From contig CAZPHK010000004.1 of assembly GCA_964586015.1 (NCBI GenBank), positions 1 to 61,101 of the forward strand: a stretch of 61,101 nucleotides of DNA, written 5' to 3'. The DNA is from an uncultured Acidobacteriota bacterium. Lineage in GTDB: Bacteria > Acidobacteriota > UBA6911. This document shows, one piece after another, positions 1-61,101 of the stretch. The notes beneath the pieces are model-generated. The model saw only the letters and a program-made list of their open reading frames with translations. It had not been told where the DNA came from and did no database searches. The first letter of the stretch is position 1; each line of letters starts with the position of its first letter. Made by a program: the position numbers and the translations under genes.

Positions 1-291
1 GTCCCGGCAAGGAACGCAACATTCATTTCCATCATCGTCGAGCTGTACCTGCTTTTTGCAGTTGGCGCCCTACTGCTGATTTTTACCTTTGTGAACTTTC
101 ATGTCCAGGCAAACGTTTTCTCTATTCCTTCATTGATCCGGCTTGTGATTATTCTGTCGCTGGACCTGGTTATGAGATACGACAGCTACATCCGTGGGGA
201 TGCCAGCCCACCGGGCTTCTGGGAGTGGTTTTTCAAATTCCTGTACAGAACGATTTCCAGGTTGCTTTCGCGGAAGACCGCGGTGCGTTGA
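1..291 (+). CDS. C-terminal part of a hypothetical membrane protein (5'-truncated by window edge)
   Basis: Frame 1 is open from base 1 to TGA at 289-291; hydrophobic stretches (FISIIVELYLLFAVGALLLIFTFV). Confidence 0.55.
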   Translation, partial: VPARNATFISIIVELYLLFAVGALLLIFTFVNFHVQANVFSIPSLIRLVIILSLDLVMRYDSYIRGDASPPGFWEWFFKFLYRTISRLLSRKTAVR

Positions 292-312
292 TGCCTGTAT
301 TCGAATCCGGCG

Positions 313-936
313 CTATTGTTTTCTATAGACCTGTTTCTGGACAGTCCGGATCGTAGGAACTCTACTCTTTACCGACATGCTGTTCGATATTTCCAGTTTC
401 AGCGTCCGGCCGTCTTTCGAAAGGGAAAACTCTTTTGTCAGGGTGCTTTCCCCTTGAGGATAGGGTGTTTTGATTTCGAGCTTGATCTTCCTTTTCTTCG
501 AGCTTGCTTTGACCGTCTGCTCGACTCCTTCCGGAGTATCAGGTATTTGAACCGTTTTCTCGCGCTTCTTTCCGTCGAGAATATAGCGATCGGTAATCAA
601 CGTTTCTTTTCCATTGACGTTAATCCTGGTGATGATTGTTATCGCGTTCCGGGATTGTTTGATGACCAAAGGAGCATTCGGGTCCTGCTGCTGCGGCCGC
701 ACGCCTCCTATGGGAATGCTTACGGAGTATCCGCTGCCACCCATTCCGCCGCTGCCCCTGCTGACGTCAACAGGTGTTCCCCCCATGTTCATTATGTTGA
801 CAGGCTTTGGAACGGGATCGCTTTCTTCGATGTCGAGAATCCACGTTCCGGAAAAATCGGAGTTTCCGTCTTCCGCCCCTGCATTCAGCGCCAGGAATAG
901 TACCGCCAAACCACAAGCAACGGCCGAGGGTTTCAT
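313..936 (-). CDS. Secreted hypothetical protein (beta-rich, with a Gly/Met-rich loop)
   Basis: AGGAGG RBS before ATG at 936; signal peptide MKPSAVACGLAVLFLALNAGA; DFSGTWILD motif like lipocalin-type barrels; internal GGMGGSG loop. Confidence 0.75.
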   Translation of the reverse strand: MKPSAVACGLAVLFLALNAGAEDGNSDFSGTWILDIEESDPVPKPVNIMNMGGTPVDVSRGSGGMGGSGYSVSIPIGGVRPQQQDPNAPLVIKQSRNAITIITRINVNGKETLITDRYILDGKKREKTVQIPDTPEGVEQTVKASSKKRKIKLEIKTPYPQGESTLTKEFSLSKDGRTLKLEISNSMSVKSRVPTIRTVQKQVYRKQ

Positions 937-1005
937 GGGATACCTCCTTTTGCGTTTTCCTTGCATTATACGCTTTTTTAATCTGAAATCAGGCTGTATC
1001 TCGGA

Positions 1006-1344
1006 CTAGCCGATCGGTTTGTATTTTCTCGGATCCTTAGGATTTTTCGGCTTGTATGAATAGGGCTCGGGTGAAGGCACATGGTCCGCCATAGGCGGAG
1101 AGTAATTATAGTCCCGCGGACGATTCGCGGAGTCTTCGCTGTCCCGACGGATTTTTTTTGCTATGTTGACGATAAACGGAACTACAAAGAGTAACGGTGC
1201 ATAGGCTTTATATTCAAGGGGCAACAGCGCACCGAGCAGGAATACTCCCGCCAGTATCAGGGCATTCAGCTGCCACGGCTTCCGGGTCTTTTCCGGGGCA
1301 TCCGGGGTGTTATCGTTTCCGAAGAGATCCTTTTCTCCCGCCAT
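1006..1344 (-). CDS. Small hypothetical membrane protein (2 TM, Pro/Lys-rich tail)
   Basis: GGAGG RBS upstream; two hydrophobic segments; same orientation as the preceding gene. Confidence 0.65.
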   Translation of the reverse strand: MAGEKDLFGNDNTPDAPEKTRKPWQLNALILAGVFLLGALLPLEYKAYAPLLFVVPFIVNIAKKIRRDSEDSANRPRDYNYSPPMADHVPSPEPYSYKPKNPKDPRKYKPIG

Positions 1345-1453
1345 GTTTCCTCCAGATAATCTTCATTGCAATATACCCCCGCATCCAGTGCTCCATCAAC
1401 CTGTGCGAGATATATCCGGCAAAGTGCCGGGATATGAGGTAAAATCGTGCCCT

Positions 1454-1849
1454 ATGCAAAACGAGGATCATATACTGGAATTGCGTGTTTACCTGGAAGA
1501 CACCGATGCCCAGGGCATTGTGTATCATGGCAACTATCTTCGTTATTTCGAACGCGGGAGGAGCGAGATTTTCGAATCGCTCGGGATCCCGATGGACCGG
1601 ATAGCCCGGCCGGATTGCAGGCTGGTAGTATACGAGGTCCGCATCAAATTCCGTCGTCCTGTCCTGTTCGGGGACAGAATCGAGGTATTGACTTCCATGC
1701 GGCGCGAATCGGCGTACCGGCTCAGCTTCCGGCAGGGGATCAGGCGCAAGGGAGAGACCGAAGCCCTTGTGAGTGGTGAAGTGGATGTGGTTGCCATCGA
1801 CGGCAACGGCACACTGATGGAATTGCCCGCGATATTCAACCCGGCATGA
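1454..1849 (+). CDS. Acyl-CoA thioesterase, YbgC/FadM (4HBT hotdog) family
   Basis: VYLEDTDAQGIVYHGNYLRYFERGR signature; start moved to ATG 1454 after GAGG. Confidence 0.9.
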   Translation: MQNEDHILELRVYLEDTDAQGIVYHGNYLRYFERGRSEIFESLGIPMDRIARPDCRLVVYEVRIKFRRPVLFGDRIEVLTSMRRESAYRLSFRQGIRRKGETEALVSGEVDVVAIDGNGTLMELPAIFNPA

Positions 1850-1908
1850 ACCGGAACCGTGTTTTCCGAAGATAAGGGAAGTTCTTTCGAATGCAATAAA
1901 GAGCTTTG

Positions 1909-2841
1909 TTATTCCGGTTCGGATTGTTTGATCTTTATCAGAGGAAACCGGACCTTTCCATTAACCTTATTTATAAGGACGGCGGCGGAATAGCCCTGGG
2001 GATGCACCAGCCTGGCGTATAAATCCAGATCGTTGTCCGGATCGTCCTTCGTAAAATCGACAATAAACCCGTCGTCGACAATTATGTCGATTGTCAGATC
2101 CAATACCTGGTAGTCTTTAAGAAAACCTTCTATATGCATGTTCTCCCTGGCCGGCACTCCTATATGCGTCAGTTCCTTTAAAATACTTTTCTTTACCGCG
2201 GAATAATCGAATTCGTATTTTGACTTTTCAATGGAGTCCTTTACTATATCAAATATCGTATCAATCTCCCGGGAAGATAATTGGGAAGGAGTGGGAATAA
2301 TTTTCAGCGCTCTTTTAATGAACACCTGCGTGATGTAGTAATTATTGTCCCCTGCGGTCTTGTAGACGCCCACGCCTGTTTCGGTTACATCGGCGTTCAG
2401 AATATTGTCCCGGTGGCCCGGGCTTTCCATCCAACGCCTGATGGACTCTTCCGCGATTTCCGTAAATTCGTTGCTTGTGAATAGATTTTCAGCGGAGACG
2501 GTAAAGACAATGCCGGCTTTTTCCAGGCGGTCATGGACCTGTTCTCCTTCCGGATTCACGTGCGCAAAATAATCCCTGACGGCCATATCTTCCGAATATT
2601 TGCGCGCAACCTCCGCGACGTCGGACGCCCATGTCAGCTCCGGAAGGCCGTGTTTTTTCCTGATTGCGTTCACTTTGGTGTAAATGACAGCCTCAGTGGA
2701 TTGCACGAGGCTTATGTGCGGTGCGGCGTGTGAGGAAAACGGGTACGCGCTGTTTGCTCCGATTGCGGATAAAATAACCGCCAGCAGCATCCATCCGGCT
2801 CGACTGTAAAAGCTGACTTTGGACCGGATCCGTTCTTCCAT
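1909..2841 (-). CDS. CAP/SCP-domain secreted or membrane-anchored protein with a C-terminal degenerate GxxExxY-like domain
   Basis: N-terminal hydrophobic segment; CAP motifs NAIRKKHGL, YFAHVNPEG, AENL, WMESPGHRDNIL; extra C-terminal domain of about 120 aa. Confidence 0.85.
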   Translation of the reverse strand: MEERIRSKVSFYSRAGWMLLAVILSAIGANSAYPFSSHAAPHISLVQSTEAVIYTKVNAIRKKHGLPELTWASDVAEVARKYSEDMAVRDYFAHVNPEGEQVHDRLEKAGIVFTVSAENLFTSNEFTEIAEESIRRWMESPGHRDNILNADVTETGVGVYKTAGDNNYYITQVFIKRALKIIPTPSQLSSREIDTIFDIVKDSIEKSKYEFDYSAVKKSILKELTHIGVPARENMHIEGFLKDYQVLDLTIDIIVDDGFIVDFTKDDPDNDLDLYARLVHPQGYSAAVLINKVNGKVRFPLIKIKQSEPE

Positions 2842-2920
2842 GGCAACACACCCTTCAAGTAAAGTGTAGCACCTCATAACGCTTTGCTTAAGGCGGCAAT
2901 CCGCATTTCTCAAAGGGACT

Positions 2921-4177
2921 TCAGCGGATTTCCAGCACTCCCTGCGTCCTGAGTGTGAGCGGCTGGATGCAGTCTTTCCCGAATATTGCCGTCATGAGAC
3001 GCGAATAATCCTCGAAATGATCCTTGTGGATATAGGACTGAACGGTACCGGCGAATCCGCCTCCGTGAATCCGGGACACCCCGCGGCCTCGTGACTGGAA
3101 AAAATCGTTGGATATACCGATCGCAAGCGCCGCCGGTTGAACGTTTGCGGCTTTGTCCGGAGGGACGGTGTTCTGAAGCATGCTGTTTGAAGACGCTCCG
3201 CTTTCGGCCACCAAACGCAGATAGGCGTCGAACCTTTTGGCTTTCAGGGCTTCCACCATCATGGCGACACGGCGATTTTCCGCATAGAAGTGCAGCGCCC
3301 TGAGCACGGCGCGGTCTCCGGCGTTCGCCCGGACCCTGCCGATGTTTGCGCGAAACGTTTCCTCCCCGACCTCGCGTAACGTGTTTTTCCCGAATAAGGA
3401 TGCTGCCTGCTTCATTTCATTCGGAATGGACGCATACGCCGCGGTGAGATCCGCATGACTTCCTCCGGTATCGACGACAACGAGAATATAGTCCGTTTGA
3501 CCGAAATCCACAGGGACCTTTTCAATAGCCGGGTTTTCGTCGTCCTCGAAATCGATGGCCAGAACGCCGCCGACTGCGGACGCCAATTGATCCATTAGAC
3601 CGCACGGCTTGTCGAAATGGACATTCTCGGCATACTGCCCGATTCTGGCTAATGCAACCGGATCGATCGCGCTTTCGTTATACAACGCGTTAAATATTCC
3701 GCCGATAAGAACTTCGAAGCCGGCCGAGGACGAAAGTCCTGAACCGATGGAGACATCGCTGTGAACGACTGCGTTGAAACCTCCTGTTTGAAATCCCCGC
3801 TTTTTCAATCCAGCCGCTACCCCGCGGATCAGGGCGTCCGTGGTTCCTTTCTCCTCTTTTCTCGGATCAAGTGAAGAAAGGTTGATTTCGCACAGTTGTG
3901 GAAAGGCCGAGGACTTCAGTTTGACCTGATTGTCGGATCGGGGTTCGAATGCTCCGAACGCATCCCGGTTGACCGCGGCACAGAGCACTTTCCCATGGTT
4001 GTGGTCTGTGTGGTTCCCGCCCAGTTCCGTTCTTCCCGGAGCCGAAACGTAACGCGGCGAGTCCGGGGCTCCGAAACGTTCGGAATATTCGCGTGTCAGG
4101 GCATGATATTTTTTTCGCTGCGCACTCAGGCCGGCGGCTCCGTAGAGCTCAACCAGCCTGTCGTCCTGTATGCCCAT
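2921..4177 (-). CDS. galK: Galactokinase (GHMP kinase)
   Basis: APGRTELGGNHTDHN galactokinase signature, GSGLSSSA ATP loop, GGGFAG motif. Confidence 0.92.
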   Translation of the reverse strand: MGIQDDRLVELYGAAGLSAQRKKYHALTREYSERFGAPDSPRYVSAPGRTELGGNHTDHNHGKVLCAAVNRDAFGAFEPRSDNQVKLKSSAFPQLCEINLSSLDPRKEEKGTTDALIRGVAAGLKKRGFQTGGFNAVVHSDVSIGSGLSSSAGFEVLIGGIFNALYNESAIDPVALARIGQYAENVHFDKPCGLMDQLASAVGGVLAIDFEDDENPAIEKVPVDFGQTDYILVVVDTGGSHADLTAAYASIPNEMKQAASLFGKNTLREVGEETFRANIGRVRANAGDRAVLRALHFYAENRRVAMMVEALKAKRFDAYLRLVAESGASSNSMLQNTVPPDKAANVQPAALAIGISNDFFQSRGRGVSRIHGGGFAGTVQSYIHKDHFEDYSRLMTAIFGKDCIQPLTLRTQGVLEIR

Positions 4178-4187
4178 GGTTCTATGC

Positions 4188-5726
4188 CTACCAGAAGATA
4201 ACGTAAAGGACCAGAGTCACTGCGATGACCGCAATCCCGATGTATTGAACCGACTTTGCCAGCCTGATGTCTTCAAATCCCTCACGTACCGGCATCACTT
4301 TCGGCGACTCGAGCGGTTTCAGTATCGTAAGCAGAGCCATAATTGCCAGAATCAGAGCGAAGGTTATAGCCATTCTGTTTAAAAACGCCACGTTCTTTGC
4401 GGTGAAAAATAGGATTCCATAAATCACGGGACTGGCGATCAGGGCCGTTACCCCCGCTGACGGGGGGCTTTTCTTAAACACCATTCCGAACACGAACGCC
4501 GCGAGAATTCCGGGCGAAACGAAGCCCTGGAACTCCTGGATATAGTTGAAGATTCCCTGGAAACGCGGATTCCCCAACTGCGGCGCGATGAAGCATCCCA
4601 GAACCACGAGGACCAGCGTCATTACGCGTCCCATCGTAACCAGCGATTTTGGGGAGGCGTCTTTCTTCATGTGGCGCTTGTACAGGTCCATCGTGAATAT
4701 TGTGGACGCCGAGTTGAGCATCGAAGCCAGCGAGCTGATGACCGCGCCCGCAATGGCGGCGAAGATAAATCCGCGGACGCCTATGGGAATCAGGTGACGG
4801 ATCAAAAGCGGATAGGCGGCATCCGGCGTCGCCGCCAGCTGGTCGCTGTAAAGCTGATAGGCCATGATGCCCGGAAAAATTACAATAAACGGGATCAGGA
4901 GTTTCAGAAACGCCGCGAACATGACGCCCATCTGGCCCTGGCGAATCGACTTGGCCGCGAGACTGCGCTGTGTGATGTACTGGTTGAGTCCCCAGTAGTA
5001 GAAATTGGGAATCCAGAGCCCGACGATCAGGGCCGTCCATGGCAATACCGGGTGATCGGCGGGCAGGATCATGTGAAGACGGTCCGCGTTCGCGGTCATG
5101 AAACTGTCCACGCCGCCGACCGCGGAGAAACCGATTCCCAGTACGACAAGGCCGCCTACAAGCAGTGCGCCGCCCTGGAACAGGTCGGCCCAGGCAACCG
5201 CTTTCAAGCCTCCCCAGGTTGTGTACAGGGCCGCAATGCCGCCGATCAGCCAGACGGCGGTCCAGAGATTCATGTCAAATATCGTTTTGATTGTCAGGGC
5301 ACCGGAATAGATCACGGCTGAAATGGTCACGCCGACGTAAATGACAAGCGTATATAATGCCATCAATCCCCGCGCAGCGGTGTTGTACCGGTGTTCGAGA
5401 TATTCGGGCATTGTAAAGATGCCGCTCCTTAAAAACCGCGGCAGGAAAAAGAAAGCAACGAAAACGAGCGTAATCGCAGCCATCCATTCGTAGCTGGCGA
5501 CCGCCAGGCCGACATTGCTGGCGCCCTGACCGGCCTGTCCGACAATTTGTTCCGTCGAGATATTGGCCGCTATCAGGGACAGGCCGATCATGGGCCAGAG
5601 GAGCCCGCGGCCTGCAAGAAAGAAGTCTTCGCCCGACTCCTCCTTGCGGCTTTTGTACATGCTCACCCCGACGACGATCAGAAAGAAGAGCAGAAAGGAT
5701 GCAATATCGAAAAGGCTCAGTTCCAT
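4188..5726 (-). CDS. Sodium:solute symporter (SSS family), probably sugar/galactose
   Basis: FFLAGRGL, SLIAANISTE, YEWMAA, YTTWGGLKAV, WGLNQYITQR, AAVISS-type motifs; many TM helices; 10 bp upstream of galK. Confidence 0.93.
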   Translation of the reverse strand: MELSLFDIASFLLFFLIVVGVSMYKSRKEESGEDFFLAGRGLLWPMIGLSLIAANISTEQIVGQAGQGASNVGLAVASYEWMAAITLVFVAFFFLPRFLRSGIFTMPEYLEHRYNTAARGLMALYTLVIYVGVTISAVIYSGALTIKTIFDMNLWTAVWLIGGIAALYTTWGGLKAVAWADLFQGGALLVGGLVVLGIGFSAVGGVDSFMTANADRLHMILPADHPVLPWTALIVGLWIPNFYYWGLNQYITQRSLAAKSIRQGQMGVMFAAFLKLLIPFIVIFPGIMAYQLYSDQLAATPDAAYPLLIRHLIPIGVRGFIFAAIAGAVISSLASMLNSASTIFTMDLYKRHMKKDASPKSLVTMGRVMTLVLVVLGCFIAPQLGNPRFQGIFNYIQEFQGFVSPGILAAFVFGMVFKKSPPSAGVTALIASPVIYGILFFTAKNVAFLNRMAITFALILAIMALLTILKPLESPKVMPVREGFEDIRLAKSVQYIGIAVIAVTLVLYVIFW

Positions 5727-5873
5727 GGCTCTATTCTCCGGATGATGAACGAAAGGTTTGTGAGGAATATATAGCTGTGCCGCATCCCTGTATGTTCGAA
5801 TGTTTTATGCCGTATAAGCCGGCTCGCCGGCGAACGGGCCGGTGTAAAAATAAAAGTTATTACCGGATCTGTA

Positions 5874-5887
5874 GTAAAATCGCTTCC
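5874..5887. promoter_or_regulatory. Candidate LacI-family operator 1
   Basis: GTAAAATCGCTTCC, AAnCGnTT core, in the divergent SSS/GH2 intergenic region. Confidence 0.3.
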
Positions 5888-5945
5888 GAAATCGGGGTGA
5901 AATTTCATAATCCACCTTATTGAAACAAACGGGAGCAACCCGATA

Positions 5946-5959
5946 GTAAACGATTTTTC
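5946..5959. promoter_or_regulatory. Candidate LacI-family operator 2
   Basis: GTAAACGATTTTTC; resembles the reverse complement of site 1 (GGAAGCGATTTTAC). Confidence 0.3.
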
Positions 5960-6015
5960 AGAAAACGGGCATTCATTTTTCCCAAAATGCGGCTCAGGCA
6001 TGGAGGAGCAGACCA

Positions 6016-8529
6016 ATGGATATCAGCCGACGCAGTCTTTTCAAACAGGCGGCCGGAAGCATGGCGTTCTTATCGGTGTTGAAATCTTCTAATTTTGTTC
6101 ATGGGCAGGCGCCGGATTCAAGCAGGGAACTTCCCCCAAGGATGCGGGAAAGTTTCGACTTCGGCTGGAAATTTATTCGTGGAGATGTGCCCGGCGCCCA
6201 GAATCCCGGATTTGACGACGCCTCCTGGCGCAGCGTCGACCTCCCGCATGACTGGAGCATTGAAGGACCGGTCGATGAAACGGAGCCGTCCGGGGGGGCG
6301 GGCGGATACTTTCCGACCGGAATCGGCTGGTACCGCAAACGATTCGAGCTGCCTGAATCCTTTAAGGGCCGCCGGATCGTTGTCGAATTTGACGGCATCT
6401 ATCAAAACAGCGAAGTATGGATCAACGGGGAGTATCTGGGGAGGCGCCCCTACGGGTATATCCCGTTTTCCTGCGATTTGACGCCCCATATATCTTTCAA
6501 CCGGGAGAATGTGCTGACCGTAAAGGTGGACAATTCACGCCAGCCCGGCTGCAGGTGGTACTCCGGGTCGGGAATCTACCGGCACGCATGGCTTCTGTCG
6601 ACAAATCCGCTTCATGTGGGTTACTGGGGCACATTCATAACCTTTCCCAAAATAGCCGAAGATACGGCGACGGTGCGAATCAAAACCAGGGTTGAAAACG
6701 ATGGGCCGGTCTCTGACGACTGCACACTGCTCAGCTGCATCATCGACCGGGATGGAAATACCGTCCAGTCTGAGGAAACAGCGCAGCAAATAGGCGCCGG
6801 ACAGGAATACCTGTTCGTGCAGCAGATAACGGTAAAGGATCCCAACCTCTGGTCCGTGGAAGATCCCTGTCTCTATCGCGTTCGCAGCACGGTCCGGCAG
6901 GCGGGCCGGGTTGTGGACGAATACGATACGCCCGTCGGAATTCGCGAAGCCGCGTTCGATGCCGACAGGGGATTTCTGCTGAACGGGAAGCGGGTCAAGT
7001 TGAACGGAGTCTGTCTGCACCATGACGCGGGCTGTGTGGGCGCGGCCGTCCCCGACGCCGTCTGGGAGCGCCGTCTGAAGATACTGCGCGAAATGGGCTG
7101 CAACGCCGTCCGCACCAGCCATAATCCCTATTCCGCGGAGTTTATGGACCTCTGCGACCGTATGGGATTCCTGGTTATGGACGAAGCCTTCGACGAGTGG
7201 AAAGTCGGCAAGGGGCAGGTCCGCGGAAACGGCTACAGCAACTATTTTGATGAATGGCATGAGCGGGATGTCAAAAACCTGATTCACCGCGACAGGAACC
7301 ATCCCTCGGTAGTAATATGGAGCGCCGGCAACGAGGTCCCCGACCAGTCGCATGCCCGGGGCGCCGGGACATTGCGCAAGCTGCTCGACATCTTCCACCG
7401 GGAAGACCCGACCCGGCCGGTGACCGTAGGATGCGATCAGATCATGTCGGAACCGCTCGCCAACCGGGTCCGACCCGAGTTTCTCGCCCTGCTCGATGTG
7501 GTCGGCTACAACTACGTCGACCGCTGGCGCGATCGGAAAGAGAAGTATTACAGCATCGACCGTGAAGCGTTTCCCGACAGGCGCGTCATCGGCACGGAAA
7601 GCGGCTCCATGGGAGGCATCCGGGGCGACTACAGCGGGCTTTTCCCCTCGGAGTCTCCCGGCGGTTTTTTCGGGTACTCGCCGGGCCGGGGGATCGATGT
7701 GGAACAGCAGTGGAAGTTTGTACGGACATACGACTACGTCGCGGGCGATTTCATGTGGACCGGCATCGATTACCTTGGAGAGGCATTCTGGCCCTCCAAA
7801 GGGGCCGCAAGCGGCGTCATCGACAGCTGCGGTTTTCCCAAAGACGGATTCTATTTCTACCAGAGCCAATGGACAGACAAGCCGGTCCTTCACCTGTTTC
7901 CCCACTGGAACTGGAAAGGCAGGGAAGGGCAGTTCGTGCCGGTGACCTGCTACACCAACTGCGATACGGTGGAGTTGTTTCTCAACGGCCGCTCCGTCGG
8001 CGTGAAGGGATACGCCTTTCCCCGTCCGGGAATGGAAGAACGATGGGGCAACGTGCCGGCGCGGGCCCGGGTTCTTCGGACTACGGCCGACCTGCATTTG
8101 TCGTGGGATGTGCCCTACGAACCGGGAACATTGAAGGCGGTGGGAACCAAAGACGGGAATGTCGTCGCTACGCGGGAGGTTTCCACAGCCGGGGAACCGG
8201 CGGCCGTTGAGCTGTCGGCGGACCGGAACAACATTTCGGCTGACCGGTGCGATGTTGCGCATTTCACGGCCAGAATCGTGGATGCCCGGGGAATCGTTGT
8301 CCCGACGGCCGACAGCGAGGTGGCCTTCGAAATCGAGGGGCCGGGTAAACTGATCGGAGTCGACAACGGCGACATGCGAAGTCACGAAGATTACAGGGCC
8401 AAAAACCGGAAAGCCTTTCACGGTCTGTGCCTGGCCATAGTGCAGGCCGCCGCCGAACCGGGCCGGATTCGTCTGAAAGCCCTATCTCCCGGTCTGAAGC
8501 CCGGCTCGGCGGCAATCACAACCGCATAA
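6016..8529 (+). CDS. Glycoside hydrolase family 2 (beta-galactosidase-like), Tat-type signal
   Basis: LPHDWSIE, GIGWYRK, NGVCLHHDAG, NAVRTSHNP, DRNHPSVVIWSAGNE, WTGIDYLGE; N-terminal SRRSLFK; GGAGGAG RBS. Confidence 0.95.
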   Translation: MDISRRSLFKQAAGSMAFLSVLKSSNFVHGQAPDSSRELPPRMRESFDFGWKFIRGDVPGAQNPGFDDASWRSVDLPHDWSIEGPVDETEPSGGAGGYFPTGIGWYRKRFELPESFKGRRIVVEFDGIYQNSEVWINGEYLGRRPYGYIPFSCDLTPHISFNRENVLTVKVDNSRQPGCRWYSGSGIYRHAWLLSTNPLHVGYWGTFITFPKIAEDTATVRIKTRVENDGPVSDDCTLLSCIIDRDGNTVQSEETAQQIGAGQEYLFVQQITVKDPNLWSVEDPCLYRVRSTVRQAGRVVDEYDTPVGIREAAFDADRGFLLNGKRVKLNGVCLHHDAGCVGAAVPDAVWERRLKILREMGCNAVRTSHNPYSAEFMDLCDRMGFLVMDEAFDEWKVGKGQVRGNGYSNYFDEWHERDVKNLIHRDRNHPSVVIWSAGNEVPDQSHARGAGTLRKLLDIFHREDPTRPVTVGCDQIMSEPLANRVRPEFLALLDVVGYNYVDRWRDRKEKYYSIDREAFPDRRVIGTESGSMGGIRGDYSGLFPSESPGGFFGYSPGRGIDVEQQWKFVRTYDYVAGDFMWTGIDYLGEAFWPSKGAASGVIDSCGFPKDGFYFYQSQWTDKPVLHLFPHWNWKGREGQFVPVTCYTNCDTVELFLNGRSVGVKGYAFPRPGMEERWGNVPARARVLRTTADLHLSWDVPYEPGTLKAVGTKDGNVVATREVSTAGEPAAVELSADRNNISADRCDVAHFTARIVDARGIVVPTADSEVAFEIEGPGKLIGVDNGDMRSHEDYRAKNRKAFHGLCLAIVQAAAEPGRIRLKALSPGLKPGSAAITTA

Positions 8530-8555
8530 TTCCGCTGTTGTGACGTTGGATCCCG

Positions 8556-9767
8556 CTATTGGAAAAGCTGCGGGGCGAATTCGTAAAGATAGTCGCGCCA
8601 GTTGGCCCAGGTGTGACCGCCGCCCGATTCTTTAAAGACCGGAGAAAAACCGTGTTTCTTCAGCATCTCCACGGTTTCCCGGGTGGTCTGTATCAGGAAA
8701 TCTTCCGAGCCGGTGGCGAACCACAACAACTTCAAACCTTTTTTCAGTTCCGCATTGTCCAGCATGGCGAGATGCTCCAGCTCCCAGCTGGGTGGCGCAT
8801 CGCCTTCGGAAGGTTTGGCCTCCTGCTTTTTGGCGGGATTTCTGGGGGCCATGCCGAATACGCCGGAACTGAAAACTCCGATGTAGGAAAAAACGCCGAG
8901 ATCCGACATGGCGACGTTGAGGGTCTGCATGCCTCCCATCGACAAACCGGCTATGGCGCGGCTGCCCCTTTCATCCTGTATGCGGTAATAGGCCTCGACA
9001 TAGGGCATGATGTCGTTTATAAAATCCTCGGAAAATGCATCCACCATGCCCGAAATACCGCCTCCCCCCCTCGCGGATCCTCCGGGAGTGTGCCCCGCCG
9101 GCATGACGATAATCATCGGCTTCGCCTTCCCGGCCGCAATCAGGTTATCCATGATGAATCCGGCGCGGCCGACCGTCGTCCAGGAGTCGTCGCAGTCCCC
9201 GGCTCCGTGCAGAAGGTAAAAAACCGGGTATTTGCCGGAACCCAGCTCGTATCCGGGCGGAGTATAGATGTGCATGCGGCGATGACTTTTCAGGGATTTG
9301 GAGTAGTAGTAGATCTCCGCCACCGCGCCGTGAGGAACGGTCTTCATTTCCATGAAGTCCGCGCCCGGTATATAGAACATGCTCCAGACGTTGTTGTTGG
9401 ATTCGCTGGTGGACGTATTGCGCGGATCCACGACGGATGCTCCGTCTACCGTAAAAACATACCGGTAAGCACCCGGAGGAATCGGTCCGACTGCGGCTTC
9501 CCAAACGCCTTCGTCGTTTTTTGTAAATTTGGGTGCTGCCTGCATCAATCCCGGAATGTCGGAACCCTGCAGCCCGACGCTTGCAGCATCCGGTGCAAGA
9601 ATACGGAACACAACACTGCCATCCTCCATTACCTCGGGAGAATTCACCATCGGTCTCTGGGGAAAACTGGGTTTCTTTTCCTGCGCAAAGACGCCGACGG
9701 ATAAAGCCGAAATAATTACAGCCGCGAGTAACACAGCAAAGGTTTTCTGAAAACGGATACGAGTCAT
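8556..9767 (-). CDS. Secreted esterase (N-terminal Ig/CBM48-like domain plus alpha/beta hydrolase; CE1-like)
   Basis: Signal peptide; YTPPGY, YLLHGAGD, nucleophile GLSMGG, GHTW. Confidence 0.9.
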   Translation of the reverse strand: MTRIRFQKTFAVLLAAVIISALSVGVFAQEKKPSFPQRPMVNSPEVMEDGSVVFRILAPDAASVGLQGSDIPGLMQAAPKFTKNDEGVWEAAVGPIPPGAYRYVFTVDGASVVDPRNTSTSESNNNVWSMFYIPGADFMEMKTVPHGAVAEIYYYSKSLKSHRRMHIYTPPGYELGSGKYPVFYLLHGAGDCDDSWTTVGRAGFIMDNLIAAGKAKPMIIVMPAGHTPGGSARGGGGISGMVDAFSEDFINDIMPYVEAYYRIQDERGSRAIAGLSMGGMQTLNVAMSDLGVFSYIGVFSSGVFGMAPRNPAKKQEAKPSEGDAPPSWELEHLAMLDNAELKKGLKLLWFATGSEDFLIQTTRETVEMLKKHGFSPVFKESGGGHTWANWRDYLYEFAPQLFQ

Positions 9768-9829
9768 GGAAACTCCCTTTCTCTGGATTTACGCTATTAT
9801 TCAGTTTCAGCGGTCATCGCTCCATTTAT

Positions 9830-9856
9830 TTACACTTGTTTTAAACAAACGTGTAA
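9830..9856. promoter_or_regulatory. Imperfect palindrome in the divergent esterase/GH3 promoter (candidate TetR operator)
   Basis: TTACAC-TTGTTTTAAACAA-AC-GTGTAA: inverted outer arms and a near-palindromic core. Confidence 0.35.
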
Positions 9857-9919
9857 TATCATCGGATTGTGCTTCGATTTGCTTTCCTCTGTCAAGACAG
9901 TTCGATATCGGGAGGGATT

Positions 9920-12664
9920 ATGAACGTTTCCGGAAAATTCAAATTCTCCGTACTTATTATTTTTGCGCTTCTGTTGCCGGCAGCAGGACCGGCCGCCCGG
10001 TCTGCATTCTCGCAGACCGCGTCGCGCGTCGCCCGTATACCAGGCATCGATCCCGGACCCTGCAATCCGGGGCCGGAAGAGAAGCCGTGGCTCAATCCCG
10101 ACCAGACTCCGGGATGCCGCGCTCTCGAGGTTATCGCGAGCATGACGCTGGAGGAGAAGCTTGCCGAACTGGGCGGCATTACCGGACGCAGCACAAACAA
10201 GCGCCTCGAATTGGTCGCGGGCGGCGGATCGGACGGCCCCAACGGTATCGCCACCATGGGCTCGGGGCCTCCGAGAGCCAGAGGTAAAAATGTCACTGCT
10301 TTCGCCAATGCCGTGACGCTGGCCGCTACCTGGAACCGGGATCTGGCGGCGCGATACGGCAAGGCCCTCGGGGAAGAATTTACCGGCAAGGGTTCCAACT
10401 CCGTTCTTGGACCTACCATTAATATTATGCGAACGTGGCACTGGGGACGGAACGGCGAAACCTTCAGCGAAGATTCCTATCTTACGGCGGAGATGGCCGT
10501 GGCTGAAATCAAGGCTCTCAACGAGCAGAAGGTCCTGACCGTCCTGAAGCACTATGTCGCGAACAATCAGGAAAATACGCGCTGCGGCATTATCCCGGAC
10601 AACGCCGGCATCGACGCCAGGATTTCCGAAAAGGCGCTGCACGAAATTTATCTTCCGGCATTCAAGGCGGCCGTGCAGAAAGCGGGCACCGGCGGCATCA
10701 TGTGTTCCTACAACCAGGTGAACGGCATGTTCGCGTGCAATCACCCGGAACTGCTCGGATATCTGCGCACGTGGGGATTCGACGGTTTTATAGCTCCCGA
10801 TGCCGCGTTCGCGCTGCGCGACCCGCTTACAGGAGCGCTGGCCGGCGTCACGCGTGTAGGCGGGCGGGAAGCAGGGTCCTTTATCGAGGAAGGAAAACTT
10901 ACAACGACCGACCTGGACAGGATGCTCTATTACAACCTGACTCCCTATTTCCGCATAGGGATCTATGACTCTCCCGCGCAGGGAAATCAGGAAGCGGATG
11001 TCTCCACAGCCGATCACCGGGCTCTCGCCCGCACGGTTGCGGAGGAAGGCGCCGTGCTGCTGAAAAATAAGGATGCCGTGCTGCCGATTGATCCGGCCGG
11101 GGTCCGTTCCATCGCAGTCATCGGCGATGATGCGGGCCCGAATGTCACCATCGGACTGAACGGCAGCGGCCATGTGTATGCCATCAGGGTCAGCGTTCCG
11201 ATCGACGCGATAAGGGAGCGCGCCGGCGATTCGATTCGGGTTTCCTATGCCAGGGGGACCGTAGGGATCGGCCCGCTTCCGGCCGTGCCTGAAAACGTGC
11301 TCAAGCCGACGACAGGCCGGGGTTCCGGTCTTCGGGCAAGTTACTTCAGCAGCGGCGACGCGACCGGACTCCCGGTCGTAACCCGTGTGGAGCCCGGCAT
11401 CCTGGATGCGGCAAGGCCGCCGGACGAATTTTATTCCATTCAGGGCCTGCCGTTGCCGGTTGCATTCGGGGCCGCGCCTCCAAAGCAGTCTCCCAAAAGC
11501 AAATCCTCTTCCAAGACCGCACCGGGCGCCGGTCAGGCAAAGCCTGCCGCGGGAGCGCCTCCGTCCAGGCCGGCCCGAATCGTCTGGTCCGCGCGATGGA
11601 CCGGTACGCTGACGCCTCCCGTGGAGGGAACCTACCTGTTCTCCCTTACGGGATCCGGCACCGCGCAGCTGTATGTCGACAACAAGCCGGTTGCAACCAT
11701 GATGCGGGCGGATTTCGGACAAACCGTGCAGGGAACGATCGATTTAAAATCCCGGCGGCAGGTCCCCATCGAAGTCAAATATTCCAACGCCTCGACCATT
11801 CTGGGACCGGGACTTGCGCTCGGCTGGCAGCCTCCCGATCCCGACATGCTGGCCGAGGCCGTCCGTGCGGCAAAACAGGCCGATATCGCAATTGTTTTCG
11901 CGGCCGAACAGATGGGAGAGGGACAGGATAAGGTAAGGCTGGCTTTGCCTGGTGGCCAGGACAGTCTCGTTCGTGCGGTCGCGCAGGCTAATCCGCGAAC
12001 GGTGGTTGTTCTGCACACTTCCAATCCGGTTTCCATGCCGTGGCTGGACGAGGTGGAAGCCGTAATCGAAGCCTTCTATCCCGGGCAGGAAGCCGGCAGT
12101 TCGATTGCGCGACTGCTTTTTGGGGATGTCAACCCGTCCGGAAAGCTTGCAATGACCTTTCCGGCAAACGAGGCCCAGGGACCTGGAACGTTTTTCCTGG
12201 ACTATCCCGGCGACGGCATGACCGTAAATTATTCCGAAGGAGTTCTGGTAGGCTACCGATGGTACGACGCCAAAAACCAGGAGCCTCTCTTTCCATTCGG
12301 CCACGGCCTTTCGTACTCCGCTTTCCGTTATAACGACCTGCAGGTGGATCATTCAGACGGCAACCGGATAACTGTAAAAGCCCGGATTACGAATACCGGA
12401 AAGCGTGAGGGTGCGGAAGTCGTTCAACTTTATCTGGGCAGTCCGTCCGAGGTGGGAGAACCTCCGAAGCAGTTGAAAGGATTTGAGAAGGTCCGGCTGC
12501 AGCCGGGCGATAGCCGTATTGTAGCCATGGAGCTTGACGGCAGCGACCTTGCCGCCTGGGATAGGGAAATCCATGACTGGCGGATCCGGCCCGGCGCTTA
12601 TTCGGTCATGATTGGAAGCTCGTCGCGCGATATCCGGCTGGAGGGTTCTTTTTCAATGCGGTAA
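9920..12664 (+). CDS. Glycoside hydrolase family 3 (beta-glucosidase-like) with inserted PA14 domain and Fn3-like C-terminus
   Basis: GRNGETFSED, LKHY, IMCSYN, GFIAPD nucleophile region, VLLKN, PA14 SARWTG, VGYRWYD, GHGLSY, EVVQLY; GGAGGG RBS before ATG 9920; signal peptide. Confidence 0.93.
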   Translation: MNVSGKFKFSVLIIFALLLPAAGPAARSAFSQTASRVARIPGIDPGPCNPGPEEKPWLNPDQTPGCRALEVIASMTLEEKLAELGGITGRSTNKRLELVAGGGSDGPNGIATMGSGPPRARGKNVTAFANAVTLAATWNRDLAARYGKALGEEFTGKGSNSVLGPTINIMRTWHWGRNGETFSEDSYLTAEMAVAEIKALNEQKVLTVLKHYVANNQENTRCGIIPDNAGIDARISEKALHEIYLPAFKAAVQKAGTGGIMCSYNQVNGMFACNHPELLGYLRTWGFDGFIAPDAAFALRDPLTGALAGVTRVGGREAGSFIEEGKLTTTDLDRMLYYNLTPYFRIGIYDSPAQGNQEADVSTADHRALARTVAEEGAVLLKNKDAVLPIDPAGVRSIAVIGDDAGPNVTIGLNGSGHVYAIRVSVPIDAIRERAGDSIRVSYARGTVGIGPLPAVPENVLKPTTGRGSGLRASYFSSGDATGLPVVTRVEPGILDAARPPDEFYSIQGLPLPVAFGAAPPKQSPKSKSSSKTAPGAGQAKPAAGAPPSRPARIVWSARWTGTLTPPVEGTYLFSLTGSGTAQLYVDNKPVATMMRADFGQTVQGTIDLKSRRQVPIEVKYSNASTILGPGLALGWQPPDPDMLAEAVRAAKQADIAIVFAAEQMGEGQDKVRLALPGGQDSLVRAVAQANPRTVVVLHTSNPVSMPWLDEVEAVIEAFYPGQEAGSSIARLLFGDVNPSGKLAMTFPANEAQGPGTFFLDYPGDGMTVNYSEGVLVGYRWYDAKNQEPLFPFGHGLSYSAFRYNDLQVDHSDGNRITVKARITNTGKREGAEVVQLYLGSPSEVGEPPKQLKGFEKVRLQPGDSRIVAMELDGSDLAAWDREIHDWRIRPGAYSVMIGSSSRDIRLEGSFSMR

Positions 12665-12753
12665 TGTATGATACATAATAAATAATTTGCGGGGAATTGA
12701 TGCGGGCATCGAAGCGTCGTGGCTGAATCGGAGGAGTGCAGGACGAGAACGGC

Positions 12754-13371
12754 ATGAAAACAAAAGACAGGATTCTCAAAGCGGCCAGAGTGCTGTTTGC
12801 CGAAAAAGGATTTCGCGAAGTGACGGTGCGTGAAATAGCGGCTCATGCAGGCGTGAATTCAGCCCTGGTCGGCTATCATTTCGGAAACAAGCAGGAATTG
12901 TTCGATGAAGTCTATCGTTCCTATTCGGAGCCCCTGGCCCGGGAACGGATGAAAAGGCTTACGGAACTGACCAAAAACAAAAAGAAGCCGTCAATTGAAG
13001 ATGTACTGAAAGCCTGGCTTCTTCCATTGCTTCAAACCGGGGATGATCCCAGACAGAGTGCGTTTTATGTGCGTTTTACGGCCAACCTGGCCATAGAACG
13101 ATGGAAATATACCACTAAGGCTGCTCAGTTTACGCAACGGGCGCACAATATGTTTATCGATGCCCTGCATCGATGCCTGCCGCATTTATCCAGGGATACA
13201 TTGAGGTGGCGGCTCCATTTCATTATTGGGGCTGTTGCTTTCGGCATCCGGGTTCCCGGTCCGCTGCGTGCCTTTTCAAAAGGACGCTGCGATCCCAATG
13301 ACCTGGAATCGACCCTGGCCCAAATTCTTCCCTTTGCCGTTAATGGATTCCGTTCTCCCGAGCCTGAATGA
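12754..13371 (+). CDS. TetR/AcrR family transcriptional regulator (PsrA-like C-terminus)
   Basis: TKDRILKAARVLFAEKGFREVTVREIAAHAGVNSALVGYHFGNK HTH. Confidence 0.93.
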   Translation: MKTKDRILKAARVLFAEKGFREVTVREIAAHAGVNSALVGYHFGNKQELFDEVYRSYSEPLARERMKRLTELTKNKKKPSIEDVLKAWLLPLLQTGDDPRQSAFYVRFTANLAIERWKYTTKAAQFTQRAHNMFIDALHRCLPHLSRDTLRWRLHFIIGAVAFGIRVPGPLRAFSKGRCDPNDLESTLAQILPFAVNGFRSPEPE

Positions 13372-13478
13372 ATCCTTCTCATATTTTATTTCGTTTCAGC
13401 ATGCGGCGGTATTTGTTCCGTTTCTACGTTGCGAGCTCAGCCGATCGGTACCTGGGGGCAGCATGAAGGTAGCCTTTT

Positions 13479-14351
13479 TTACTGTTCTTTCGGAAGATCC
13501 ACGAGCCTTCTTTGCTCCGGCGTCAGGATTGAGTCCGGATCGGTCCGCAGCCTGCGTGCCATTTCTTCAGCCCTTCTCCTGAACACACTCCAGACGCCGA
13601 GCCAATATCTGTTCCAGTCTTCGTTGGCGGCAACGGTTACACGATAATAGGAATTGTATAATCCTTTCGGCCTCGATTTCCAGGCTAATGCTCTTGGATA
13701 AACCGGCCTGGTAAAGAAGAGACTTTTTGCAAACAACGCAAACGATCTTTGAGCCGCCCAACGATGCAGCGTATCCGTGACATGCGCGTCAAATTTTTCA
13801 GGTCTCGGTTCGCCGCTCAGAACAACCTTCCTGCCGCTTTTTACCCGGATGTTTTTTCCCCCTTTTATTGCGTGGGCATCTCCGCCGTACACCCGAAGCA
13901 TTCGCGATTCGGCATCAAGGCGATACAGGCCTTCCTTTTTTATTTCCACAACGCTTTCCGAAATATGCACCTGTATCGGATCCGTATCCAGCTTTTTTAA
14001 GATCTCGATAATGGCCGAACCCCGATCCAGTTCCAGACGAATGTCTGCGAGCTCGTTTTGCCGCATTATCAGCGAAGCGTTTTTGCCCAGCCTCAGGCAG
14101 GCGTCAGGCGCCAGAAGCAGTTCCGCATAGCCTTTCCCGGTGCTTAAGACCTGATCGTTTTCCAGTTGGAAATATTGTCCGTCCTGCAACCGGAGAGCTG
14201 TTCCATTTATATAAGCTTCTCCCAAAAGAAATTGGACCATTCCGGCTTTTGCACTGATTAATTGCTGGGCAGGAGCTGATACGTAGAACAGGATAATAAA
14301 GACGGCTATTGCCGGGAATTTGGCAGCCAGGCTTAAAATCGGCGGTTTCAT
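13479..14351 (-). CDS. FecR-domain protein (secreted or periplasmic)
   Basis: Signal peptide MKPPILSLAAKFPAIAVFIILFYVSAPA; LSTGKGYAELLLAPDACLRLGKNASL FecR-like pattern. Confidence 0.75.
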   Translation of the reverse strand: MKPPILSLAAKFPAIAVFIILFYVSAPAQQLISAKAGMVQFLLGEAYINGTALRLQDGQYFQLENDQVLSTGKGYAELLLAPDACLRLGKNASLIMRQNELADIRLELDRGSAIIEILKKLDTDPIQVHISESVVEIKKEGLYRLDAESRMLRVYGGDAHAIKGGKNIRVKSGRKVVLSGEPRPEKFDAHVTDTLHRWAAQRSFALFAKSLFFTRPVYPRALAWKSRPKGLYNSYYRVTVAANEDWNRYWLGVWSVFRRRAEEMARRLRTDPDSILTPEQRRLVDLPKEQ

Positions 14352-14535
14352 GCCATTGCCCCTCTTTGAGACGATGATACTCAGCTGATTTAAAGAGTTC
14401 AAACGGAAAACACTTGCCGGCGGGTGAACGGTCAATGATACACTCACCGGATCGGCGACTGATCGGGAGTACCGGGAAGTTTTTGCAGGAATGATTCACG
14501 GCTTTTACCACAACGATGATTCTTAGGAGGGAAGG

Positions 14536-16533
14536 ATGAAGAAGCTGTGTCCAGCGGTTCTGATGCTGCTCCTTTCGCCCTGTGTTCTGCGAGCGGTCGA
14601 CGGCACCACCACCGGCGATCTGATTATCGACCCGCCGACGCTTATGGCCCTCGGTTTTGCATGGCCCATCGAAGGCGACGACAACCGCAATGCCGTAGTT
14701 ACGATCGAATACCGCAGGGAGGGCGAGTCCCAGTGGTCCCGCGGGCTTGATCTTCTGCGCCTGCAGAACGAGGAGACCTACATGCGCGGCTCGCTCGACT
14801 ATGCCGCGCCCAACATGTTTGCCGGAAGCCTCTTCGACCTGGAGGAGGATACCGGGTATGAAGTGCGGCTGCGGCTCGAGGACCCGGACGGCGTCAACGG
14901 TGAAGCAGAGAAGAAGGTAAAGGTGCGAACGCGCCCAGAGCCGAAGCCGGCATCCGGCGGCAGGGTATTTCATGTTTACCCGCCGGGATACAGAGGGGAT
15001 CGCGAAGAACCGGCTTTTTCCGGATTGCTGGAAGCTTACTATATGGCCTCGTTGGGCGGGGACTGGAGCCGGGCTTCTCCACCGCGGGTACGGCCGGGCG
15101 ATATCATCAAGGTTCACGCCGGCGTTTACCTGAGCAAGCACGATCACTACTCCCACGAAATCAATTCCGGTTTCACTACATGCTGCGGGACACCGTGGGA
15201 CGGCACCTATTATCTGACGCAGGACGGCACCGAGGAGCGTCCGATCGCCATCGTTGCGGCGGGCGACGGGGAGGTGGTTTTCGACGGGGACGGCAATACC
15301 GTGCTGTTCAATCTCATGGGGGCTCAGTATCACTATTTTGAAGGCGTTACGTTCCGCAATACGGACACTGCCATCGAAGCCGGCATGAAGGACATTGCCG
15401 GTGCAGAGGGAGTTACGGTTAAGCGCTGCCGTTTCGAAAATATAGGAACGGCCGTGCATTCGGACTGGTCCGGTTCGAGCGGCTTCTACATTGCCGACAA
15501 CGACATGCTCGGCCGGGAAGGCCTGGGCTATGTCTTTACATGGTTCGCGATTGAACCCTGGTCCTCGCGCCCCGATTTCGCCGAACGCTCCAAAATGAAA
15601 TCCTTCTACGCCGTTTCAGTCTACGGCCGGGGGCACGTAATTGCCTACAACCGGGTGCGCGGATTTCACGACGGAATCGATCACGCCACCTACGGTATGC
15701 CGGACGGCTGGCCGGATACTCCCCCCGACCGGCTGCCCGTATCCATCGACATTTACAACAATGATGTTTCGGTCGTTCACGACAACTGCTTCGAAGCGGA
15801 CGGGTCCGTGCGCAATGTGCGCGTCCTGCGCAACCGCTGTTTCAATGCGCCGCTTGGTGCGATGAGCCCGCAACCCGTACTGGGTGGGCCCGTATATTTC
15901 ATCCGCAACGTCGTCTACAACGCCTGGTGGGGACCGGTCAAGGTGCACGCCGATCCGTCCGGCGTTTATTATCTGAACAATACCTATGTCGGGGAGTTCC
16001 GGCAACTCACGCCCATGTCCAACGTCCATTTGCGCAATAACCTGCTGCTGGGGCAGGGCACCGCGCCCCGGGTGCTGTCGGTGGATACTTATACCAACTA
16101 CAGCTCCTCCGACTATAACGGCTTCCGGCCCAATCCGGAGTCGAAGGAAGCGTTTGCCTGGAATTCCCCGCCGTTTGGAGAAACACGGAATTTTTATCCG
16201 GAACGTCGCGATCCGGAGCGGAATGCATCCGTTACACTCACGCAACGGGTTTACCCTACGCTTCAGGCCTATTCGGAAGCAACGGGCCAGGATCGCCACA
16301 GCCGGCTGGTCGACTACGACATCTTCGTCAATGCCCCGAAGCCCGATTTTACGGATCCTACCAGGGTTGTCGCCGCGGACTCGGTCGACCTTCGGTTGCG
16401 TGAAGATGCGGCAGCCGTTGACGCCGGCATCGAACTGCCGAACGTCACGGACGGCTTCCGGGGAAAAGCTCCCGATCTCGGGGCATACGAATTCGGAAAA
16501 CCGCTTCCCCATTACGGTCCCAGGGCGAGATAG
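14536..16533 (+). CDS. Secreted right-handed parallel beta-helix protein (pectate lyase-like fold)
   Basis: Signal peptide; PGDIIKVHAGVY; repeated Asn-stack motifs (IADNDM, IAYNRV, IYNNDV, VLRNRC, FIRNVV); C-terminal AAVDAG...APDLGAYE; AGGAGG RBS. Confidence 0.8.
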   Translation: MKKLCPAVLMLLLSPCVLRAVDGTTTGDLIIDPPTLMALGFAWPIEGDDNRNAVVTIEYRREGESQWSRGLDLLRLQNEETYMRGSLDYAAPNMFAGSLFDLEEDTGYEVRLRLEDPDGVNGEAEKKVKVRTRPEPKPASGGRVFHVYPPGYRGDREEPAFSGLLEAYYMASLGGDWSRASPPRVRPGDIIKVHAGVYLSKHDHYSHEINSGFTTCCGTPWDGTYYLTQDGTEERPIAIVAAGDGEVVFDGDGNTVLFNLMGAQYHYFEGVTFRNTDTAIEAGMKDIAGAEGVTVKRCRFENIGTAVHSDWSGSSGFYIADNDMLGREGLGYVFTWFAIEPWSSRPDFAERSKMKSFYAVSVYGRGHVIAYNRVRGFHDGIDHATYGMPDGWPDTPPDRLPVSIDIYNNDVSVVHDNCFEADGSVRNVRVLRNRCFNAPLGAMSPQPVLGGPVYFIRNVVYNAWWGPVKVHADPSGVYYLNNTYVGEFRQLTPMSNVHLRNNLLLGQGTAPRVLSVDTYTNYSSSDYNGFRPNPESKEAFAWNSPPFGETRNFYPERRDPERNASVTLTQRVYPTLQAYSEATGQDRHSRLVDYDIFVNAPKPDFTDPTRVVAADSVDLRLREDAAAVDAGIELPNVTDGFRGKAPDLGAYEFGKPLPHYGPRAR

Positions 16534-16540
16534 GAACAAT

Positions 16541-17311
16541 ATGGAACTTGCAATTGAAACAAAAGGTTTAACGAGAATGTTTGACGGATTCTGCGCGGTG
16601 GATCATATCGATCTCCGTGTAGAAACGGGTACTTTTTACGGTTTCCTGGGCCCGAACGGAGCCGGCAAATCCACGACGATTAAAATGCTGACCGGCCTGC
16701 TGGCCGCTTCGGAAGGCGAGTCCTGGGTTCTGGGAAGGAACATGTCCGATATGGGCGATTCTCTTGAAGCCAAGAAAAGGATCGGTGTCGTACCCGAGGA
16801 CCTGGCTCTTTTCGAAAATCTGAAGGCGCGGGAACATTTGACTTTCATCGGGCGGATGTACCTGTTGCCCGCCGAAACCGTCCGTACGCGAATTGACGAA
16901 CTCCTCGACATGCTTGGTCTGGCGGATGCCGAAAATAAACTCGTTCTGGAATATTCCCACGGGATGAAAAAGAAACTGGCGCTGGCGGCCGCACTCCTCC
17001 CCGATCCGGATCTGCTGTTTCTGGACGAGCCGTTTGAAGGCGTGGATGCGGTGACCTCGCGCATTATTCGCGACATGTTGACGGACTATACCGGACGCGG
17101 GTCGACAATATTTCTGACCTCTCACGTTCTCGATGTTGTCGAGAAACTGTGCACCCACGTAGGCATTATTGCGGAAGGCAGGCTCGTCGAACAGGCTGGG
17201 CTCGACGAACTTCGCCGGGGAAGCTCCCTGGAGGAACGGTTTCTCGAGAAGGTAGGCGTTGATGAAGGGGCGACGCACAAGCTTTCCTGGCTGCACGAGG
17301 AGACGCCGTGA
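16541..17311 (+). CDS. ABC transporter ATP-binding protein (ABC-2/DrrA-like)
   Basis: Walker A GPNGAGKST, signature YSHGMKKK, Walker B LFLDEP, H-loop TSH; true start ATG 16541, 7 bp after the beta-helix stop. Confidence 0.93.
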   Translation: MELAIETKGLTRMFDGFCAVDHIDLRVETGTFYGFLGPNGAGKSTTIKMLTGLLAASEGESWVLGRNMSDMGDSLEAKKRIGVVPEDLALFENLKAREHLTFIGRMYLLPAETVRTRIDELLDMLGLADAENKLVLEYSHGMKKKLALAAALLPDPDLLFLDEPFEGVDAVTSRIIRDMLTDYTGRGSTIFLTSHVLDVVEKLCTHVGIIAEGRLVEQAGLDELRRGSSLEERFLEKVGVDEGATHKLSWLHEETP

Positions 17312-19158
17312 ACTGGGAACATCTTAAGACTTACATCTGGGTGCGCTGGCGCCTTTCCGCAAATCAGGTCAAGCGTTCCGGAGCCATTGGCACTGTCATT
17401 GCGGCAATCCTGACGGGGCTGAGGATTTTGGGCGGAGTCCTTACATTTATTGCCGGGCTGCTGATCGGCTTCTTTGCATTAAGCCGGGCCGAGCCGAGAA
17501 TCGTGTTGATCGCGTGGGATGTTGCCGCGGTCGGCTTTATTTTCTTCTGGATGATCGGCCTGATGTCCGAGCTGCAGCGCTCGGAGCTGCTGTCGCTCGA
17601 CAATTTCATGCACCTGCCCGTTTCCCCTTCGGGCGCGTTTTTGATCAATTATGTGGGTTCGAGCATGGGCCTGAGTCTTATCCTGTTCCTGCCGGCCATG
17701 ATCGGTCTTTCAATCGGGTTGACCCTGTCGCGTGGATTGGCGATGCTCCTGTTGTTCCCCCTGGTTGCGGCCTTTTTTCTGATGGTGACGGCCGTAACAT
17801 ACCAGTTCCGCGGATGGCTTGCCGGCATGATGACTAATCCAAGGCGCCGTCGAACCATTATTGCCATCGTATCTCTGGCATTCATCCTTGTGTTTCAGAT
17901 TCCCAACATGTTGACCCATTTCGGACCCGGCGCCAAAGCGGGTAAAGAGGCAAGCCGGGAAGCGGCTGAAGAATTCGCAGCTCTGGATAAAGAGCTTGCC
18001 AGCGGCCGGATCACAAGAGAGGAGTATGCAGAACAGTCGGCCGCGAAACGGGAGGCGTTGAATGCAGACCGTAAAGAGCGTCTGGAGAGAGGCTTTAATG
18101 TGCTTCAATCGGTCAACATGGCGGCGCCTCCAGGGTGGCTGCCGTATGGAGCTGCCGCCGCGGTTCAGGGACGGGGCCTGCCGGTGCTGGCCTGTATTCT
18201 GGGAATGGGACTGATCGGCGCCGGCAGCCTGCGTCGTTCCTATAAGACTACAGTCCGTCTGTATACGGGAGAGTTCAACAAAGGGCGGATCCGGCGCAAG
18301 GCTAAGCCAAAATCCGTTTCCCAAGATTCTTCAAAAGCCAAAACCGGTTCGGCTGCCTCCGCCGGATTCATTGAAAAGAAACTTCCCCGGATTTCGGAAC
18401 ACGCCTCCGCAATCGCCTTAGCCGGCATTCGATCTCTGCTGCGCGCGACTGAAGTGAAAATGATGCTGCTGACGCCTTTAATTTTGCTGATTGTCTTTGG
18501 GGGAATGCTTGTAAGCCGGGAGGGCAGCGTGTCCGGCTACCTCCGCCCGCTGATTGCATTGGGTCTCGCTGCCGGTATTGAAATAATCAGCATGACGGGA
18601 TTCGTCGGGAACCAATTCGCTTTCGATCGGCAAGGTTTCCGTGTATTTGTTCTGAGCGGCGTTTCCCGCCGCGAGATTCTTCTGGGTAAAAACCTTTCGT
18701 ACCTTCCGTTCGCCGCTGCGTTGATGGCTTTAGCCGTCGGGGTTTCTCAATGGATATATCCGATGCGGCCGGATCACCTGGCGGCAGTCCTCATTCAGAT
18801 TATTCCCATCTATCTGTTGTTTTGCATGGGAGGAAATATATTTTCGATTCTTACTCCGATCACCCTCAGATCAGGATCAGGTATGCCGGCTTCCCATCAG
18901 GGAATCCGGACTCTGGGGCAAATGGTCTTTATGTTCCTTATTCCCATTCCCATCGGCTTGACGTTGATTCCGTTGGGAGTTGAAAGCCTCCTGTTTGCAA
19001 TAGGATGGATGACGCATTTCCCGGTTTTTTTAATACTGAACCTGGTTCAGGCATTCTTAGTAATCCGGCTGTATCGCAAGACACTCAACTGGCAGGGCCG
19101 TCTGCTGCAACAGAACGAACAGAAGATCCTGGAAACCATCAGCGCAAAGGGGGAGTAG
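17308..19158 (+). CDS. ABC transporter permease (large multi-TM)
   Basis: GTGA overlap with the ATPase; more than 10 hydrophobic segments; NQFAFDRQG and REILLGKN motifs typical of such permeases. Confidence 0.8.
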   Translation: MNWEHLKTYIWVRWRLSANQVKRSGAIGTVIAAILTGLRILGGVLTFIAGLLIGFFALSRAEPRIVLIAWDVAAVGFIFFWMIGLMSELQRSELLSLDNFMHLPVSPSGAFLINYVGSSMGLSLILFLPAMIGLSIGLTLSRGLAMLLLFPLVAAFFLMVTAVTYQFRGWLAGMMTNPRRRRTIIAIVSLAFILVFQIPNMLTHFGPGAKAGKEASREAAEEFAALDKELASGRITREEYAEQSAAKREALNADRKERLERGFNVLQSVNMAAPPGWLPYGAAAAVQGRGLPVLACILGMGLIGAGSLRRSYKTTVRLYTGEFNKGRIRRKAKPKSVSQDSSKAKTGSAASAGFIEKKLPRISEHASAIALAGIRSLLRATEVKMMLLTPLILLIVFGGMLVSREGSVSGYLRPLIALGLAAGIEIISMTGFVGNQFAFDRQGFRVFVLSGVSRREILLGKNLSYLPFAAALMALAVGVSQWIYPMRPDHLAAVLIQIIPIYLLFCMGGNIFSILTPITLRSGSGMPASHQGIRTLGQMVFMFLIPIPIGLTLIPLGVESLLFAIGWMTHFPVFLILNLVQAFLVIRLYRKTLNWQGRLLQQNEQKILETISAKGE

Positions 19159-19321
19159 TCCAAAGCGGAAATATTTTCCCGAAAGGTTTGAATCCGCCGT
19201 TGAAGGGAAACACTGTTAGAAGTTGGAAATGGCGTTCGATTTGAGGAATAAATAACAATGCATACATTTATCAACCAAGCTAATGATACCAGCCGGAGCT
19301 GTCGATAATGGAATCCAGAGG

Positions 19322-19816
19322 ATGGAGAAAACCGTGAGAATTCTTTTAGTGGAAGACAGCAGGGTTATACGCAGGGAGAATCAGGCGGCGCTCTTAAAAG
19401 CAGGATACGAAGTAGTATGCGCCGAAGACGGGGAAGCCGCCCTGCAAATGGCGCTGGAATTAACGCCCGATCTGATACTCCTGGATATGATCATTCCGAA
19501 GATAAACGGTCCGGAAGTCCTGCAGCAGTTGAAGAAGGATCCCGCAACTTCAGAGATTCCGGTTGTCGTCGTCAGCAGTCTCTCCGAAAAGAACCGTGAT
19601 AAATTGATCCAGGTAGGGGCCGAGGACTACCTGGAGAAAAATGAACTGATGCCTTCAAGGGGTGTAAACCTGCTGCCCGAAAGATTGGAGCCTATCATCC
19701 GGCAGATCAACAGCCGGAAGGGAATTCCGGCCCGGCCGGTCGCGGATGAATCCGTGGAAGATTTCGAGGAACTTGATGGTTTTGAGGAAATCGAAGAGAT
19801 CGAAGAAACGGAATAA
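19322..19816 (+). CDS. Stand-alone response regulator receiver with acidic tail
   Basis: ILLVEDS, PDLILLDMIIP (phospho-Asp), VVVSS, GAEDYLEK. Confidence 0.9.
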   Translation: MEKTVRILLVEDSRVIRRENQAALLKAGYEVVCAEDGEAALQMALELTPDLILLDMIIPKINGPEVLQQLKKDPATSEIPVVVVSSLSEKNRDKLIQVGAEDYLEKNELMPSRGVNLLPERLEPIIRQINSRKGIPARPVADESVEDFEELDGFEEIEEIEETE

Positions 19817-19980
19817 ATCGAGCGCAGTATTGCGGTGTTGTTAAACGAACGATATTCATAAGTCTCCCCTGCATAATCCCATCGTCATAAATCCTCCTGA
19901 CGGCGTTCCAGACAGTGAACATGTAACGGGGCAGTTATTTCTTTAACGGCATCCGCGTCTGGTTTATGCTGTAAGGAATC

Positions 19981-22182
19981 ATGGAGACAAAAACCCACGA
20001 ACTCGATCAAATAGCCATTACCGTCAAATCCCACATGCTGCTCCGGCAGCTTCTGAGGGAAAATCCCGCCCTTGAAGAGATTATGCGGAATGCGCGGAAT
20101 GAGACCGAAGCCCTCGTCGGCGTCCGCAACTGGGTGCTGGGGGAGATAAAACAGGATCCGGACGCTTACAAATTTTATAAGCGTGAAGTTCACGGCAGGG
20201 ATGCGTTTGAGAAGCTGACATGGAAGGATTTTGCGGCCATTCGCCTGCTGGACTATGTAGACAACGCGGGAAGGGAATTCGAAGATCAGAATCTGCGTGG
20301 AGAAAAAGCCATAAGCAATCCTATTCACCTTATCTGGCTGGCCGTAACCCACGGGACCGGCGGGGCGAAGCCCTATTTTTTCCAGGATATGCTGATGCTG
20401 TTCCGCCAGTTCTCCGGCGAATACAAGAGGGATTTTCCGGCTAAAGAGAAGGTGGAAGAGTGGATGGACCGGTGGCCGTCGGGCCTCGATCCGCGGATTA
20501 TCAAGCTGCGTGAGGAAAATCGGGAACGGATTCTGAAAATAATTATAGACAAAATCGATAAAGGGGAGATTAACGACAGCAAGTTCTTTTTCGAACCGGG
20601 AATGTCGCAGGAGCAAAAGTACCTCCGTACCCTGGAGTGGTGGGACGACAGATTGTTCCACCTCAGATTTGCGGTGCGGTCGGCCGATTTATTGAACGAG
20701 TTCCTGGGAAATTCGCTCGATCCGGATACCATGAAAGTGCTGTATGAAGCGGAAGGGAAAGGGATTCCGTTTTTTGTGAATCCGTATTATCTCTCCCTTC
20801 TCCATGTCCGGGTTCCCTATTTCGCGGTCGGCGCGGACCTTGCCATTCGCTACTATGTCGTATACAGCCAACAGTTGATTGACGAATACGGCCATATTGT
20901 CGCCTGGGAGAAGGAGGACAGGGTGGAGCCCGGCAAGCCCAACGCGGCCGGATGGATCCTCCCGAACGAGCATAACATCCACCGGCGCTATCCGGAGGTG
21001 GCAATCCTGATTCCCGACACCATGGGAAGGGCCTGCGGGGGACTGTGCGCTTCTTGCCAGCGGATGTACGATTTCCAGCGCGGAAACCTCAATTTTAACC
21101 TCGACAAGCTGAAGCCGAAACAGACCTGGGATGAGAAACTGAAAGAACTTTTAGGCTACTTTGAACAGGATTCCCAGTTGCGAGACATCCTGATTACCGG
21201 AGGGGATGCCCTGATGAGCTCCGACGGGTCGCTGACGCGGATACTGGACGCGGTTTATCAGATGGCTTTAAATAAACGGACCGCGAATGAGAAGCGCGCG
21301 CCGGGGAAAAAATACGCGGAAATTGTCAGGGTGCGGCTGGGAACAAGACTGCCGGTTTACCTTCCTCAGCGTATAACGCCCGAGTTGGCCCGATCACTCG
21401 GCGACTTCAAAAGAAAAGCAACCGAAATAGGCATCCGGCAGTTTATCATCCAGACACATTTCGAATCTCCTATGGAGGTGACGCCCGAAGCCAGGGATGC
21501 CGTGAGACGGTTGAATGAAGCGGGATGGATGGTTACCAATCAGCATGTTTTCAGTGCCGCGGCTTCCAGGCGGGGGCATGCCTCAAAACTTCGGAAGGTT
21601 CTGAACGAAATCGGAATTCTCAATTATTACACCTTCAGCGTTAAAGGCTACATGGAGAACTACTTTAATTTCGCCACGAACGAACGGGCGGTCCAGGAGC
21701 AGATGGAAGAAAAGGTGATCGGGACAATCGATCCTAAATACTATGAAGAGATCAGGAAGTTTCCCGACAACGCCGAAATGATGACGGATAGCATTGCAAG
21801 CCTTCTGAGCCGATCGAAGCTTCCGTTCCTCGGATCCGACAGGAACGTCCTGAACCTTCCCGGAGTCGGGAAAAGCCTGACGTTCCGGACAATCGGCATT
21901 ACCCGGTACGGCCGGAGAATCCTCGAATTCGAGCTGGATCACACGCGCAACCACAGTCCGGTTATGGAGCGGATGGACAAGGTGATCATCATCGAATCCA
22001 AGTCCATCAGCGAGTATCTCCGGCAGCTGGAGGATATCGGCGAAGAGCCGTCCGACTATTCGAGCATCTGGGGGTATTCCATCGGGGAGACGGAGCCGAG
22101 GATCCCGCTCTACGAGTACCCGGAATACGAGTACGAAGTCACGGACGAGTTCACCAATCTCGGGCAAGCCGTCAGCCGTTAA
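19981..22182 (+). CDS. Long KamA-family (lysine 2,3-aminomutase-like) radical SAM protein
   Basis: IPFFVNPYYLSL, HRRYPEVAIL, CxxxCxxC (CGGLCASC), ILITGGDAL, VRLGTRLPV, QTHFE, NQHV, PGVGK. Confidence 0.88.
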   Translation: METKTHELDQIAITVKSHMLLRQLLRENPALEEIMRNARNETEALVGVRNWVLGEIKQDPDAYKFYKREVHGRDAFEKLTWKDFAAIRLLDYVDNAGREFEDQNLRGEKAISNPIHLIWLAVTHGTGGAKPYFFQDMLMLFRQFSGEYKRDFPAKEKVEEWMDRWPSGLDPRIIKLREENRERILKIIIDKIDKGEINDSKFFFEPGMSQEQKYLRTLEWWDDRLFHLRFAVRSADLLNEFLGNSLDPDTMKVLYEAEGKGIPFFVNPYYLSLLHVRVPYFAVGADLAIRYYVVYSQQLIDEYGHIVAWEKEDRVEPGKPNAAGWILPNEHNIHRRYPEVAILIPDTMGRACGGLCASCQRMYDFQRGNLNFNLDKLKPKQTWDEKLKELLGYFEQDSQLRDILITGGDALMSSDGSLTRILDAVYQMALNKRTANEKRAPGKKYAEIVRVRLGTRLPVYLPQRITPELARSLGDFKRKATEIGIRQFIIQTHFESPMEVTPEARDAVRRLNEAGWMVTNQHVFSAAASRRGHASKLRKVLNEIGILNYYTFSVKGYMENYFNFATNERAVQEQMEEKVIGTIDPKYYEEIRKFPDNAEMMTDSIASLLSRSKLPFLGSDRNVLNLPGVGKSLTFRTIGITRYGRRILEFELDHTRNHSPVMERMDKVIIIESKSISEYLRQLEDIGEEPSDYSSIWGYSIGETEPRIPLYEYPEYEYEVTDEFTNLGQAVSR

Positions 22183-22221
22183 AATCCTCCGGATTTGCCG
22201 CGATTCAAAAAGACTGTTCCA

Positions 22222-23031
22222 ATGGAAAACTTTCCGTTTTCACAGAAGCGGTTTGCCGCCCTTCCTCAGGCCAGACGCCATAAGTGGATCGCAATCTGGC
22301 TGCAGAAAAACTATGAAGAACTGCTTAAGAGGCGTTTCAACGAAAAAAGCCTGGAAAGGTTCTTTGATAAGTATTTAAATGTCCGGTCCTGGATCGACGA
22401 ACCGATATCTTCCATAAGAAAGCCGCGGAGCTACAGAAAGTGGCTGGAGTTCCTTTCAGAACACTTCCATGAACATCGGAAAAAATCAGGGAAAGGTTTG
22501 GCGGAAGCCAACTTCCTGCCCAGGATCATCACGGGGGATCGTCCCCCTGACGGTCCGTGGAATCCCAGCCTGCAATACCGGGTGGCGATGGACCACATGC
22601 GGAGCGCGTTCAATGTCGGATCGATAATCCGTGTAGTGGATGCCGTCGGTTTCGAATCGGTAATGCTGTCGTCCTGGACGCCGGGCAGGGAAAACGGACA
22701 GGTCCGTAAAACCGCGATGGGTTGCGCCGAATGGATTCCTCAGACCAGGCATAAAGACCTGGTTGAAGCTTTGATGCGGGCGAAAGAAGAGGGCTATTCC
22801 GTTATCGGAATCGAAACTGTTGCGGGTTCTATCGGCTATGCCGAATATCCGTGGCCCGGTAGAGGTGTCTTAGTTCTGGGTAATGAGGAATATGGACTCA
22901 CTGAAGATGTAACGAAAGCATGCGATGATTTCGTTCATCTTCCCATGTCGGGTTTCAAAAATTCGGTAAATGTTGCCAATGCTTTTGCGGTCATCGCCTT
23001 CCATATCTCCTCGCTCCATAACCTAAAATAG
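22222..23031 (+). CDS. TrmH/SpoU family RNA 2'-O-methyltransferase with N-terminal extension
   Basis: MDHMRSAFNVGSIIR, LVLGNEEYGL, LPMSGFKNSVNVANA; alternative TTG start at 22195. Confidence 0.9.
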   Translation: MENFPFSQKRFAALPQARRHKWIAIWLQKNYEELLKRRFNEKSLERFFDKYLNVRSWIDEPISSIRKPRSYRKWLEFLSEHFHEHRKKSGKGLAEANFLPRIITGDRPPDGPWNPSLQYRVAMDHMRSAFNVGSIIRVVDAVGFESVMLSSWTPGRENGQVRKTAMGCAEWIPQTRHKDLVEALMRAKEEGYSVIGIETVAGSIGYAEYPWPGRGVLVLGNEEYGLTEDVTKACDDFVHLPMSGFKNSVNVANAFAVIAFHISSLHNLK

Positions 23032-23417
23032 ACGCTGTTGTGGAATAAGCGAAGCTGCAGGTGAAACGTCATCTGAGAAGGTTCAAGGTTGATAATCAGT
23101 TCAATTCATAAAAATATTATATTTTCAACTTGATATTTAAAAATTGGGATTTTCATTCCTCGAAGGAGACTTCCCACAAACTTATGAGTTCATTCAGGAC
23201 CGGAAGTCCTGAAAAATGGACTTGTGCGAATTCACGGGTTATTGGGCCAAAAACCTTTCGCAATTATAGTAGAATCACAGCCGAAAATCCGGGAACGGTG
23301 AACGTGAAATCCCCTATCGAAGTCCGGGAAGGATTCGATACTGAAGCAGTCTTGAAAAAGAGCAGCTATTTTTTCCCATCGATTCCTGTGATGAGATTCC
23401 GGTAATTGAGGCGGACA

Positions 23418-24581
23418 ATGAAGAAGTCAAAATCGGCTCGCGGCAGGCCCGGCAACGACAGGTCCTTCTCCTCGAATCTTCTCGACCTGTTTACACACGG
23501 CGTAACAAAAAGAGATTTCAAGGATATGGTGGATCGCGATGCCCGGGAAGCGTTGCGGTTTTACACACGCGAGATCGATTTTGAAGAAATCAAATTTCTC
23601 CCCTGGTACAGGCGATACCCGACAATCGTCTGGCGGGGATTTATGGCTTTGGCGTACAGATTGAGTCCGGTTCGCCGGATCACGTTCGCCGTCGCCACGG
23701 TGCTCTTCCTGTTCAGTTATATCCAGCTCCTGGTTTTACGAGCTCGTTTTGAGGGCATAAACAACGGTGTTCCATGGCTGCTGATTTCTTTTGTTCTCCT
23801 GTTTCTTGTCCTTCTGCTGGAGCTTCACGACAAGCTTGCCCTTAAGGACGATTTGGAAATCGCCCGTGAGATCCAGTTCGGGCTCGTGCCTCAGGGTCCG
23901 TTCTACCTGGATGAGTTCCAAATTTATTGCCGCATGCGGCCCGCAAATACGGTCGGCGGAGATTACTACGACGTGATTAAACTCGAAGCCAATCGGCTGG
24001 GGCTGGTCATAGCGGATGTTGCCGGCAAAGGGATGCCTGCCGCCCTGCTCATGGCCCTGCTTCAGGGAAGTTTACGAACACTTATAACGGCAGGGCACAG
24101 GAATTCCGACTTGATCGCAAAGCTTAATGCCTATCTATGCTCCAGCATACCGGACAACAGCCTGATCACGCTTTTTTATGGAGAGCTGGATACGTTATCC
24201 GGAAATCTGACTTACGTAAACGCGGGCCACAATGCTCCTATGGTCCTCCGGGAGAATCAGACTTTCGAACGGCTGAATTCCAACAGCATGATTCTCGGCT
24301 TCAATCCCGGCGCCGGGTTTCCCATCGCGACGAAGAGGATTGGTTCCGGAGATCTTCTCCTTCTCTTTACCGACGGCATATCCGAAGCGTTCAATCCGAA
24401 TGAGGAGGAGTACGGGGAAGAAAGAATCGCGACATTTCTATCGGAGCACCGGAATAGTCCCATCGATGCGCTGATCCAGGAACTGCTGGATGACGTCCTG
24501 GAGCACAGCGGATCCGCCAGGCTTAAGGACGACATGACACTGATGCTTGTATCCCACAGGTCTTCAGTTGCAGATAGATGA
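23418..24581 (+). CDS. Membrane-bound PP2C/SpoIIE (RsbU-like) phosphatase
   Basis: AREIQ, VGGDYYD, ADVAGKG, VNAGH, LFTDGISEA, DDMTL; two TM helices. Confidence 0.92.
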   Translation: MKKSKSARGRPGNDRSFSSNLLDLFTHGVTKRDFKDMVDRDAREALRFYTREIDFEEIKFLPWYRRYPTIVWRGFMALAYRLSPVRRITFAVATVLFLFSYIQLLVLRARFEGINNGVPWLLISFVLLFLVLLLELHDKLALKDDLEIAREIQFGLVPQGPFYLDEFQIYCRMRPANTVGGDYYDVIKLEANRLGLVIADVAGKGMPAALLMALLQGSLRTLITAGHRNSDLIAKLNAYLCSSIPDNSLITLFYGELDTLSGNLTYVNAGHNAPMVLRENQTFERLNSNSMILGFNPGAGFPIATKRIGSGDLLLLFTDGISEAFNPNEEEYGEERIATFLSEHRNSPIDALIQELLDDVLEHSGSARLKDDMTLMLVSHRSSVADR

Positions 24582-24841
24582 TTTGCGTGTTTTACACTCC
24601 CGAATGCCTGTTGAATCCCCGTAGAAGCCTGCAACAAATGTAAGTTGTGCGCGGCCGGAGCAGGATTCACTCACATTTCCCATTGACTGATGACATGCTT
24701 GTCGCAGCTTGAAGTCGACAGGGCTTCCGGGCAATCTTATAGATAAGAAGATGCCTTTGAAGTCAATTCATAAAGCCCCCCAATTCAGGACATCCGGATA
24801 CATTGAAAGAAAATGGAAAGAATCAGGGAAAGGTGGAACCT

Positions 24842-25792
24842 ATGCACGGAAAGAAGATAATTGCCATTGTAGGCGCAACAGGAGCCCAGGGGGGCGGTTT
24901 GGCGCGGGCCATCCTCTCCGACAGTAAAAGTATTTTTAAGGTGAGGGCGCTGACCAGAAGCGTGAATTCCGATAAGAGCCGCAAACTCGCGGAGTTGGGC
25001 GCGGAAGTTGTACGGGCGGATGTCGGGGACATGGAGAGCGTGAGAAAAGCTTTCGACGGCGCCCATGGGGCATATTGCGTCACGTTTTTCTGGGAGCACT
25101 TTTCGCCCGAAAAGGAATTTACCCATGCCGGAACGCTGGCTCAGGCTGCCAGGGATGCCGGGGTGCAGCATGTTATCTGGTCGACGCTTGAAGATACACG
25201 CAAATGGGTGCCGCTTGACGACGATCGGATGCCTACGCTGATGGGAAAGTACAAAGTCCCTCATTTCGACGCCAAGGGAGAAGCGAATCGATTTTTTACC
25301 GATTTCGGGCTTCCCACTACCTTCCTTTACGCCTCCTTTTACTGGGATAACTTCATTCATTTCGGAATGGGGCCCAGGAAAGGTCCCGACGGCAGCATGG
25401 CTATTACGTTTCCTCTGGGCGACAAGAAAATGCCGGGGATTGCGTCCGAAGACATCGGCAAATGCGCCTACGGAATCTTCAAAAAAGAGAAGGAGTATAT
25501 CGGGAAAAGCGTGGGTATCGCCGGAGAGCATTTGTCCGGGGAGCAGATGGCGTCTGCATTGAGTGAGGCCTTGGGCAGAAAGATTCATTACAACGATGTA
25601 ACGCCCGAAGTATACCGCGGGCTCGGCTTTCCGGGCGCTGAAGACCTCGGCAGCATGTTCCAGTTCAAACGGGATTTTGAGGCGGATTTTTGCGGCCTGC
25701 GCAACATCGAGGTTTCAAGGGCGCTGAATCCGGAACTCCAGAACTTCAGGCAATGGCTCAGCCGGAATAAAAACCGGATTCCCATCGAATAG
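24842..25792 (+). CDS. NmrA/HSCARG family NAD(P)-binding protein
   Basis: IAIVGATGAQGG, HVIWST, VPHFDAK, DIGKCA. Confidence 0.92.
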   Translation: MHGKKIIAIVGATGAQGGGLARAILSDSKSIFKVRALTRSVNSDKSRKLAELGAEVVRADVGDMESVRKAFDGAHGAYCVTFFWEHFSPEKEFTHAGTLAQAARDAGVQHVIWSTLEDTRKWVPLDDDRMPTLMGKYKVPHFDAKGEANRFFTDFGLPTTFLYASFYWDNFIHFGMGPRKGPDGSMAITFPLGDKKMPGIASEDIGKCAYGIFKKEKEYIGKSVGIAGEHLSGEQMASALSEALGRKIHYNDVTPEVYRGLGFPGAEDLGSMFQFKRDFEADFCGLRNIEVSRALNPELQNFRQWLSRNKNRIPIE

Positions 25793-25844
25793 CGGCCTGA
25801 AAACAGCGTATTAACCACAGGGACGCTGACTGCGTTTTGTTCCC

Positions 25845-25901
25845 AGGGCGAACACCAACTTGTCCGGCGCAGCTGAAAGCGAAGCCGGAAGGTTCGCCCC
25901 T
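25845..25901. repeat. REP copy interrupted by a 33-34 nt palindromic insert
   Basis: AGGGCGAACAC + caacttgTCCGGCgcagctgaaagcgaaGCCGGA + AGGTTCGCCCCT. Confidence 0.75.
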
Positions 25902-26060
25902 TATGGTCACCGGTCCTCTCTTTCATCCTTACACGCATCTCAATCAGATTACTGCAGACTGCAGACTGGTTTATTCCTTGACTCGAAAAAGACTGTTCCC
26001 ATATGATCCGTTCCATCGATCAAAGAGAAAATCCCTCTGTTCATTAAGGAGGTCGTGAAT

Positions 26061-28007
26061 ATGACTACGTGGCATGATTATCTGAAAGAAGAAGGGCAGC
26101 CGCCGAGTTGGCCTTATCCCGTCCGATTCGAAGAGGAGCAGGAAGTTGATACCGATATCCTTGTGATTGGAGGGGGTATCGCCGGCTGCTGGGCAGCCAT
26201 CAGCGCCGCCAGGCAGGGAATGCGGGTAGCGCTTGTGGAAAAGAGCGATACGGTTCGAAGCGGTTCCGGGGGGCCGGGATGCGACCACTGGTGCAATGCC
26301 CCGGCTAATCCTCTTTCCCGGGTAGATCCGGACGGCTGGGCGCAGCATATGGCTTCCCGCCCTTACAGCAACGGCATCGGCATACAGATCCAGTGCCGGG
26401 AGGATTTCGATACCCTGCTCGAAATGGAGCAGATGGGAGGAAAAATCCGGGATACCGAGGATGAATATGTCGGCGTGGAGGGCAGGGACGACAAGACAAA
26501 ATTCATGATTTCTCCGCGCTACGGCACGATCCACAGCTATTTCCCGGATCCCCGCATGGGGGAGCCGAATTTCAACCCGCCGGAAGCAAGAAATAATGTT
26601 GTTATCCGGGTCTGGGGCAGCACCTTCAAACCTGCCCTGAAAAAGGAATGCCAGCGCCTGGGGGTCAAAATTTTCGACCGGGTAATGGGAACAGGCCTGC
26701 TTACGGAAAACGGGTTGCAGGGCGCCCGGGTGATCGGGGCTACCGGACTGAATACACGAACAGGCGAGTTTGTAATTTTCAAATCCAAAGCCACGATACT
26801 GTCCACAGCCGGGGCCGGATCCATCTGGTTCATGAGCATGGAACTGGGCGGATTTTCCAATATGCATTCCCGGGCGATTTCGGGCGACGGTACGGTCATG
26901 GCTTTCAAAGCGGGAGCCGGGCTGACCAAGATGGAAGCCGGCGGGGTTGTGCGGATTGCCACGGGATACAAGCACAAGTGGTATACCGGTGGAGGGGATG
27001 CCAGTTATGAAAATGTCCCCCTGGTCGATGCCAACGGCAAGCGTCTGCCTTATCCCATCCAGGGCTGGGTGGATGCCGGAGCTATGGTGCCTGCACCCGG
27101 AGTCGAAGAAAAAATCCGCGAAGGCATCATGAAAGGCGAGTACGCTTTGCCTTTCTATGCGGACTTTCCCGCCATGCCGAAAGCCGAACAGGATGCAACC
27201 TGGAAACTGATGCTGGGGGAAGAAGCCACTACGAAGATCATTATCAAGACCTTCAATGAGGCGGGTTTCGATACAAGGAAGGACATGCTTCAAAGTTACA
27301 AGTTCATCGAGGGACAGAGCCTGCCGCAATGGCGGGAGGCGGGTTACGGCGGTGGACTGCTTGTGGACTGGAACTTGAAGACGACGCTCGACGGGCTGTA
27401 TGCCGCCGGAACCCAGATGTTCGCTCCGGAAGATCACAGTTATGCCGCCGCCACCGGACGGTATGCCGGACGTAAAGCGGTAGCCTATGCCCGGGAAATC
27501 GATGGATCCAAAGTGTCGCGGGATCAGATTGAAAGCATTAAGAACAGGATATACGCTCCTGTCAGGCGCACGAGCGGCATAGAATGGAAAGAGCTGCACG
27601 CCGGAATCGCCAGGGTCATGCAGTATTATGTCAGCGAGTTCAGGACCGAATCCCTTTTCAAGATGGGAATGGATGCCCTGCAAAAAATTGAAAGGGAATC
27701 GGTGCCCATGCTCTATGCGCTCGATCCGCATAAACTGATGCGCACTCTGGAAGATCTGAGCATGCTCGAATATGCCAAAATTATCATTCAGGCTTCGCAG
27801 GCCCGCAAGGCCAGCAGCATGCCGCTTCAATTCCAGCGGATAGATTACCCCGATGTCGACCCGCCGGAATGGGATAAATTTCTTACCATCAAGCTGGAGA
27901 ACGACAGGGTGAAAATCGGCGAGCTGCCCCCGGAATTCTGGGGCGACATGAAACAACAGTACGAGGCGCACAACAAGGACTACGAAGGCGTGTATCGGGG
28001 AAAGTAA
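26061..28007 (+). CDS. FAD-dependent oxidoreductase, AprA/SdhA-FrdA flavoprotein superfamily (AprA-like)
   Basis: DILVIGGGIAG FAD motif, RSGSGGPGCDHW, ILSTAGAG, SGDGTVMA, TTLDGLYAAG; AAGGAGG RBS fits ATG 26061. Confidence 0.85.
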   Translation: MTTWHDYLKEEGQPPSWPYPVRFEEEQEVDTDILVIGGGIAGCWAAISAARQGMRVALVEKSDTVRSGSGGPGCDHWCNAPANPLSRVDPDGWAQHMASRPYSNGIGIQIQCREDFDTLLEMEQMGGKIRDTEDEYVGVEGRDDKTKFMISPRYGTIHSYFPDPRMGEPNFNPPEARNNVVIRVWGSTFKPALKKECQRLGVKIFDRVMGTGLLTENGLQGARVIGATGLNTRTGEFVIFKSKATILSTAGAGSIWFMSMELGGFSNMHSRAISGDGTVMAFKAGAGLTKMEAGGVVRIATGYKHKWYTGGGDASYENVPLVDANGKRLPYPIQGWVDAGAMVPAPGVEEKIREGIMKGEYALPFYADFPAMPKAEQDATWKLMLGEEATTKIIIKTFNEAGFDTRKDMLQSYKFIEGQSLPQWREAGYGGGLLVDWNLKTTLDGLYAAGTQMFAPEDHSYAAATGRYAGRKAVAYAREIDGSKVSRDQIESIKNRIYAPVRRTSGIEWKELHAGIARVMQYYVSEFRTESLFKMGMDALQKIERESVPMLYALDPHKLMRTLEDLSMLEYAKIIIQASQARKASSMPLQFQRIDYPDVDPPEWDKFLTIKLENDRVKIGELPPEFWGDMKQQYEAHNKDYEGVYRGK

Positions 28008-28053
28008 CCGATCCTGCTCAGGGTATGTCTGAAGAATTGATTAGGAGGGGAAT

Positions 28054-28350
28054 GTGGCCAGAAAAGAATTAGTTGCTTTACCCAATGTCCAGACGCCGAA
28101 CCAGCCGGTTATTTTCGATGAGGATTGCTGCACCGGGTGCAATATCTGCGTGGAAGTGTGCCCGATAGACGTGTACATACCGCATCCCGAAGAAGGGAAA
28201 CCCCCGATAATCCTGCATCCTGAAGAGTGCTGGTATTGCGGCAGCTGCGCAGTCGACTGTCCGTGCCCCGGGGCCATAAAATTCAACTGGCCGTTGCAGG
28301 CGCGTGGTTATTGGAAGAACAAGGAGACCGGGAAAATCGGTCAGATTTAA
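28054..28350 (+). CDS. 2x[4Fe-4S] ferredoxin, AprB-like
   Basis: CTGCNICVEVCP and ECWYCGSCAVDCP. Confidence 0.9.
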   Translation: MARKELVALPNVQTPNQPVIFDEDCCTGCNICVEVCPIDVYIPHPEEGKPPIILHPEECWYCGSCAVDCPCPGAIKFNWPLQARGYWKNKETGKIGQI

Positions 28351-28384
28351 ATATTATATTTCGGGATTCTTATGGAATCCGGCA

Positions 28385-28409
28385 GGGGGCGAACACAAGG
28401 TTTGCCCCC
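28385..28409. repeat. REP-like palindrome (variant copy)
   Basis: GGGGGCGAACACAAGGTTTGCCCCC between convergent genes. Confidence 0.8.
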
Positions 28410-28431
28410 ACAACAGCAGTGCATTAGGTGC

Positions 28432-29124
28432 TTAATCGCTGAGGTTTTTGGGCGATTTCTTGTTCAGATAATCGATCATTTCCTTTGCGGCAGGAGGAAC
28501 CTGTACGGCGCCGTCACGAACGATTTCCCGGGCGTCGAGTTTGCGGCCATAAAGGTTTTTATTGGCGCCTCCGTCGGACCTTAACGTGGAGCCCTCCAGC
28601 GACACGCCCGCGAAGAGACCCTTGGCTCTCGAATAAGATAAAATTTCAGCAGCCATGACAACATCTGTCGCAGCCGCCAGGTTCCGGCCCTTGGGACCGG
28701 CGGCGGCGGATGCGTCCGCGCCCAGCTTGACCTTGCTGCCCATGACGGATTCCGCGCCCTTCTCATTCATTATAAGCAGCAGGAAATCGGTCGCCTGCCC
28801 GCCGAGCTGGAATCCGAAACTGAAACCTTCAAGAGCGAAAAGCGCCGGAGCGCTCCAGGGGCCTGTAAAATTCTTCCCCGATCTGCAGGTTATGGCTCCG
28901 CGGCCGTAACTGCCGCCGAATCCGAAGGCAGCCTTTTTCACGGAAGGAAAAATAACCACGCATTCCGCTTTATCCAGCAATTCCTGGGGAACATTGTCGG
29001 GTACGTTGAGTATTTCCTCAAGGACGGTGGTACAATTTTCTAGTCTTTCCTTTTCCTTTTTCTGAGCCATCAACGGCGTGGCGAGTAATAAAAAAATGCC
29101 TAAAATTGCCCATCTAGCGCGCAT
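28432..29124 (-). CDS. Lipid-binding SYLF (Ysc84-like) domain protein
   Basis: Signal peptide; KAECVVIFP, GGSYGRG, SFGFQLGGQATD, SYSRAKGLFAGVSLEG, NKNLYG. Confidence 0.92.
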   Translation of the reverse strand: MRARWAILGIFLLLATPLMAQKKEKERLENCTTVLEEILNVPDNVPQELLDKAECVVIFPSVKKAAFGFGGSYGRGAITCRSGKNFTGPWSAPALFALEGFSFGFQLGGQATDFLLLIMNEKGAESVMGSKVKLGADASAAAGPKGRNLAAATDVVMAAEILSYSRAKGLFAGVSLEGSTLRSDGGANKNLYGRKLDAREIVRDGAVQVPPAAKEMIDYLNKKSPKNLSD

Positions 29125-29398
29125 GCTTCCCCCCTTTCACGTTTAAAAATCGAATACAGGCAAAAACCTGATCTGCAGATACATATTTTAACTGTTACCT
29201 GATTTTACTAAAAAATCGAGAATATATCCAAAATCACGGCTGTATTTTTTTGAAATTTGTCCAATCCGGAGACTCAGCCTGTTACAATAAAATCTAACGG
29301 CAGGAAACGCCGGCTCTGTTCAATGCCGGATTTAACTCTATGCTGCATTGCTAGGATTGAATTTTCAATTGCAGGACACAGCGTCAAGGAGAACGATT

Positions 29399-30067
29399 AT
29401 GAGAAAAGCTGTTGTTGCATGTTTGATGATCGGCCTGGTTTTATGTTTGAGTTCTTCCTTTTCCCTGGCCCAGGAACCGGAAGTCATCAAGCTTCCGCCT
29501 CCCCAGAAGGACGGCGGCATGCCGTTGATGAAGGCTTTGAGCTTGAGAAAGAGTACCCGGGGCGGTTTCGGACCCGATACGCCGCTGTCATTGCAGACGA
29601 TTTCGAATCTGCTCTGGGCCGCGGACGGCATTAACAGGCCGGGAACCAACCACAGGACAGCACCCTCGGCCGCGGATTGGCAGAACATTGATATCTATGT
29701 TACGACGGCCGACGGGCTCTTTCTTTATGATCCGGAAAAGCATGAATTGAAGGTGCTCGGCAGGGAGGACGTCCGCGCCGTTGCCGGACAGCAGGATTTT
29801 GTCGCCGGGGCCCCTTTGAACCTTATCTACATAGCCGACACCGACAAGGCTCAGTTCGGCGGTCGGGCGATGCCCGAAGTGTCAGATACCTGGTCTTTCG
29901 CCAATGTCGGTTTCATCGGCCAGAATGTGTATCTCTTCTGCGCATCGGAAAACCTGGCCTGCATCGTCCGGGCCATGGCCGATGCGGATGCAATCGCAAA
30001 GACGCTGAAACTGCGCCCGAGCCAGAAGTTCATTCTGGCCCAGACGGTGGCGCATTTTAAGGAATAG
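29399..30067 (+). CDS. SagB/ThcOx-like nitroreductase-family protein with signal peptide
   Basis: IKLPPP, LMKALSLRKSTR, LLWAADG, RTAPSA, QNVYL; hydrophobic N-terminus MRKAVVACLMIGLVLCLSSSFSLA. Confidence 0.85.
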   Translation: MRKAVVACLMIGLVLCLSSSFSLAQEPEVIKLPPPQKDGGMPLMKALSLRKSTRGGFGPDTPLSLQTISNLLWAADGINRPGTNHRTAPSAADWQNIDIYVTTADGLFLYDPEKHELKVLGREDVRAVAGQQDFVAGAPLNLIYIADTDKAQFGGRAMPEVSDTWSFANVGFIGQNVYLFCASENLACIVRAMADADAIAKTLKLRPSQKFILAQTVAHFKE

Positions 30068-30158
30068 GCCGGATCAGGGCCACGATACCTGTTGCTCCGG
30101 GCATTCGGAGCCGCGGGGAATTGTAGTCCTCCAAGATAGGTTAAGAAAGGGAAATTCC

Positions 30159-30998
30159 GTGAAGCGGGTTTTTAAGTATGTAGCTTTGCTGGTTTTGTTG
30201 TGTCCGGTTGTTGCCCGGATCGCATCGGCTCAAAACGGGGCCGCGAACAACGGTGTAATCCGGCTGGCTGTTGTAAATACGCCTGAATACAGCGGCCTGA
30301 TCGATTTCCTGGTTGAAGATTTTGAAAAGGATTCGAAGTTTCAGGTCGAAGTCACGAGCTCCAGCGATGTATACAAAAGAGCGCGCGACGGGAAAGCGGA
30401 TATCGTCATTTCCCATTACGGCAGGGATGAGGTGGAAAAGTTCGTCCTGGACGGATACGGGACCTGGCCCAGGATGGTTTTTTCGAACCAGGCGGCCATA
30501 GTCGGCCCGGAAAGCGATCCGGCCAAAATCAAGGGCCTTTCAAGCGCGGCTGCGGCTTTCAGACGTATCGCTGAAGCCAGGGCTCCCTTTATCGTCAATT
30601 CCATTGAGGGCATGCAATACCTGGAAGCCCTGTTGTGGGCTTCCGCCGGAAATCCGGCAAAAGGCGCCTGGCATCACGATGCGGGCATTGAGAAAGCGGA
30701 CGCTGTCCGGCTTGCCGAGGAAAAGGGAGGGTATTTTCTGTGGGGAGCCTACCCTTTTCTAAGGTATAAAAAAAGCAGCGGATCGAAGCTGGAGATACTT
30801 GTTTCCTCGGATCCGGTCCTGCAGAGAGTAATGGCCGCGATTGTCGTGAATCCGAACAAAATTGGGAGTGTAAATTCCGACGGTGCCGAGGCCTTTCTGA
30901 AATACCTTCTGAAGCCGGAAACACAGGCGAAAATCGCGGCTTTCCGATCCTACGGTATGGATACACAGTTCTGGTGGCCTGCCGGTCGCGATAACTGA
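30159..30998 (+). CDS. Periplasmic substrate-binding protein, TupA (tungstate)-like PBP
   Basis: Signal peptide; NTPEYSGL, ARDGKADIVISH, FSNQAAIVGPESDPA, DAVRLAEEKGGY. Confidence 0.75.
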   Translation: MKRVFKYVALLVLLCPVVARIASAQNGAANNGVIRLAVVNTPEYSGLIDFLVEDFEKDSKFQVEVTSSSDVYKRARDGKADIVISHYGRDEVEKFVLDGYGTWPRMVFSNQAAIVGPESDPAKIKGLSSAAAAFRRIAEARAPFIVNSIEGMQYLEALLWASAGNPAKGAWHHDAGIEKADAVRLAEEKGGYFLWGAYPFLRYKKSSGSKLEILVSSDPVLQRVMAAIVVNPNKIGSVNSDGAEAFLKYLLKPETQAKIAAFRSYGMDTQFWWPAGRDN

Positions 30999-31075
30999 AG
31001 ATAATGCCGGCTGCGGCGATCGAAAAACGTTGAGTAGAAACACAAATTTTTCATGTTTTCCCCCGGCAGATAAGC

Positions 31076-31081
31076 TATAAT
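31076..31081 (+). promoter_or_regulatory. Candidate -10 box for the cold-shock gene
   Basis: Perfect TATAAT 165 nt upstream of the csp ATG; no convincing -35. Confidence 0.35.
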
Positions 31082-31245
31082 GCCTTCTCAGTCAGGTTTT
31101 TGTAGGATTTCGTTGATGGATGGGCTGCAGATTCCTGGGGGATGAAGCGGCTTTTTTTTGGCCGGAAATTGCGGATGATTACTGAAACCCCAAAATAAAC
31201 AAATTTACCCCCCTGCGGAATAGGGGAATCAGATCAGGATAATAA

Positions 31246-31449
31246 ATGAAAGAACAAGGAACCGTTAAGTGGTTTAACAACGAAAAAGGTTATGGTTTCA
31301 TCAGCCGCGATTCCGGTGATGACGTATTTGTACACCACAGTGCCATTCAGGGTGAGGGTTTCAAATCCCTCAATGAAGGCGATAATGTTGAATTCGATGT
31401 AGTGTCCGGTCCAAAGGGCTTCCAGGCCCAGAATGTGGCCAAGCTTTAA
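31246..31449 (+). CDS. Cold-shock protein (CspA family)
   Basis: [15 protein letters not shown] (RNP1), DVFVHHSAI (RNP2), [10 protein letters not shown]. Confidence 0.97.
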
Positions 31450-31460
31450 TCTGAAACCAT

Positions 31461-31495
31461 GGAGGCTCCGGTCAGCCGGAGCCTCCGATTTTTTT
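31461..31495 (+). terminator. Rho-independent terminator after csp
   Basis: GGAGGCTCCGG-tcag-CCGGAGCCTCC, perfect 11-bp stem followed by a T run. Confidence 0.9.
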
Positions 31496-31844
31496 GTAAA
31501 CACGTTTCCCCAATGCCGCAGGCAGGGGGACCATGTCCTTCCAAAAGCGGGGACTGAGTATTTGAACTGTCCTAGTCCCCAGCCTTCACGCTGCCGAATG
31601 ATTGCTGCTATGCCGTAAGTGCAATGAATTCATGGTTTCGGTAGCGCTCCCGGGAGAATTAGCGGCGCATTCTTTTCTCTGAAACCTTAAAAAATAATTT
31701 GGCTCCCGGGATTTTTTCGCTTATCCTCAGGTGGACTCGCCGGGTGTTTGCTGCGCGAAATTAGTGAGATATCTGTTTTCGATGCCGAAGAGTATATTGT
31801 TGGGCTGACACTGGATTGCGGACCAGAAATCCGAGGAACGATTT

Positions 31845-31860
31845 GGTGATCTTGATCACC
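31845..31860. promoter_or_regulatory. Perfect palindrome, Crp/Fnr-family-like site
   Basis: GGTGATC-TT-GATCACC; fits GTGA-N6-TCAC and TGAT-N4-ATCA spacing. Confidence 0.4.
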
Positions 31861-31976
31861 GACAACATATCGGCCGGGTGATATCCTCGCGGTACAGAGA
31901 ACTGCCGGCGGACATCGGCATCGGCAGCAGGGATGTTTCAGCTGCATATGTTCAAGAAGCGAACGATGAGGCTAAA

Positions 31977-32825
31977 ATGAAAAAATTGGGAAATTTTTTT
32001 AAAAAAGCGTTCACTTCCATAACGATCATGGTGGTTCCCCATGACAACCACCGATCATTGAATCTTAAGGTTCCCCTGGCCGGGATCTTAATTCTGTTTT
32101 TGCTGGCTGCTGTCGGGAGCGGCTACCTCTTCTACCTTGCCGCGGACGGCCTGGAATACAAAGCACAGCATTATGCCATGGCTAAAAAGGTTGATTTCTA
32201 TTCGGAGCAATTCAACCAGTGGGATTCGACGGTGACGGCCCTTAAGACGGTTGAGGGGGAATTCCGGCAGCTATTTTCTCTGGAATCCAAGGACGAGGTT
32301 CTTGAGAATGTGGATACCTCCTTCATCGGATCCCTGGAGGTTCCCGACCTTATTGATGAGCTGAAAAAGACCATCGACACGGTTGAGGAAATCAAGGATT
32401 ACCTGAAGACTCAGAAAGACATCTATGTTGCGACACCGAAGGGTTATCCGGCATCCGGCCACATCAGTTCCAAATACGGTAAAAGAAAAGATCCTTTCAG
32501 CGGCGAAATGACTTTCCATTCCGGCATAGACATATCGAGCAAACCCGGATCTCCGGTGCGCGCCACGGCCGATGGCGTCGTAAGCCATTCGGGATGGACG
32601 AACCGAAGCGGATTCGTTGTTGTCATCGAGCACGGTTGCGGTTTCTCGACTCTTTACGCCCATAATAAATCCAATACGGTGAAGATAGGCACGAGGGTAA
32701 AGAGAGGGGATATTATCGGATACGTCGGTTCCACCGGAAAGTCCACGGGCCCCCATGTCCATTACGAGGTCTGGAAGAATGGGAAAACGGTCAATGCCCA
32801 GAAGTATGTCTCCGGGAAATCCTGA
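31977..32825 (+). CDS. M23 family metallopeptidase (TM anchor, coiled coil)
   Basis: FHSGIDI, HGCGFSTLYAHN, GKSTGPHVHYEV; start placed at ATG 31977 after GAGG. Confidence 0.92.
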   Translation: MKKLGNFFKKAFTSITIMVVPHDNHRSLNLKVPLAGILILFLLAAVGSGYLFYLAADGLEYKAQHYAMAKKVDFYSEQFNQWDSTVTALKTVEGEFRQLFSLESKDEVLENVDTSFIGSLEVPDLIDELKKTIDTVEEIKDYLKTQKDIYVATPKGYPASGHISSKYGKRKDPFSGEMTFHSGIDISSKPGSPVRATADGVVSHSGWTNRSGFVVVIEHGCGFSTLYAHNKSNTVKIGTRVKRGDIIGYVGSTGKSTGPHVHYEVWKNGKTVNAQKYVSGKS

Positions 32826-33211
32826 TGTTCGGCAAAGAGATACATAAACCGAATTCTCTGTTCGGTCCCCAATCAGAATTTAAGGGAGATTTGGCGGTTA
32901 AAGGACTCCTGCGTGTGGAAGGATCCGTTAAGGGGAAGATACAGGCGGATCAGTTGATTCTGAGTGAAACGGCCGAAGTGGAAGGGGATCTCCTGGCAAA
33001 GAAGATTATCGTCGGGGGTAGAGTAGTAGGCAAACTTAAAGCTTCCGAGCTTGTCGAGATCCTGGCAAAAGGCAGGGTGAAAGGGGATGTTTTCACGGAC
33101 AAACTCCTTGTAGTGGAAGGCGGGGAATTCAACGGCCGTATTGAAATGAACGATAAAACGCAGAAAGGAATGGATTTCAATTCCACGCCCATGGAGGCAT
33201 CCGCGAAATAA
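32825..33211 (+). CDS. Bactofilin (polymer-forming cytoskeletal protein)
   Basis: FKGDL, LRVEGSVKGKI, VEGDL, IIVGGRVVG, VKGDV, VEGGEFNGRI beta-helical repeats; TGATG overlap with M23. Confidence 0.92.
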   Translation: MFGKEIHKPNSLFGPQSEFKGDLAVKGLLRVEGSVKGKIQADQLILSETAEVEGDLLAKKIIVGGRVVGKLKASELVEILAKGRVKGDVFTDKLLVVEGGEFNGRIEMNDKTQKGMDFNSTPMEASAK

Positions 33212-33213
33212 TC

Positions 33214-33248
33214 AATTAAAGATTGAAAATTCAAGATTGAAGATTAAA
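33214..33248 (+). repeat. Heptamer tandem repeat (RATTVAA x5)
   Basis: aattaaa gattgaa aattcaa gattgaa gattaaa. Confidence 0.75.
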
Positions 33249-33291
33249 AGCCGGAAGTCGGGCATTCTAAATTCTGACTTCCGGCTTTTTT
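33246..33291. terminator. Probable bidirectional terminator between convergent genes
   Basis: AAAAGCCGGAAGTC-16 nt-GACTTCCGGCTTTTTT. Confidence 0.75.
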
Positions 33292-35690
33292 CATATGCGA
33301 CCCAGAGCTTTGAGGACCTTGTCCGGGGTTGTGGGATAATCGAGAATCCACTTGCCGGTCGCGTTGTATATTGCGGAAACCGTAATCCCGGACATGCCGG
33401 CGCCTACATTCTCGCCTATTCCATACGCTCCATAGGCGGCGTATCCCAAATGGCTCTCGTTGATAAGGCATTGAGCGGGCGGATAATCGTTCATTGTGCC
33501 CATATGGTATCCGACCAGGTCGTAGTTCAGGGCCACTCCGGTTTGCGGACAAAAGACATGCTCCTCGGTCCCGCTTCTGCCTAAACCCATAATGGCGCCT
33601 CCGTATTGCTGGGCTTCCGCTCCCCTGGGATTGAAGAGGTGTCCTACATCGTTTACGCAAACGATTTGCAGCACATCGACCACACCGGTTTCGGCATCTA
33701 CGGCAACCTCGATAAAATGCGCCTGCCGGGCCATGGCATAAAGATCGGGGTGAGGCTTGCCGTCGACGGTCAGTCCGTACAGCGTGCCGGCGGGCGGGTG
33801 AACGATCGGAGGATCCAGGACCCAGAATGCATCGGCCACTTCCCGAATCGTTTTTCTGTTGTCCGGGTTTGCCTTTTCAAAAACCATACTGTCTCTGATG
33901 TCCAGATCTTCGGGTTTCAGGTCGGGGAAGAGCGGAGGCCTTGCCGGGCTGGTATACAGCCCCGGCTTCGGGGACACGGCGTACTCCAGAATTTTCTGCC
34001 TGAGTTCCCTGGCTGCAAGGACCAGTTGAGTCGTGATATAGCCGGTTCCGAAGGATCCGCCCGGCTGCCAGAAAAAGAAGTTGCTGTTGTCGGATCGCCG
34101 CTCCTGAATGACGGTGTCTTCATATTTAAGTCCGATTTCTGAGGCTACGGTCAGACGCGCGCCGGACTCCGTATCGACTCCCATGTCGCAGCGCACGGCA
34201 ATGATGGCAACCTTGCCGTTGCGCAGCGTGAGGCAGGCATAGGAAATCCCCGGGATCGGAGCGTGCCAGTGCCATTCGTTGATGTGCATAAAACCCAGGC
34301 CGTGCATCTTTCCGTCGGCCAGCTTCCGGGTTCCGGGAGGGTGCCATTTCTCATCCCACCCTATGGCTTTCTTCCCTTTGTCGATCACTTCCTTGAGGCT
34401 CCACCTCTGCGGGAATTCATTCTCTTTCTGGTAGCGCGTAACCCAGTCCCAGTCATGTCCCTTGCAGCCGTCGTTTTTCAGAGCGACCTCTGTCGGATCC
34501 AGCCCCATTTCTGCCGAGACACGATCGAACATCACGTTTTGGGGGACGCAGGAGTGGGAGCCGTGCCGGAAACACATACAGTGGCCTTTATTGATCAGCG
34601 CCCACTCCTGTGTGGCCAGAATGTTGGGAATCTTCGTACTCTCGTGCGTTTTTTCAATCGCGGGATTTCTTATTCCCTGCATGTGCCAGTGCAGGGCCGT
34701 AATGGTTCCGTCTTTTTGGGCTCCTACCTTGCATTTGTAGGATCCGTAGTCATCGCCGCCGCAGTAATAGCCGCTCTCATCCCACAGCAGTTTCACGGGT
34801 TTTCCGGAGGCTCTCTTCGCCAGTATTGCGGCGAGCCGGATAAAGGAGTAGGAGTAGGAGAGCCAGGATAATCCGCCGTACCACGAGCCCTGGTATGGCA
34901 TGGTGACGGTGATTTTGTTCCAGTCGGCGATGGGAGGCTGAGGCTTTTCACGGGCGTTGTTTGGAGATGTAAGGACGTTGAGAGGGAGATCCTGGTGATG
35001 AACCCAGACGTCAAGAAACTCTCCCCGCCACTGCGCGACGCATACGATAGGCTCCACACCTGCCGGCGTATTCCGGGCGCGGGTGATCGTGTACTCCATC
35101 ACTTTGTCGGCTTCCGCGAAGCCTTTTTCGACGTCTCCGAATTCCGCGCGGTCGGTCAATACCGTGTTCGGCTCTTCGGCTCTCGGGTTCATGAACTTGA
35201 CTTCAGGCATAATTTTGGGCGCGTCCGGCTTTAGCGCTTCTTCCATTTCCAGGATGAACGGCCGCTCTTCCCATTCTATTTTAAGGAGCCTCAATGCCCG
35301 GTCGCAGATTTCTTCGCTGTCGGCAACAATTACGACTCCCATGGGATGCTGGTAAAATTCGGATGTTCCGGGTAAGGTAAGAAGATTGTAATTGCGGGAA
35401 ACTTCGAAACCGGGATGGATTCCGTTTTCATAGTCGATGTCCGGATCGTCAAACTTCAAAATATCCCGGACGCCTGTCAGCGCTTCGGCTTCGCTCGCGT
35501 CGATGCTCACGATTCTCGCATGTGCATGGGGCGAGAGAAGTATTTTCGCATACAGCATTCCTGGAAGATAAACGTCCCTGGTAAAAACCGCCTGTCCGCT
35601 GACTCTCTCATAGGCATCCTGCCTGGTGAGATCCCTCTGCAATGCTCCGCTGCTGTCGGGAACTTTCCATGTCCATGGCCGATATTCCAC
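33291..35690 (-). CDS. Xanthine dehydrogenase family molybdopterin-binding (large) subunit
   Basis: RQDAYERVSGQAVFTRD, MLYAKILLSPHAHARI, GDVEKGFAEAD, RCDMGVD, QAHFIEVAVDAETG, DVGHLFNP, GIGE, PTTPDKV; GGAGG RBS with GTG start. Confidence 0.93.
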   Translation of the reverse strand: MEYRPWTWKVPDSSGALQRDLTRQDAYERVSGQAVFTRDVYLPGMLYAKILLSPHAHARIVSIDASEAEALTGVRDILKFDDPDIDYENGIHPGFEVSRNYNLLTLPGTSEFYQHPMGVVIVADSEEICDRALRLLKIEWEERPFILEMEEALKPDAPKIMPEVKFMNPRAEEPNTVLTDRAEFGDVEKGFAEADKVMEYTITRARNTPAGVEPIVCVAQWRGEFLDVWVHHQDLPLNVLTSPNNAREKPQPPIADWNKITVTMPYQGSWYGGLSWLSYSYSFIRLAAILAKRASGKPVKLLWDESGYYCGGDDYGSYKCKVGAQKDGTITALHWHMQGIRNPAIEKTHESTKIPNILATQEWALINKGHCMCFRHGSHSCVPQNVMFDRVSAEMGLDPTEVALKNDGCKGHDWDWVTRYQKENEFPQRWSLKEVIDKGKKAIGWDEKWHPPGTRKLADGKMHGLGFMHINEWHWHAPIPGISYACLTLRNGKVAIIAVRCDMGVDTESGARLTVASEIGLKYEDTVIQERRSDNSNFFFWQPGGSFGTGYITTQLVLAARELRQKILEYAVSPKPGLYTSPARPPLFPDLKPEDLDIRDSMVFEKANPDNRKTIREVADAFWVLDPPIVHPPAGTLYGLTVDGKPHPDLYAMARQAHFIEVAVDAETGVVDVLQIVCVNDVGHLFNPRGAEAQQYGGAIMGLGRSGTEEHVFCPQTGVALNYDLVGYHMGTMNDYPPAQCLINESHLGYAAYGAYGIGENVGAGMSGITVSAIYNATGKWILDYPTTPDKVLKALGRI

Positions 35691-35906
35691 TTCTGCCTCC
35701 CTTGTCGTTTTTTCAGGATAACGGTGAAGCTGAAAATATCATTTATTTAAGACGTATGGCAGCAAATTCCGTCTGCTCATAAAACTGTGATATAAGGTGA
35801 TAGCTCCGGTTGTGTGAAGAAAACATTATTGGCGATCTTTGCCGCTTACTCCGTATTGTAGTCTAACGGCTGACGAAACAGTATTCTTCCGGGAGTGGTA
35901 ACGCCT

Positions 35907-36719
35907 ATGGAGAAGAAACCGACGATATTCCTGGTGTCCGACGGGAGAGCCGAAACAGCCGCCAGGGTTCTGCAGGCGGCGGCGGTGCAGTTTGAGGGAG
36001 AAAAATTCAATGTTGAACTTCGGCGGAATATCAGAACGCCGGAAGCGGTTCGCCGGGTTGTCGAGGAAGCTGAAAAGTTGGATGCGATCATTTTCTTTAC
36101 CCTGGTCGGGATTGAAACGCGCAAAGCCATGCACCTGGCAATGGGAAGAAATATCGAGATTATAGACCTGCTCGGCCCCGTCATAACCGCGCTGCACAAC
36201 CGCTTCAAGAGGGCGCCGGGAGCCATTCCGGGACTGCTCTACGATCAGGATCGGGACCGTTACGATCGCATGACCGCATTCGATTACGTATTGACGCATG
36301 ACGATGGGCAGCGCATCCACGAGCTGAAGCGGGCGGATGTAGTTCTTGCGGGCGTGTCGCGATCCTCTAAAAGTTCCACCTGTTTTTATCTTGCCTTCCA
36401 GGGAGTCCGCGCGGCGAATGTGCCTCTGGTGCCGGGAATAGATCCCCCCCAACAATTGTTGAAACTTCCTCCCAGCCGGGTAATCGGACTTCGAATCAGT
36501 GTGCAGCGTCTTTTAAGCGTCCGGGAGGCGAGGATGCCCGACCTGGGACTGGATGTCGATCAGGCTTATGTCGACCGGAGGGCTGTTGCAGCGGAAGTCA
36601 ATGAGGCCAACCGTCTGATGGACAGGCATAGGTGGAGCACCGTTGATGTTTCCTATCTTGCCGTCGAGGAGATAGCCAGGCAGGTTCTGCATCTGCGCTG
36701 GCCGAAGCGCAGAAGGTAG
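35907..36719 (+). CDS. PEP synthase / pyruvate phosphate dikinase regulatory protein (DUF299, PpsR/PDRP)
   Basis: IFLVSDG, FDYVLTHDDG, ADVVLAGVSRSSKS, AANVPLV, AVEEIA. Confidence 0.9.
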   Translation: MEKKPTIFLVSDGRAETAARVLQAAAVQFEGEKFNVELRRNIRTPEAVRRVVEEAEKLDAIIFFTLVGIETRKAMHLAMGRNIEIIDLLGPVITALHNRFKRAPGAIPGLLYDQDRDRYDRMTAFDYVLTHDDGQRIHELKRADVVLAGVSRSSKSSTCFYLAFQGVRAANVPLVPGIDPPQQLLKLPPSRVIGLRISVQRLLSVREARMPDLGLDVDQAYVDRRAVAAEVNEANRLMDRHRWSTVDVSYLAVEEIARQVLHLRWPKRRR

Positions 36720-36720
36720 A

Positions 36721-36808
36721 GGCGAAGGCGGACAAGTCGGTGTTCGCCCTGTAACAGTAAGTGAGGCTGTCGGAAGATGGAGGAAGGGCGAACACAAGGT
36801 TCGCCCCT
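36721..36808. repeat. Inverted REP pair: truncated inserted-type half copy (minus) plus full copy (plus)
   Basis: 36741-36750 TGTTCGCCCT is complementary to 36785-36794 AGGGCGAACA; full copy AAGGGCGAACACAAGGTTCGCCCCT at 36784-36808. Confidence 0.8.
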
Positions 36809-36923
36809 TCAGGTAATTGTTTTGCTGTTTACAATGCCTGATACAAAGGTTCAATATAGGGCTATTCTCAAGGTTTTGGTAAATGCGGTCCTCAATTGCA
36901 TGCTTGAAAAACGGAGAGACGAA

Positions 36924-37433
36924 ATGGACGAGAATCCGATGGAGCCGGAAATCACCGACAGGGCGGATGTCAAAACGATGGAGCCTGAAAATGTCCTTTT
37001 GACGGCGGATGGACAGAAATTTCTTAACCAGACAAGACCGTGGGTACGGTTCATGTCCATAATGGTGTTTATTGGGGCCGCCGTATCGTTACTTGCCGGT
37101 TTAATGTCATTTCTTCTGGAAGTAACAGGAGGCCTGGTTAGTGCAAGAAGCCAAGTTTTCGAAGGGCTGTCCGGAGGCGGTTTTATTTTAGGATTGATAT
37201 ATTTTATTATGGCGATCTTCTATATTCCGCCCGGAATGTTCCTGAGCCGTTATGCGTCGGCGATAAGAACTCTGGAATCTGAAGGCACTTCCAGCGCTCT
37301 TGAAAGTGCCCTGAAATATCAGAAATCTTTCTGGCGTTACGTAGGGATTTTTACCGTAGTCTGCCTGATTGTTACCGCGGCGGCCATCACCTTTTCCCTC
37401 GCTGTCGGCTTGTTCATGTTCCTGAACAGGTAA
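36924..37433 (+). CDS. DUF5362-like membrane protein
   Basis: TRPWVRFMSI, FLSRYASAI, ALKYQKSFWRYVGI; three hydrophobic segments; start inferred. Confidence 0.75.
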   Translation: MDENPMEPEITDRADVKTMEPENVLLTADGQKFLNQTRPWVRFMSIMVFIGAAVSLLAGLMSFLLEVTGGLVSARSQVFEGLSGGGFILGLIYFIMAIFYIPPGMFLSRYASAIRTLESEGTSSALESALKYQKSFWRYVGIFTVVCLIVTAAAITFSLAVGLFMFLNR

Positions 37434-37487
37434 CGGCCGGGAAGCACCTCTGTCCATTATCGCTCCGGAACGGCGCACTCTTGTGTT

Positions 37488-37515
37488 TTTAATCTTCAAT
37501 CTTTAATCTTGAATC
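37488..37515 (-). repeat. Heptamer tandem repeat (x4)
   Basis: tttaatc ttcaatc tttaatc ttgaatc, reverse complement of the GATTVAA family. Confidence 0.75.
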
Positions 37516-37537
37516 ACTTATCCACTGGAATCTCCCA

Positions 37538-38863
37538 ATGAGGCCGGAAATCAAAGTAATCGGCGGAGGACTTGCCGGGTCGGAGGCTGCCTGGCAGATA
37601 GCCCGGCAGGGACTGGATGTCGTGCTTTATGAAATGCGTCCCGATGTAATGACTCCGGCTCACACCACGGACAGGCTCGGCGAACTGGTTTGCAGCAACT
37701 CGCTGAAGTCGGAACAGGAAGGAACAGCTCCGTTTCTGCTGAAGCAGGAACTGCGGCGAATGGACAGTCTGTTGCTGCGGGTAGCCGACGAGACAAGGAT
37801 TCCCGCCGGACATGCACTGGCAGTGGACCGGGCGCAGTTCAGCCGGCGCATTACGGAGGAAATTCTGAAGGTTCCCGGGATTAGAGTCGTTCGCGAGGAG
37901 ATCCACAACCTTCCCGACGACTGTATCGCAGTAGTAGCTTCGGGCCCCCTGACATCGAAGCCGCTTTCCGAAGCCATAGCCCGTTTTGCGGGGGAGCGGA
38001 ACCTGTATTTCTATGATGCGATCTCCCCTATCGTCGACGCAGGAACGCTGAATCCCTCGAAGCTCTTTTTTGCGTCGCGTTACGGCAAAGGAGGCGAGGA
38101 CTACCTGAACGCTCCCCTGTCCCGTGAAGACTATCAACGATTTTATGATGCCCTGATTCATGCCGGATCCATGCCCCTGAGGGAATTTGAAGAACCGGTT
38201 TATTTCGAAAGCTGCCTTCCGATTGAGGAACTGGCGCGCAGAGGTGTGGATACCCTGCGGTTCGGACCGATGAAGCCGGTGGGGCTGATCGATCCTAATA
38301 CGGGAAAGCGGCCTTACGCGGCCGTGCAGCTGCGCCGGGAAAACTTGATGGCCGATTGCTACAATCTGGTTGGATTTCAGAATCACATGAAATATCCGGA
38401 GCAGTCGCGGGTTTTCCGGATGATTCCCGGACTTGAAAAGGCCGGGTTTATGCGATTCGGACAAATACACCGGAATTCCTATATTCATTCACCCCGTCTT
38501 CTGCGTCCGACTCTTCAGACCAGGGCTTCGCCCCGTCTCTTTTTTGCAGGACAGATATGCGGGGTGGAAGGATATATCGAATCCATTGCCATGGGACTCG
38601 TTGCCGGAATCAATGCAGGGCGTCTGGCCCGTGGAAAAACACCGGTGTCCCCGCCGCGACAAACCGCCTGCGGCAGCCTTCTGCGCTATATAACCTTTCA
38701 GGGGTTGAAGAATTTTCAGCCGGCCAACATAACGTTCGGACTGCTGGAGGCGGACGAGGGCCTGAAAAAGCGGGTTCGCGATAAAAAGGAGAGGCACCGG
38801 ATACAGGTGAGCGAGGCTCTTCAAAGTATGGAAGAGTGGATAAAATCAATCGATGCCTTGTAG
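37538..38863 (+). CDS. trmFO: tRNA (uracil-54)-methyltransferase, FADH2-dependent
   Basis: IGGGLAGSEAAWQ, ELVCSNSL, ALAVDR, FYDAISP, RFGPMKPVGL, NLVGFQ, HRNSYI, FAGQICGVEGY. Confidence 0.97.
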   Translation: MRPEIKVIGGGLAGSEAAWQIARQGLDVVLYEMRPDVMTPAHTTDRLGELVCSNSLKSEQEGTAPFLLKQELRRMDSLLLRVADETRIPAGHALAVDRAQFSRRITEEILKVPGIRVVREEIHNLPDDCIAVVASGPLTSKPLSEAIARFAGERNLYFYDAISPIVDAGTLNPSKLFFASRYGKGGEDYLNAPLSREDYQRFYDALIHAGSMPLREFEEPVYFESCLPIEELARRGVDTLRFGPMKPVGLIDPNTGKRPYAAVQLRRENLMADCYNLVGFQNHMKYPEQSRVFRMIPGLEKAGFMRFGQIHRNSYIHSPRLLRPTLQTRASPRLFFAGQICGVEGYIESIAMGLVAGINAGRLARGKTPVSPPRQTACGSLLRYITFQGLKNFQPANITFGLLEADEGLKKRVRDKKERHRIQVSEALQSMEEWIKSIDAL

Positions 38864-38915
38864 TTTTTAGCGGGGAACCGGAAACGGGAGACCGGGAACG
38901 TGTTATGATTGCGGC

Positions 38916-39881
38916 ATGGATGGGAAACTGCCGGGCTGGATTGCGAAATATCTGGATTACCTGCGTTATCAAAAAAATGCCTCATCCCATACTATACGAA
39001 ACTATGCTTCCGACCTGCAGCAGTTCCTCGAATGCCTGACGCACACGCCGGAGGGAGGGCAGCGATCAGAGCCGGAACTGGAGCAGATAGACAATCTCAC
39101 AATTCGGGAATTTCTCGGGACCCTCTATCAGAAGAGGAACAAGAAATCTTCAATCGCCAGGAAGCTTGCATCCGTCCGTTCCTTTATGAAATTTCTGTCC
39201 ATGCAGGAGGCGATCGGGACAAATCCCGCCAGGAGCGTTGTTTCCCCGAAACAGGAAAGCCGGCTTCCGGACTACCTGGCAATCGATTCTGTTGTAAGCC
39301 TGGTCGAATCTCCCGATACGGGCACCGACCTGGGAAAGCGCGACCGCGCGATTCTGGAGCTGCTGTATGCCGCAGGTATCCGTGTCGGCGAACTGGTCGG
39401 GCTGAATCTGGGTGATGTCAGCCTGGATGAAGGGCTTGTGCGCGTTCTGGGAAAGGGCTCCAAGGAACGCATAGTTCCGTTCGGCACACGGGCGCGCGAA
39501 ACCCTGGAGGCGTACCTGAGGGTCAGGGGAAATCTCATCCGGGCCAAAGGATTGCCGCAATCCGGGAAGCGCTGTACCGAAGGGGCGGCCGTTTTTCTGA
39601 ATGCCCGCGGCGGGAGATTGACGGCCAGAAGTGTGTGGAATATCGTCGACTGCCATGTCGGATGCCTTGCCGAAAGGCTGAAAGTGCATCCCCATACGCT
39701 CCGCCATACCTTTGCAACCCACATGCTGAATGCAGGCGCCGATCTGCGCACTATCCAGGAGCTTCTGGGGCATGAAAGCCTGTCGACGACCCAGAAATAC
39801 ACTCATGTCTCCGTGGAGCAGTTGATCCGGGTTTATGAGTCCTGTCATCCTCGAGCCGGAAATAAATCGATTAAGCCATGA
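38916..39881 (+). CDS. xerC: Tyrosine recombinase XerC
   Basis: RDRAILELLYAAGIRVGEL, GKGSKER, HPHTLRHTFATH, IQELLGHESLSTTQKY; follows trmFO as in the usual chromosomal context. Confidence 0.9.
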   Translation: MDGKLPGWIAKYLDYLRYQKNASSHTIRNYASDLQQFLECLTHTPEGGQRSEPELEQIDNLTIREFLGTLYQKRNKKSSIARKLASVRSFMKFLSMQEAIGTNPARSVVSPKQESRLPDYLAIDSVVSLVESPDTGTDLGKRDRAILELLYAAGIRVGELVGLNLGDVSLDEGLVRVLGKGSKERIVPFGTRARETLEAYLRVRGNLIRAKGLPQSGKRCTEGAAVFLNARGGRLTARSVWNIVDCHVGCLAERLKVHPHTLRHTFATHMLNAGADLRTIQELLGHESLSTTQKYTHVSVEQLIRVYESCHPRAGNKSIKP

Positions 39882-40105
39882 GCTCAATCAAAGTCGAATG
39901 TTATGCCGGATTTAAGGGAAGCCAGTACCCGCTTCGTTTTTCCCTGCGGGACCTCGTATTGGAAGTCGTGCGGGTCGAAGATCAATGGTATAGTCCTTCG
40001 GAACAATACTTTAAAGTCCTTGCAGGCGACGGTAACATTTATATTCTATGCCATGACGAAGGCGACGACAGCTGGAGCCTGACTGCGTTCCGGAAAACAG
40101 ACTGA
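39878..40105 (+). CDS. Small conserved hypothetical protein (75 aa)
   Basis: ATGA overlap with xerC; VECYAG..., EDQWY, YFKV, W-S-L pattern that I recall from a widespread small family (DUF6504-like; unverified). Confidence 0.7.
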   Translation: MSSIKVECYAGFKGSQYPLRFSLRDLVLEVVRVEDQWYSPSEQYFKVLAGDGNIYILCHDEGDDSWSLTAFRKTD

Positions 40106-40141
40106 GTGGCTGTTGATACTTGTGATTCACGTAACTTTGTT

Positions 40142-40176
40142 TTTAATTTTCAATCCGGAATCTTCAATTTTTAATC
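40142..40176 (-). repeat. Heptamer tandem repeat (x5)
   Basis: tttaatt ttcaatc cggaatc ttcaatt tttaatc. Confidence 0.7.
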
Positions 40177-40195
40177 TTTTTTTGGAAGGAATCCC

Positions 40196-42820
40196 GTGAC
40201 TCCCAAGCGTCTTTTCCTGATCGACGGCATGTCCCATATCTACCGCGCTTTCTATGCGATACGCAGCCTGAGCAATTCCAGCGGAATGCCTACGAATGCC
40301 GTTTTCGGCTTCACTTCCATGTTGCGTAAATTGATACAGGAGCAGAAGCCGGAATACATAGGCGTGGCGCTGGATCTGGAGGGGCCCACCGTCCGCCATG
40401 AGAAATATGAGGATTACAAGGCGACCCGCAAACCGACGCCCCCGGATCTTATCCAGCAGATACCGTATATAAGAAAGGTCTGCGAGGTGTTTCGTGTTCC
40501 GGTTATCGGATACGAAGGATACGAGGCCGATGATGTGATCGGGACTCTTGCGTCCCAGGCGACGGAGCGGGGGCTGGAAACCGTGATTGTGACGAGCGAC
40601 AAGGATATGCTGCAGCTGGTGTCGAATCACGTACGCGTTCTCGACACAATGAAGAATAATCTTGTACTGGACAGTTTGAAGGTTATGGAGAAACTGGGCG
40701 TCCGTCCGGACCAGGTAAACGATTTGCTGGGTTTATGGGGAGACGCATCGGACAATATACCGGGTGCGCCCGGCATCGGTGAAAAAGGCGCGCGCGAGCT
40801 GATTCAGGCATTCGGCAGCATCGAGGCCCTGCTGCAGGATCCGGACAAGGTCGAAAAAAAGTCCTATCGGGAAAGCCTGCGCAATAATGCCGATCTCATT
40901 CGAATGAGCCGGGATCTGGCTACAATCCGCAAAGACCTTCCAATCGATCTTGACCTTCAATCGCTGGTACTTTCCGAGCCGGACAGAAAATCCGCGTATG
41001 CATTGTTTTCGGAGCTGGAATTCAATTCTCTGAAGCAGGAATTCCACGATGAGCAGAAGCGTCCTCCCGTGAAAGCAAAATGGCTTTCGGATTCCGGATC
41101 CGACGGCCTCAAGGAAAAACCGGCGGCCGAATCGGGGTTGTACGTGCAGCTGGGCTGTACCGAAGATTCTTTCGGACGAAAAAGCGCCAGATTCGGATGC
41201 ATTCTCGGCGATTCCGGAGATGCCGTCCTGTTCGATTTCAGCAAAAAGGCCGATACCGGATTCTGGCGCCGGCTCATGGAAGACGCTGCGTTGAAGAAAA
41301 TATGCTGGGATTCCAAGCTCTGGCTGCTTTCCCAGCAGCATATTGAAGTGCAGGCGGCGGACGCGCCGGAAGATGCAATGCTGATGGCTTTTTTAACGGC
41401 CCCGAACGCCGGAGATTATTCCCTGAAGCGTTGGGCGATGGACCAGCTGGATGTTTCATTATCCGATGAGAAGATTGAAAATGGACGCCTGCTTCCTCCG
41501 GATCCGGACAAGACGGCCGACGGCCTGTGCCGCCAGGTTGAGTCCCTCCGGAAGCTGTACGAAGCGCTGCGGCCGCGGCTGGACCAGCAGCAGCTGCACA
41601 ATCTTTACAGAGAGATTGAACACCCTCTGGTTCCCGTGCTGGCGGATATGGAAGACACGGGAATCAAAGTGGATCGTGAAATACTGCGGCGAATGTCTTC
41701 CGAAATGGAAAAACAGCTCGACGGGCTGACAACCGGTATTTACGAAGCCGCTGGAGAGGAATTCAATATCAACTCACCGAAACAGCTCGGAGCCATCCTG
41801 TTCGAGAAACTGAACCTTCCGATCCGAAAGAAAACGCGCAAGACGGGATCCTACAGTACGGACCAGGCCGTGCTTGAGGAGCTCGCTCAAACCTATGAAC
41901 TGCCGAAGCTGGTTCTCGAGTTCCGGCAGATAGCCAAGCTCAAGTCCACCTATGTGGATGCCCTTCCTGCACTGATCCATCCGCGGACCGGCAGAGTGCA
42001 CACATCCTTCAACCAGACCGGGGCCGCGACGGGACGCCTGTCGAGTTCCGATCCGAACCTGCAGAATATCCCAATCCGGTCTGAAGCGGGGCGCCGGATC
42101 CGGAGGGCTTTTGTCGCCGAAGAGGGAAACGTACTGATTTCGGCGGATTATTCCCAGGTGGAATTGCGTGTTCTGGCGCACCTTTCCGGGGACGAAGTTC
42201 TGGTCGATGCCTTTCAGGCGAACGAGGACATACACGACCGAACGGCGCGTGAAGTTTTCAGCGCCGCTGAAATGGAAAATCCGGCCGAATGCCGCCGGCG
42301 TGCCAAAGTGATCAACTTCGGGATTATTTACGGGCTCTCTGCGTTCGGGCTTTCTCAGACGCTGGGTATTTCGAGAGAGAAGTCACAGGCTTTTATCGAT
42401 GCCTATTTCCAGCGTTATCGAGGCGTGCGGGTCTGGCTGGACGAGACAATCGAAGAAACCCGCCGCACCGGCATCGTAAGGACTCTTTTCGGAAGAATAC
42501 GCCCCATCCCGGATATCCACAGCAAGGATTACAATACGAGGCAATTTGCCGAGCGAACTGCGGTGAACAGCCCGATTCAGGGTACCGCGGCGGATATAAT
42601 CAAGATCGCCATGATCCGGGTCCATAAGGCTTTACTGCAAAGACGGCTTTCGTCTAAAATTCTATTGCAGGTCCATGACGAGCTGGTTCTTGAAGTTCCT
42701 GAACCGGAAGCGGAAAAAGTGGCCGCGCTTGTTCGGGAGGAGATGGAAGGAGCGGCATCACTCGCCGTGCCGCTTAAAGTGGATTTAAAGGTTGCGGATA
42801 ATTGGATGGACGCAAAATAA
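40196..42820 (+). CDS. polA: DNA polymerase I
   Basis: LIDGMSHIYRAFYA, EADDVIGTL, GAPGIGEKGA, TGRLSSSDPNLQNIP, ADYSQVELR, AKVINFGIIYG, LQVHDEL. Confidence 0.98.
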   Translation: MTPKRLFLIDGMSHIYRAFYAIRSLSNSSGMPTNAVFGFTSMLRKLIQEQKPEYIGVALDLEGPTVRHEKYEDYKATRKPTPPDLIQQIPYIRKVCEVFRVPVIGYEGYEADDVIGTLASQATERGLETVIVTSDKDMLQLVSNHVRVLDTMKNNLVLDSLKVMEKLGVRPDQVNDLLGLWGDASDNIPGAPGIGEKGARELIQAFGSIEALLQDPDKVEKKSYRESLRNNADLIRMSRDLATIRKDLPIDLDLQSLVLSEPDRKSAYALFSELEFNSLKQEFHDEQKRPPVKAKWLSDSGSDGLKEKPAAESGLYVQLGCTEDSFGRKSARFGCILGDSGDAVLFDFSKKADTGFWRRLMEDAALKKICWDSKLWLLSQQHIEVQAADAPEDAMLMAFLTAPNAGDYSLKRWAMDQLDVSLSDEKIENGRLLPPDPDKTADGLCRQVESLRKLYEALRPRLDQQQLHNLYREIEHPLVPVLADMEDTGIKVDREILRRMSSEMEKQLDGLTTGIYEAAGEEFNINSPKQLGAILFEKLNLPIRKKTRKTGSYSTDQAVLEELAQTYELPKLVLEFRQIAKLKSTYVDALPALIHPRTGRVHTSFNQTGAATGRLSSSDPNLQNIPIRSEAGRRIRRAFVAEEGNVLISADYSQVELRVLAHLSGDEVLVDAFQANEDIHDRTAREVFSAAEMENPAECRRRAKVINFGIIYGLSAFGLSQTLGISREKSQAFIDAYFQRYRGVRVWLDETIEETRRTGIVRTLFGRIRPIPDIHSKDYNTRQFAERTAVNSPIQGTAADIIKIAMIRVHKALLQRRLSSKILLQVHDELVLEVPEPEAEKVAALVREEMEGAASLAVPLKVDLKVADNWMDAK

Positions 42821-42902
42821 ATCGGAACCGGGGTCGCCGGTTTACGTCTACTAAAAAAGCCGGATATAGGTGCGGATTCGGGGCAGACATGAAACCGGCA
42901 TT

Positions 42903-42931
42903 TTGATGATTCTAAACTATTGTAGTATAAA
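42903..42931 (+). promoter_or_regulatory. Candidate sigma70-type promoter for the ECF operon
   Basis: TTGATG-17 nt-TATAAA. Confidence 0.4.
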
Positions 42932-42958
42932 GATTTATAAAGAAAACAACTGAAGCCG

Positions 42959-43633
42959 ATGGGTTTCCGAAAAGAGGAGAAAATATTGCCTTCAGAACTC
43001 CGGGAAGAATCCATAAGACTCCCTGCCATCGGACGGGGTATTTCCGAGGATGCACGAACCACCGACAATGACCTGGTGAGGGATTTCATTTCCGGCAACG
43101 ACGAGGCCTTCGCACAGCTTGTCGGCAAGTACAAGGACGCGATAACCAACTATATCAATATGATTATCGGAGATTACGATACGTCCGTCGATCTCTGCCA
43201 GGAGACATTTCTCAGGGTGTACCGGAATATCGGCCGATACAGCAATCTTTACCAGTTTTCCACATGGATTTACCGGATAGCCACGAATCTTGCGATCGAT
43301 GAGCTGCGGTACCGTAAACGTCGCGGTCGTGTTTTTCATCGAAACGTCTGGGGTAAAAGAAATTCGGAGGAGGACAGCGCTCCGGAATACGAAGTCGCGG
43401 ATGTCCGGTCCGATCCCAGAGACGAAATATTGCGGAAGGAAAGCGGCCGGGTTCTGAAGGACGCCATAAGGTCGCTGCCCGAGAAGTACAGGACCGCATT
43501 TATAATGAGAGAAGTTCAGGAATTGCCCTACGAGGCGATTTCTACAATATTGAAGTGTTCGGCCGGGACGATAAAGTCCCGGCTTCATCGGGCGCGGGAA
43601 TTGCTCCAAAGGAAATTGGAACACTACAGGTAA
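42959..43633 (+). CDS. ECF sigma factor (RpoE/SigW-like)
   Basis: DLCQETFLRVY, FSTWIYRIATN, LPEKYRTAF, YEAIS, GTIKSRLHRAR. Confidence 0.93.
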   Translation: MGFRKEEKILPSELREESIRLPAIGRGISEDARTTDNDLVRDFISGNDEAFAQLVGKYKDAITNYINMIIGDYDTSVDLCQETFLRVYRNIGRYSNLYQFSTWIYRIATNLAIDELRYRKRRGRVFHRNVWGKRNSEEDSAPEYEVADVRSDPRDEILRKESGRVLKDAIRSLPEKYRTAFIMREVQELPYEAISTILKCSAGTIKSRLHRARELLQRKLEHYR

Positions 43634-43708
43634 TTCCTCTTGCCCGGTTATGTATCACGGCCAAGAACTATTCAGGGTTCAAGCCCCTTATGGAATGGAA
43701 AGAACATT

Positions 43709-44392
43709 ATGAACTGCCGTACATTTCAAAAGAACCTTGAAGATTACCTGGAAAACGGATTGGATTTTGCAGGCCGTTTCGGGATGGAAAGGCACGCACG
43801 GCAATGCGCCCGATGCGGCCGTGAATTGGCCGCCGCTCAGCGATTGAGCCGGCTGGTTCGCGGACTCGATAAGGTAAAGGCCCCTCCGAATTTCGAAACG
43901 GTTGTTCTCAATGAAATAGGAGAGCGCAAGCTGCACAGCCGTTTCCCGATGTTGCGCAGTTTCCTGGTATTCGGCTTCGGCATGCTGTCCTGGAAACAAT
44001 ACGCATTGGCGGCCTCTGTTGTTCTTGTTCTCGGATCGGGATTTCTCTACTGGAAGAGTCTTGAGGACCGAAATCAGCCTGACCCTTCAAAATGGACGAA
44101 TGCCGATTCCGTCGACCGTACCGATATCGACCGGAATGAGAAAGGCCGCGTTCCCTCCATGGCGAATGCGGGGATGTCCGGGGAAAATACCGGATTCACT
44201 AAGGACCGGCCCTTTGACGCTGTTTCCGATGAAGGACCATATTCCGATTATCGTACAAGCGAATCGGGTTACAGGGAATACCGGGCAATAGGTCCGGATA
44301 ATCTTCCGATGATTATGTCGTTACCGGACAGGATCCATATGCTGGTGACTCCTCCTTCGGAAGAGTACTTTATTAGAAATGTCAGCCATTGA
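43709..44392 (+). CDS. Zinc-finger (zf-HC2/ZAS) anti-sigma factor with TM helix
   Basis: MNC...HARQCARC (HxxxCxxC); one TM segment; follows the ECF sigma. Confidence 0.88.
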   Translation: MNCRTFQKNLEDYLENGLDFAGRFGMERHARQCARCGRELAAAQRLSRLVRGLDKVKAPPNFETVVLNEIGERKLHSRFPMLRSFLVFGFGMLSWKQYALAASVVLVLGSGFLYWKSLEDRNQPDPSKWTNADSVDRTDIDRNEKGRVPSMANAGMSGENTGFTKDRPFDAVSDEGPYSDYRTSESGYREYRAIGPDNLPMIMSLPDRIHMLVTPPSEEYFIRNVSH

Positions 44393-45800
44393 ATCGGTTA
44401 TGGCACCCATGATTCCAACTCGTTCAATCCGTCTTGCCGGTTTTCCCGCTCTTTTTACGATCGCAGCCTGCCTGTTCACGGCCCATATCGGCTATACGCA
44501 GTCTTCCTCGGAGGCATTGAATGATGCGCTGGTCCGCGTGAATGTGACGTTCGAAATTCGCGGTGCGGAAGATGTTCTGGAGTTCAGAAAACGACTTCTC
44601 GACGATTACAAACCTGTTTTTATACAGAATTTTCCTTCAACAGGCATTATTCTGGATCGACGGGATCAGGTCATGGCCTTTCTGGGAGTCGGCAAATATT
44701 TTATCCCGGACAGTGCCAAGTACGAGATTGTCACTTCGAAAGGTCAGCTTTATACAGGGAAACTGGTCGGTATCGACCGGGGCAACGGTGCGGCCTTAAT
44801 CCGAATCCCGGACCATACCCTCAAAAAGACCCACGTTTGTGTCGGATGCGCAATCGGTGCAGGGACTGTTGTTCTCGCACCGTTTAAAGGGCCGTCCGGA
44901 ACACTATTCCAGGAAGCCCGGATTATTTCCACTGAATTAAACAGGGATGCTCAGGGACAGAGCGCCTGGAAAATCAGGATGAATCGGCCGTTTCTTGAGG
45001 AACGGTACCCGGTGTTTACACAGGACCGGCAGGCGCTTGGGTTTATTGAAAAGGATGAAAGTGTGCGGTATGTCCTCCATCCCGTTTCCGAGCTGCTCTC
45101 TTCAGTCGAGAAAATCATTGATAACAATGGAGATATCCGCAACGGCTATCTGGGAATTCTTCCGGATGATTATCGCAGCGGCCAGGTTTCCGGCGTCATT
45201 ATCAAAAGCGTTACGCCCGGCAGTCCCGCCCAGAAAGCCGGACTCGCCGTTCACGATATCGTGCTCCAGTACGATGGCCGGGATGTCCTGAATGCTTCCC
45301 AGTTTGTTGATCTCGTGCAGGCAACGTCTGTCGGATCCGACGTGGAAATCAGAGTTCTGAGAAGGGGAAAGCCTACGATCCTGAACGCACAGATTCAGAC
45401 GCGGAAGCTCGGGGATCCGATGGATTTCCTGCTGAAGAATATTCAGAATACGATCAATTCGGAATTGGCCGATATTTTCCCCCCACAGGGGGGGCAGCCT
45501 CGCATGCATGCAGTCGGATTTAATACGGTTGTCCTGACGCCGGCGGTCGCCGACGAGCTTCAAATTCAGAGGCGGTCGGGACTTCTGGTCTATAACCTTG
45601 TGAAACAGACCCCCGCGGGACTGGCCGGAATAAAGAACGGGGACGTTATCGTCTCGGTCAACGAACAACCCTTCTCGGACGCATCTCAATTTTTTTCCTA
45701 TCTGCAATCGCTTCAATCGGGATCGACGGTCACGATGAAAGTCGACCGCAACGGTTCGGAGCAAATCATCTCCTTCAAGTTGCCCGGGCAGAATCAATAG
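44379..45800 (+). CDS. HtrA/DegP-like protein with two PDZ domains and degenerate protease domain
   Basis: Overlaps the anti-sigma gene; GYLGI, VTPGSPAQKAGL and TPAGLAGIKNGD PDZ motifs; no His, Asp or GNSGG triad motifs. Confidence 0.85.
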   Translation: MSAIESVMAPMIPTRSIRLAGFPALFTIAACLFTAHIGYTQSSSEALNDALVRVNVTFEIRGAEDVLEFRKRLLDDYKPVFIQNFPSTGIILDRRDQVMAFLGVGKYFIPDSAKYEIVTSKGQLYTGKLVGIDRGNGAALIRIPDHTLKKTHVCVGCAIGAGTVVLAPFKGPSGTLFQEARIISTELNRDAQGQSAWKIRMNRPFLEERYPVFTQDRQALGFIEKDESVRYVLHPVSELLSSVEKIIDNNGDIRNGYLGILPDDYRSGQVSGVIIKSVTPGSPAQKAGLAVHDIVLQYDGRDVLNASQFVDLVQATSVGSDVEIRVLRRGKPTILNAQIQTRKLGDPMDFLLKNIQNTINSELADIFPPQGGQPRMHAVGFNTVVLTPAVADELQIQRRSGLLVYNLVKQTPAGLAGIKNGDVIVSVNEQPFSDASQFFSYLQSLQSGSTVTMKVDRNGSEQIISFKLPGQNQ

Positions 45801-45808
45801 AATTTTAT

Positions 45809-46852
45809 TTAATTTTTTGTTTCCGCCAATGCCTGCTCCCATCGCCAGGCGGAGCGCATCATGTCGTCAAGATCCCTTTCGGCCTTCCAGCCGAGTTCGC
45901 TGTTCGCAAGGGAAGTATCCGCCCACACCTTGACGATGTCGCCATAGCGGCGGCCGACGAAACGATAGTTCAGTTTCCGCCCCGATACTCGTTCGAACGA
46001 CCGGATTGCTTCGAGGACGCTGTATCCTTTGCCGGTGCCGAGATTGAAAATTTCGTAGTCCGCTTTTGTTTTGTTTTCGATCATCCGGCTGACGGCGACA
46101 ACGTGCGCCTCGGCCAGATCGACAACATGAATGTAATCCCGGATCGGTGTGCCGTCCGGAGTGTTGTAATCGGACCCGAAAACATTTAAGCAATCGCGCT
46201 TTCCGATTCCTGTCTGTGTAATAAAGGGTGCAAGGTTGTTGGGAATTCCCCGCGGAAGCTCTCCGATCAGGGCCGATTCGTGGGCTCCTACGGGATTGAA
46301 GTACCTGAGGGCGATGGTTTTGATGCCGTAGGCATCGACTGAAAAACGAAGGATTTCTTCCGACATTTGCTTCGTATTGCCGTAAGCGGACAAGGCTTTC
46401 TTGATGGGGGACGTTTCCTTGACCGGCAGCTCGTCCGGCTGGCCGTATACGGTACAGGATGAAGAGAATACCAGATTGGCAACCTTGTACTTTTGCATCC
46501 CTTCAAGGATATTCATCAGGGATACCAGGTTGTTGCGATAGTACATCAGGGGTTTTTCCATCGATTCGCCGACCGCTTTATGGGCGGCGAAATGGACGAC
46601 GCCCGCCAGGTCGGCATTCGATGCGAAAAAGGAGTCCGTTTTATCGGTATCGACAAGGTCGAACTCGTGGAATTCCGGCCTTGTGCCGGTAATCTCACCG
46701 ATTCGGTCAATCACCCCCCCGTGGGAATTGGACAGGTTGTCGATGACGATTACCTGGAAACCGTGTTGTTGCAGGGCAACAACCGTGTGCGATCCTATGT
46801 AGCCGGCACCTCCGGTCACCACTACTTTCATTTTCTGTTCGCTTTGAGTCAT
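45809..46852 (-). CDS. galE: UDP-glucose 4-epimerase
   Basis: TGGAGYIGSH, HFAAHKAVGES, FSSSCTVYG, YGNTK, LRYFNPVGAH, RDYIHVVDLA; start may be 46831. Confidence 0.96.
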   Translation of the reverse strand: MTQSEQKMKVVVTGGAGYIGSHTVVALQQHGFQVIVIDNLSNSHGGVIDRIGEITGTRPEFHEFDLVDTDKTDSFFASNADLAGVVHFAAHKAVGESMEKPLMYYRNNLVSLMNILEGMQKYKVANLVFSSSCTVYGQPDELPVKETSPIKKALSAYGNTKQMSEEILRFSVDAYGIKTIALRYFNPVGAHESALIGELPRGIPNNLAPFITQTGIGKRDCLNVFGSDYNTPDGTPIRDYIHVVDLAEAHVVAVSRMIENKTKADYEIFNLGTGKGYSVLEAIRSFERVSGRKLNYRFVGRRYGDIVKVWADTSLANSELGWKAERDLDDMMRSAWRWEQALAETKN

Positions 46853-46979
46853 AGGTTTCCGAGTTTCAACGATTCCCTGGAAAACGGCTCCCGCATTGGA
46901 ACATCTCTTCAGCGGTATGCGCCGGGCATTGGTTTACGGCGATCATTTTAACTGCGGAGAGGTTGAGAATCAAAGAAAG

Positions 46980-47043
46980 AACGTTCAATATTCGATGTTG
47001 AACGTTCTAACGTTGAACGTTGAACCTCTGACTTTGAACGTTC
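46980..47043. repeat. Heptamer tandem repeat, AACGTTS type (about 9 units)
   Basis: aacgttc aatattc gatgttg aacgttc t aacgttg aacgttg aacctct gactttg aacgttc. Confidence 0.75.
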
Positions 47044-47110
47044 GAACGGACCTTCAACTTGAAATTCCAAAATTCATCGTAGCCTGCTTACTAGGGCAGT
47101 ACCCTTCAAA

Positions 47111-47135
47111 GGGCGAACACAAGGTTCGCCCCTAC
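47111..47135 (-). repeat. GTAG-type REP
   Basis: Minus strand GTAGGGGCGAACCTTGTGTTCGCCC. Confidence 0.88.
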
Positions 47136-47268
47136 GGACAATAATGTCGGAACAATAATTCCGACCGCGGACTGCTGGCTCCAATTCAGCTCCAATCTTC
47201 AATGCTGGAGTTGCAGGTAAAAGTCGGATAAATTATTTATAGGAGCCACAAACAGACCAGGGAGGGAC

Positions 47269-48675
47269 ATGATGACCATCAAAACAAGATTCGGCAGAAA
47301 TTTGACTTTACGGGCGGTTTTTGTCGGACTGGGGATCTTGTTGTCGCTGCCGTTTGTTTACGGGCAGCGCACACAGATGAAGCCGGGATTCAACCTGTTT
47401 TCCGTTCAGCAGGATGTTGAGTTGGGAAGAAGTGTCGCCCAGGATGCCGAGAAGAAACTCCCGATGCTGAACAATGCCCGTGTGGATGATTACCTGAACC
47501 GGTTGGGGAAAAAACTGGCGGCCTATGCACCGGGAGCAAAATATCCCTACCAGTTTAAGTGTGTCAACGATTCCAGTATCAATGCGTTTGCACTGCCCGG
47601 GGGCTTTCTTTTCATCAACCGTGGCGTTATTGAAGCCGCGGACAACGAGGCGGAACTGGCGGGAGTTATCGGGCATGAAATCGGACATGTGGCTCTCAGG
47701 CACGGGACGAACCAGGCCAGCAAGGCGCAGGTGTACCAAGCGCCGCTTGCCATTCTGGGGGGCGTTCTGGGGGGCGATTCGATAGGCGCGGCCCTTGCGC
47801 AGCTCGGCGCCGAATTTGCAGTGAATTCCGTCCTTTTGAAGTATTCCCGGGACGCTGAGCGTCAGGCCGATCTGATCGGGACGCAGATACTGTTCGATGC
47901 GAACTACAATCCCGTCTATATGGCCAGGTTTTTCGAAAAACTGGAGGGCGGGAACCGCGGCACCGATTTTTTCAGCAGCCACCCCAATCCCGGGAACCGG
48001 ATCGAGAATATAGATGTGGAAATCGCCAGGCTGGGATCGCATCCCGGCAAAAGGGTGAACGATACAAGGGAGTTTCGGGAAATCAAGAAACTCGTGCAGT
48101 CCCTTCCCCCCGCTCCGGAGCAGAGCGAGGTTCAGGCACAGGCGTCACAAGGGGAAAACGGAACTCCATCATCGCAGACGGGACGGCAACAGGAGACGCG
48201 CCCGCCGGCTCCATCGAAAAGCTTCCGCAGGTTTTACAGCGAGCATCTCAAGCTTCGGTATCCCGAAAACTGGAAGATATTCGGGCATGAAAAGGAATTT
48301 ACTCTGACTCCCGAGGGAGGGATTCTCCGGAGCGCCGATACATCGACGGTCGCCTATGGTGTTTCGGTGAGTCTGGTTGATATGCCCGCGGGCATCGACC
48401 TGAATGAAGCGACCAATCGGGTGATAGTATCTCTTCAAAGATCCAATCCCGCCATGCGGTTAAAGAGAGATCTGGGGAGTATCCGTGTTGACGGGAAAAA
48501 AGGCCTGTCGAGGCTGTACGAAAACGAATCCCCGGTGGGGGGGCGCGAAAACGACTGGATCGTAACGGTGCTGCGTCCCGAGGGGCTGACGGTTTTCGCT
48601 TTTACTGCACCGGAACGGTATTTCGACGAATACGATAATGTATTCGAGAAAATCCTCGATTCGGTCGATTTCTGA
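47269..48675 (+). CDS. M48 family zinc metalloprotease with C-terminal PsbP-like alpha/beta domain
   Basis: INAFALPGG, GHEIGH (HExxH), YSRDAERQAD, SSHPNP; C-terminal LRYPENW...FEKILDSV; GGGAGGG RBS. Confidence 0.9.
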   Translation: MMTIKTRFGRNLTLRAVFVGLGILLSLPFVYGQRTQMKPGFNLFSVQQDVELGRSVAQDAEKKLPMLNNARVDDYLNRLGKKLAAYAPGAKYPYQFKCVNDSSINAFALPGGFLFINRGVIEAADNEAELAGVIGHEIGHVALRHGTNQASKAQVYQAPLAILGGVLGGDSIGAALAQLGAEFAVNSVLLKYSRDAERQADLIGTQILFDANYNPVYMARFFEKLEGGNRGTDFFSSHPNPGNRIENIDVEIARLGSHPGKRVNDTREFREIKKLVQSLPPAPEQSEVQAQASQGENGTPSSQTGRQQETRPPAPSKSFRRFYSEHLKLRYPENWKIFGHEKEFTLTPEGGILRSADTSTVAYGVSVSLVDMPAGIDLNEATNRVIVSLQRSNPAMRLKRDLGSIRVDGKKGLSRLYENESPVGGRENDWIVTVLRPEGLTVFAFTAPERYFDEYDNVFEKILDSVDF

Positions 48676-48792
48676 TCGGGCACAGATACGATGGGCTGGA
48701 AATTGAATGTTTGCCTGTAATCGGTGTTTCGGTTGAATAAGATAAAAAAAGCAGGAAGCCGGCTATTTACTCCTTACTCCTGTTAGTTCCAA

Positions 48793-48817
48793 GGGCGAAC
48801 ACAAGGTTCGCCCCTAC
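48793..48817 (-). repeat. GTAG-type REP (identical to 47111-47135)
   Basis: Same 25-mer; its TAG is the stop codon of the upstream FAD oxidoreductase. Confidence 0.88.
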
Positions 48818-50208
48818 AATGACGGTAATTTCACTCCCTGGTGCGCCAAATTCTTTCGCAGGTCCGCGTAGTTCACGTCTCTCGGTTTTATCCCCGAGTT
48901 CGACGCCATGGCGGCCGCTGTGCCCGCCGCCTGTCCGAATGCGATACAGTGCGGGATCAGGTTGAAATATTCGTTGAACCGGTAATCGGACGAAAAGGCG
49001 CGGCAGGCCACCAGCAGACCGTCGATTTTCTTCGGCACGAGCGCCCGATAGGGAATGCACACGTTGGGGTGCTTGGCCGAAATCTCTTCATTGTCGTTGT
49101 CGGGAAATATTGCGATGGTGTCCTCAAAAACTTCATCCGATGTCATGTCCTTAGCGCTGCAGACGTACTCTCCGACAACTCGCTGACCGCCCTGTGTGCC
49201 CAGCTGCGGCGAACTGAGGGCAATATAACTTTTTTCGAAACCGGGCACATGGTCCCGGTAGTATTCATAGGAAAGGAGCATCTTCTTCCGGCCTTCAAGC
49301 TCGACGCGGTTGATCTCATCAATATCGGCTTGATTCGTACTGGGAAAGAAGGGGTGAAACCAGACGACGCCGCTGTGATTTTTCACAAGATCCTTCATGT
49401 AAAAGAAGGCGCCTCCAAGGCTTTCCAGCTCCCGTACCAGTTCGTCCCATTTTTTCGGACATGTGACTCTGAAATCCTCGAATTTTTTCATGTCGACGTT
49501 GCCGATCCAGAACGGGAAAGCAAACGCCGCGATTCTGAGCCCGGCCACCATCCGGGTGTCGCACTCGGCGCCGGCAGGCTGCAGGAGATCGCCGTCCCCG
49601 GTGGAATCGATGACGACTTTGGCCAGAACAGCCTGGCGACCCGATTTGTTTTCGATAAAGACGCCTCTGACCGTGTTCCCTTCAACGATGGGCCGGACTC
49701 CCCAGGAGTGGAGATACAGTTTTACGCCGGCTTCTTCCATCATGGTATTCAGTTCGCATTTCATGATCTCCGGGTCTATGAGAGCCGTGTAGAGCACCCG
49801 TTTGCGTCCGATATTCAGGTCGTCGCGAATGTAGAACCAGGCCAGGTTGGAGTCGATATAATATTGAACCAGCTTTTCGTCCGCAGATCCCCAGTCCGCC
49901 TTCTTCGGGTAATGTGTTGCGCCTTTCCTGTCCAGCCGGTCCACGAGCTCCTGGCAGATTCCGGCTATCTGCTGTTCGCCGCTGATGTCGCTCAGGTTCG
50001 GAATGATGGTAACGAGCCCGCCGGTCGCCATTCCTCCCATATGGCCGTAGCGTTCCACGAGCACCGTGTCCGCCCCGCAGCGCCGGGCCGCGAGCGCAGA
50101 CCCGATCCCACCGGGACCGCCCCCTACAACAACGACATCCGCTTCCCTGACTACGTCTATCTCTCTGGCCGGTTCGGTGATTGTTCGACCTGTAGAACGG
50201 GCGCCCAT
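48814..50208 (-). CDS. FAD-dependent oxidoreductase (FAD_oxidored family)
   Basis: ADVVVVGGGPGG, GGMATGG, VIDSTGDGD, IPYRALVP, GLLVACR, GQAAGTAA. Confidence 0.9.
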   Translation of the reverse strand: MGARSTGRTITEPAREIDVVREADVVVVGGGPGGIGSALAARRCGADTVLVERYGHMGGMATGGLVTIIPNLSDISGEQQIAGICQELVDRLDRKGATHYPKKADWGSADEKLVQYYIDSNLAWFYIRDDLNIGRKRVLYTALIDPEIMKCELNTMMEEAGVKLYLHSWGVRPIVEGNTVRGVFIENKSGRQAVLAKVVIDSTGDGDLLQPAGAECDTRMVAGLRIAAFAFPFWIGNVDMKKFEDFRVTCPKKWDELVRELESLGGAFFYMKDLVKNHSGVVWFHPFFPSTNQADIDEINRVELEGRKKMLLSYEYYRDHVPGFEKSYIALSSPQLGTQGGQRVVGEYVCSAKDMTSDEVFEDTIAIFPDNDNEEISAKHPNVCIPYRALVPKKIDGLLVACRAFSSDYRFNEYFNLIPHCIAFGQAAGTAAAMASNSGIKPRDVNYADLRKNLAHQGVKLPSL

Positions 50209-50481
50209 AATAAGATCCTCCTTTTTTCAATGTAACGGTTTAAATTAATGAGATGCATATTACGATAACCTGCCCTTCAATTGAAATATCGGCGGCTGAA
50301 TTTATCAGGCTGGAACCATGTCTGATGTCCGGCTTGTAGTAAAATAAAAATAATCATCGAGTAAGCCCGAAAGAGAAATGGAGACTTGAACGGCTCATGA
50401 GCAAATGCACTCGGGCTTCAAGCTTCGCTTCCTGATTCGCAGTGTTGTACATTTTGACTTTAATTTTGCCGGGGCAATCCA

Positions 50482-51087
50482 ATGAAAATAGAAGACAAGT
50501 ATGATGAGCGATACAAAACAAAAAACACTCCCTGGGATATCGGGAAACCTGATTTCAATCTCATCGAGGTTGTAGAGCAAACACCGGTACAGAAATGCAA
50601 GGCGCTGGATATCGGTTGCGGAACCGGAGATAATTCCATCTGGCTTTCGCAGAATGGATTTAACGTATGCGGCACGGATACTTCCGAAATCGCCCTGGAA
50701 AAGGCCAGGGATAAAGCCTTGCAGGCAAAAGCTCCCTGCAGGTTTCTGAATCTTAATTTTTTTGACCGGAAAGTTGAAGGGGCTCCGTTCGGTTTCGTGT
50801 TCGATAGAGGCTGCTTTCATTCGTTCAATTCAGGGGAAGATCGCAATACGTTTGCCCGCAATGTCGCAGCACACCTGGAAGAATCCGGCTTATGGCTTAC
50901 AATAGTCGGAAATGCCGATGAACAGAGGGAAATTCCGGGCCCTCCTCAGCGATCGGCTAAAGACATAGTTCTGGCAGTGGAGCCCTGTTTTGAGGTGCTT
51001 TTAATGGAGACGAGTCATTTTGGATCCAATAGTACAAGGCCTCCCAGGGCGTGGAGATGCTTATTGCGTAAACGAAGGTCAAATTAA
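50482..51087 (+). CDS. Class I SAM-dependent methyltransferase (TPMT-like)
   Basis: TPWDIGKPD, ALDIGCGTG, VFDRGCFH. Confidence 0.9.
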   Translation: MKIEDKYDERYKTKNTPWDIGKPDFNLIEVVEQTPVQKCKALDIGCGTGDNSIWLSQNGFNVCGTDTSEIALEKARDKALQAKAPCRFLNLNFFDRKVEGAPFGFVFDRGCFHSFNSGEDRNTFARNVAAHLEESGLWLTIVGNADEQREIPGPPQRSAKDIVLAVEPCFEVLLMETSHFGSNSTRPPRAWRCLLRKRRSN

Positions 51088-51187
51088 AAATTGCTGAATA
51101 CGGAAACAGGTCGGATATTTATAAATGCCCGGCTACCGGAGCATTGTATCGATTAAAGGACTGAATGGGTCCTGAAGGGTGAATACC

Positions 51188-53254
51188 ATGATTAAGAGAC
51201 TGGTTACTCTTTTTATTTTCTGGGTGTTGTGCGGAGTTGCGTGGCTGCATGCGGAAGCGACTCTAAATGAGATCCGTACCGCATCCAATGACGTTCTGGT
51301 GGCCTATATCTCGGGCGATTCGGCCGATGTGAATGCGGTCGATATCGAGGATAAATCACAATGGAAGATCAACGGGGAACCGGCATCCGAGATTTTCATT
51401 TACGCCGTCGCCGCCGATCCCTGCGACTATCATGTTTACCTGAAGACCTCCCGTCTGGTGGAAGGAGCGCAGTACAGGGTAGAGACCCCCTATGGGGAAA
51501 AGACTATCCGTTTTAATGAAAGGGAGATTTTCTGCGAAGCCGTTAAGACCAACCAGGTCGGCTACAGCGCGTTTTCCAGGACGCGCTATGCGAATTTTGC
51601 CGTCTGGCTCGGAACCGGCGGCGCCCGAAAGATAGAGGGAATTCTGCCTTCCTATGAAGTTTTTGAAACGGAAACGAATAAAACCGTTGCTTCCGGGGCA
51701 TTGACCGGGGTCGGGAAAGATGAGGGCTCCGGAGATTATGTTTACCGCATAGACCTGGCGTCCGTACCCGAGGGGGGACCCTATAAGATTGCGGTTCAGG
51801 GCTATGGGAGTTCCCATCCCTTCGGAGTTGGGGGCGAGTTTTCCAGAAGGCTTGCCTATGTTCTTTTTCGCGCACAGTATTTGCAGCGCTGCGGATGTCC
51901 CATCCTCAAACCGGATATCCGGAAACATGCCTGCCATACGCTGATCTACGATGTCGACGGTCCGATCGGAGAGGCGAATATCGATGTGAAAGGGGACGAG
52001 CGGACCTTCAGCGTATATGGAGGATATCACGACGCCGGCGATGCGGACCGCCGGGCGTATCACATGTCCAATCCCGCTGTCAATCTGATGATATATGAAG
52101 CGTTCCCGGAATATTTTACGGACGGTCAATACGACATTCCCGGCGATTTCGACGAAGATTATCGCATCCTGAATTATACGAACGGCATTCCGGATCTTAT
52201 TGACGAAGCGGCATGGGGAACCCTGGCATGGGAGTATCTGCAGAACGAAGACGGGAGCATCCATTTCGGAACGGAAACGAGCGGATACCCGGAACCTTTC
52301 GCGGCGCCTCTGGATCTGGACGACAAGAAGTACGGGACGGTCAAAACAGACGCCCGCGCCACAAGCGCGGGGGCGGGCCTGTTCATGCACCTGGCGCGCA
52401 TTATAAAGCCGTATGATTCGAAGCGTTCCGAGGCGCTTGTAAAACGGGCGGAAAAAGCCATGGAGTTCGGAAGCGAGACCATGGCGGATCCGGAAAGGCT
52501 GTACTATCACATCCAGCGCTATCTTCTGCTGCGGGATGAATCGGATCATCGGAAAATCAGGGAACTGTACCGGATAGCCGGCGGTTTAAATGAGAATTTA
52601 TACCTGACCCCGGGATACTCGTTGAATGACGACAAGTTCGACAATCCGGCGTACATACTCTCCTATATCCTGGAAAATGAGGTTCCCACCGATCGGGAAA
52701 TAGTGGACTTTTTCAAACAGGCGATAAAGGATGCCGCAGACGCGAACATCGCCGAATTGCGCCGCCATGCCTATCCTGTCGGCAACAATCCCGATGGCAG
52801 AGCCTGGGGGCATAACGTGCGTCAGCCGCAGTATGCCGCAGCATCCCTGCTTCAATGGAGGCTGTCGGGAGACCGGAGCTATTTTGACGCCGCTTCCGAA
52901 CTGATGGATTACAAAACGGGGCTGAATCCGATCGGCATCAGTTTCATCACCGGCCTCGGATTTCGCCAGGTTCACAATGTTCACGACCGTGAAAGCGCCT
53001 ATACGATATCCAGAGGATGGGGACCGAAGCCCGGAATAACGGTGTTCGGGCCCGGAGTTGCAGGATGGAGCCGCAACATAAAGGTTATCCCGCCGATAAA
53101 CGAACTGCCGAAAGAGCGCCAGTATGTGGACGACAGGGAAATCATATCCTTCAACGAGTTTACAATATTTGAAACCATGCATTACGACGCACTCTACACG
53201 GTGCTTGCCGGCGGCGGGAAATGGAACGGAAAGGACCCTTTCCATTCCCGTTGA
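51188..53254 (+). CDS. Glycoside hydrolase family 9 with Ig-like N-terminal domain(s)
   Basis: Signal peptide; KTNQVGY; GGYHDAGD catalytic motif; HDRES; NEFTI catalytic Glu region. Confidence 0.85.
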   Translation: MIKRLVTLFIFWVLCGVAWLHAEATLNEIRTASNDVLVAYISGDSADVNAVDIEDKSQWKINGEPASEIFIYAVAADPCDYHVYLKTSRLVEGAQYRVETPYGEKTIRFNEREIFCEAVKTNQVGYSAFSRTRYANFAVWLGTGGARKIEGILPSYEVFETETNKTVASGALTGVGKDEGSGDYVYRIDLASVPEGGPYKIAVQGYGSSHPFGVGGEFSRRLAYVLFRAQYLQRCGCPILKPDIRKHACHTLIYDVDGPIGEANIDVKGDERTFSVYGGYHDAGDADRRAYHMSNPAVNLMIYEAFPEYFTDGQYDIPGDFDEDYRILNYTNGIPDLIDEAAWGTLAWEYLQNEDGSIHFGTETSGYPEPFAAPLDLDDKKYGTVKTDARATSAGAGLFMHLARIIKPYDSKRSEALVKRAEKAMEFGSETMADPERLYYHIQRYLLLRDESDHRKIRELYRIAGGLNENLYLTPGYSLNDDKFDNPAYILSYILENEVPTDREIVDFFKQAIKDAADANIAELRRHAYPVGNNPDGRAWGHNVRQPQYAAASLLQWRLSGDRSYFDAASELMDYKTGLNPIGISFITGLGFRQVHNVHDRESAYTISRGWGPKPGITVFGPGVAGWSRNIKVIPPINELPKERQYVDDREIISFNEFTIFETMHYDALYTVLAGGGKWNGKDPFHSR

Positions 53255-53519
53255 ATGAATTTTCACGGCTCTGTCGGCTGTCTTCGGGTCTGACAGGAGA
53301 AATTTTCCGAAAAATCCGGACCTGTTTTTCTGCCCACAGGCCGCTTGACAGAAGCGCCAAGAAGTACAATAGTTACTTCATATCCGCAATCCGCCAAGAA
53401 AGAGGTATGGCTGCAGGTTGCGGAATGCTCCATCTTCAGTTTCCGATAAAACTATCTAATGGTAGTGTCTTATAAAAAATAGAAACGATTGACTATATCA
53501 CCCGAAAGCTGGGTGGTTC

Positions 53520-56042
53520 ATGGAGGGCACCTTGTCACCACGAAATAAAATCCGACGGCGGGTGCGTCCCGGTAGCTCGACTCCAATCACGCAGACTCTT
53601 CCAAGGATAATTCTGAGATTCAAAAGTGGATCCGTATTGCCCTACAAAGATGACGCGCAACTCTACCTGGACAAAACCAATACGCTATTCTGGGAGCAGA
53701 TATCGGCTCAGTACGGCCCGATGAGCCTCCGGAGAGTTTTCACCTGGGTAGCGCCCGAGAGAATTCAAAAATTAGCACTGCAGGCACAGCACTTCTCTCC
53801 ATCCTATGTAGCGCCTGATTTTCTGAAGTACTATGTTGTCGACTGCCCCCCCGGAGCGCATCCCGAAAAACTGGTAAAAGCGTTCAGGGAGTGGCAAATC
53901 GTCGAACACGCCTATGTTAGCAGGCCTCTCGAAGTTGCTTCCCCCGTCAACGATACGGATGAAATGGGCACTCGAGGTCATTATTTTTTTCAGGGATACC
54001 TGAAGGCGGCGCCGGACGGAGTGGATGCGATCTATGTCTGGCCGAAGACGTACGGAGGGGGGTTCGCCGGCGGCAGCGGGTACAACCAAAGCCTGATGGA
54101 CATAGAGCTGGGATGGACGCTGGAACATGAAGATCTGATTCCCCACGGCATTCCGGCTCCATTGACCGGCGTAAATTCTATTGACATCAACTACAGATAC
54201 CACGGCACCAGGGTCCTTGGAGTGATCGCCGCCGCGGACAATGACCGGGGCTGTCTGGGAATCGTTCCTGAGATCGGGTCCATTAAAGTGGCTTCCGTAA
54301 AAAACGACTCGCTTGAAGACGTTCTTATGCTGGCAATCGACTGCCTCTCACCGGGCGATGTTTTGTTGATTGAACTGCATGCCAAAGATGACCATCCGCC
54401 AAATCCGTTAATGTGGGTCCCTGTAGAAGCCGACGACGCTGTTTTCGAATTGATTCAGCTTGCTTCCAGCAACAAGATAGTGGTGATCGAAGCGGCGGGT
54501 ACGCAACCCATCCTTGACGGCCTCAACCTCGATACGTTTGAAGTAGACGGTCCCGGCGGCGTGAAATCGCGGGTCTTCGATCGCAACGGTGGGGCATCCG
54601 CAGGATTTCGCGATTCGGGCGCTGTTTTGGTCGGCGGCTCTCAAGTGGCCATGAACGGAAATGCCCACCCTCGCGAACCGCACTGCAACTTTGGAAGTCG
54701 TGTGGATTGTTATGGACTGGGAGAGAAAGTTACAACGTGCGATTCGACCGCTTCTTCAAATCCTGCAACGAAGCTCTATACAGACCAATTTTGGGGTACG
54801 TCATCGGGTTCAGCCATTATTGCCGGCGCTGCGTTGGCAATACAGGGGCTTTCGGAAAACAACGCCGGATTCCGATACGATCCGCCGAAGCTCCGAAGCA
54901 TCCTGTCCGATCCCTCCACAGGCACTCCTTCAGTAAACAATGAGATAGGCGTCATGCCCGACCTCAGAAAGATCAGCCGGGATACTCTGGGTATTGCGCC
55001 GGACACATACATGCGCGACTGGATCGGCGATACCGGGGACCCTCACAACGGCCCCCTGTCGTGCAGTCCGGACATTATCTTGCGCACAAGCCAAATCGGG
55101 CTTCCCCAGACTCCCCAACAAGTCTACGGTGAAGGGAGCGGCACCGAAAACAGCCAGAGCTTGAGCGACGAAGCGGATCCTCAGCAGGACAATTACCTGT
55201 ACCTTCGCGTCAGGAACCGTGGGGCATACCCGGCCGCCAATGTACAGGTCAAGGTGTATTGGGCGACTGTGTCCACGCTTCCAATGCCCAGTGACTGGAA
55301 ACTCATAGGATCCAGCGTAATTCCTAATGTGCCTCCGGGCAACATTCTGACCGTCTCCGATGCGATTACGTGGTCGAAGAACGATATACCGGGTCCGGGC
55401 CACTACTGTTTTATCGCTTTGATCGACACTCCGGATGATCCTGCCCCTGATCCCGCGGTGTTGACGGATTGGACATCCTTTCTTGGCTATGTCTCGGAAA
55501 ACAACAATGTGACATGGAGAAACTTCAATGTCGTAATGCTGCAGCCATCGCCTCCCCTGCCGATGGCTTTGGTTCCAGCCGGTCCCGACAGCCAGGATCA
55601 GTATGCAGCACTCCCGTTTGAAATCTCAGGCCCTGCCGGTCGGGGATTTGAAGCGAACATTGAGATCTGCGCCAAACTTCCTGTGGGCTCCAAACTCTGG
55701 CTGGAGGCGCGTTCGCCTCTCGCCAAACAGCTCTGCGATGAGTCGCTTTTTAATTTGGAGTCGAAGGATGGCGAGATCACCAGCGTTCGGCTTAATCCCC
55801 ATGGTCTCAATGCACTGAATCCAATCCTACGGCAGCCAGGAGTCCGTATGCCTCTGAGACTGCAGGTGCACATACCGGGAAGCAGCGACATTACCGGCTC
55901 TTACGAGTGTTATGTCCGGCAGCTTTATAAAAACCGGGAAATAGGACGTATTACATGGAGATTAGTCAAGCCGCTTCAGAAAAAAGCAAGGAAACCTAAA
56001 AAACAACAAAAAGGCAGATCCAGGAAGCGCAATCTCAAATGA
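53520..56042 (+). CDS. S8 (subtilisin-like) serine peptidase with large C-terminal beta domain; no evident signal peptide
   Basis: Triad motifs MDIELGW (Asp), HGTRVLG (His), WGTSSGSAIIAG (Ser); C-terminal SPDIILR, NYLYLRVRNRG, HYCF, NNVTWRN. Confidence 0.9.
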   Translation: MEGTLSPRNKIRRRVRPGSSTPITQTLPRIILRFKSGSVLPYKDDAQLYLDKTNTLFWEQISAQYGPMSLRRVFTWVAPERIQKLALQAQHFSPSYVAPDFLKYYVVDCPPGAHPEKLVKAFREWQIVEHAYVSRPLEVASPVNDTDEMGTRGHYFFQGYLKAAPDGVDAIYVWPKTYGGGFAGGSGYNQSLMDIELGWTLEHEDLIPHGIPAPLTGVNSIDINYRYHGTRVLGVIAAADNDRGCLGIVPEIGSIKVASVKNDSLEDVLMLAIDCLSPGDVLLIELHAKDDHPPNPLMWVPVEADDAVFELIQLASSNKIVVIEAAGTQPILDGLNLDTFEVDGPGGVKSRVFDRNGGASAGFRDSGAVLVGGSQVAMNGNAHPREPHCNFGSRVDCYGLGEKVTTCDSTASSNPATKLYTDQFWGTSSGSAIIAGAALAIQGLSENNAGFRYDPPKLRSILSDPSTGTPSVNNEIGVMPDLRKISRDTLGIAPDTYMRDWIGDTGDPHNGPLSCSPDIILRTSQIGLPQTPQQVYGEGSGTENSQSLSDEADPQQDNYLYLRVRNRGAYPAANVQVKVYWATVSTLPMPSDWKLIGSSVIPNVPPGNILTVSDAITWSKNDIPGPGHYCFIALIDTPDDPAPDPAVLTDWTSFLGYVSENNNVTWRNFNVVMLQPSPPLPMALVPAGPDSQDQYAALPFEISGPAGRGFEANIEICAKLPVGSKLWLEARSPLAKQLCDESLFNLESKDGEITSVRLNPHGLNALNPILRQPGVRMPLRLQVHIPGSSDITGSYECYVRQLYKNREIGRITWRLVKPLQKKARKPKKQQKGRSRKRNLK

Positions 56043-56082
56043 GTTGCCTTAACTGCCTTTCATCCTATGAAATGAGGAGAAA

Positions 56083-56448
56083 ATGATCATGGGAACAGAC
56101 ATAACTCCAGAGGAAGCATATGACATGGCCCTGGTGGCCTTCGGCTCCGGCACTGGGGGACTTTATATTAAGCCGGAAGTAGCAAAAGAACTTAAAGACC
56201 GCTTTTTGGAGAATTTTGTAACTCAGATTACGAACGACCCCGGCCAATGGGATACACAAAAACTGTTCATACTCGAGTGCGCCAGGGCAATCGGGCGTCT
56301 GTCGGCTCAAAAGGCCGTAGCCAGGGGATCCTTTGCAATCAACTGGGAGGATGACGCCAAAGGTGCCATGGAGATGGTCGTAAGCCGATATGGAGGTCCT
56401 GTGCCGGGCGCCTATTGCCAGAATCCTACTGCCCAAGATTCTGATTAA
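56083..56448 (+). CDS. Hypothetical 121-aa protein, histone-fold-like
   Basis: GAGGAG RBS; in-operon spacing (40 bp and 24 bp); helical pattern aligns by eye to archaeal histones. The CDS is well supported; the fold call is tentative. Confidence 0.7.
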   Translation: MIMGTDITPEEAYDMALVAFGSGTGGLYIKPEVAKELKDRFLENFVTQITNDPGQWDTQKLFILECARAIGRLSAQKAVARGSFAINWEDDAKGAMEMVVSRYGGPVPGAYCQNPTAQDSD

Positions 56449-56472
56449 GAATTTTACGATAATGGAGATAAT

Positions 56473-59079
56473 TTGGCGATTCCGTTTTGGGTCGTAGTAT
56501 GTATGATGCTGGCCGGCGTAAAAATCCTGGCTGGTCTTCTGGGATTTGCCGTGACTGTAGGAGTGCCGGACCTGCCTCTGCTAAACGGATGGCACCTGAC
56601 GCTGCTTCTCGCATTTGGCGTCACGACGTTAGTTCTCATCTTTGCCGGCAGGCGCGACACGAGGTCCGTCTATCTAGGAATTGTCTTTTTACTGATTGCC
56701 TCCGCATTCGCCCACCCCGGGATTGAGCGGCTGGCATACCTGCCGCAGGGCATTTTAGCCCGATGCGGCAGCATCCTTTTCCATGTGCATCCCGACGCGT
56801 TTGTCTCCTTCTTCTTCTGGGTTTTCGTTCGGAAGTTTCCCCGTGCAACGACAAGTTTTCGGGCTGAGCATGTAGTAAGGCGGACAACACAGACGGCCCT
56901 GATCATCGGCGCGGTATTATTCGCGTTGAATTGCCTGATGCTGTTTGCTTCTCTTCTGTCGTTCCCACTAGCTTTCGCTCGCACCCTGAGCCTTTTCAGC
57001 CGGACCGCCACTATTCCGATCTACTGGACGCTTCTGTTTGCGGTGGCCTTGCCCGCCGTGCCGTTTGCCCTCTGGAAGACCCGTTTTGCCCCAGTCGACG
57101 AGCAGCGAAGGGTCCGCGTTTTTATTTCAGCCATACTGATCGGCATTGTCCCGTTGATGATTGCGGTCATGCTCGAGGCGCTGATTCCATCATACCGCGA
57201 CCTGGTTTTACAACCCGAAGCAAGGCATATAAGCGGGCTGATTCTCTACCCTCTTCTGCTCCTGGTTCCCCTGCTGACGGCTTACTCCGTGCTGGTTCAT
57301 CGTGTTCTGGATGTTCAGCTGATTATCCGGAGGGCTGTCCAGTACGCTCTTGCCCGCTCGGTGCTTGTTGCGGTCGTGAGCGCACCCGCGTTCCTTCTGA
57401 TCTATTACATATACACGCACCGGGATCAGACTATTGCAGTTTTTTTTTCCGCTCCAAATCTTTTATGGTTCGGTGCCGCGATTGCGCTGGGGCTGGCTGG
57501 ACTTCGATGGAGACACGCTTTGTTCGACTCTCTGGATCGCCGTTTTTTTCGCGAGCAATACGACGCGCGGCAGATACTCGCGCTGCTTGCGGACAAGTGC
57601 AAGGAAGCCCGCGATCTTGAGAAACTGAGAATTGTGTTGACCACGGAAGTCAACAAGGCCCTGCACCTTGAATCGTTTGTAGTGCTTGTCGCGGATTTTG
57701 CCGTTTCAAAAATGATAGCCCTTAGCGGCCGTTTACGGGCACTCTCATGCAGTTCGAGCCTGGCAATGCGCATGGAGAAAACCGCGGAGCCTCTTGAAAT
57801 CAGTTTTGATGATGAAGCGTCGGCTTTTCGCCGGTTGCCCCTTGATGAACAGCAATGGCTCGTGGACGGCGGAGTGCGTCTGCTTGTCCCGCTGCTTGCA
57901 TCTGACGGAACATTGCTCGGCCTGCTGGCCGCGGGCGAAAAGAAAAGTGAGTTGCCTTTCTCGAAGGAAGACAGGCTCCTGCTGAAGGCCATCGCCTCTT
58001 CAGCCGCTCTAACAGTCGAGCTCAGGCAGAGCAAGGAGTTGGTCGCTGAAATGTCTCCAGTAGAAGCAGTCGAGTGCAAACGCTGCGGCAACCTGTATCC
58101 GGCAGGCACGGCGGCCTGCAAATCCTGCGGCAGAGAACTCGTGGAGGCAATCGTCCCTTATACTTTAATGGGAAAATTCCGGTTCGAGAAACAGATTGGG
58201 GCCGGAGGCATGGGAGTCGTTTATCGCGCGGTTGATTTGGTGCTTGACCGTGTGGTTGCAATCAAGACGCTTCCAATGGCTTCACCGGAACGCTCCTTCA
58301 GGCTGCGCAGGGAGGCGCGCGTTATTGCTTCGGTCAAACATCCCAACCTGGCGCTGATATTCGGCGCCGAAACCTGGCGCGGCTTGCCCATGCTCGTTTT
58401 TGAGCTTCTGGAAGGAGGCACTCTCGCGGACAGGCTTCGTAAAGCCCGTTTGCCGATACAGGAGACTCTGAATCTTGGAGTCATACTCGCGGAGGTGCTT
58501 GAGTATCTGCATTCCAGGAGCATGCTCCACCGTGATATCAAACCCGGCAACATCGGGTATCAATTGCCGGGGGATGTTCCGAAACTGATGGATTTCGGAT
58601 TGGCGCATCTTTTAACGGAGGCGCGTCCAGAGATCTCTCACGAACAATCGTCCGACGCAGCCGGCCTTCCGGATGGATCGACGGCGACTACTCTGGCATA
58701 CGTCCCGTCGCATTTCGGCTCAGGACGGCTGCTTGGAACGCCGGCGTACCTGTCGCCTGAAGCGATTGAAGGAAAGCCCGCGGATTCCTCTTTTGATCTC
58801 TGGTCTGCGGCAATTGTTTTATATGAATCGCTGGCCGGCAACAATCCGCTGAAAAGAAATACGATTCCTGAAACGCTTGAGTGCATAGTTTCAGTGCCGG
58901 TGCCGGATGTCCGGGATTTTGTCCCGGAATGTCCGGACGATGTCGCGCAGTTTTTTAAGGATGCTTTATCAAGAGATCCGCGCCGGCGTCCCGGAAGCGC
59001 CAGGCAGCTCAAGCTGAGGCTTTGCGATCTGCAGACGGGAGGCATTCACCGGGAAACCCGGGTCACCCCGGCCGGATAA
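56473..59079 (+). CDS. Multi-pass membrane Ser/Thr protein kinase with GAF-like domain and Zn ribbon
   Basis: About 9-10 TM segments; GAF-like LLVPL...LGLL...ELPFSKEDRLLL; CKRC...CKSC; IGAGGMGVVY, VAIK, HRDIKPGN, DFG, GTPAYLSPE, DLWS; GGAG plus TTG start. Confidence 0.93.
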   Translation: MAIPFWVVVCMMLAGVKILAGLLGFAVTVGVPDLPLLNGWHLTLLLAFGVTTLVLIFAGRRDTRSVYLGIVFLLIASAFAHPGIERLAYLPQGILARCGSILFHVHPDAFVSFFFWVFVRKFPRATTSFRAEHVVRRTTQTALIIGAVLFALNCLMLFASLLSFPLAFARTLSLFSRTATIPIYWTLLFAVALPAVPFALWKTRFAPVDEQRRVRVFISAILIGIVPLMIAVMLEALIPSYRDLVLQPEARHISGLILYPLLLLVPLLTAYSVLVHRVLDVQLIIRRAVQYALARSVLVAVVSAPAFLLIYYIYTHRDQTIAVFFSAPNLLWFGAAIALGLAGLRWRHALFDSLDRRFFREQYDARQILALLADKCKEARDLEKLRIVLTTEVNKALHLESFVVLVADFAVSKMIALSGRLRALSCSSSLAMRMEKTAEPLEISFDDEASAFRRLPLDEQQWLVDGGVRLLVPLLASDGTLLGLLAAGEKKSELPFSKEDRLLLKAIASSAALTVELRQSKELVAEMSPVEAVECKRCGNLYPAGTAACKSCGRELVEAIVPYTLMGKFRFEKQIGAGGMGVVYRAVDLVLDRVVAIKTLPMASPERSFRLRREARVIASVKHPNLALIFGAETWRGLPMLVFELLEGGTLADRLRKARLPIQETLNLGVILAEVLEYLHSRSMLHRDIKPGNIGYQLPGDVPKLMDFGLAHLLTEARPEISHEQSSDAAGLPDGSTATTLAYVPSHFGSGRLLGTPAYLSPEAIEGKPADSSFDLWSAAIVLYESLAGNNPLKRNTIPETLECIVSVPVPDVRDFVPECPDDVAQFFKDALSRDPRRRPGSARQLKLRLCDLQTGGIHRETRVTPAG

Positions 59080-59181
59080 AAAGGACAAACGGCGAGACAA
59101 GCCGCACGCGGTTTCTTTATGGACAAGCCCGGAAAGAGACGACGGATATTCCTTGGGTAATGTCACAATATTATGCGGACA

Positions 59182-59991
59182 TCAATAGTTTTCAGACGGG
59201 CCGCCGTTTTGATGGCTGTATTCTTTAGCAAAAAGAGCCGCTCCCAGGGCGGCCGTCAACTGCGGATTTTCGGGGCATAATACTCTCTTGCCTAATTCTT
59301 CTTCCAGGGCTTTAACAACTCCGGTATTTTTCGCCACTCCACCGGAAAATACGATGGGTTCCCCGTACTCAATCTGCCCTCCGGCCCCCATACCGACAAC
59401 TCTTTTGGCAATGGCCCTGCTGATGCCGCAGGCGATGTCCTCTTTTGCCCGATTCTCCGATAGAAGGGAAATTATCTCCGACTCGGCGAATACGGTGCAG
59501 ACGCTGCTCAGAGTACAGGGCTGCCTGGACTTTAAGGCAAACGGACCGAGTTCATCGATGGGGAGATTCAGTATTCTTTCGGTCAGAACTTCCAGAAATC
59601 GTCCGGTTCCGGCAGCGCACTTATCGTTCATCTCGAACCGTACAGCCACTCCGTTTCCGTCCAGTTCGATGACTTTACTGTCCTGCCCGCCGATATCAAT
59701 AATAGTTCTCGCTTCCGGAAATAGTAGTTTTGTTCCCCTGGCGTGGCACACGATCTCGGGCAGCACCTTATCGGACCGGCTGAAAGCTCTGCGCCCGTAG
59801 CCGGTGGATACAATATATTTTATGCCGTCGGTTGATTCGCCGGTTTTGTCCAGAGCCAGCTTAAGAGCTTCACTCCCGCTCTCCCCGCGGTCATAGCGGG
59901 TTCTTATCAGCGAAAATGCCAGGATCTCTTCTTCCTCATTAATGATCGCCGCTTTTGTGGTAACGGAACCTATATCAATACCCGCAAACAT
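59182..59991 (-). CDS. 2-hydroxyacyl-CoA dehydratase activator (HgdC/HadI-like ASKHA ATPase)
   Basis: GIDIGSVTTK, STGYGR, IIDIGGQDSK, MNDKCAAGTGRFLE, CTVFAESE, GGVAKN. Confidence 0.95.
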   Translation of the reverse strand: MFAGIDIGSVTTKAAIINEEEEILAFSLIRTRYDRGESGSEALKLALDKTGESTDGIKYIVSTGYGRRAFSRSDKVLPEIVCHARGTKLLFPEARTIIDIGGQDSKVIELDGNGVAVRFEMNDKCAAGTGRFLEVLTERILNLPIDELGPFALKSRQPCTLSSVCTVFAESEIISLLSENRAKEDIACGISRAIAKRVVGMGAGGQIEYGEPIVFSGGVAKNTGVVKALEEELGKRVLCPENPQLTAALGAALFAKEYSHQNGGPSENY

Positions 59992-59998
59992 GTCTGGA

Positions 59999-61101
59999 TC
60001 AGGCTTTCCTTATCTTCATTATTTCGCATATGCTTTCAATTCTTGTTCGCAAAGCTTCCGGACTGTAGTCTCTGTCCTCCCAATTGTCTCCCTCGATGTA
60101 AAATACAGGCAATTGCGTCTTTTCTTCCACCATTCTGCCCAATAGTCTGTGGCTGCTGCCGAGCCAGCGGTCGAAATCCATTAAACCGAAAACCATCCCG
60201 TCGAATTTGTGCGTCACAATCTTTTCGCAGATTTGTTCGGCCTGATAGCCGGGATTGACCATTCCGGAAGTTCTGAGCCAGCCTTCAGCCGCGGCCATAT
60301 AAGGATCATCGAAAGACGGCGGCTTCAGCTGTTTCTCCGTAAGTATGAAAAACTCGCTGAGGGGTATGCCGACGCCGTTTTCCTCAAACATCCTGGCTAC
60401 CCAGGGAACGGACGGGTGGATACTGTAAATCAACAATTTGGGGGCACCCTGGGGCAATATGCCTGTCTTGTTGCGCACCCGCTGCTTAACCTCTTTCAGG
60501 GTAATATCCAGCGCCTCCTCCATGGATTCAATGCCGGTGTTGAGCGGCGTGAACAGGCCTTCCCAGAAAAAACGTCCGCTGACGGCGCCCAGAGGCTGCG
60601 GGTCTGCGCTCATCAGACGGCCCAATTCCGATACTTTCGCCGCATATCTCTGCCAGAATTCGATGACCTTCTGTATCGTTTCCTCCGATACCTTAACCCC
60701 GATTTCTTTCTGGACGGATTCGAATCCGTCTTTCATTTGGGCGGCCAGATACTCTACCCTTTCGATAACCTCATCCTCCACCGTACCCATGGGCTGGTCA
60801 TGGGGCAGGCGTGTGACGTACGTTTTCCACTCGGGATCATGGTAGAGTCGGATGAATTCGTCTGTTTTAGGGCCTTCATCGCATACGAATCCCCATATCC
60901 AGTTTATATCCGGGGAGGGAATAATGCCCAGCCTGCGGGCGGCATATCGTGTTTTATTCAGGGCGCAATGACGGCAGCCGTAAGGGATTCCGGCTTTCTC
61001 GGCCTCTTCCAGAAAAGGGGCAAGTTTGTGAAAAAAGCTGTTCATCACAAAGGTGATGAATATATCCGGAAAGGAAACAAAGATTTTTTCCGGAGCCGTC
61101 A
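59999..61101 (-). CDS. 2-hydroxyacyl-CoA dehydratase subunit (HgdA/B-like), 5'-truncated by window edge
   Basis: Frame stays open to the window end (TAPEKIFVSFP...); YGCRHC, GFVCDEGPK, FDGMVFG, PVFYIEGD, RTRIESI; 7 bp from the activator. Confidence 0.85.
   Translation of the reverse strand, partial: TAPEKIFVSFPDIFITFVMNSFFHKLAPFLEEAEKAGIPYGCRHCALNKTRYAARRLGIIPSPDINWIWGFVCDEGPKTDEFIRLYHDPEWKTYVTRLPHDQPMGTVEDEVIERVEYLAAQMKDGFESVQKEIGVKVSEETIQKVIEFWQRYAAKVSELGRLMSADPQPLGAVSGRFFWEGLFTPLNTGIESMEEALDITLKEVKQRVRNKTGILPQGAPKLLIYSIHPSVPWVARMFEENGVGIPLSEFFILTEKQLKPPSFDDPYMAAAEGWLRTSGMVNPGYQAEQICEKIVTHKFDGMVFGLMDFDRWLGSSHRLLGRMVEEKTQLPVFYIEGDNWEDRDYSPEALRTRIESICEIMKIRKA

What the first reader, a model, noticed from the sequence alone, without database searches (positions are those of the whole stretch)
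1909..2290. CAP protein fused to a degenerate GxxExxY (PD-(D/E)xK-like) domain
Seen: after the CAP domain comes ...KKSILKELTHIGVPARENMHIEGFLKDYQVLDLTIDIIVDDGFIVDFT...AAVLIN. Known: GxxExxY proteins read ...EALxxELxxRG...QVPIxVxYKG...ADLLVExxVIVELK...GLLIN, and the spacing here matches closely. The GxxExxY motif itself and the catalytic ExK (here DFT) are lost. Inference: an inactivated nuclease-like fold recruited onto an exported CAP protein, an architecture I do not recognise.
Basis: partly seen in the sequence, partly recalled or inferred. Interest (0 to 1): 0.6.

Follow-up and report, generated by a model that had tools for sequence, protein, structure and literature searches.

The report
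Exported CAP protein with dead nuclease-fold tail
A rare exported bacterial CAP-domain protein carries at its C-terminus a 130-residue domain, invisible to Pfam, that folds like a restriction-endonuclease (PD-(D/E)xK, GxxExxY-like) nuclease but has lost the catalytic residues, so it most likely serves as a binding or assembly module.

Summary
Window 1909-2841 (minus strand) encodes a 310-aa protein with three parts: an N-terminal signal-like hydrophobic segment, a CAP/YkwD-like domain (PF00188, E 3e-22), and a C-terminal ~130-aa domain with no Pfam or NCBIfam match.

About 36 relatives of the C-terminal domain exist in the 5.8- and 1.8-billion-protein collections. Every full-length one is CAP-fused. 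They fall in two groups, one with an Acidobacteria (UBA6911) record and one with an Omnitrophota record.

AlphaFold2 on the 32-sequence alignment gives a confident model (pLDDT 89) with the alpha-beta-beta-beta-alpha-beta core.
- Foldseek against viral models: small PD-(D/E)XK nucleases at E 1e-6.
- Protein-language-model neighbours are PF13366 (GxxExxY) for two members only 33% identical.

Only the beta-2 Asp survives (30/31). The GxxExxY Glu, the ExK Glu and the Lys (Thr in 26/31) are gone.

The function is inferred, not shown. It is a modestly interesting new variant of a known fold in a new architecture.

The parts
1909..2841 (-). Coding sequence of the CAP + pseudo-nuclease protein (310 aa plus stop). 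The ORF is open up to a TTG at 2913, but ATG 2841 is the likely start.
   Evidence: ORF list. Homologues of ~305-310 aa start at the aligned Met (MEER/MKER). A GAAGGG Shine-Dalgarno-like motif lies 9 nt upstream of ATG 2841.
2722..2841 (-). N-terminal export signal or signal anchor: a basic n-region (RIRSK..SR), then the hydrophobic core AGWMLLAVILSAIGA, then small residues (ANSA / SHAA).
   Evidence: All 22 full-length family members examined have a hydrophobic 15-residue window (KD 1.3-3.3) near the N-terminus; all but one (P0023) have a positively charged n-region before it, and in P0029 it sits at residue 73 after a long extension. No signal-peptide predictor was available, so cleavage is inferred.
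2320..2676 (-). CAP (SCP/PR-1, YkwD-like) domain.
   Evidence: PF00188, E 3.2e-22, 80 bits (cut-off 21.1), residues 80-198 of the ORF. TIGR02909 YkwD scores 89.9 bits, below its 171-bit cut-off. The His/Glu positions H118, E142 and H167 are invariant in close homologues.
1912..2310 (-). Conserved linker (RALKIIPTPSxLS) plus the C-terminal ~130-aa domain with a PD-(D/E)xK (restriction-endonuclease-like) fold, GxxExxY-like and catalytically degenerate.
2086..2088 (-). Asp (D75 of the domain, D276 of the ORF), aligned with the beta-2 catalytic Asp of GxxExxY proteins. It is the only catalytic-site residue retained.
   Evidence: hhalign register. D in 30 of 31 family members. Codon GAC read directly.
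2050..2058 (-). D-F-T, standing where GxxExxY proteins have E-x-K on beta-3. This is the lost catalytic motif.
   Evidence: hhalign register. Family columns: position 85 is D10/N10/K9/R1/Y1; position 86 is F in 31/31; position 87 is T26/A2/S2/M1 and never K.

Best explanation
The gene encodes an exported (periplasmic or secreted, possibly N-terminally anchored) two-domain protein. An intact YkwD-type CAP domain is followed, through a conserved Pro/Ser linker, by a domain with the PD-(D/E)xK nuclease fold.

That domain most probably descends from, or shares a close ancestor with, the small GxxExxY (PDDEXK_3) nucleases. It has lost three of the four catalytic-site residues: the helix-1 Glu of GxxExxY, and the Glu and Lys of ExK. 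Only the beta-2 Asp remains.

It therefore most likely does not cut nucleic acid. It more likely works as a non-catalytic module (ligand or partner binding, or self-association) that positions or pairs the CAP domain in the cell envelope.

Shown here: the architecture, the fold, the loss of the motif, the conservation, and the rarity. Inferred: export, descent from GxxExxY specifically, lack of nuclease activity, and the binding or assembly role.
For: Architecture:
- CAP hit, and no family hit for the tail.
- The tail is as conserved as the CAP part: 60-63% identity to the same homologues in both. It is therefore under selection and is not a decaying extension.
- Every full-length relative in two exhaustive protein searches carries PF00188.

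Fold:
- AF2 gives pLDDT 89 and pTM 0.83, with the alpha-beta-beta-beta-alpha-beta core.
- Foldseek BFVD: G8DDC4 at E 9.1e-7, and R4TGU4 'PD-(D/E)XK nuclease' (131 aa) at E 1.3e-6, TM 0.58.
- The non-significant Foldseek PDB list is also almost purely PD-(D/E)xK.

GxxExxY affinity:
- ESM-Atlas feature neighbours are PF13366 clusters (score 0.94; at least 25 of 30 hits) for the window domain, and likewise for a 33%-identical member.
- hhalign score 28.2, P 3.7e-4, against 13.5-18.8 for Uma2, UPF0102 and HSDR_N_2.
- Both clades give the same register on their own.

Dead site: residue counts.

Export: N-terminal hydrophobic segment in all full-length members.

Precedent for non-catalytic PD-(D/E)xK modules appears among the structural hits: CidB ND1-ND2 (7esy), Rep15 (8a4a) and mitoribosomal proteins. 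A studied bacterial relative of the CAP part, DalA, is an outer-membrane lipoprotein that binds peptidoglycan non-covalently (PMC10470522); the NF052539 match here is E 1.6e-11, far below its cut-off.
Against: - No curated HMM for any PD-(D/E)xK family matches the domain.
- hhalign probability is only 28-36%, and one of 100 shuffles reached 25.8 against the real 27.1.
- Foldseek against the PDB found nothing at E <= 1e-3.
- No GxxExxY structure is solved, so the family-level structural comparison rests on predicted viral models whose Pfam family I could not verify.
- D75 and E61 are conserved, and the window protein has Asp at position 85, so a residual metal site cannot be excluded.
- Net charge of the domain varies from -11 to +12 across members, which gives no consistent hint of a nucleic-acid ligand.
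- No conserved gene neighbours across clades point to a partner.
Confidence: 0.7

Rival explanations
1. The domain has the PD-(D/E)xK fold but is not specifically derived from GxxExxY proteins. It is an independent, highly divergent branch of the superfamily, and the GxxExxY-like spacing reflects the shared minimal core.
For: The best solved structural matches are 3ijm, Uma2/DUF820 proteins and type II restriction enzymes. The GxxExxY profile built here does not match 3ijm or any other PDB chain at E<0.1. hhalign probability to GxxExxY is only 28-36%. The motif that defines the family is absent.
Against: Among the four PD-(D/E)xK family profiles tested, GxxExxY scores clearly best (28.2 against 13.5-18.8), over 81 columns covering the whole core. 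Language-model neighbours are PF13366 for two divergent members. Size and element order match the ~120-aa minimal GxxExxY proteins.
Confidence: 0.2
2. The domain is still an enzyme: an exported nuclease or phosphodiesterase that uses a rearranged active site (D75, E61 and other conserved polar residues such as K40, Q105, Y107, S108) in place of the canonical ExK.
For: D75 is kept in 30/31 members, E61 in 25/29, K40 in 26/28; Q105, Y107 and S108 are near-invariant or invariant. From general knowledge, PD-(D/E)xK enzymes are known to relocate catalytic residues. The window protein has Asp at both positions 75 and 85.
Against: Position 85 is D, N or K in roughly equal shares, and position 87 is never Lys or Arg. 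By strand geometry, the QGYSA motif sits at the opposite end of the sheet from the ancestral site (inference). No member retains the helix-1 Glu.
Confidence: 0.1
3. The resemblance is convergent. The tail is an unrelated alpha/beta domain that happens to share the common alpha-beta-beta-beta-alpha-beta arrangement.
Against: Four different kinds of evidence agree: profile-profile, language-model features on two members, Foldseek BFVD at 1e-6, and a VIA list almost exclusively of one superfamily. The one conserved acidic residue falls exactly on the catalytic Asp column.
Confidence: 0.08

Closest known systems
GxxExxY proteins (Pfam PF13366 PDDEXK_3; NCBIfam TIGR04256)
   Same: Size (~120-130 aa). 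Order and spacing of elements: helix, ELxxxG helix end, beta hairpin with a conserved K (YKG/LKD), the beta-2 Asp (ADLLV/IDIIV), beta-3, helix, and beta-4 ending LLIN/VLIN. It is the best profile-profile partner of the four PD-(D/E)xK families tested and the nearest language-model neighbour.
   Different: The domain has no HMM match. The GxxExxY motif is absent, and ExK is replaced by x-F-T. It is always fused behind a signal sequence and a CAP domain rather than being a stand-alone protein. The window's genome also has one ordinary GxxExxY gene elsewhere (G000:C469:713-1063, 123 bits).
3IJM, restriction endonuclease-like fold superfamily protein of Spirosoma linguale (best solved structural match)
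   Different: 9% sequence identity. It is not detected by the GxxExxY profile or by sequence search with the domain. It is a stand-alone protein whose function is unknown to me.
Bacterial CAP/YkwD-type exported proteins (PF00188; TIGR02909), including the peptidoglycan-binding divisome lipoprotein DalA (NF052539; PMC10470522)
   Same: The N-terminal two-thirds has an export signal plus a CAP domain with conserved His/Glu positions.
   Different: It scores below the curated cut-offs of both the YkwD (89.9 against 171 bits) and DalA (44.3 against 200 bits) models. There is no consistently placed lipobox Cys in the signal region across the family (a few members have a Cys there). It carries the extra C-terminal domain, which I saw in no other CAP protein: 78 of the 80 CAP-bearing loci kept match only the CAP part (L040 matches full length; L053's extended match proved unrelated).
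Catalytically inactive PD-(D/E)xK modules used for binding (e.g. CidB ND1-ND2 of Wolbachia, 7esy; Rep15, 8a4a; structural subunits of the tRNA splicing endonuclease)
   Different: No sequence relationship. Those are intracellular eukaryotic or effector proteins. The ligand of the present domain is unknown.

Membership tests
PD-(D/E)xK (restriction endonuclease-like) fold superfamily | alpha-beta-beta-beta-alpha-beta core topology | tested here: met
   AF2 model (pLDDT 89): H36-49, E54-64, E67-78, E82-86, H91-101, E109-116.
PD-(D/E)xK (restriction endonuclease-like) fold superfamily | Structural similarity to solved or predicted members | tested here: met
PD-(D/E)xK (restriction endonuclease-like) fold superfamily | Catalytic signature D ... 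(D/E)xK (plus a helix-1 Glu in many families) | tested here: not met
   Only the Asp (D75, 30/31) is kept. The (D/E) position is D/N/K; the K position is Thr in 26/31 and never Lys; the helix-1 Glu position is variable.
GxxExxY / PDDEXK_3 (PF13366, TIGR04256) | Match to the curated HMM above its cut-off | tested here: not met
   No hit at E <= 10 in Pfam or NCBIfam. The whole-genome scan with PF13366 finds only C469:713-1063, not this gene.
GxxExxY / PDDEXK_3 (PF13366, TIGR04256) | GxxExxY motif on helix 1 | tested here: not met
   The aligned stretch reads FDYSAVK. The E column is N/Y/I/D and the Y column is L/V.
GxxExxY / PDDEXK_3 (PF13366, TIGR04256) | Profile-level homology over the whole domain | tested here: inconclusive
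   hhalign score 27-28, P 4e-4 to 6e-4, probability 28-36%, 80-81 columns. It is above all 160 shuffles, though one reached 25.8, and it is the best of the four families tested. Language-model neighbours are PF13366.
CAP / SCP / PR-1 superfamily (PF00188) | Match to the Pfam HMM above the gathering score | tested here: met
   80 bits against 21.1, E 3.2e-22, profile positions 3-117 of 117.
YkwD subfamily (TIGR02909) | Match above the NCBIfam cut-off | tested here: not met
   89.9 bits against a cut-off of 171. It is YkwD-like but not a member by the curated threshold.
CAP / SCP / PR-1 superfamily (PF00188) | Export signal (the family is extracytoplasmic) | tested here: inconclusive
   A hydrophobic core near the N-terminus is present in all 22 full-length members, preceded by a basic n-region in all but one. 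No dedicated predictor or experiment was available.

The most novel reading that the evidence does not exclude
The tail is the first recognised extracytoplasmic descendant of the GxxExxY nucleases. It would have been turned into a ligand-binding anchor, for example for extracellular or periplasmic nucleic acid or an envelope polymer, that targets or dimerises a CAP domain. Alternatively it keeps a re-wired metal site (D75/E61) with a new hydrolytic activity. Either way it would define a new domain family with a function unlike any known PD-(D/E)xK protein. Its occurrence in a few Acidobacteria (UBA6911-type) species and in Omnitrophota would then reflect horizontal transfer of an envelope factor.
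Probability: 0.15. Interest if true: 0.6.

Novelty: new variant of a known kind. Interest (0 to 1): 0.4.

Why it matters
- It adds a domain family that Pfam and NCBIfam do not see, and a domain architecture (signal + CAP + pseudo-nuclease) that I found described nowhere.
- It shows that the small, functionally obscure GxxExxY-type nuclease fold can be exapted outside the cytoplasm.
- Bacterial CAP proteins are poorly understood. A conserved partner domain gives a handle for finding what such proteins bind.
- The practical weight is limited. The family has only ~36 known sequences, a patchy distribution, signs of loss in close relatives, and no functional context.

Tried and rejected
- Full-length AF2 with 10 close homologues failed (pLDDT 34, even for the CAP domain). 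I therefore have no model of how the two domains pack.
- Sequence searches of the tail against Pfam, NCBIfam and PDB sequences gave nothing meaningful.
- Foldseek against the PDB gave no hit at E <= 1e-3.
- No GxxExxY structure is solved, by phmmer or by profile search. The family-level structural comparison therefore rests on predicted viral models.
- tblastn of a GxxExxY protein against phage genomes, meant to verify the family of the BFVD hit from Halogranum virus HGTV-1, found nothing.
- In L053 a CAP gene is followed by a separate 156-aa ORF that might have been a split form. It is unrelated (hhalign P 0.13).
- Gene neighbourhood gave no functional lead. The window has galK and a solute symporter upstream and a convergent 4HBT thioesterase downstream. 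L031 and L038 keep only the thioesterase. The Omnitrophota-clade (by protein identity) locus L040 has tilS upstream.
- Net charge gave no consistent hint of DNA binding.
- Earlier-findings look-up by sequence returned nothing.
- The paper search for GxxExxY found only incidental mentions.
The homodimer test of the tail and the contexts of most homologues could not be obtained.
- One sequence from an unpublished genome (G049, locus L020) was in the first GxxExxY profile. The locus from the unpublished genome G024 (L143) was left out of the UPF0102 profile.

Full report
**What is there**

The minus strand of window 1909-2913 is one open frame of 334 codons.

The likely start is ATG 2841. Homologues of 305-310 aa begin at the aligned Met, and a GAAGGG motif lies 9 nt upstream. 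This gives a 310-aa protein.

The protein begins with a basic stretch followed by a 15-residue hydrophobic core. Such a hydrophobic core is found in all 22 full-length relatives examined, preceded by a basic n-region in all but one. This fits a Sec signal peptide or signal anchor, although no dedicated predictor was available.

Residues 80-198 of the ORF are a CAP domain (PF00188, E 3.2e-22). It is nearest to the YkwD model but below that model's cut-off.

The last ~133 residues (window 1912-2310) match no Pfam or NCBIfam model, even at E 10, and no PDB sequence.

**The tail is a real, conserved, rare domain**

- A word-indexed search of 5.8 billion proteins restricted to the tail found 9 proteins, all with PF00188.
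- An exhaustive phmmer over 1.84 billion cluster representatives found only 8: three CAP-fused proteins of 243-308 aa and five short sequences of 68-130 aa covering only the tail.
- A profile search for longer proteins found 22, all with PF00188.
- A search for short proteins found only fragments: a 64-aa and an 85-aa piece on long contigs, a 130-aa piece on a 1.3-kb contig, and one odd 175-aa protein joining a glycosyltransferase fragment to the last two-thirds of the domain.

The tail is as conserved as the CAP domain: 60-63% identity in both for the same homologues. It is therefore under comparable constraint.

Two clades are visible.
- One includes the window and a MAG labelled Acidobacteria bacterium UBA6911 (L031).
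- The other includes proteins labelled Candidatus Omnitrophota.

Within the window's class, the domain was found in 3 of 137 genomes, all in the window's genus. One of those three is a 66-codon remnant at the syntenic position next to the thioesterase gene (L039). A profile search of 400 further genomes across the phylum (227 genera) found none.

**Fold**

A full-length model from 10 close sequences failed (pLDDT 34). The tail alone, with the 32-sequence alignment A3, gave a confident model (pLDDT 89, pTM 0.83). Its elements are strand 3-5, helices 13-29 and 36-49, strands 54-64, 67-78 and 82-86, helix 91-101, and strands 109-116, 119-121 and 124-126. This contains the alpha-beta-beta-beta-alpha-beta core of PD-(D/E)xK nucleases.

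- Foldseek against the PDB gave no significant hit. Its weak list is nevertheless almost entirely PD-(D/E)xK proteins.
- Foldseek against predicted viral structures gave G8DDC4 (E 9.1e-7) and R4TGU4, a 131-aa 'PD-(D/E)XK nuclease' (E 1.3e-6, TM 0.58, rmsd 4.3 over 122 columns).

**Relation to GxxExxY**

ESM-Atlas feature neighbours of the window's tail are PF13366 (PDDEXK_3/GxxExxY) clusters: score 0.94, 184 shared features, at least 25 of the 30 hits. The same holds for a member only 33% identical.

I built a GxxExxY profile from 25 genomic matches to PF13366 in the phylum and compared it with the tail-family profile.
- Column-shuffled templates score 12.2 +/- 2.1 (max 17.6, n=60).
- Without one sequence from an unpublished genome, the score is 27.1 (P 6e-4). 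The shuffles then score 12.2 +/- 2.8, with a maximum of 25.8 (n=100).
- Each clade alone gives the same register (22.7 and 26.5). So does the built-in comparison with smaller alignments (P 0.004).
- The same tail profile scores 13.6 against Uma2, 18.8 against UPF0102 and 13.5 against HSDR_N_2. As a yardstick, GxxExxY against HSDR_N_2 scores 43.3, and the other cross-family pairs score 10-23.

The tail is therefore closer to GxxExxY than most recognised clan members are to each other. It remains far below family-level similarity.

**The catalytic site**

In the hhalign register, the catalytic positions map as follows.
- The GxxExxY Glu falls on a variable column (N/Y/I/D).
- The beta-2 Asp falls on D75, which is kept in 30 of 31 members (codon 2086-2088).
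- The ExK Glu falls on position 85, which is D10/N10/K9.
- The ExK Lys falls on position 87, which is Thr in 26 of 31 and never Lys or Arg.

In the window the motif reads D-F-T (2050-2058).

The family has conserved features of its own: EGFLKD on beta-1, an invariant G81 and F86, and an invariant Y-S-A at the start of beta-4.

The one addition is that the Asp is retained.

**How it most likely works**

What is shown: an exported-looking CAP protein with a conserved, folded, nuclease-like tail that lacks the nuclease signature.

What is inferred: the tail is a pseudo-enzyme acting as a binding or self-association module for the CAP domain in the envelope.

Two observations make this reasonable but do not prove it.
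- Non-catalytic PD-(D/E)xK modules that bind proteins occur among the structural hits: CidB ND1-ND2, Rep15 and mitoribosomal proteins.
- One studied bacterial relative of the CAP part, DalA, is an outer-membrane lipoprotein that binds peptidoglycan (PMC10470522).

Two observations argue against, or fail to support, a specific ligand.
- The charge of the tail is not conserved (net -11 to +12), which argues against a simple DNA-binding role.
- Gene neighbours differ between clades, so context gives no partner. The window has galK and a symporter upstream with a convergent thioesterase. The genus relatives keep the thioesterase only. The L040 locus, whose protein is identical to P0027 of the Omnitrophota-labelled cluster, has tilS upstream.

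**Verdict**

- It is not a member of PF13366/TIGR04256 by any curated criterion.
- It has that fold, and most probably that ancestry, in a new, inactivated, exported and CAP-fused form.
- I rate it a new variant of a known kind, of moderate interest: a neat case of exaptation and a new unannotated domain family, but tiny, patchy and without a demonstrated function.

Noticed in passing
L039:1498-1698 (-) (G171, same genus as the window): Only the last 66 codons of the CAP-fusion gene survive here (64-aa protein P0038). They lie next to the same convergent thioesterase gene. An unrelated 296-aa gene occupies the place of the CAP part. The gene is being lost in close relatives.
   Followed up: partly
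P0037 (175 aa, 1176-bp metagenome contig): A glycosyltransferase-2 N-terminal fragment (PF00535) runs in frame into the last two-thirds of the pseudo-nuclease domain. It may be a deletion fusion or an assembly chimera. It is the only non-CAP partner seen.
   Followed up: no
window 1006-1344 (-): A small predicted membrane protein (112 aa, no Pfam hit) with a conserved Lys/Pro-rich C-terminus (...YKPKxPKDPRKYKP[IL]G). It is also present beside the thioesterase gene in L039 (608-994).
   Followed up: no
window 313-966 (-): A 217-aa protein with an N-terminal signal-like segment and no Pfam match.
   Followed up: no
window 2921-8529: A galactose-utilisation cluster directly upstream of the CAP gene: galactokinase (2921-4177, -), a sodium:solute symporter (4188-5726, -) and a divergent GH2 beta-galactosidase (6016-8529, +). 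The CAP gene starts 79 nt after the galK stop on the same strand. This adjacency is not conserved in the relatives.
   Followed up: partly
G000:C469:713-1063 (L001); G000:C97:5207-5686; G000:C249:5496-5768: The same genome carries one ordinary GxxExxY gene (123 bits to PF13366), one Uma2 gene and one UPF0102 gene. Canonical PD-(D/E)xK relatives therefore coexist with the degenerate fused copy.
   Followed up: partly
L053:5477-6586: In another metagenome contig a 207-aa CAP protein is followed 15 nt later by a 156-aa ORF with no Pfam hit. The ORF is unrelated to the pseudo-nuclease domain (hhalign P 0.13). It may be another uncharacterised CAP partner.
   Followed up: partly

What the first reader, a model, noticed from the sequence alone, without database searches (positions are those of the whole stretch)
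56083..56448. 121-aa ORF resembles a histone fold with a split alpha2 and no DNA-binding residues
Seen, aligned by eye to archaeal HMfB from memory: LYIKPEVAKEL~ERVSDDARITL; ILECARAIGRLSAQKAVARG~ILEEMGRDIASEAIKLARHAG; SFAINWEDDAKGA~RKTIKAEDIELA. An insertion (TNDPGQWDTQK) interrupts alpha2. The RKT loop is replaced by SFA and the protein is net acidic (17 D/E vs 11 K/R by count). The tail ends GGPVPGAYCQNPTAQDSD. Known: bacterial histone-fold proteins exist. Inference: a non-chromatin histone-fold variant used as a signalling or dimerisation substrate, with the Cys-containing tail a possible cleavage or modification site.
Basis: partly seen in the sequence, partly recalled or inferred. Interest (0 to 1): 0.8.

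Follow-up and report, generated by a model that had tools for sequence, protein, structure and literature searches.

The report
Small helical partner of membrane kinase
The ORF is a real gene for a small acidic protein from an unnamed family that is almost always encoded next to one type of membrane Ser/Thr kinase; it is built from the same helix-strand-helix unit as histones but is predicted to fold back on itself rather than form a histone-type dimer.

Summary
It is a real gene: at least 51 representative clusters are related, and I collected 118 domain sequences that are non-redundant at 80%. None has a Pfam or NCBIfam hit or a name.

An AlphaFold2 model built on 52 sequences (pLDDT 90.3, pTM 0.83) shows two helix-strand-helix units joined by a hinge at residues 52-54, with one short strand in each unit. 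That is the closed topology of an AAA+ C-domain (lid), not the continuous-alpha2 swapped histone dimer.

Sequence resemblance to histones is marginal and local. The best PDB profile hit is the M. kandleri histone-fold protein (E 0.0044-0.0098), and hhalign against HMfB gives 23-27% probability. Foldseek finds nothing significant.

The main finding is genomic. 52 of 54 informative single-domain members lie beside an orthologue of the downstream gene, a ~10-TM, GAF, zinc-ribbon, Hanks kinase, and all other neighbours vary. Tandem-doublet members stand alone. The S8 peptidase is linked only in the window's own clade.

Most likely this is a dedicated cytoplasmic partner of that kinase, either regulator or substrate. 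Its flexible tail carries a near-invariant cysteine. The family is acidic, so a chromatin role is unlikely.

The parts
56083..56448 (+). Small ORF (121 aa from the first ATG; probably 119 aa from the ATG at 56089). Member of an unnamed family with a predicted closed double helix-strand-helix fold.
   Evidence: ORF and sequence. Family of at least 51 representative clusters. AF2 model pLDDT 90.3. No Pfam, NCBIfam or source name.
56074..56079 (+). Shine-Dalgarno-like GAGGAG upstream of the small ORF.
   Evidence: Read directly from the sequence. It lies 9 nt before the ATG at 56089.
56140..56160 (+). Glycine-rich L1 loop FGSGTGG (residues 20-26). It lies between helix 1 and the first short strand and is the most conserved motif of the family.
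   Evidence: G21, G23 and G25 are >=90% conserved in both singles and doublets. The loop lies between H9-23 and the strand at 28-29.
56236..56244 (+).
   Evidence: The model has H31-51 and H55-80. The family alignment shows length variation here, from deletions to insertions of about 25 residues.
56284..56298 (+). RAIGR motif (residues 68-72) in the long third helix. G71 is invariant; R72 is 81% conserved in singles and 100% in doublet halves; R68 is conserved at >=80%.
56392..56445 (+). Low-confidence, probably flexible C-terminal tail (residues 104-121). It contains the near-invariant Cys112 (codon 56416-56418).
   Evidence: pLDDT falls to 64 and then 43 in the last blocks. C112 is 91-93% conserved, with recurrent tail forms TPxCP, [WFY]C and CxxC.
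56473..59079 (+). Partner gene of 868 aa. It has a ~10-TM N-terminal domain (1-345), a GAF domain (about 393-516), a CxxC...CxxC zinc ribbon (535-552) and a Hanks Ser/Thr kinase domain (570-843) with all catalytic motifs. The TTG start is preceded by GGAGA.
   Evidence: Pfam and NCBIfam. TM scan and motifs. 155 columns are >=90% conserved in 28 orthologues, including the four Zn-ribbon Cys, K, HRD and DFG. Adjacent to the small gene in 52 of 54 informative lineages.
53520..56042 (+). S8 subtilase-like peptidase (840 aa), 40 nt upstream of the small ORF. It is a clade-specific neighbour and not part of the family-wide module.
   Evidence: PF00082, E 1.8e-5. The S8, small gene, kinase order is conserved in the P0002 contigs and in an Acidobacteriota MAG. 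Upstream genes differ in the other clades.
53345..53373 (+). Promoter-like site (TTGACA-17-AATAGT) upstream of the S8 gene. It is a possible start of a three-gene transcript.
   Evidence: Only a consensus match; such sites are not enriched over shuffles.

Best explanation
The ORF encodes a small (~119 aa), acidic, cytoplasmic protein of a previously unnamed family. It folds as a closed four-helix domain made of two helix-strand-helix units joined by a hinge, followed by a flexible tail that carries a near-invariant cysteine. It is co-transcribed with, and functionally dedicated to, the gene that follows it. That gene encodes a polytopic membrane sensor with GAF, zinc-ribbon and an active Hanks-type Ser/Thr kinase domain.

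I propose that the small protein binds the cytoplasmic part of this kinase as an accessory subunit, either a regulator or co-sensor or the kinase's dedicated phospho-acceptor. Docking would use the conserved surface formed by the glycine-rich L1 loop, the R68/G71/R72 helix face and the strand pair. The Cys-bearing tail would be the reactive or modified element.

Shown here: the gene is real, the family exists, the predicted fold, the acidity, the near-obligate gene pairing, and the kinase's intact catalytic motifs.

Inferred: physical binding, which face binds, the direction of regulation, and any chemistry at the cysteine.

It is not a chromatin histone. Its relation to the histone fold is at the level of the shared helix-strand-helix unit.
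For: Gene and family. There are 52 hits at E<=1e-3 among 1.84 billion representatives, and I collected 118 domain sequences non-redundant at 80%. The conserved motifs are shared by all clades.

Fold. The AF2 model has pLDDT 90.3 and pTM 0.83 as a monomer, with H9-23, a strand at 28-29, H31-51, H55-80, a strand at 85-86 and H88-103. This matches the definition of the closed C-domain arrangement in PMC1847821.

Linkage. Eight of eight members looked up individually sit beside an orthologue of the window kinase (32-43% identity). In the 80-locus metagenome sample, 52 of 54 informative non-redundant single-domain genes do the same. The kinase usually lies 30-200 nt downstream, is sometimes overlapping, and comes first in L018 and apparently in L062. 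Every other neighbour differs between clades. In the reciprocal test, three of three kinase-first look-ups have a family member directly upstream.

Kinase activity. The G-loop, VAIK, HRD, DFG and SPE motifs are present and conserved.

Against a chromatin role. The window protein has pI 4.57 and the family median is about 5.9.
Against: No Ser or Thr is invariant in the family (T24 61-93%, T109 about 58%), which weakens a single conserved phospho-site. Tandem-doublet members and two single-domain members (L083, L098) occur without the kinase, so the domain can function without an adjacent kinase gene. The one apparent fusion to the kinase (P0076/L103) may be an assembly artefact.
Confidence: 0.62

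Rival explanations
1. First reader's view. It is a genuine histone-fold protein that forms a head-to-tail handshake dimer, with alpha2 merely kinked by an insertion, and it is used outside chromatin as a dimerisation or signalling module.
For: The top PDB profile hit is the M. kandleri histone-fold doublet 1F1E (E 0.0098 and 0.0044), with two co-linear pieces matching L1 plus the start of alpha2, then the end of alpha2, L2 and alpha3. hhalign prefers HMfB (23-27% probability) to an FtsH lid (about 1%). Single helix-strand-helix units superpose on viral histone folds at 1.1-1.2 A over 39-44 residues. Natural tandem doublets exist, reminiscent of doublet histones.
Against: The monomer model is confident and compact (pTM 0.83), with a hinge and one strand in each unit, which is the closed form. 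The hinge tolerates insertions of up to about 25 residues. No Pfam histone family is hit by any of 52 members. The Foldseek top hits are AAA+ lids and none is significant. All histone similarities are local and marginal.
Confidence: 0.13
2. Thiol-redox or metal co-sensor. The near-invariant tail cysteine (CxxC in some members) senses oxidation or binds a metal, and this state is relayed to the GAF-kinase.
For: C112 is 91-93% conserved in a flexible tail. 16 of 118 members have CxxC there. In the large AFGQGTG sub-clade, a DsbD_N protein and an AhpC/Redoxin protein lie upstream on the same strand in 32 of 63 loci with enough upstream sequence.
Against: The redox neighbours are confined to one sub-clade whose Redoxins are 62-86% identical, so the synteny may reflect descent only, and the gap to the small gene is often 150-500 nt. 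The window's own clade has an S8 peptidase there instead. A single cysteine is a weak predictor. The kinase has no additional conserved cysteine to pair with it beyond its own complete zinc ribbon.
Confidence: 0.2
3. Ribosomal-peptide-like precursor. A folded leader domain carries a short Cys-containing core that is modified with help from the kinase and released by the neighbouring S8 protease, as in LanP/LanL-type lanthipeptide clusters.
For: The window clade has the order S8 protease, small ORF, kinase. The tail reads ...YGG|PVPGAYC... with a Gly-Gly. Many members have Thr three residues before the Cys (TPxC, about 58%). The kinase domain gives a weak NCBIfam hit to class IV lanthionine synthetase, through its kinase domain only.
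Against: The kinase protein has no lyase or LanC cyclase domain. NCBIfam, whose library I recall (not checked here) includes the NHLP and Nif11 leader models, gave no hit at all for the small protein at E<=1. The tail is short, has one conserved Cys and is not hypervariable. The window's own tail lacks the Thr at position -3. S8 linkage is absent from all other clades. The 100-residue domain is itself the conserved part.
Confidence: 0.04
4. Nucleoid-associated or DNA-binding output protein controlled by the kinase.
For: It has the helix-strand-helix architecture, whose strand-pair face binds DNA in histones. About 20% of family members have pI above 8.5.
Against: The window protein has pI 4.57 and the family median is about 5.9. 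The L2 RKT triplet is replaced by SFA. Pfam gave no hit at all at E<=1, and therefore no HTH or other DNA-binding domain.
Confidence: 0.04

Closest known systems
C-domain (lid) of AAA+ ATPases, e.g. proteasomal Rpt subunits, RuvBL1/2, FtsH, Lon
   Same: Both have the same predicted topology: two consecutive helix-strand-helix units joined by a hinge, with one short strand in each unit (definition in PMC1847821). These domains dominate the Foldseek list. Isolated Rpt C-domains reach target-normalised TM 0.61-0.63.
   Different: This protein is free-standing and has no P-loop ATPase domain in the protein or in its neighbours. Helices 2 and 3 are much longer (21 and 26 residues), forming a protruding hairpin. 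It has an extra Cys tail. No Foldseek hit is significant (best E 0.67). Sequence profiles do not match: Pfam lid families appear once each, below threshold, and hhalign to the FtsH lid gives about 1% probability.
Archaeal histones and histone-fold proteins (HMfB; M. kandleri HMk, PDB 1F1E)
   Same: The building block is shared. The second unit aligns to the end of alpha2, L2 and alpha3, including the two conserved alanines and the glycine before L2 (A78~A47, G82~G51, A95~A63). The L1 region aligns as well (FGQGTG..RVS against FRQGIGERRLS). 1F1E is the best profile hit in the PDB (E 0.0044-0.0098). Natural tandem doublets exist in both.
   Different: Alpha2 is interrupted by a variable hinge and the helix pair totals 47 residues, against about 28 in a histone. 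The predicted form is a closed monomer rather than a swapped dimer. The protein is acidic and lacks the RKT DNA-contact triplet. There is no Pfam histone-family hit. The genomic context is a kinase operon, whereas model histone genes are described as single-gene operons (PMC11390915).
Prokaryotic histone variants encoded in conserved multi-gene operons (RdgC histones, IHF histones; Schwab et al. 2024, PMC11390915)
   Same: In both cases a small helix-strand-helix-based protein consistently sits next to one specific partner gene, which suggests functional coupling.
   Different: Those proteins are bona fide histone-fold dimers retrieved from the InterPro histone-fold superfamily, and their partners are DNA-related (RdgC-like, IHF-like). 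Here the partner is a membrane Ser/Thr kinase and the fold is predicted closed. In that paper the word 'kinase' occurs only in a methods sentence on polynucleotide kinase labelling, so it describes no kinase-linked histone class.
Accessory proteins encoded beside bacterial Hanks-type kinases (for example FHA-domain substrates, or the Streptomyces AfsK-binding protein KbpA; from my own knowledge, not tested here)
   Same: The concept is the same: a small cytoplasmic protein encoded beside, and dedicated to, one Ser/Thr kinase as either substrate or regulator.
   Different: There is no sequence or fold relationship. Pfam and NCBIfam gave no hit of any kind for the small protein, so it has no FHA domain. 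The partner kinase architecture (10 TM, GAF, Zn ribbon) is also different.

Membership tests
Histone fold (archaeal/eukaryotic histones, CBFD_NFYB_HMF, TAFs) | Three helices with one long continuous central alpha2 (about 28 residues). | tested here: not met
   The AF2 model (pLDDT 90.3) has a break at residues 52-54 between H31-51 and H55-80. The family shows indels of up to about 25 residues at this point.
Histone fold (archaeal/eukaryotic histones, CBFD_NFYB_HMF, TAFs) | Obligate head-to-tail handshake dimer with intermolecular L1-L2 strand pairing. | not testable with these tools
   No multimer prediction and no coordinates were available. Indirectly, the monomer model has its only two strands at 28-29 and 85-86 and pTM 0.83, which implies intramolecular pairing.
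Histone fold (archaeal/eukaryotic histones, CBFD_NFYB_HMF, TAFs) | Significant match to histone-family sequence profiles. | tested here: inconclusive
   No Pfam histone family is hit by any of 52 members at E<=10. The family profile's best PDB hit is histone-fold protein 1F1E at E 0.0098 and 0.0044, with HMfB at E about 0.8-1.3. hhalign to HMfB gives 26-31 columns at 23-27% probability.
Histone fold (archaeal/eukaryotic histones, CBFD_NFYB_HMF, TAFs) | Basic DNA-contact residues in L1 and L2 (such as the L2 R-K-T) and a basic overall charge. | tested here: not met
   SFA replaces RKT in the hhalign alignment. The window protein has pI 4.57 and the family median is about 5.9, against HMfB at 9.59.
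AAA+ ATPase C-domain (lid) | Four-helix domain of two helix-strand-helix units joined by a hinge, with an intramolecular strand pair. | tested here: met
   The secondary-structure pattern of the confident model fits, compared with the definition in PMC1847821. The caveat is that I inferred this from the DSSP string and not from coordinates.
AAA+ ATPase C-domain (lid) | Located directly C-terminal to a P-loop AAA+ ATPase core in the same polypeptide. | tested here: not met
   The protein is free-standing at 110-130 aa. There is no ATPase domain in it or consistently next to it.
AAA+ ATPase C-domain (lid) | Significant structural or sequence match to known lids. | tested here: inconclusive
   Lids top the Foldseek list, but the best is E 0.67 with TMq about 0.4 and TMt up to 0.63. 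Pfam AAA_lid_2, AAA_lid_3 and Cdc6_lid each appear in one member at E 0.03-0.15. hhalign to the FtsH lid gives about 1% probability.
DUF1931 (bacterial histone-like, Aq_328 type) | Match to the Pfam DUF1931 profile. | tested here: not met
   There is no hit in the window protein at E<=1 or in any of 52 members at E<=10.
Lanthipeptide / NHLP- or Nif11-type RiPP precursor with LanL-like kinase and LanP-like S8 protease | Lyase and LanC cyclase domains in the kinase-bearing enzyme; a recognised leader family; a hypervariable Cys/Ser/Thr-rich core. | tested here: not met
   The kinase protein has only TM, GAF, Zn-ribbon and Pkinase domains. The small protein has no NCBIfam or Pfam hit of any kind. 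The tail is short, with one conserved Cys. S8 linkage occurs in one clade only.

The most novel reading that the evidence does not exclude
This family is a living, free-standing 'un-swapped' relative of the histone fold. It would be a closed double helix-strand-helix protein whose sequence lies nearer to archaeal histones than to AAA+ lids. That is the kind of intermediate that the Alva-Lupas domain-swap scenario for the origin of histones predicts. Here it would have been recruited as the regulatory subunit of a membrane Ser/Thr kinase, with natural tandem doublets paralleling doublet histones.
Probability: 0.18. Interest if true: 0.8.

Novelty: new variant of a known kind. Interest (0 to 1): 0.55.

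Why it matters
The finding matters for two reasons.

First, for bacterial signalling. It defines an unannotated two-gene module: a small double helix-strand-helix protein paired with a ~10-TM, GAF, zinc-ribbon Hanks kinase. The module is widespread in metagenome contigs. The few records that carry a taxon name, for the small gene or for the kinase's membrane domain, are Acidobacteriota and Gemmatimonadetes. Ser/Thr kinase signalling is, to my knowledge, little studied in these phyla. The pairing gives a concrete and testable handle on how one such kinase is regulated or what it phosphorylates.

Second, for protein evolution. A stand-alone, closed helix-strand-helix pair with marginal but reproducible sequence affinity to archaeal histones bears directly on the proposal that the histone fold arose from an AAA+ C-domain-like ancestor by 3D domain swapping. 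Shortening its hinge would be a direct experimental test of that idea.

If the histone similarity is only convergent, the family still adds a new small-protein partner class for bacterial kinases.

Tried and rejected
- Single-sequence AF2 gave pLDDT 55.6 and uninformative Foldseek hits. The alignment-based model superseded it.
- The search for related loci with the broad alignments A1 and A2 failed because no stretch was conserved enough.
- I designed degenerate DNA patterns, but they either covered too few members or would have given hundreds to thousands of chance hits, so I did not run them.
- I rejected the S8 peptidase as part of the core system. It is conserved only in the window clade and absent elsewhere.
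- No hidden copy of the small domain exists inside the kinase.
- The doublet loci share no conserved neighbour.
- The C-terminal extensions fused to the domain in P0042 and L098, and the gene downstream in L083, gave no informative Pfam hit.
- The 'TM+GAF only' homologues turned out to be kinases split by a transposase or by frameshifts.
- I judged the apparent small-domain-to-kinase fusion P0076 unreliable after inspecting the junction.
- The test of whether the small gene follows the membrane domain into PP2C- or PDZ-output relatives was nearly uninformative. One locus sits at a contig edge, and one PDZ locus lacks the gene.
- Promoter and terminator scans were not above the shuffle expectation.
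- Model coordinates are not exposed, so I could not measure contacts between the conserved residues or the hinge geometry.
- A spurious-ORF explanation, including the antisense 123-aa ORF at 56065-56436, is ruled out by the family-wide conservation of the + strand frame.
Full report
**Observation**

The window has an ORF at 56083-56448 on the + strand that encodes 121 aa. The composition count of 17 D/E against 11 K/R is exact and gives pI 4.57.

A GAGGAG Shine-Dalgarno sequence lies at 56074-56079. It is 3 nt from the first ATG and 9 nt from the second (56089), and the public gene call is the 119-aa form (P0001). The real product is therefore probably 119 aa.

The flanking genes are on the same strand with short gaps. 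An 840-aa S8 subtilase-like peptidase ends 40 nt upstream. An 868-aa protein starts 24 nt downstream, and it has about ten transmembrane segments, a GAF domain, a CxxC...CxxC zinc ribbon and a Hanks-type Ser/Thr kinase domain.

**Is it a real gene, and of which family?**

Pfam, NCBIfam and a PDB sequence search gave nothing for the single sequence. The word-indexed search of 5.8 billion proteins found only one non-self relative, P0002 at 59% identity.

The exhaustive phmmer search of 1.84 billion cluster representatives found 52 hits at E<=1e-3, of which one (P0040) is a spurious repeat protein. Most are 100-150 aa. Eight are about 190-245 aa and contain two full copies of the domain in tandem.

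After adding sequences from the context searches, I had 118 domain sequences non-redundant at 80%: 90 from single-domain proteins and 28 doublet halves.

The consensus is AFGxGxG..RVS..A..L...Y....(variable)...W....VLE..RAIGRLAA..A...G...I...D...A...V.....(T)P.C(P). In the 102-sequence alignment G71 is invariant and A19, G21, G23, G25, W56, L64, V99 and C112 are each conserved at 90% or more; R72 is 81% conserved in singles and 100% in doublet halves.

No member has a Pfam domain or any name other than 'hypothetical protein'. This is a real, conserved and unannotated family.

**Fold**

AlphaFold2 with the 52-sequence alignment gave a confident monomer model, with mean pLDDT 90.3, pTM 0.83 and all five models at 89.3 or above. 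Its elements are:
- helix 9-23;
- a two-residue strand at 28-29;
- helix 31-51;
- a break at 52-54;
- helix 55-80;
- a strand at 85-86;
- helix 88-103;
- a tail whose confidence drops to 64 and then 43.

The only two strands in the model must pair with each other, so the L1 and L2 loops meet within one chain.

Alva et al. (PMC1847821) define the relevant distinction. [quoted passage not shown] In C-domains a hinge connects the motifs and the beta-bridge is intramolecular, giving a closed four-helix bundle. In histones the two central helices are continuous and the bridge forms between two chains, giving a swapped dimer.

The model is therefore of the closed C-domain type. This agrees with the family alignment, where the hinge region ranges from deletions to insertions of about 25 residues. 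The middle of a continuous histone alpha2 could not tolerate that variation.

I inferred the closed topology from the DSSP string and pTM, not from measured contacts. I also could not run a multimer prediction.

**Structure and profile comparisons**

- *Foldseek against the PDB.* No significant match was found; the best is E 0.67 with query-normalised TM about 0.4. The list is dominated by AAA+ lids (Rvb1/2, Rpt1-6, Lon, RuvB). Isolated Rpt C-domains reach target-normalised TM 0.61-0.63. A few histone-fold entries appear lower down (Scm3-Cse4/H4, SOS histone domain, Melbournevirus).
- *Foldseek against viral models.* Nothing is significant. Single helix-strand-helix units superpose on histone folds at 1.1-1.2 A over 39-44 residues.
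- *Family profile against the PDB.* The best hit among 177,635 PDB sequences is the M. kandleri histone-fold doublet 1F1E. It scores E 0.0098 with 38 sequences and 0.0044 with 102. The match comes in two co-linear pieces: FGQGTG..RVS..A against FRQGIGERRLSQDA, and RAIGRLAAQKATARGSTTI..EDVE.A against EELGEKAAEYADEDGRKTVQGEDVEKA. HMfB follows at E about 0.8-1.3 and FtsH lids at about 1.5-2.8.
- *hhalign of the family profile.* HMfB, whose sequence I verified as identical to 1A7W, aligns over 26-31 columns at 23-27% probability. The E. coli FtsH lid, verified as identical to 1LV7, aligns over 23-24 columns at about 1%.
- *Pfam scan of all 52 members at E<=10.* No family recurs. Bromo_TP, TAF10, Cdc6_lid, AAA_lid_3 and AAA_lid_2 each appear once, below threshold.

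In summary, the helix-strand-helix unit looks histone-like in sequence, marginally but reproducibly. The overall topology looks like an AAA+ C-domain. Membership of either family is not established.

**Genomic context, the strongest result**

The relative P0002 sits on eight short contigs in the order S8 peptidase, small gene, kinase, with 59-69% identity to the window proteins. The one relative in the GTDB representative genomes is an uncultured Acidobacteriota MAG. It has the same three genes at 58%, 64% and 65% identity, while the outer flanks differ.

More distant members (25-36% identity) were looked up one at a time. In each, the small gene is adjacent to an orthologue of the window kinase at 32-43% identity, full length wherever the contig allows. 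The upstream gene differs each time: GH2, TP_methylase, short-chain dehydrogenase, or a sigma-54 activator. In L018 the order is reversed, with the kinase's stop overlapping the small gene's start.

A metagenome scan seeded on the AFGQGTG branch returned 80 loci. After collapsing at 90% identity there are 61 single-domain genes. Of these, 6 lack enough flank and 1 (L073) is a truncated doublet. Of the remaining 54, 52 have the kinase orthologue adjacent, counting L023, whose downstream hit is weak at E 5.5e-5. The exceptions are L083 and L098, and in L098 the domain is fused to an unknown C-terminal extension.

In contrast, 12 loci with tandem doublets have no such kinase and share no conserved neighbour at all.

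As a reciprocal test, I looked up three homologues of the kinase's membrane domain that were found independently. All three have a family member immediately upstream. In one of them (L101) the locus is disrupted by transposases.

In another (L103, P0076) the small domain is in frame with the kinase. The junction is only 9 codons long and contains out-of-frame stops and an in-frame TTG start. The assembly also has another frameshift in the same gene. I therefore do not rely on this fusion.

The kinase orthologues are highly conserved. 155 columns are >=90% conserved in 28 sequences, including residues in the membrane domain, a DRxFFREQYDA juxtamembrane motif, the four zinc-ribbon cysteines, and the catalytic Lys, HRD and DFG. 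The kinase is presumably active.

Its membrane domain also occurs with PP2C or PDZ outputs in more distant relatives. The single PDZ locus I could read has no small gene, and the PP2C locus is at a contig edge.

**Other neighbours**

The S8 peptidase is specific to the window's clade.

In the AFGQGTG sub-clade, a DsbD_N-domain protein and an AhpC/Redoxin protein lie upstream on the same strand, in 32 of 63 loci with enough upstream sequence. An O-methyltransferase lies after the kinase on the opposite strand. Those Redoxins are 62-86% identical to one another, and the gaps to the small gene are often 150-500 nt. This is most simply synteny by descent, so it is only a weak hint of a thiol-redox connection.

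**Interpretation**

The only feature shared by all clades of single-domain members is adjacency to, and probable co-transcription with, this one kinase type. I therefore conclude that the small protein is a dedicated cytoplasmic partner of the kinase.

The small protein has no hydrophobic N-terminal stretch that would suggest a signal peptide or membrane segment, by my reading of its sequence. About ten transmembrane segments would place both ends of the kinase on the same side of the membrane. Both points are inferences.

Whether the small protein is a regulator, a co-sensor or the phospho-acceptor is not resolved. No Ser or Thr is invariant, which argues mildly against one universal phospho-site. 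However, T109 in TPxCP occurs in about 58% of members, and the tail is predicted to be flexible.

The most conserved residues are the Gly-rich L1 loop, W56 at the hinge, R68/G71/R72 on helix 3 and C112 in the tail. They are equally conserved in the kinase-less doublets. They therefore probably define the domain's intrinsic activity, such as a binding surface or a ligand or thiol site, rather than only a kinase interface. The doublets suggest that the domain works in pairs.

A chromatin role is unlikely. The family is acidic and the L2 DNA-contact triplet is missing.

**Comparison with the known and novelty**

The closest structural class is the AAA+ C-domain. The closest sequence signal is to archaeal histone folds.

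The survey of prokaryotic histone families (PMC11390915) describes histones in conserved operons with RdgC-like or IHF-like partners. It reports nothing linked to kinases, and it drew on proteins already classified in the InterPro histone-fold superfamily. This family would not have been in that set, because no member has a histone-family hit in Pfam.

I rate the finding as a new variant of a known kind: a free-standing double helix-strand-helix domain in a new, kinase-coupled context.

The most novel reading not excluded is that it is an extant un-swapped relative of the histone fold. I give that a probability of about 0.18, because the sequence evidence (E about 0.004-0.01) is marginal and local.

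**Verdict**

Interest is 0.55.

Noticed in passing
window 56083-56091: There are two in-frame ATGs (56083 and 56089). The Shine-Dalgarno GAGGAG at 56074-56079 is better spaced for the second, and the public gene call is 119 aa, so the 121-aa ORF probably overstates the product by two residues.
   Followed up: partly
window 53520-56042: The S8 subtilase-like peptidase is 840 aa and has only a weak PF00082 hit. Asp, His and Ser motifs are visible by eye. The C-terminal ~350 residues have no Pfam hit, and the protein ends in a Lys/Arg-rich tail (KKARKPKKQQKGRSRKRNLK). I saw no obvious signal peptide. It is linked to the small gene only in the window's clade.
   Followed up: partly
window 56473-57507 (kinase residues 1-345): The ~10-TM N-terminal domain of the kinase matches no Pfam family but is conserved. 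More distant relatives combine it with PP2C phosphatase (SpoIIE) or PDZ domains (P0109, P0110, P0101, P0104, P0108). It looks like an undescribed modular membrane sensor domain.
   Followed up: partly
loci L021, L022, L024, L040, L046, L051, L053, L057, L058, L066, L070, L078 (and L073): Tandem-doublet versions of the domain (about 230 aa, two full copies) are never next to the kinase and share no conserved neighbour, unlike the single-domain genes.
   Followed up: yes
L026:2006-4518 and about 40 related loci: In the AFGQGTG sub-clade, a DsbD_N-domain protein and an AhpC/TSA-Redoxin protein lie upstream of the small gene on the same strand. An O-methyltransferase follows the kinase on the opposite strand. 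This may be a thiol-redox connection or only synteny by descent.
   Followed up: partly
L103:5001-6611 (P0076): The small domain is in the same reading frame as the kinase membrane domain, which looks like a natural fusion. The junction is 9 codons long with out-of-frame TGA stops and an in-frame TTG, and the long-read assembly has another frameshift in the kinase, so this may be an artefact.
   Followed up: partly
L101:4452-9112: This kinase locus is disrupted. A Transposase_mut gene is inserted between the TM-GAF part and the kinase domain, other IS fragments lie upstream, and the small gene is truncated. The module appears to be decaying in this genome.
   Followed up: no
L100:101-1920: The small gene is split into two overlapping ORFs, probably by a frameshift. 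A kinase catalytic domain ends upstream of it and a kinase N-terminal domain starts downstream, which suggests two modules in tandem.
   Followed up: no
L098:572-1360 and P0042: These single-domain members lack the tail cysteine and carry unrelated C-terminal extensions of about 110-170 residues with no Pfam hit. L098 has no adjacent kinase.
   Followed up: partly
window 56065-56436 (- strand): A 123-aa antisense ORF almost exactly shadows the small gene. I found no evidence that it is coding. The conservation is explained by the + strand frame.
   Followed up: no
window 59182-61048 (- strand) and 51179-53254 (+): The neighbouring genes appear unrelated to the module. They are a BcrAD/BadFG-type activator ATPase with an HGD-D-type 2-hydroxyacyl-CoA dehydratase subunit, and a GH9 glycoside hydrolase with a CelD_N domain. 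Further upstream are an M48 peptidase, an FAD oxidoreductase and a methyltransferase.
   Followed up: no
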